Shown: positions 1 through 20,000 of the stretch, piece by piece
Numbering within the stretch: the stretch's first letter is position 1
Layout: every line of letters starts with the position of its first letter
Assembly (NCBI GenBank): GCA_000934665.2
Contig: KZ538462.1
Coordinates: 48,640 to 68,639, forward strand
Direction: 5' to 3'
DNA from: Catajapyx aquilonaris
Taxonomy: Eukaryota
DNA: 20,000 nucleotides
The notes under the pieces: generated by a model
Databases searched by the model: none
What the model was told of the DNA's origin: nothing
Seen by the model: only the letters and a program-made list of their open reading frames with translations
Made by a program: the position numbers and the translations under genes

Positions 1-216
1 GTGCCATGTACATAATGGTCAATAATGTCGCAAAAAAGATATAAGAGCCTCTTCAAAATAAATGTAACATATATTACTAGAGTATTTCACTGGTACGTCT
101 CTTAGCAATTATTATTGGTTGCAAGCCACTTCCTAGAATTTATGTAAGTTTTGGCCCAGAGGATAGCTCACTTAACTGAATCAAAGCAGTCATGTATAAT
201 CAATTTGTACGTTTTC

Positions 217-965
217 TCACATGTGCACAGTTGCAGCTACACATGACCCGCTACCATGTTGCAAATGCACTTGCAAGTATGACCTTCGTGAGAAACATCG
301 CTTGCATGTGGAGCACTGGTACTTCTTCAGGTGTTCCTTGTTGTAATGACGGGTCACAGATGTTGGAAACTTGAAGCTCTTACAACACAGCTTGCAGAAG
401 TAGAGGCGTTCTGAGGTTGACCCACCCCAATCTTTGGGATCAGGGTTATTTTGCCCCGGCCCTGCCCCAGGCCCACCCTGGGACGGACGCTCAAGGTAGC
501 CTATGTAACTCTCACCGTGAAGAGGTGGGCGGCCACGAGGCTTTGGGTTGGGATTAGTTGGCCCGGGGAAGGACTGAGGCAAAAAGATACGCGGTGGCGC
601 AACATGAGTCTTTGGTATGTTCGGAACAGGGGCACCGAAGCCGTCACTTGTGGTCAAGTTCAATCCTGCATTGGATACGATGCTTGGGGCTGCACTTAGG
701 GCAGAATTAACTGCACTGTTCAAGACACCGGCAGGGCTGGAATTACTGGCAGAGATGGAACTAGTGCTTATGTTTGGGAAGACATTTTGCATCAAATGGC
801 TTGACTTGGCTGGCGATGTCAGCTCTATGACCGATCCCTGGCTGCTGGTTTCTTCCTCTTCTCCCATTTCCTCCTCTCCCTCCCTACCCTCCTCTTCCTC
901 CTCGACATCTTCAACTTTGATCAGGTGGCGTTCGTCCTCAGGATCCTCATCCTGAGCACCAATGC
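217..965 (-). CDS. alternative terminal exon 4: acidic tract, AT-hook, two zinc fingers (not FruA/B/C-like)
   Basis: Acceptor TTCCTCTTCCTCCCCGCAG|GC, phase 1, giving 249 open codons: GIGAQDEDPEDERHLIKVEDVEEEE...KPRGRPP...CKLC-x12-H-x4-H...CSTC-x12-H. Isoform about 563 aa if joined to the common exons. Confidence 0.8.
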
Positions 966-1351
966 CTGCGGGGAGGAAGAGGAAAAAACCAGCGTTAACT
1001 GATGCTTCTTACAGTTCCCCAAGAGAGTGCATATCACATGACTGACTTTGCAAAGCCCCTTACTACCCTCTTGATGCTGTTAGATTATTGTTAAATAATG
1101 CATGCTGGTTTTCTAGATGGAAGGCTTGTTACCAATAGATATGTAGTTTAAGGAGTCAATCATGTAAATTCCACGCCCTCAAGAATCTTACGACATCAGC
1201 ACAGCAACTGAGGAATTACTGCTTCTGTCAATCTGTTAAATGTGCCCAAAGATGCTGATGAAAATATTTGCAATGCAAGCATTATGGTTTGATGTAAGCA
1301 CATTTCCAGAGATTCATCGGAATGAGGAAATAATATCAAGTGGTCAATGTA

Positions 1352-1512
1352 CAGTCGGTTAAAGGAGTACGTTACCAGACCAGACCTAGAAATTAGCCTC
1401 CAACAGAGGTGCTGTCTAGGGGAGTGCGAGTTATTGCATCAGGGGGAAGCAGCACCTCTGTTGGAGGCTAATTTCTAGGTCTGGTCTGGTAACGTACTCC
1501 TTTAACCGACTG
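1352..1512. mobile_element. Tc1/mariner-type MITE (161 bp) with perfect 63-bp inverted arms
   Basis: TA|CAGTCGGTTAAAGG...CCTTTAACCGACTG|TA; arms 1352-1414 and 1450-1512 are exact reverse complements; TA on both sides. Confidence 0.85.
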
Positions 1513-1844
1513 TACTGTACCTTCTTTTTCATGTGTGGATGGGGCACACTATTAAACATTTCGAAGCTATCCCACTTTGTCAGTCATGAATTTGCAGAAC
1601 TTTTCTCAAGTAGGCCTAAGTACGTTCCATGCAGAAATGACAACAATCGACTCGAAAGAGGCTTACACATTCTTGTCTGCATTTCAGTAATGTGATAATC
1701 TGCTCAATGTTCCCCATCTCAATAGCATATTATAAAATATTCAATACTACCGGTACATAAAAAGGATATTTAAAAACTGCCACAAATAATAATTCAGTTG
1801 AATAACTTTTTAAAATTTCACGCCTACACAATCACATCATGGTA

Positions 1845-1922
1845 CAGTCAGCACGGAAAAGGTAACGACACATTGACGGTTCCAGAATCCTCAAAGTGTC
1901 CTTACCTTTTCCGTACCGACTG
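1845..1922. mobile_element. small Tc1/mariner-type MITE (78 bp)
   Basis: TA|CAGTCAGCACGGAAAAGGTAACGACAC...GTGTCCTTACCTTTTCCGTACCGACTG|TA; 27-bp TIR with 3 mismatches, TA TSD. Confidence 0.75.
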
Positions 1923-2843
1923 TACACTGAATGTCTCCCATTTCAAATGTTGCAAACCGAGGGGAGGGCAGGAGGAGGACACAGAAAATTTGTGCATCAT
2001 CACATTCGTCATTGAGTTGAATTGGAAAATGTACAGATTTTATTTGCAACAATCAATACAATGATTCAATGGGAAATGTCACGGTATATGTAATTCATGC
2101 CAACTTACCAACAATGAGGAGTCAATGCTATTCTCATTTCCCTTTGACTTCAAAACAACGAATACTTGATTGCAACATAAAAAAAATTACAGACTCCAAT
2201 ACCCTCTGACTTACGGACTAATCAAAGTCCACGCCTTTAGACTTCAAAATTCCTTCAATTCATAAGCAAGAGATAAATCAGGGCAGTGTAACAGCTATCA
2301 ACATATATGATCGTAAATGCAATAAAATTTCAAATGGTGTTTCTCTCATTCCCAGCACCAAAGCTTGTTGAACTTATTCACATCGAAATGACCACAATAA
2401 ATGCCTTAACACATGCAATATGTCACGCATGATGTCCATTAGCCGTAATAAGCAAATGATAGTTAATATTTAAAGCTGATACATATACATCTTAACAATT
2501 CTTTACACATGGACTTGGTAACATCTGATTTAAAAATATCTTGAGCACACAAGCTTATAACATTTTTTTCAAAAATGTCACGAGATTCTACAATATCTTC
2601 CCATTATGTCATTTCAGGAAATATTAGTTATCAATAAAGGTAAATTAATTTGAGCAAAACTTACGACATGAAATTCGGACTTATACATGACAGACATACT
2701 GTTGGATGAAAGGGCAACTTCAACAGTCAGAATACAGTTTAAAATGCAAATAGACTGGTCATGCAAACATTACAACAATGGAATTTTAATAACACGATTC
2801 AAAAGTTGATTATCATTGTTGTATTCTTGAGCAGCATGTGTAT

Positions 2844-2869
2844 AGTTGGATTGAAATTTCAATCCAACT
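2844..2869. repeat. perfect 26-bp palindrome
   Basis: AGTTGGATTGAAATTTCAATCCAACT equals its own reverse complement. Confidence 0.85.
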
Positions 2870-4077
2870 CGTGTACTGTATGGAGAGAAGGTACTGTAAA
2901 CATTTAATCAGTCTTAAACACTGTAATAGGTCGTAACATCATCCACAATGGAGACCTGCTCATCCAGAGTGAGATGAAGATCAAAAGAGGGAAAATACAT
3001 TTTTTAAACAACAAGATACACAGTAGGACCTTCACCAAACAAGAACCTGTCCTAGTGCCGAGATTTTAAAGCGCCTCACTGGGAGAAAGAAAAACGCTCG
3101 ACATATCGACATATCGATAGGCTCTTTACAGAAGAAAATGGCGGTGGTTAACATGTGTCACACTCTGAGCTCTATGTACAGTATGACTTTTTGTGCAGTT
3201 CTTTCAAAGCATTTTCAGGGCAATACCCTGGATTCAAAAGCACCCTGGAACTTGTATTATGGCTGGACTTTCTAAGTCCTTGTGAGTTTGATTTAGTTTG
3301 TGTGTGCCTCACTGATTCACATGGTCACCTATCAATTCCTAACAATTCCTGACAATTACTGCCATGGAACTGCTTTGGTTTGATGAGAACTACCAGTATG
3401 AATTTTTCTAACAACACAATTATCTGACTTCCATGGCTAGTTCACGAACACAGGACAACTACCTTGGTCATCCCAACTTGTCAATGTGAATTAAAGTGCC
3501 ACTTCACAGCCAATTATGGTGACTATTGCATGGACTAGCAATCGAAAAGAAAATATTCATTCAAAACCAATTTTACAACACTAAGAAAAAGAAGCTCCAA
3601 TTTACACGGGAGGACAAACATGACTCATGTCAATGTGACGTTAAAGTTAACCACATAATTTTTCCGAAACATTTCTGCCAATTTCTAGAGTGGCACATAA
3701 CAACTAGATGACCATTTCTCAACTTTCTTCTGACAACAGACAATCAAATAATCCAGCTGACACAAGACCTTTAGATCCCTCGACCAATTCAAATTCTTAT
3801 TATTTCACACCATACGCTTTTTAAATATGCAGAAGAACCCTGTTATTGAAGGATATAATTTTCAGCACCATAAGTTCCCATCAGAGACAGGTTTCACTGT
3901 ACTTTGGCATTTGAACTGGTTAAAACCTTGAAATGCAATTGGAATTTCAACAACAGACCAGTTAATACACTCAAATTACTACAGCTACAATAATGACATG
4001 GCAAAATACATAGCACTCTGCAGTGGCAGTTTACACGAAGAACTCTTTAGCACGTAACGAAGTGAAGAGAAGCATTC

Positions 4078-4406
4078 TTAGGAAAAAGCCCCCTCCCTGA
4101 CAATATCCCCCAAAGCAGCGTCTGCATCCAGAAACGCCTGCAGGACGGTCTGGTGCAAGAGGCCGCTCCCACCCCCTCTCTCTGGATTGGTGGTTCCAAT
4201 GAGCTCCTGCAGATGCTTGAGCTTGAGATGTGCCCTCAGGGAATCGCTGCGTGTGTAGGTAGCAGGGCACAGGGGACATCGGTGCCTGCCAGGGTTGTGC
4301 ACGTGATAATGGTTCCAGTGGTTGGACACCACTTTGCCACACAGTCTGCATCTGCGCAGGTGAGGATTACTGGCTACCTTTTCAAACATGGCTTTCACCC
4401 GGGGTC
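4078..4406 (-). CDS. fru: alternative terminal zinc-finger exon 3 (FruB-like C2H2 pair)
   Basis: Acceptor GATACTTACAG|GA, phase 1 and in frame. CRLCGKVVSNHWNHYHVHNPGRHRCPLCPATYTRSDSLRAHLKLKH versus recalled Fru CKLCGKVVTHIRNHYHVHFPGRFECPLCRATYTRSDNLRTHCKFKH. Isoform about 423 aa. Confidence 0.88.
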
Positions 4407-4901
4407 CTGTAAGTATCGGGTGGTAATGGAGGGGAGGTAATGGTGGAAGAGGCAATATTCATTTTTATATGCATATTAAATAGTGAGAAAAATACTGTCT
4501 GGAGTTAGATGAAAAGTTAACTTGTGTCCATTTTGAATGTCAGTTCTCAAGTTTGAATGGATGTAAGACAAAGTGTGATATATTTTCCAATACTAGAAGA
4601 GTACTGTACTTCAGGCAATAATATCAGGAATGCTAAGGCTGCAGTACACACTACATATTAATGTGTAAATGCCCAAATTGCAGTCAGTTAATATCAACTC
4701 CCACTCGGTTTGTAACTTGGTGAATTCTACTGCATGGCGTTCAGGACAGATAAAACGGCCGTATGCGCCATATTGTGTACTCACTACACAAAGCAAATGA
4801 AGATTTATGATTTCCTTGCATTTTGGATTGCTTAATGCTTGACTTGACCAGTGAGATATATTGCTGCTTTCAGGCTACACTCAAAACAACCTGATTGAAT
4901 G

Positions 4902-5320
4902 CAGGGGCGGATCCAGACTTTCGATTGGGGGTGGGGGGGTCATGCCATCATGGTCCTGTAGGAACGTTCTGTACCATACCGCAGACTTGGTGGCATTTGC
5001 GAGGCGGGGCGGAGGCATAAGTCGTACAGGGTGAATTTTTTGGTGGGTTCAAGGTCACACGAGCTTAGGTGAATGTGGGCAATTTTAATGGGTGTGTACA
5101 GTATTTGGTGAAATTGGTAGCACTTTTCCAAAAAGTCATGAATTAGCCATTTTTGCCGATTTTTGGATAATAGCCTAGATTTCTCTGGGGGGGNNNNNNN
5201 NNNNNNNNNNNNNNNNNNNNNNNNNNNNNNNNNNNNNNNNNNNNNNNNNNNNNNNNNNNNNNNNNNNNNNNNNNNNNNNNNNNNNNNNNNNCCCCCCCCC
5301 CCCCCCAGGATCCGCCCCTG
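4902..5320. mobile_element. non-autonomous hAT-type DNA transposon
   Basis: 13-bp TIR CAGGGGCGGATCC / GGATCCGCCCCTG; 8-bp TSD ATTGAATG (4894-4901) / GTTGAATG (5321-5328); subterminal G/C runs; contains the N gap. Confidence 0.8.
5194..5291. other. assembly gap (98 N)
   Basis: N run flanked by poly-G and poly-C. Confidence 0.99.
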
Positions 5321-7170
5321 GTTGAATGTGGTCTAACCTGTATCCAGCAATTCCATCTTTAGGAAAATGTTAACTCACATGAAATGTAATGCATGTCAGT
5401 CCCATGAAATTTGCATGAGAAATTGGTTGCACCATTGAAGGTAGATTGTCAACTTCCGAATTTTACCTTACCATTCATCTTTGGCAACAATGAATAAGGT
5501 AAAATCCTTGGTCACAATTTGCATTCATTCGTGCATCTTGGCGAAAGTACGATTTATACGTTGGTTTGGTTTATGTTTTTCTTTTAGATAAATGCATGAG
5601 ATGGTTTGCCACTTTGCTTTCTAATTGCTGGTGAGAATTTCTCTCCCTGATTTCACTGTGACTCATTACTAAGTTAGGTTTTAAGAATTTACTGGTAATG
5701 CTTTTTCTTCAGTTTCTAATAATTCTTTGACGATTTGCCACGAATTGTTTTGCATACTGACTTTCTCTACGAGAAGGCAAAATTTCCATTACTTCGAATT
5801 AATGGCAGAGTTTGTGTTATTACATGTCAGATATACGTGTTTTCCTTTATGTCGATTCCAAATTTCAACATAACGGCATCATGTAATGAGCACATACCTT
5901 GTTTCAGTACAAGTGGATGTGATATTATGTGTATGGCATGTCAAAAAGAAATTCCCAGGTACATGAAACGAATAGCACAAGTGCGCATCAAGGAGGGCTG
6001 GAACTGAACTTACAGGTCAATTCCACGTCCCTTGACAACGCAAGCGTCTTACAGTTAGGAAATGTTAGAAGATTGGAAAGTGGATTAAAGCCATGTTCTT
6101 GCCATGCTTACGTACAGAGGGGGCAGAATAGGTAGCCAAAATGCATAACAATGGAACCATTATCATGAACACCTGGATTTAAAAAGACATATGCACACAC
6201 CCATGCCAGAAAAGGAGAAAATGATGTGAAATAAATACGCCATATCCACACTTAAAAATTAATGCTGGCCTTTAATTAACTAAACCTTACACAAAATTGG
6301 GGTAGGGGGATAGAATCAGTATTACAATGGTACTATTACGTGATTGGCAAATTGGCATTCGCTCCCTGCTATTGTATCAGTAAAAAATCCAGTCTTCCCT
6401 GTGATGTATGTTTATAAAATTGCAATAGCATTTGCATCGTGCCAGTTTATCAACAAGATCTTAATCATAAATGCAAAAATTTGGCAAACAGCAAAATCAT
6501 ACTCTCTTAAATAAGCTTGAACTTGTTGCATAGCCAGGTTGTTCACTCACGGCTTTTACCAAATTTCTTCAACACATTGCGTTCAGTTGTGGAAGCAGAT
6601 CATTGCATTCCGTCTGCAGACTGAGGTCAAGTTATCACTAATGCAGCATGTGCTTACCAGTTCCCATTATACGGTGAAATATTGCAGTTAGCATTAGTCT
6701 TAAAAGCCACTCTACGTTCATTTTAAATTGCATAACAGTCAGCGACTGAACTGATTTATCCAAATAAGCAGTACTTACACGTAACTAATCGAGTGGCATT
6801 CATTTGCATGTAATGTCGTAACATTAACATGAAGGCATGTAAAAAATATATTCCAGCTATAGCGCTACCCATCCATTTGAGTGACTTGGGAGTATTAACT
6901 TGTTAGGTGACACGACTTGGGCTAGAAATGCATAAAGATGAGGTAATGTACAAATCATCCGAAGATCAATAGCAGCTATGCCAAACTCGCCAACCATCCC
7001 TTAATAATAATTTAAAAATTCATCTACACCTGACACTCTCTACACAAGATTACGCACGCCTCACTACACTAACTCCCATTTTTTAAAGTGCTTGGCCACA
7101 CACATTTGCAGTCAGTCTCCACCCAACTTCCCCCCCCGTTGTCGGACCACACTTTCCTTCACGACAACAC

Positions 7171-7418
7171 CTAAGCCGCGTGCTTGCACTTGTAGTGCTG
7201 CTTGAGCGAGTCCCTGCGCTTGAACACCGCGTGACAAATGCTGCATCGGCACATTTCAGGGTTGTGGTAGTTGTAGTGGTGCCAACGGTTGGTCACCTGC
7301 TTGCCGCATATCTGACACGAGAACAACCGTGATGCAGTTTGGACAAAGATGTTATATTTTGATACGCCTGGGGCAAAGGCCGTAAACTCTGGGCCACCGC
7401 CGCAGGCGGGGTATACAC
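7171..7418 (-). CDS. fru: alternative terminal zinc-finger exon 2 (FruA/C-like C2H2 pair)
   Basis: Acceptor TTTTCTTCCCTTGCAG|GT, phase 1 and in frame. CQICGKQVTNRWHHYNYH...CSICHAVFKRRDSLKQHYKCKH; the V[TS]NRWHH motif is characteristic of Fru fingers. Isoform about 396 aa. Confidence 0.87.
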
Positions 7419-10115
7419 CTGCAAGGGAAGAAAAGAGAGAACAGCTCAGTATATTTTGGGAGGACATTTGCAGTCAAACTCATTTACAAAATTTACCACC
7501 ACGACTCTTACACCTAACATGAATCCCTAGCGAGACCAAGCGAATTGTCAGCTCTCACAGATGCAACTCTCGTGTTGTTTCAGCATTGGGCTAGTTGAGC
7601 TACACTTTTACAAATGTAGGTCACATACTAGGCAATAATCTCCTGTCACGTAATCAAAGTGTGTCATGTTCTTGAATGTGGAATGTGTGCAAAATTTCCT
7701 TTTCGCTAATACTTTTACATTAAAATTTCATTATGTCTGTTACATTTTAATGCACAATTTAAACATTTTTCTTGCCGATAATCACACCACCTAGATTCAG
7801 TACCACAGATTATTCATTGACTTCAGAAGACCATCAAATTCCAATTGTGTGGAGCAATTTTAAAGATATGCTTTGCAGAGTTGTACTCCATTCTTGAGGT
7901 GTTAGCTAGCCGTAAGACCACATATTCAAACAAGGCTACATATTTGGAAAAAAAAAACATTAAAATTTTGGAAGCCCAATATGACACAAATTTTTTAGCA
8001 AGTGCACAAAATTTGCAGTTGTCATCTGGTGAAAAAAAAAATGTGGGTGTTTTTTTAACCAACATGGCAACAAAAGATATGTAACCCTCCCTCACACAAT
8101 ATGCAAGTACGAACCCTATGGTTTTCAGTACGACACAATAAAAGAAAACTGCCAGCGAATCACTGCAAATGTTTCCCAAAATATACATAGTTTGACACAT
8201 TTCCAACAGACATATTTATTATATATTTTATTCAATAATAAAAAGGAGTGATGTACATTACATCGTATATATATAATTCTGTATATATATTTATCTTTAA
8301 AAAAACCAAACCACTTCATCACCAGTAAAGCTTAAAAATGGAACTTGAACCCCCTCTTACCAACAAAAAAAGTTTACAAAGTTTGAAACAATGTAACAAG
8401 TATATACAAAATTCCCATAACATAAGCTATAATTATTATATTTATGTACTTTTAATGTCCTGTTCATGTACTGACTTAGTACATACGTATTGCAGTTTGT
8501 AGTTTAAAAAAAGGAATGCATCAAATCAATAGTAAATGCAACGTGTAAAAAGTGTCGCGTGTGAAGGTAGAAAAGACTAAAAAATATCTGCAAACTACGG
8601 AACAATTTTTGCAAGTGCAAAAAACTTGGAAGATATATAATTTGGTTAAAAAGGGCTAGACTAGGAAAAGGTAGGAGCATTTTTCTTCTTCTGTATTCAG
8701 CACCAAAGTGTAGCCGAATTATGAACATAATGCGTACGAGTGTGTGCATGTGTATGTAGACATATTTATACATACACGCACATGTAGATCATTTAAAGTA
8801 TATATATTTTAAAAAGTTGTACCTTGAGCCACTGGCAGGAAGTTGACAACTATTACCCGTTAATGACAAAACCTGGCTTTCAACACTTACACGTCTCTTA
8901 GCACCACCCCCAAAAAATTATATCATTAAAAATTGGGCCAGCTGAGTCAGCTCACTGGGTCGTCAGACTGAACAATGAATAAATATCTTTCCACTCTTAT
9001 TTACTCATGAGCTCTATTACAGCCCAATGGTCCTTAAAAACCTCCCTCATATATAATATAGTTATAATAATAAAGATACGCTCAATACAATAACAGTAAT
9101 AGTAAAGATATTTAAAAAAGCACCACAAGTGTGGGGTCCATAAAACGTAATGAAGACATACATTAACTTTTCCGAGCGTAACCTCAGAAAGCAGTAATTC
9201 AAGGAATGCTAGTTAACTTCCAAAGAGGTTTTTTTTTTGTAGAAACAATGACATTTTAAAAAGATCCCCACAATTGCACAAGACCGCTTATAAAAAACAT
9301 TTTTTTTCTCCCCCAATATCCTACACAACAATATTGAGTAATTATTAGATATATCCATATATATGAATTAAATATGCAAACAACAAATCACATTTAACAT
9401 AGTCAACAAGTTATCCAAAAAAATTAAATGAAAAACTTTGGTCCACCAGGTCCACCCCAAAAAACACCACAACTACATATAAAGCTTCATTGAGCATTAC
9501 TTTGGAAAATAATAAATTAATATAGTGTTAAAAACAGGGCTCCAAAATATTTGTTCCCATTCTAGGAATCGGCATGTAACCTTTTTCAAGGTTTCAGTTA
9601 CATGCTTCAAAATTAACACTTTCATTCCTACAATTATCACCACCACCACTTGCGGCAAGACGTAAAATGATTTCAACGCCAACTGGTAACATATATGAAC
9701 GTATTGCACAAGAAACAATCGTAAAACAATATTAAACAATAACAATTGCTCAACAACATCAATGTCTGCCAATTACAACAACATTGCTAAAAATCTTTCA
9801 ATAGGTAATTTGCGATTTTGAAATAATTTAAGGTATAAGAATGTGGTAACAACAGAATCTATGATGTCTTTTAAATATTATAGTGACCAAGAAAGAAATA
9901 GTGTTAAAATTGTCTAGTTGGAACCCTGTCCACACACTTAGCACATCTTTATGAAAAATTACCAATCAACACAACTACCCATACATTTCTCGTATTTATG
10001 TTGTATAAAAACTGGGTAAACATAACCTTTGGTATAACACAACTCCCATACAAAAAAAAACCAACCCAATCCCCTCCCCAATCTCTGGTGACACTATGAC
10101 CCCATATCTGTCGTC

Positions 10116-10121
10116 TTTATT
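10116..10121 (-). terminator. candidate polyadenylation signal for the ZF exon 1 isoform
   Basis: AATAAA on the minus strand about 470 nt downstream of the stop at 10589. Confidence 0.3.
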
Positions 10122-10588
10122 TTTTTCCATACTCCAAAACCATTTTTCGCAAATAGCCATTTTCCTTTGCTTTACCCGAAGGCATGCACAAAACTTTCCA
10201 ACAGTTTTCTATAGAAACCAACACACTCGTTGAAGGTAGTGTGTCAGATGAATCGCCTCTAATTGCCACGCCCTAAGCTGGTTTACGCATTCTCCTGCTT
10301 ATGAAACTGTACATGAAGCAAGTACAGTTAAAATATTAGCACCAAGTTAATGAGTATAAGCACCTTCAGGACTGCCATTCATTTTTTTCAGTTATATCAA
10401 CGGCATGCGCATCACATCATGAAATGTGCACTCGGCAGGTTACAACTCAATCGTTACAAGTGTTGAATTCCGCTTTGAGAATAATGTGGCTTATCGAATC
10501 TGGTTCGAGTCATTCCAATGAGAAACTGTTGCAAGAAGTTTGGTGCATGCCCCACACGGCAAAGCGCGTGTTCTCGTTTTCATTTGAG

Positions 10589-10881
10589 TCACCACTTGAG
10601 CTCGTCACCCCAACCCATGGCAGTGGCGATCACCCAGCACTTCCCAAACTTCATGTGCTGCTTGAGGTGATCCGGGCGGGTGTAAACCCGGTGGCAAACC
10701 CGGCACTTGAAGTGTCCCGGCGAGTGGTACAGGTAATGGTTGCGCTTGTTCTTTACCACCTTGTTACACAGCCTACACCGCTGGGCCGTGGGAGACACCC
10801 TCTCAAACATGTCTTTGTAGCTTGTCACCACGCCCGTGCCACTACCCTCAAAACTCTCCCTGTACCTTCCTATTTCGGCCC
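10589..10881 (-). CDS. fru: alternative terminal zinc-finger exon 1 (divergent FruB-like; C2H2 + C2HC)
   Basis: Acceptor TTTTCTCTCCCTTGCAG|GG, phase 1 and in frame. Encodes MFERVSPTAQR-CRLC-x9-HYLYH-SPGHFK-CRVC-x12-H-MKFGK-C; stop at 10589. Isoform about 411 aa. Confidence 0.85.
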
Positions 10882-12665
10882 CTGCAAGGGAGAGAAAAAG
10901 AGAAAAAAAAATGTGTGTGGAGAAGAGAATATGGATGGGTTTTTTTATAAATAAAATAAATTTTGCTTCTTTTTTTGCTCTTGATGTGCATTATTAATAA
11001 GAAAAAAATATATATATGAATAAGAGAAAAGAGAGAGAGGGAGCCAAGTGTCACCAGAGATTCCACAATAATTGGGTGTAACAGGAAAAAATTTCTTTTG
11101 AAGTGGCAATGAACTGTACATATTAGGGCCAATTCTTATTTACAGAAAAAAAGGTCTTGACAAATTCTCACTACTGGGAAGCACTGCATCTAATATGATC
11201 GATTCTTGGCTGCTTAATGACAACCTCATTATGCACAGCGATTGTTACTAATATGCCTACGAGTCAATCACCAAGGAACATTTTCCCCATTCCCAAAGTC
11301 ACTTCGACTCTAACTACAGGCCATGTTGCAACAGGTGTAAAAGCATGTTGACCTTATCAATTCCATACCTTCAATCTAAACATCATTATCACAGCTTGCA
11401 TCACGATAAGAAAATTTTTGAAACAACAATACCAATATGGTCATAACAATGAGGCCTGCACTGTCCCACTCATTTCCTCAACCTATTACAAACGGTGTCA
11501 GTTTCCGAGCATCCTGAAATTCTTGAAAATGTATGTCGGATATCAAAACATCCTTTTGCTTCTTTCCTACACAATCACGTGAATTCTTCACAGCCGAACT
11601 GCAGATAATAATGACACATGGCGCTAACATGACTGCAAGGCATATTCAACAACTGACTTGAGCCCACGAGATCACTCAAAAAGACTGAGACGATTTTAAA
11701 CAAAATTCAACATCATGTCAATCATTTTGAGGGAATTAATACGTTATCTCACATTCATCCTGAAATCATTCTTGCTACAGCAGCATTGCCTGAAGTTACG
11801 CATTTTAAATTGGGCCTTTCATTTCATGAGCTGAGCATCATAAGCTGAACTTGACCAGTTGTCAAATTAACCCTGCAACATCTTAGTGCCCGTAGTACCT
11901 GATGTCTAATTTTCAGTATTTTCATAATCGGAATTGCCTGTCTGTATGTGCACCAACATGAAAAAGCTGCTCATTCCCTTGTTGCAACTTCTTTCATCGA
12001 CACTAAATTTTCTGGTGAGCAGGTCACGCATTTTCAACTGAAGAGAGCTGTTGCACCGCCCTGACCAAAAAATTATCTGCTCTTATTGAGTTTCCGCGGA
12101 AAACAATACTACTACATCACTAGGTTTGCCTAATTCGCAACAATACCAACAACAGTCAAAAACAAGTACACCCTCCCGACCCCAGCAATGTCCTCCCAAC
12201 AATACCAATATCAACATACTACAAAAAAAAACAGTGCGGAGCTAGGGGAAAGGATGGGCAGTGGACGGGAGAAAACTGAAGAAACCCAGGGACACTAACA
12301 CAAAACACAAACAATTTTTGAAAAACAAAGACCACTCAACACACATCCACAATTTTTAATGCAGCTTTACCTCAATTAAAAATTGCCCTACCCTTCCGAG
12401 TAGATTTACATGAATTACTTATCGAATTTCACATATTTTGATGCTTATCCCGATCAACTGTGAACACGATTGACAAAATTATTAAACAAAGCTCCTCTCC
12501 CAACCCTTTTGCCTTCCGTAAAAAACTGAATCACAAACTGGGGCCTTTGCGTGGTCTTTAGTACACATGGTAAGGTATAAGAGATGAAATAAAACCAAGT
12601 GGAAAAGAGAGAGAAAGAGAGAGATATTAAAAATAGGGATCGATAACAAACGAATCGTCTCTTAC

Positions 12666-12819
12666 CTTCTGGGAGGTCCAAGTGTTCCTGAGTTGCTGAC
12701 GTTCCTTGTTCAGAGTCTGAGTGGTGCCCCCCTCCCCCGCCACCGCCTCCCCCTCCCCCGGCGGATGAGACAGACATCTGCGATTGGTCCAATGAGCCAC
12801 TGAGCGCAAGAGATTCCTC
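12666..12819 (-). CDS. fru: fru-like common coding exon 3 (poly-Gly linker), ends in the shared phase-1 donor
   Basis: Follows a 73-nt intron; acceptor TAATTACAG|GAG; EESLALSGSLDQSQMSVSSAG11HHSDSEQ...LPE; donor GAAG|GTAAGA; 154 nt, phase 1. Confidence 0.85.
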
Positions 12820-12892
12820 CTGTAATTAACAAGCGCGTCAATTAAAATCTTCGTGAGCCCGCAACCCAGGACAAAGTGAAAGTGCTACTCAC

Positions 12893-13213
12893 GTTGGGCG
12901 GGTCAATTCCAAATGTGTCCCTGTACTCTTGGGCCCCAATTTGACCCAGGTCCTCCTCCTCCTTCACGATGGAATCTGGGGAAAGATTGATGGCCTCTGC
13001 GTGATGACCACTCCCGGTTCCCAAGTCGGGGAGCTTGCAGTCAGGCGAGTAAGAGGCGGAGGGATTGATCCCGCCGTCAGCGATGTTTGCATTGCCGTTG
13101 TTCGTGGTGGAAGCAGTGGTGGTCGTGGGTTGGGAGGTCACCGTCGAGGAGGAAGACGTCGATGCAGGCTGAGGATGATCAGGTTTTGATCGGCCCTGGT
13201 TTTGTCCCACGTA
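12893..13213 (-). CDS. fru: fru-like common coding exon 2 (S/T-rich linker)
   Basis: Acceptor CAACTTTCAG|TAC, donor AAC|GTGAGT; 321 nt, phase 0-0, in frame with exon 1 (YVGQNQGRS...IVKEEED...DPPN). Confidence 0.85.
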
Positions 13214-13422
13214 CTGAAAGTTGCATGTAAAGCAGTTAAGGCTACGGACATATTCAAATTGGGTCCTAGTCAACACACGAAACAAGTGGCGGCCCAATGC
13301 TACGGACTGGCCCAAGGTATAGACGCCTAAAGGATCTCGATTATGATGTTTGTTTGTCCAGATTAGGTTTTCAGGACAACTTGGTATGTCCAATTACAGT
13401 AGTTCGCTACATGCAGTCTCAC

Positions 13423-13890
13423 CTGTGGAGAGTTCCCGGATGGACATCTCCTCCTCTTCTTTTCAGGTGGCGGTGGAGGGCAGTCAGACACAGCAGAACC
13501 TGCGTTCCCGCCTTTCCCTCCACCCGCGTCCACTCCCGTGGAGGTCTCGGCAAGCCCCCGAATGCGCAGTACCTCTGCGGTCCTGAGGAAGTCGCTGAGC
13601 ATAGTCTGAGAGACATTGACCTCGCCGCGGTACATGAACTGGAGCAGCGCCTTCATCTCGTCCCTCCGAATGTCCCTCAGGAAGATGATTGGGTGGGGAT
13701 GGACGTTCTGAAGCAGCATGGCCTCGAAGTATGGGGAGCAGGCGGAAAGGACCGTCTGGTGAGCCTTGAAAGTGTGGCCGTCGCAGGCCAGTGTCACGTC
13801 CACCAGCACCTCTCGCTGGAGGAGCGACTCAAGCACGTCTGTTAGGTTGGCCCGGTGGTTATTCCACCGCAGGCAGAACTGCTGCTCCAT
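13423..13890 (-). CDS. fru: fruitless-like BTB-ZF transcription factor, common coding exon 1 (ttk-type BTB/POZ domain)
   Basis: ATG at 13890 in CAAACCATGG context. [83 protein letters not shown] closely follows the recalled Fru BTB ([51 protein letters not shown]). Ends at donor CAG|GTGAGA, phase 0, 156 codons. Includes basic NLS-like PEKKRRR. Confidence 0.9.
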
Positions 13891-13950
13891 GGTTTGGTCA
13901 GTCAATGTACTTTCGTTTCTCGGGGGCGTCTTCAGTGTATTACAGCACTT

Positions 13951-13965
13951 TCAGGCAGTGAGCAT
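13951..13965 (-). promoter_or_regulatory. 4-codon uORF (MLTA*) at the start of the BTB exon 5' UTR
   Basis: After acceptor CTCCTTGCAG| (exon start 13966): A ATG CTC ACT GCC TGA, in frame with and starting 75 nt upstream of the main ATG. Confidence 0.55.
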
Positions 13966-15367
13966 TCTGCAAGGAGATTCCAAAACAATCTTTATTATGT
14001 GTATATAACGAAAGGCAAAGTTTGCCCATTTGTTTGTCCATGTTTTAGTTTCTACGGTATCAACAATGACTGATTGTTGCTGATTACATTACCACATACA
14101 CATAATTATGCGTCAACTTGGGAGGTACTGGACATGCGTGCATTTCAACCCATTCTTCAAGTGCAAATATAATGATATGGATAAGACATTCCAACATGTC
14201 ATGAGCCAGGTTTTGTGCCAAAATCATAAGCGCTGCAGGTGCATTTGGCAACCCTCCCCATGGAACAGCGCCATTCAGATTCTTCTGATAAGCCTCACGT
14301 CAACTACTTTGTACGAGGTGAAACTAATGTGAGATCAACATTTATTTTAGCCCACTCGAGATGACATGCCTCTTCACAACTTGTTAAACACATCAGAATT
14401 CAGACAATTAAATCCAAGCGACCCGACTCATTGTTGAGAAGAAACAGTAGACTCGGGATATAACAAACTTCAAGGAACCGTGGCTATCAGTATCTTATAA
14501 CTGAGGTTTCCTGTATCCAAATTTCCAATACACGAAGTTTACTGCCTGCCACATGCCTACCATGCACACTCCTGCATTCAGATTACAGAAACTGTCCATG
14601 AAAATGAAAAATTAGCTCTCCAGTGAATTATGCGGGACCACAAGGATTTATAATTTTCATCTGCCATCCCCTCCTTGCCAAATAAACCAGAAAAAAGAAT
14701 TTTGACCTTTTCGGCAAGTGTAGAGGGGGCGACAAGGCAATTTTCGGTTTCATGCTGAGTAGTATACAAGCAGCACATTTTTCCACAGAGGGAAAGCTTT
14801 ACAAAGCTGACCCACAGAGGGGCCAAGAAATAGTCTGTTACAGCCAAAGTGAAAATGAGTCTGTTATATCAGGAGTAAAATACGCACGGCCTTATGGCGT
14901 GACCGTCCTTTTGAGCCTGGTAGTCAGTTCAGATATCTCGCACACTCAAAAATGCTCAGTGAACACTCCAGCTCTTTCAGACTTCCTGCCTCATGAACCT
15001 GGGCACTAATAAGCCATCCGACTAAAAATAGTGCGCATGCGATTGTATTCACTCATGTAGGCTACGCTGAGTGCGCAGGAATGCCGAGAGCCCTTTCGCA
15101 TATCTAACATTACACACAAAAATGCAAGAATCTAATCTGACATTCTTCAACCCACGAGCGTATCAGTGCGGAAGATTCCTACACCATCCTGCGAGTGTGT
15201 AAACATGTTTTTCCAAAAAGGCGCCTTGCCCACAAATATTGTTATGTTGCTGGTCATGTCGTACACACGTATTGTCGACATAAACGCGACTCATCAGTGC
15301 GCCCAACCGGATATGCATACCACTGTACCCAACAGGGCATGCGCACCGGCGTACCCAACTCTTACCT

Positions 15368-15422
15368 CTACGTACACCCACTACGTACACCCACTACGTA
15401 CACCCACTACGTACACACTACG
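15368..15422. repeat. 13-bp tandem repeat, about 4 copies
   Basis: (CTACGTACACCCA)x3 + CTACGTACACA + CTACG. Confidence 0.9.
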
Positions 15423-15783
15423 GGTAAGTGCCTTGACCCCACTCCCCCAATCCCCCTCCCTTTTCTCTGAAACCCCGACCTGGATATCTCCTGGGCAGTG
15501 GCTCGAGCAATGTGGGTCACAGGAAACGGGCCCTTTTCACCCACCCACCCACCATTTCGCGAAAAAAAAAAAAAAAGTACATCCCCCACCCCCACCCCCT
15601 TCCCCCCTCTACCCTCAACCCAAGGGTACCCTCCAAACCCGCGCGACACCCCCCCACTTTTTCCCTCCTGATGTTCCTCCCCCATCCTTTGGAGGGCCTG
15701 GATTCGACTCGGGGGCGGACCAGGGGCCTGCCTGGAGCTAGTTGGGATGAGTGGAAGGCGGGTAGGGAGAGCACGAGACTCAC

Positions 15784-15945
15784 CGTGGGGGTGAATTTCC
15801 GCCACTCGCCAAATAAAAACCGCACCCGGAACACAAAGAAATCCAGGGCACAACTCCGAACAATCAACACTGGGACGCCTCCACTCGAAGGGTTCGCGGA
15901 TGGGGACTACTACCCGTGAAGAAGGACATGGCAATGTCCGCTGAA
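15784..15945 (-). other. candidate non-coding 5' exon (5' boundary approximate)
   Basis: Strong donor CACG|GTGAGT at 15784/15783 within a GC/CpG-rich block upstream of the BTB exon. Confidence 0.4.
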
Positions 15946-17057
15946 CACAAATCGGGAGTGACTTCCGAGTAACGCGCATGGCCTGCAGATGCATTGTGGC
16001 ACGTACCATTGTGTCCGTAAGTACGTACATTTTGAGCCGTACCGTACTCGCTGCATGGGATGGCACAGGGAGTGGGCGGCCGAATCCAGCAGGAATCCAC
16101 TGGGCGTCCCAATGTTGACGGGTGTAAATCAGGGGCAAGCGGTCACGTGACGGTAGTTTTTTTTTTTACTGTTTTGTAGCGTCGAGTGATCCGCCGCATT
16201 CATTGCAGCGGCGCTTTTAACCACCCTCCTTTGCTTGTATGCCATTCATTTTATTGCACGGAAAGTATACGGTACCGTCACCATGAGATGGGGGTTGCAT
16301 GTGCCGCAGGATGAACATGTCAATCGAGGAGGAATTGTCATCACAGTAGGGTATTAATAATATAGATATTGGACTATATTTTTATTGGTATTGTAGTGCA
16401 GAGGCGGTTAAATATCATTATTAGCCAGTCTTAACATTCAGCAGGCAGGCTCTTTCGCAAGTTGTAGACATAGGCGTCGTCTGTTGGCAATTGCATCCTG
16501 TAATAAGGCACAATTTTGGTTTATTTTGTGATGCGCATGAATAGTAAGCCTATGTTATATCAATAATATTTCACTTATTAGATTACTTGCCTGATGATAT
16601 AGACCTGTGGGAGATAAATACGTTATTTGCATGATGAATAAGTAAGTTATTAATATTGCAAAAAAAAATTTTTTTTTAAATGTGCGCTTACCTCTGCCTG
16701 GCAAGCTTCAAGATATCTTTGCACACGTCACTTAATTTGCCATTAGCATCTGGTTCACACGGATCATGCTTAGAAGCTGTGACAATATACGAAGATTAGC
16801 AAAAGAGAGGGTACCGCATTTTTATAAATGATAATACAAACAAACCATGCTAATTACCTATTGTGAAGCACAGAAATGACATCAACAAAAGAGATAGGGT
16901 GAAATACCTCATTATCGGATGCAGTATGTAGCTATAAAAATAATGCCCTGATACTGTTGTGATTCTCTTAGAAATACACAACTTACTCGTCTAGCAAAAA
17001 TGAAGGAAATGTCTACATAACACACAGCCCATTCAACAAGTCAACCGTGTCGTTAAG

Positions 17058-17141
17058 ATATCGACGCCTAAGGATTATATTGTCGTATGTCCACCTTTGG
17101 ACTTATGAACATACGACAATATAATCCTTAGGCGTCGATAT
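17058..17141. repeat. perfect 33-bp inverted repeat (probable tiny MITE or foldback)
   Basis: ATATCGACGCCTAAGGATTATATTGTCGTATGT (17058-17090), an 18-nt spacer, then its reverse complement (17109-17141). Confidence 0.8.
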
Positions 17142-17266
17142 ATCATATCTGTCGATGACTGCGACGTAACCTGAACACAATAGAGAATCTAGAAGAGAAA
17201 CAGAATGAATATATTCATTGGCTAGCTATTTAAGAAATGTGCATTGTGAGTAGACCTAAACGTATA

Positions 17267-17539
17267 CAGGGTGTTAATCCTAAGCGTGTCACCAGAAAAG
17301 GTGGTGGTAGAGGGCGCAGGTGTGAGCATTTTTGCATAAGGAACTAGGGGTCGGAAACGCACCGTCACCGAGTTACGCCCCTTTCAAGTTTCCGGCAGGC
17401 AGTGTGCAAGAGGCGGGCGGCACGCGGTGGAGTGATTCGGTGAGGGTGCATTTCCTACCCCTAGTTCCTTGCAAAAATGCTCACACCTGCGCCCTCTACC
17501 ACCACCTTTTCTGGTGACACCCTTAGGATTAACGCCCGG
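17267..17539. mobile_element. Tc1/mariner-type MITE (273 bp) with ~103-bp inverted arms
   Basis: TA|CAGGGTGTTAATCCTAAG...CTTAGGATTAACGCCCGG|TA; arms ~17267-17371 and ~17437-17539 are near-perfect reverse complements. Confidence 0.85.
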
Positions 17540-18939
17540 TATATCAGCAATATATTATTACTTTTTCCGTTAAAAGCCCATCAGAATAATTATAGCCTAC
17601 TGTATGACTGTCTGATACCGCAATAATGCCCATATCCTCATCGACACGTATGGTACAAACACTGCAACAATACCTCTCGGAATTACGTGTCTCTGCAAGC
17701 CTCGGTGACACACAACTCGTCACATTCCCTATCCCCTGTAACCCGCATTGTTATCCGGCGACCGTATATATTGTTGCGCATTTACCCCAAGATCAGTCGG
17801 TGGGAGGGCCTGGAAACAATGCGGAAAATACCCGGAATGCTGCAGGGTATAACAATGGGAGATTGGAGAGCTGGGTAGAGATGAGCCCTGCTGGGCTAAT
17901 GAGCTCGTGCATGTTGGCAAGCGATTACAGCTCTTGAATAGAGAGGGGGGGTTGGAAGCGATGCCTTTTGTTTGCGGAAAATACAAAATGGGGGGTAGGG
18001 GCTGAATCCAACAGGCCATGAAGATATCTGGGTTAGGAAATAGGGGAGGTGACATGCGATACCTTCGGCCTTGATTTACTGGGGGGGATCAAAATATGGC
18101 GAGGTATATACACTATACATGGAATGTGAATCACATGATATGGGGAACAGATTGTATGCATCAATGATCAAAAATGCTTCAGTGATTTTTTTTGAAGTGC
18201 TGGACAAGTTCATTGGCCGCCCAAAAATTACTGAAATGTTACGCACTAATGAAACGGATGTGAATCATTGGAGCGACACATTGGATTTTTTTTTTGTAAA
18301 ATGAGTCTCTCATCCATGCATTTTTTGTTAATTATATCGCATTTTTGCGAGCCTCTGATTCACACTAGTTTTTGACAAGCGGTTGGTGCATCAAATACGA
18401 CAACTCTAATTGCTGCTTTTCTGCTCAATTTATGAATGTCAACTCGAGTCAACTCAAGTAGGAGTTATTTTCTTCAGAAAATATAAGGTCCTTTTAAATT
18501 GTTTTTGAAAGATGTCACCCCTTGTCTTGTCACGAGTTAAACGAATTAAACCTCAACTTCCATCTTTCTTTTAAAAAACATGACGTAATAAATTTTTGAA
18601 AATGTTCCGTCACACTGATTCACAAAAATAACTGCCAGTATTTTGGGTGCTTGGTAATAACTACAAACAAAACCTGAACGCATGATTGAAAGGACACGGT
18701 ATGTGACATATGTAGGAATGTCATTTATGGAATTCTCGCTTCATGCTTGCCATTTCCGGATGAAACACATGCCTGCAGGACAAGTCAGAGTCATGTCAGT
18801 TACCGAAAACTGCATCAAAATGTGCATCTGGGATTCCTCAGAATGTAGAGCAGAAAAATGTCAATTTCGTCATTACGTCACTACCTCATTTGCTAAATCA
18901 ATAATGTGCTGTAAGCCTGCATCCCTTAGGTCCTGCGTT

Positions 18940-19951
18940 ACTGTAGGGGAGAGTGGGGCAGGTCGGACCGTGGGGCAGGTTGAACCATGTGCGTTTTCTT
19001 GGTTTCAAATTTGCTGACCAACAGCAATTTCCGGTCATCGGTGGTAAAACACACCACCTTTGCATAAGTGAATGGCCGGTGGAGTGCGCTCGAAGCTGCC
19101 TAAGTAATCGGCGCTTTTGTGTTTTTGGAGCAGTTGAGTAAAATTTTTCATACTTTAATTTTTTGTTCTGAGCCTCAGGATATACATCACAAACTATTGA
19201 GTCATATATCAATCGAAAGCTGCGTTTTAGAGGAGGTAACAGTATGACTAGGCTTGACTGCCTGGATATGGTAAAGACTCCTCCTTGCGGAAGAATGTGA
19301 AATATATGCTGTGGGGCAGGTCGTACCATTATCGGACGGCTATTCTACAGCGAATGAGACTGAGTGGCCCACGTAATGTAGAGTTCCGTTTACCTCACGG
19401 AAGTGGGGCCCCGATTGAGCATAATCTGAGCGAGCTTGGTTCCTGTTGCTTCAATAATAATTAAATTATCATGAATAATACCTGCAATATTATGTGACCT
19501 TATATATCGTGCAATTATTATTAAACTATTTAGAATTATCAGAATCATTCAATCGAAGCAGCGCGGGTTCGAATGCTCCCTTCGAATGCAACTTTGCAAT
19601 AGCTGCTATGCTATAACGGTGTATAATAACAGGAGTGTAGGGCGTGGGCGTGTATATAATGAAAGATAGGCCTGTATCTGCTGAAGATAGGCCTGTATAC
19701 GCTGAAGATAGGCTGTATCCGCAAGGGAGGAAGTTAGGTTATGTTAGGTTGGGTTGGAACAGCGTCCCCCATCACCTCCACAGGGGCCACTTTTCAAATA
19801 GGCGCGTAAAGGGGGCCCCGCAGTGAGCATGAAGGTAAACAAGGTCATGTAGACTTGTGGGCGTGGCTTGGCCCCCCGCCATTCTCGGCCTTATCGTGGA
19901 ACCTACCATTATGGGGTGGGGCAGGTTGAACCGGTGGTACAACATGCCACC
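18940..19951. mobile_element. probable DNA-transposon remnant with repeated 17-bp subterminal motif
   Basis: GTGGGGCAGGTYGDACC at 18953, 18970, 19311 and 19916, plus a degenerate inverted copy at ~19936-19951; starts after TACTGTAGGGGAGA. Confidence 0.45.
19663..19757. repeat. 21-bp tandem repeat (about 3 copies) followed by AGGTT/TTAGG-like pentamers
   Basis: AAGATAGGCCTGTATnnGCTG repeated, then GTTAGGTTATGTTAGGTTGGGTTGG. Confidence 0.75.
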
Positions 19952-20000
19952 TCGTGGTGACGAGGTGACGACGACTCAGAGGAGGAAGGAACATTTTGTT

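Follow-up and report, generated by a model that had tools for sequence, protein, structure and literature searches.

Exon c4 of Catajapyx aquilonaris is probably an old, conserved alternative last exon of fruitless (fru), spliced from the common donor at 12666 and yielding an isoform that ends in a C2H2 plus a C2HC zinc finger. It lies within a 20,000-nucleotide stretch of contig KZ538462.1, hereafter the window. The initial annotation had taken c4 for a lineage-specific or captured exon, a reading contradicted by an ungapped match of its finger pair to a zinc finger module of hemimetabolous insects that gene models join to Fru. The exon is less exotic and older than was first held, it belongs to a known kind of system, and it is better read as a long-standing fru isoform than as a recent graft. 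Coordinates of all features are collected in Table 1.

Table 1. Features of the Catajapyx fruitless locus (window positions, except for c5)
Feature	Coordinates	Strand	Remarks
5' non-coding exon	15784..15842	-	Exact at the left end, at least this long at the right; the shorter side of joint 13966-15784 has 58 letters
BTB exon	13423..13966	-	ATG at 13890; Fru-type BTB, Pfam BTB E 4e-25
Common connector exon	12893..13213	-	Joints in the RNA-like run
Last common exon	12666..12819	-	Phase-1 donor used by the cassettes; joints in the RNA-like run
Alternative last exon c1	10589..10881	-	x9 finger pair; 97 aa; groups with Anabrus X5, Zootermopsis X2, and mayfly isoforms
Alternative last exon c2	7171..7418	-	x9 finger pair, presumably FruA/B-like; 82 aa; joined to 12666 in RNA
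Alternative last exon c3	4078..4406	-	x9 finger pair, presumably FruC/F-like; 109 aa
Alternative last exon c4	217..965	-	Phase-1 acceptor at 965; stop 217-219
IKVE and acidic tract, beginning of c4	850..921	-	IKVE 921-910; acidic tract 912-850
AT-hook-like KPRGRPP	523..543	-	Near the position of the K/R basic patch in insect homologs, where the alignment is unreliable
Zinc finger 1, C2H2	331..396	-	C-x2-C-x12-H-x4-H; helix -1/2/3/6 = F/T/S/R
Zinc finger 2, C2HC	241..315	-	C-x2-C-x12-H-x7-C; helix -1/2/3/6 = R/S/Y/V
Fifth cassette c5	L011 8729-8440	-	1.2 kb beyond the left end of the window; 96 aa, phase-1 acceptor, x12 first finger

The fruitless locus and its cassette array

The BTB domain is 73-80% identical to 21 Fru BTBs, with 80% identity to cricket Fruitless A1, C/F, D, and H2, and the genome's next most similar BTB reaches 58%. 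A 36-row tree places it within the Fru clade with support of 100/99 and leaves outside 12 paralogs from its own genome, the best-scoring of 130 BTB matches there; its pairing with springtail Fru is weak (86/51) and assigns the animal to the non-winged hexapods only tentatively at best. Judged by sequence, the gene is the fruitless ortholog, and the fru-like BTB gene first described is borne out both by this placement and by an array of cassettes homologous to Fru exons.

RNA evidence comes from a single public run of unknown kind, spliced once aligned, with joints at 15784-13966, 13423-13213, 12893-12819, and 12666-7418. Because of the last of these, donor 12666 demonstrably feeds at least c2. 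The run covers 157-866 of the c4 region at a depth of 3-4, and nothing is joined at 965 in this one run. Since unspliced pieces (10742-11161) occur in it as well, the thin c4 cover may be nascent RNA or DNA and is weak evidence; uncovered parts (c3, 2002-2668) carry no evidential weight. At 3014 one contig of the run breaks off, its last 113 letters unmatched and no splice acceptor present, which probably reflects an insertion difference or a repeat.

Five cassettes make up the array, all in phase 1 and each matching insect fru models. The fifth, c5, is the one extra cassette found when the contig was examined to 48.6 kb past the left end of the window, where unrelated genes follow it; fru models of Periplaneta (X3) and Gryllus longicercus match it at 42-48% identity. 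Exon c4 has c3 on one side and c5 on the other, and each of these two has homologs among the annotated fru exons of insects. The labels of c2 and c3 in Table 1 are provisional and follow database names only in part. Four cassettes had been counted, with c4 alone credited with a canonical finger; the finger stands, while count and uniqueness do not, c5 also being of the x12 type. The description of c4 as atypical holds, its 249 aa comparing with 82-109 aa for the other three cassettes of the window, all of which have x9 first fingers.

The 249 codons of c4, counting the split Gly, lie in an open frame that spans 217-1008 of the minus strand. Its acceptor at 965, with 16 of 17 pyrimidines, is the best among the 17 AG sites between 1076 and 900 and has the same phase as donor 12666. 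By arithmetic from the exon ends, the c4 isoform would be 563 aa long.

As described in the available sections of PMC3632534 and PMC3572092, fruitless of Drosophila, Musca, and Aedes combines a BTB common region with mutually exclusive 3' finger exons, ZnF-A/B/C/D. Catajapyx fru shares the BTB common region and the alternative 3' finger exons; c4 differs from the dipteran ZnF exons in being neither an x9-type pair nor of the FruD (PF25431) type. We found no FruD-type exon on the contig, none of 16 FruD-type tails matching it, and no Pfam match in c4. A FruD-type exon is common in insect fru models, yet absent from this contig. Two PF25431 matches lie on other contigs; on one of these (C735) the match follows a different BTB exon, 2-4 kb downstream and in the same orientation.

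A distal P1 promoter and a Tra-regulated sex-specific exon are holometabolan traits of fru. No match to a Tra/Tra2 13-mer consensus was found on the minus strand of the window. This absence, to be expected in basal lineages, is in line with the proposal, made in the available part of a preprint (bioRxiv 10.1101/2024.09.25.614005), that basal fru is not sex-specifically spliced.

The 5' exon of fru is only 1.8 kb from the BTB exon, and the contig ends 4 kb further on, together with the window. Just upstream of the 5' exon (region 15784-17200) is a further spliced unit on the minus strand, with a joint at 16776-16858. The locus appears compact and leaves a distal promoter little space on the contig. 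Palindromic elements with long inverted arms, recognized by eye at 1349-1518, 1820-1930, and 17263-17520, within the intron preceding c4 and ahead of the gene, are likely to be small non-autonomous transposons. Beyond the array lie an opposite-strand RING/zinc finger gene (L011:5127-6199, plus strand), which we take to resemble Rad18 and which has no firm Pfam match, and a cadherin gene (L013). Elsewhere, L004 (G000:C2297) holds a cluster of four short cassettes with two fingers each, all on the same strand and within 2 kb, a probable array of alternative exons.

The finger pair of c4 and its insect relatives

A word search with c4 among long proteins returned none of 28 candidates at E <= 0.001, a blank that is misleading because c4 shares too few exact words with its family. 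Scanning cluster representatives with c4 returned mostly poly-finger proteins, and five of the best 150 match in one stretch at 44-52% identity, aligning with the c4 finger pair without gaps; thrips, cockroach, and louse are among them. A search with one family member then gave 51 proteins among 52 candidates, 201-349 aa in length. All 16 species-named members are hemimetabolous neopterans (crickets, stick insects, cockroaches, lice, thrips, and bugs), and none of the 16 is holometabolous or palaeopteran; this insect range is a lower bound, as the search needs exact shared words and would miss relatives that have diverged as far as c4.

Across the 52 residues from first to last Cys, aligned without gaps, c4 shows 27-31 identities to the 101 family entries compared (of 102, one lacking the anchoring word; many are near-duplicates), and at most 18 to any other sequence in the comparison set. 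Against a profile derived solely from 28 insect sequences, c4 reaches 79.9 bits; the runner-up among the 283 sequences tested reaches 33.6, and c5 has 23.0. When a family member was searched against the Catajapyx genome, c4 was the best of four matches (E 3.5e-14 vs 6.9e-10), a uniqueness that rests on single-protein searches with 150 candidates scored in each. No other member of the family is as divergent as c4. A 42-row tree of the fingers, its supports rough with only 64 columns and the bootstrap not settled, places c4 with Periplaneta X1, Zootermopsis X1, and stand-alone models at 96/99, c5 with x12-type fru isoforms of cricket and cockroach at 92/99, and c1 with the isoforms named in Table 1 at 98/95. 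On sequence grounds the c4 finger pair is orthologous to the insect module, and the exon is old and conserved. That its fingers do not resemble those of FruA/B/C, as first noticed, is confirmed by their x12/x4 spacing, against C-x2-C-x9-H-x3-H, and by their position outside the x9 group in the tree.

These comparisons bear directly on the capture of c4 from a poly-finger gene or a mobile element and its grafting onto fru within this lineage. Such an origin would account for the unusual length, for a linker that lacks detectable homology and alone, against 101 of 101 homologs, has RGRP ahead of the fingers, and for the blank word search. It is nonetheless very hard to credit: the ungapped match stands far from the 18 or fewer identities seen elsewhere and takes in the odd linker and the H-x7-C ending, the insect module has the same phase and linkage to fru, and the genome offers no close donor, the next matches being generic fingers 33-46% identical. 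Capture is contradicted for the fingers; the linker alone could be a later acquisition.

In a 45-row alignment all eight presumed zinc ligands are invariant, including the final Cys (Cys241). Also invariant are four helix positions in finger 1 (-1, 2, 3, and 6, with F, T, S, and R) and three in finger 2 (-1, 3, and 6, with R, Y, and V). At the remaining position, 2 in finger 2, c4 has Ser, against Ala in 96 and Ser in 5 of the 101 homologs, so that seven of the eight base-contacting positions in c4 equal the insect majority. The initial annotation had left the irregular second finger as either HLQH or H-x7-C. All 101 homologs have a Cys eight residues after the His, with no intervening His, which excludes HLQH as the ligand pair; by conservation, finger 2 of c4 is settled as C2HC (H-x7-C). 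An AlphaFold model of c4 (mean pLDDT 53.6) contains two beta-beta-alpha units in an otherwise disordered chain, and with pLDDT below 50 at residues 235-248 it is too uncertain to judge the fourth ligand of finger 2. Foldseek with this model gave no match at E <= 0.001, and the ESM Atlas gave only generic C2H2 clusters. In C2H2 fingers, the helix positions determine the DNA site. Because its helix residues are the same, the c4 pair should by these rules read the same site as the insect module.

The same residues weigh on the suggestion that c4 is a decaying relic no longer spliced. Its standing as the most divergent member of its family and the lack of an observed junction fit decay, but a 249-codon open frame, a strong acceptor, the retention of all eight zinc ligands and of seven out of the eight helix residues, and thin RNA-like cover make it highly improbable.

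Joined and stand-alone forms of the module

The link between module and fru in insects is seen most directly in gene models. Zootermopsis XP_021921641 (513 aa) and Periplaneta XP_069699851 (511 aa) have a Fru BTB and connector joined to the module, and a partial Coptotermes model (GFG35613) has the same join; all three (P0338, P0375, P0361) are database predictions that were met only as cluster members, and none of the 51 family cluster representatives has a BTB. At the level of these databases, then, c4 does match a fru exon, in Periplaneta, Zootermopsis, and Coptotermes. Like c4, the fused models combine a Fru common region, phase 1, an exon of about 235 aa, and a C2H2 plus a C2HC finger, and c4 is 52% identical to the Periplaneta exon over 62 residues. 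They differ from c4 in a linker that cannot be aligned, in a K/R-rich patch in place of the RGRP hook, and in having no long acidic run. In the records available they are named "bric-a-brac 2-like", "abrupt-like", or hypothetical, and not as a fru exon type. A Timema model (P0322, 570 aa) considered as a further Fru fusion proved to have no BTB.

Genomic linkage in insects is indirect, coming from gene predictions, accession numbers, and scaffold lengths. The module acceptor on termite contigs is also phase 1, and one such contig (L056) carries a FruB-type exon about 5.6 kb upstream of the module on the same strand; the other 13 of the 14 metagenome loci, most of them short, show no further fru exon. 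Fru X2-X9 (XP_066998961-968) and the module (XP_066998971) have neighboring accessions in Anabrus, as they do in Zootermopsis (KDR18581 vs KDR18585 and 18591). Fru and module lie on scaffolds of equal length in Anabrus, Zootermopsis, and Cryptotermes and of different length in Blattella and Timema podura. In one insect the homologous exon has a short GT-AG intron inside finger 1, before the last His (L061, L062:10001-10982).

Most homologs are annotated as stand-alone genes of 200-260 aa, several with isoforms of their own, and from this it might be argued that c4 is the body of a small BTB-less zinc finger gene lodged inside the fru array, with a promoter or first exon of its own, to which fru splices rarely or never. 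The stand-alone genes (Anabrus "zinc finger protein 878", Cryptotermes "zinc finger protein 732", Pediculus PHUM472670, and the aphid and whitefly LOC genes) have the finger pair and helix residues of c4. Several module models of aphids and whitefly lack a BTB and have a short acidic N-terminus of their own (L058, L059, P0319, P0296), and in one of these, the aphid-like transcript-type contig L058, an in-frame stop precedes the start Met. BTB-less use of the module is plausible in these insects, where the models possibly represent a fru exon released as a gene, and the louse and thrips models likewise suggest a BTB-less form. The missing joint to 965 in the run fits a nested gene as well. In Catajapyx, however, the RNA offers no candidate first exon between 966 and 4078. 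The start Met of many insect models aligns, if weakly, with the Val of IKVE, whereas the first Met of c4 is residue 33. Moreover, whereas the insect genes are annotated as BTB-less with their own start, c4 stands within the fru array behind an acceptor compatible with the fru donor, and three insect models are fused. We therefore regard a nested gene as distinctly unlikely to be the explanation of c4, though such use and splicing from fru may coexist.

That c4 gives a Fru isoform, as the initial annotation proposed, is favored by the phase fit, the array position, and the fused insect models. As an alternative last exon, c4 would operate as follows. The common exons, encoding a BTB dimerization domain and a connector, end at the phase-1 donor 12666, which may be spliced to any of five acceptors. 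Where acceptor 965 is chosen, as phase and position lead us to expect in Catajapyx, a 563-aa Fru ending in the C2H2 plus C2HC pair would result. This protein would dimerize through its BTB, and its fingers would read the major groove with the specificity of the insect module, distinct from that of A/B/C (x9)-type isoforms. The long linker, predicted to be disordered, probably evolves fast, and its RGRP may have replaced an ancestral basic patch, serving at most as a weak aid to minor-groove binding or nuclear import.

If the junction of 12666 with 965 is true, one type of fru exon, its base-contacting residues unchanged, extends beyond neopteran insects, and a set of "stand-alone" insect zinc finger genes are fru exons or derive from one. 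Such an exon would provide a handle on the role of Fru before sex-specific splicing and a test case for an alternative exon becoming a gene. The main interest is evolutionary, in a fru exon with fixed specificity residues that appears in databases mostly as a separate gene. The exon type is unnamed in the available sections of the fru literature consulted (PMC8858584, PMC11050625, PMC3572092, PMC3632534, PMC12054349, PMC11354804, bioRxiv 10.1101/2024.09.25.614005), though cricket fru work (Watanabe 2019) may name it. A fuller history can be sketched, in which fru had a C2H2 plus C2HC exon before winged insects, its DNA-reading residues fixed ever since, and the exon was kept as a Fru isoform in cockroaches and termites, released in BTB-less form in bugs, lice, and thrips, lost in Holometabola, and furnished with a working AT-hook in the present lineage, none of it yet in print; as a whole this history is conjectural and rather unlikely to hold in every part.

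The linker and the AT-hook-like motif

The acidic tract, IKVE, the S/P-rich stretch, KPRGRPP, and finger 1 all lie where the initial annotation placed them, and residues 38-182 of c4 are 16% S, 15% P, and 11% G. For the 175 residues that precede the fingers, homology to the insect exon is not significant, 80 of 500 shuffles reaching an equal score, and only this linker, with its acidic tract and RGRP hook, looks lineage-specific. A SUMO consensus arises in 8.4% of 20,000 shuffles of c4 residues 1-186; because of this, IKVE alone, a putative SUMO site that lies ahead of the fingers in 17 of 101 homologs, is not beyond chance. In the same shuffles RGRP arises in 0.29%, and K/R-x-RGRP, a pattern picked post hoc, in 0.03%. 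The hook pattern occurs in none of the 145 poly-finger proteins from the scan of cluster representatives.

KPRGRPP contains the RGRP core of an AT-hook with one Lys before it and no basic residue after it, PLHG following directly, whereas the HMGA consensus, as given in the available part of PMC11354804, has KK after the core. RGRP is found ahead of the fingers in none of the 101 homologs and anywhere in only two, both from lice (P0272, P0293) and both behind the fingers; insect homologs have instead a K/R-rich patch ahead of the fingers at roughly the distance of the c4 RGRP. Pfam reports no AT-hook in c4, an uninformative result, since it also missed a canonical hook in another protein (P0076). 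Of the AT-hook first proposed, with minor-groove binding to AT-rich DNA, the RGRP is real and peculiar to Catajapyx; hook activity and AT-rich binding appear doubtful because basic residues are lacking after the core.

The BTB family of the vertebrate protein PATZ1 (ZBTB19) is unrelated to the Fru BTB. PATZ1 has a BTB, an AT-hook, and C2H2 fingers, according to the available text of PMC11354804, the same domain order as in the predicted c4 isoform, and the combination of BTB, hook, and fingers is a known layout. The PATZ1 hook is constitutive, unlike the hook-like motif of c4, which is encoded in a probable alternative exon. Because one ChIP study, cited in the part of PMC11354804 available, found no AT-rich sites for PATZ1, the presence of a hook is no guarantee of AT-rich binding. 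Hooks are seen repeatedly among models related to Fru, the canonical one in P0076 belonging to a fingerless firefly Fru model.
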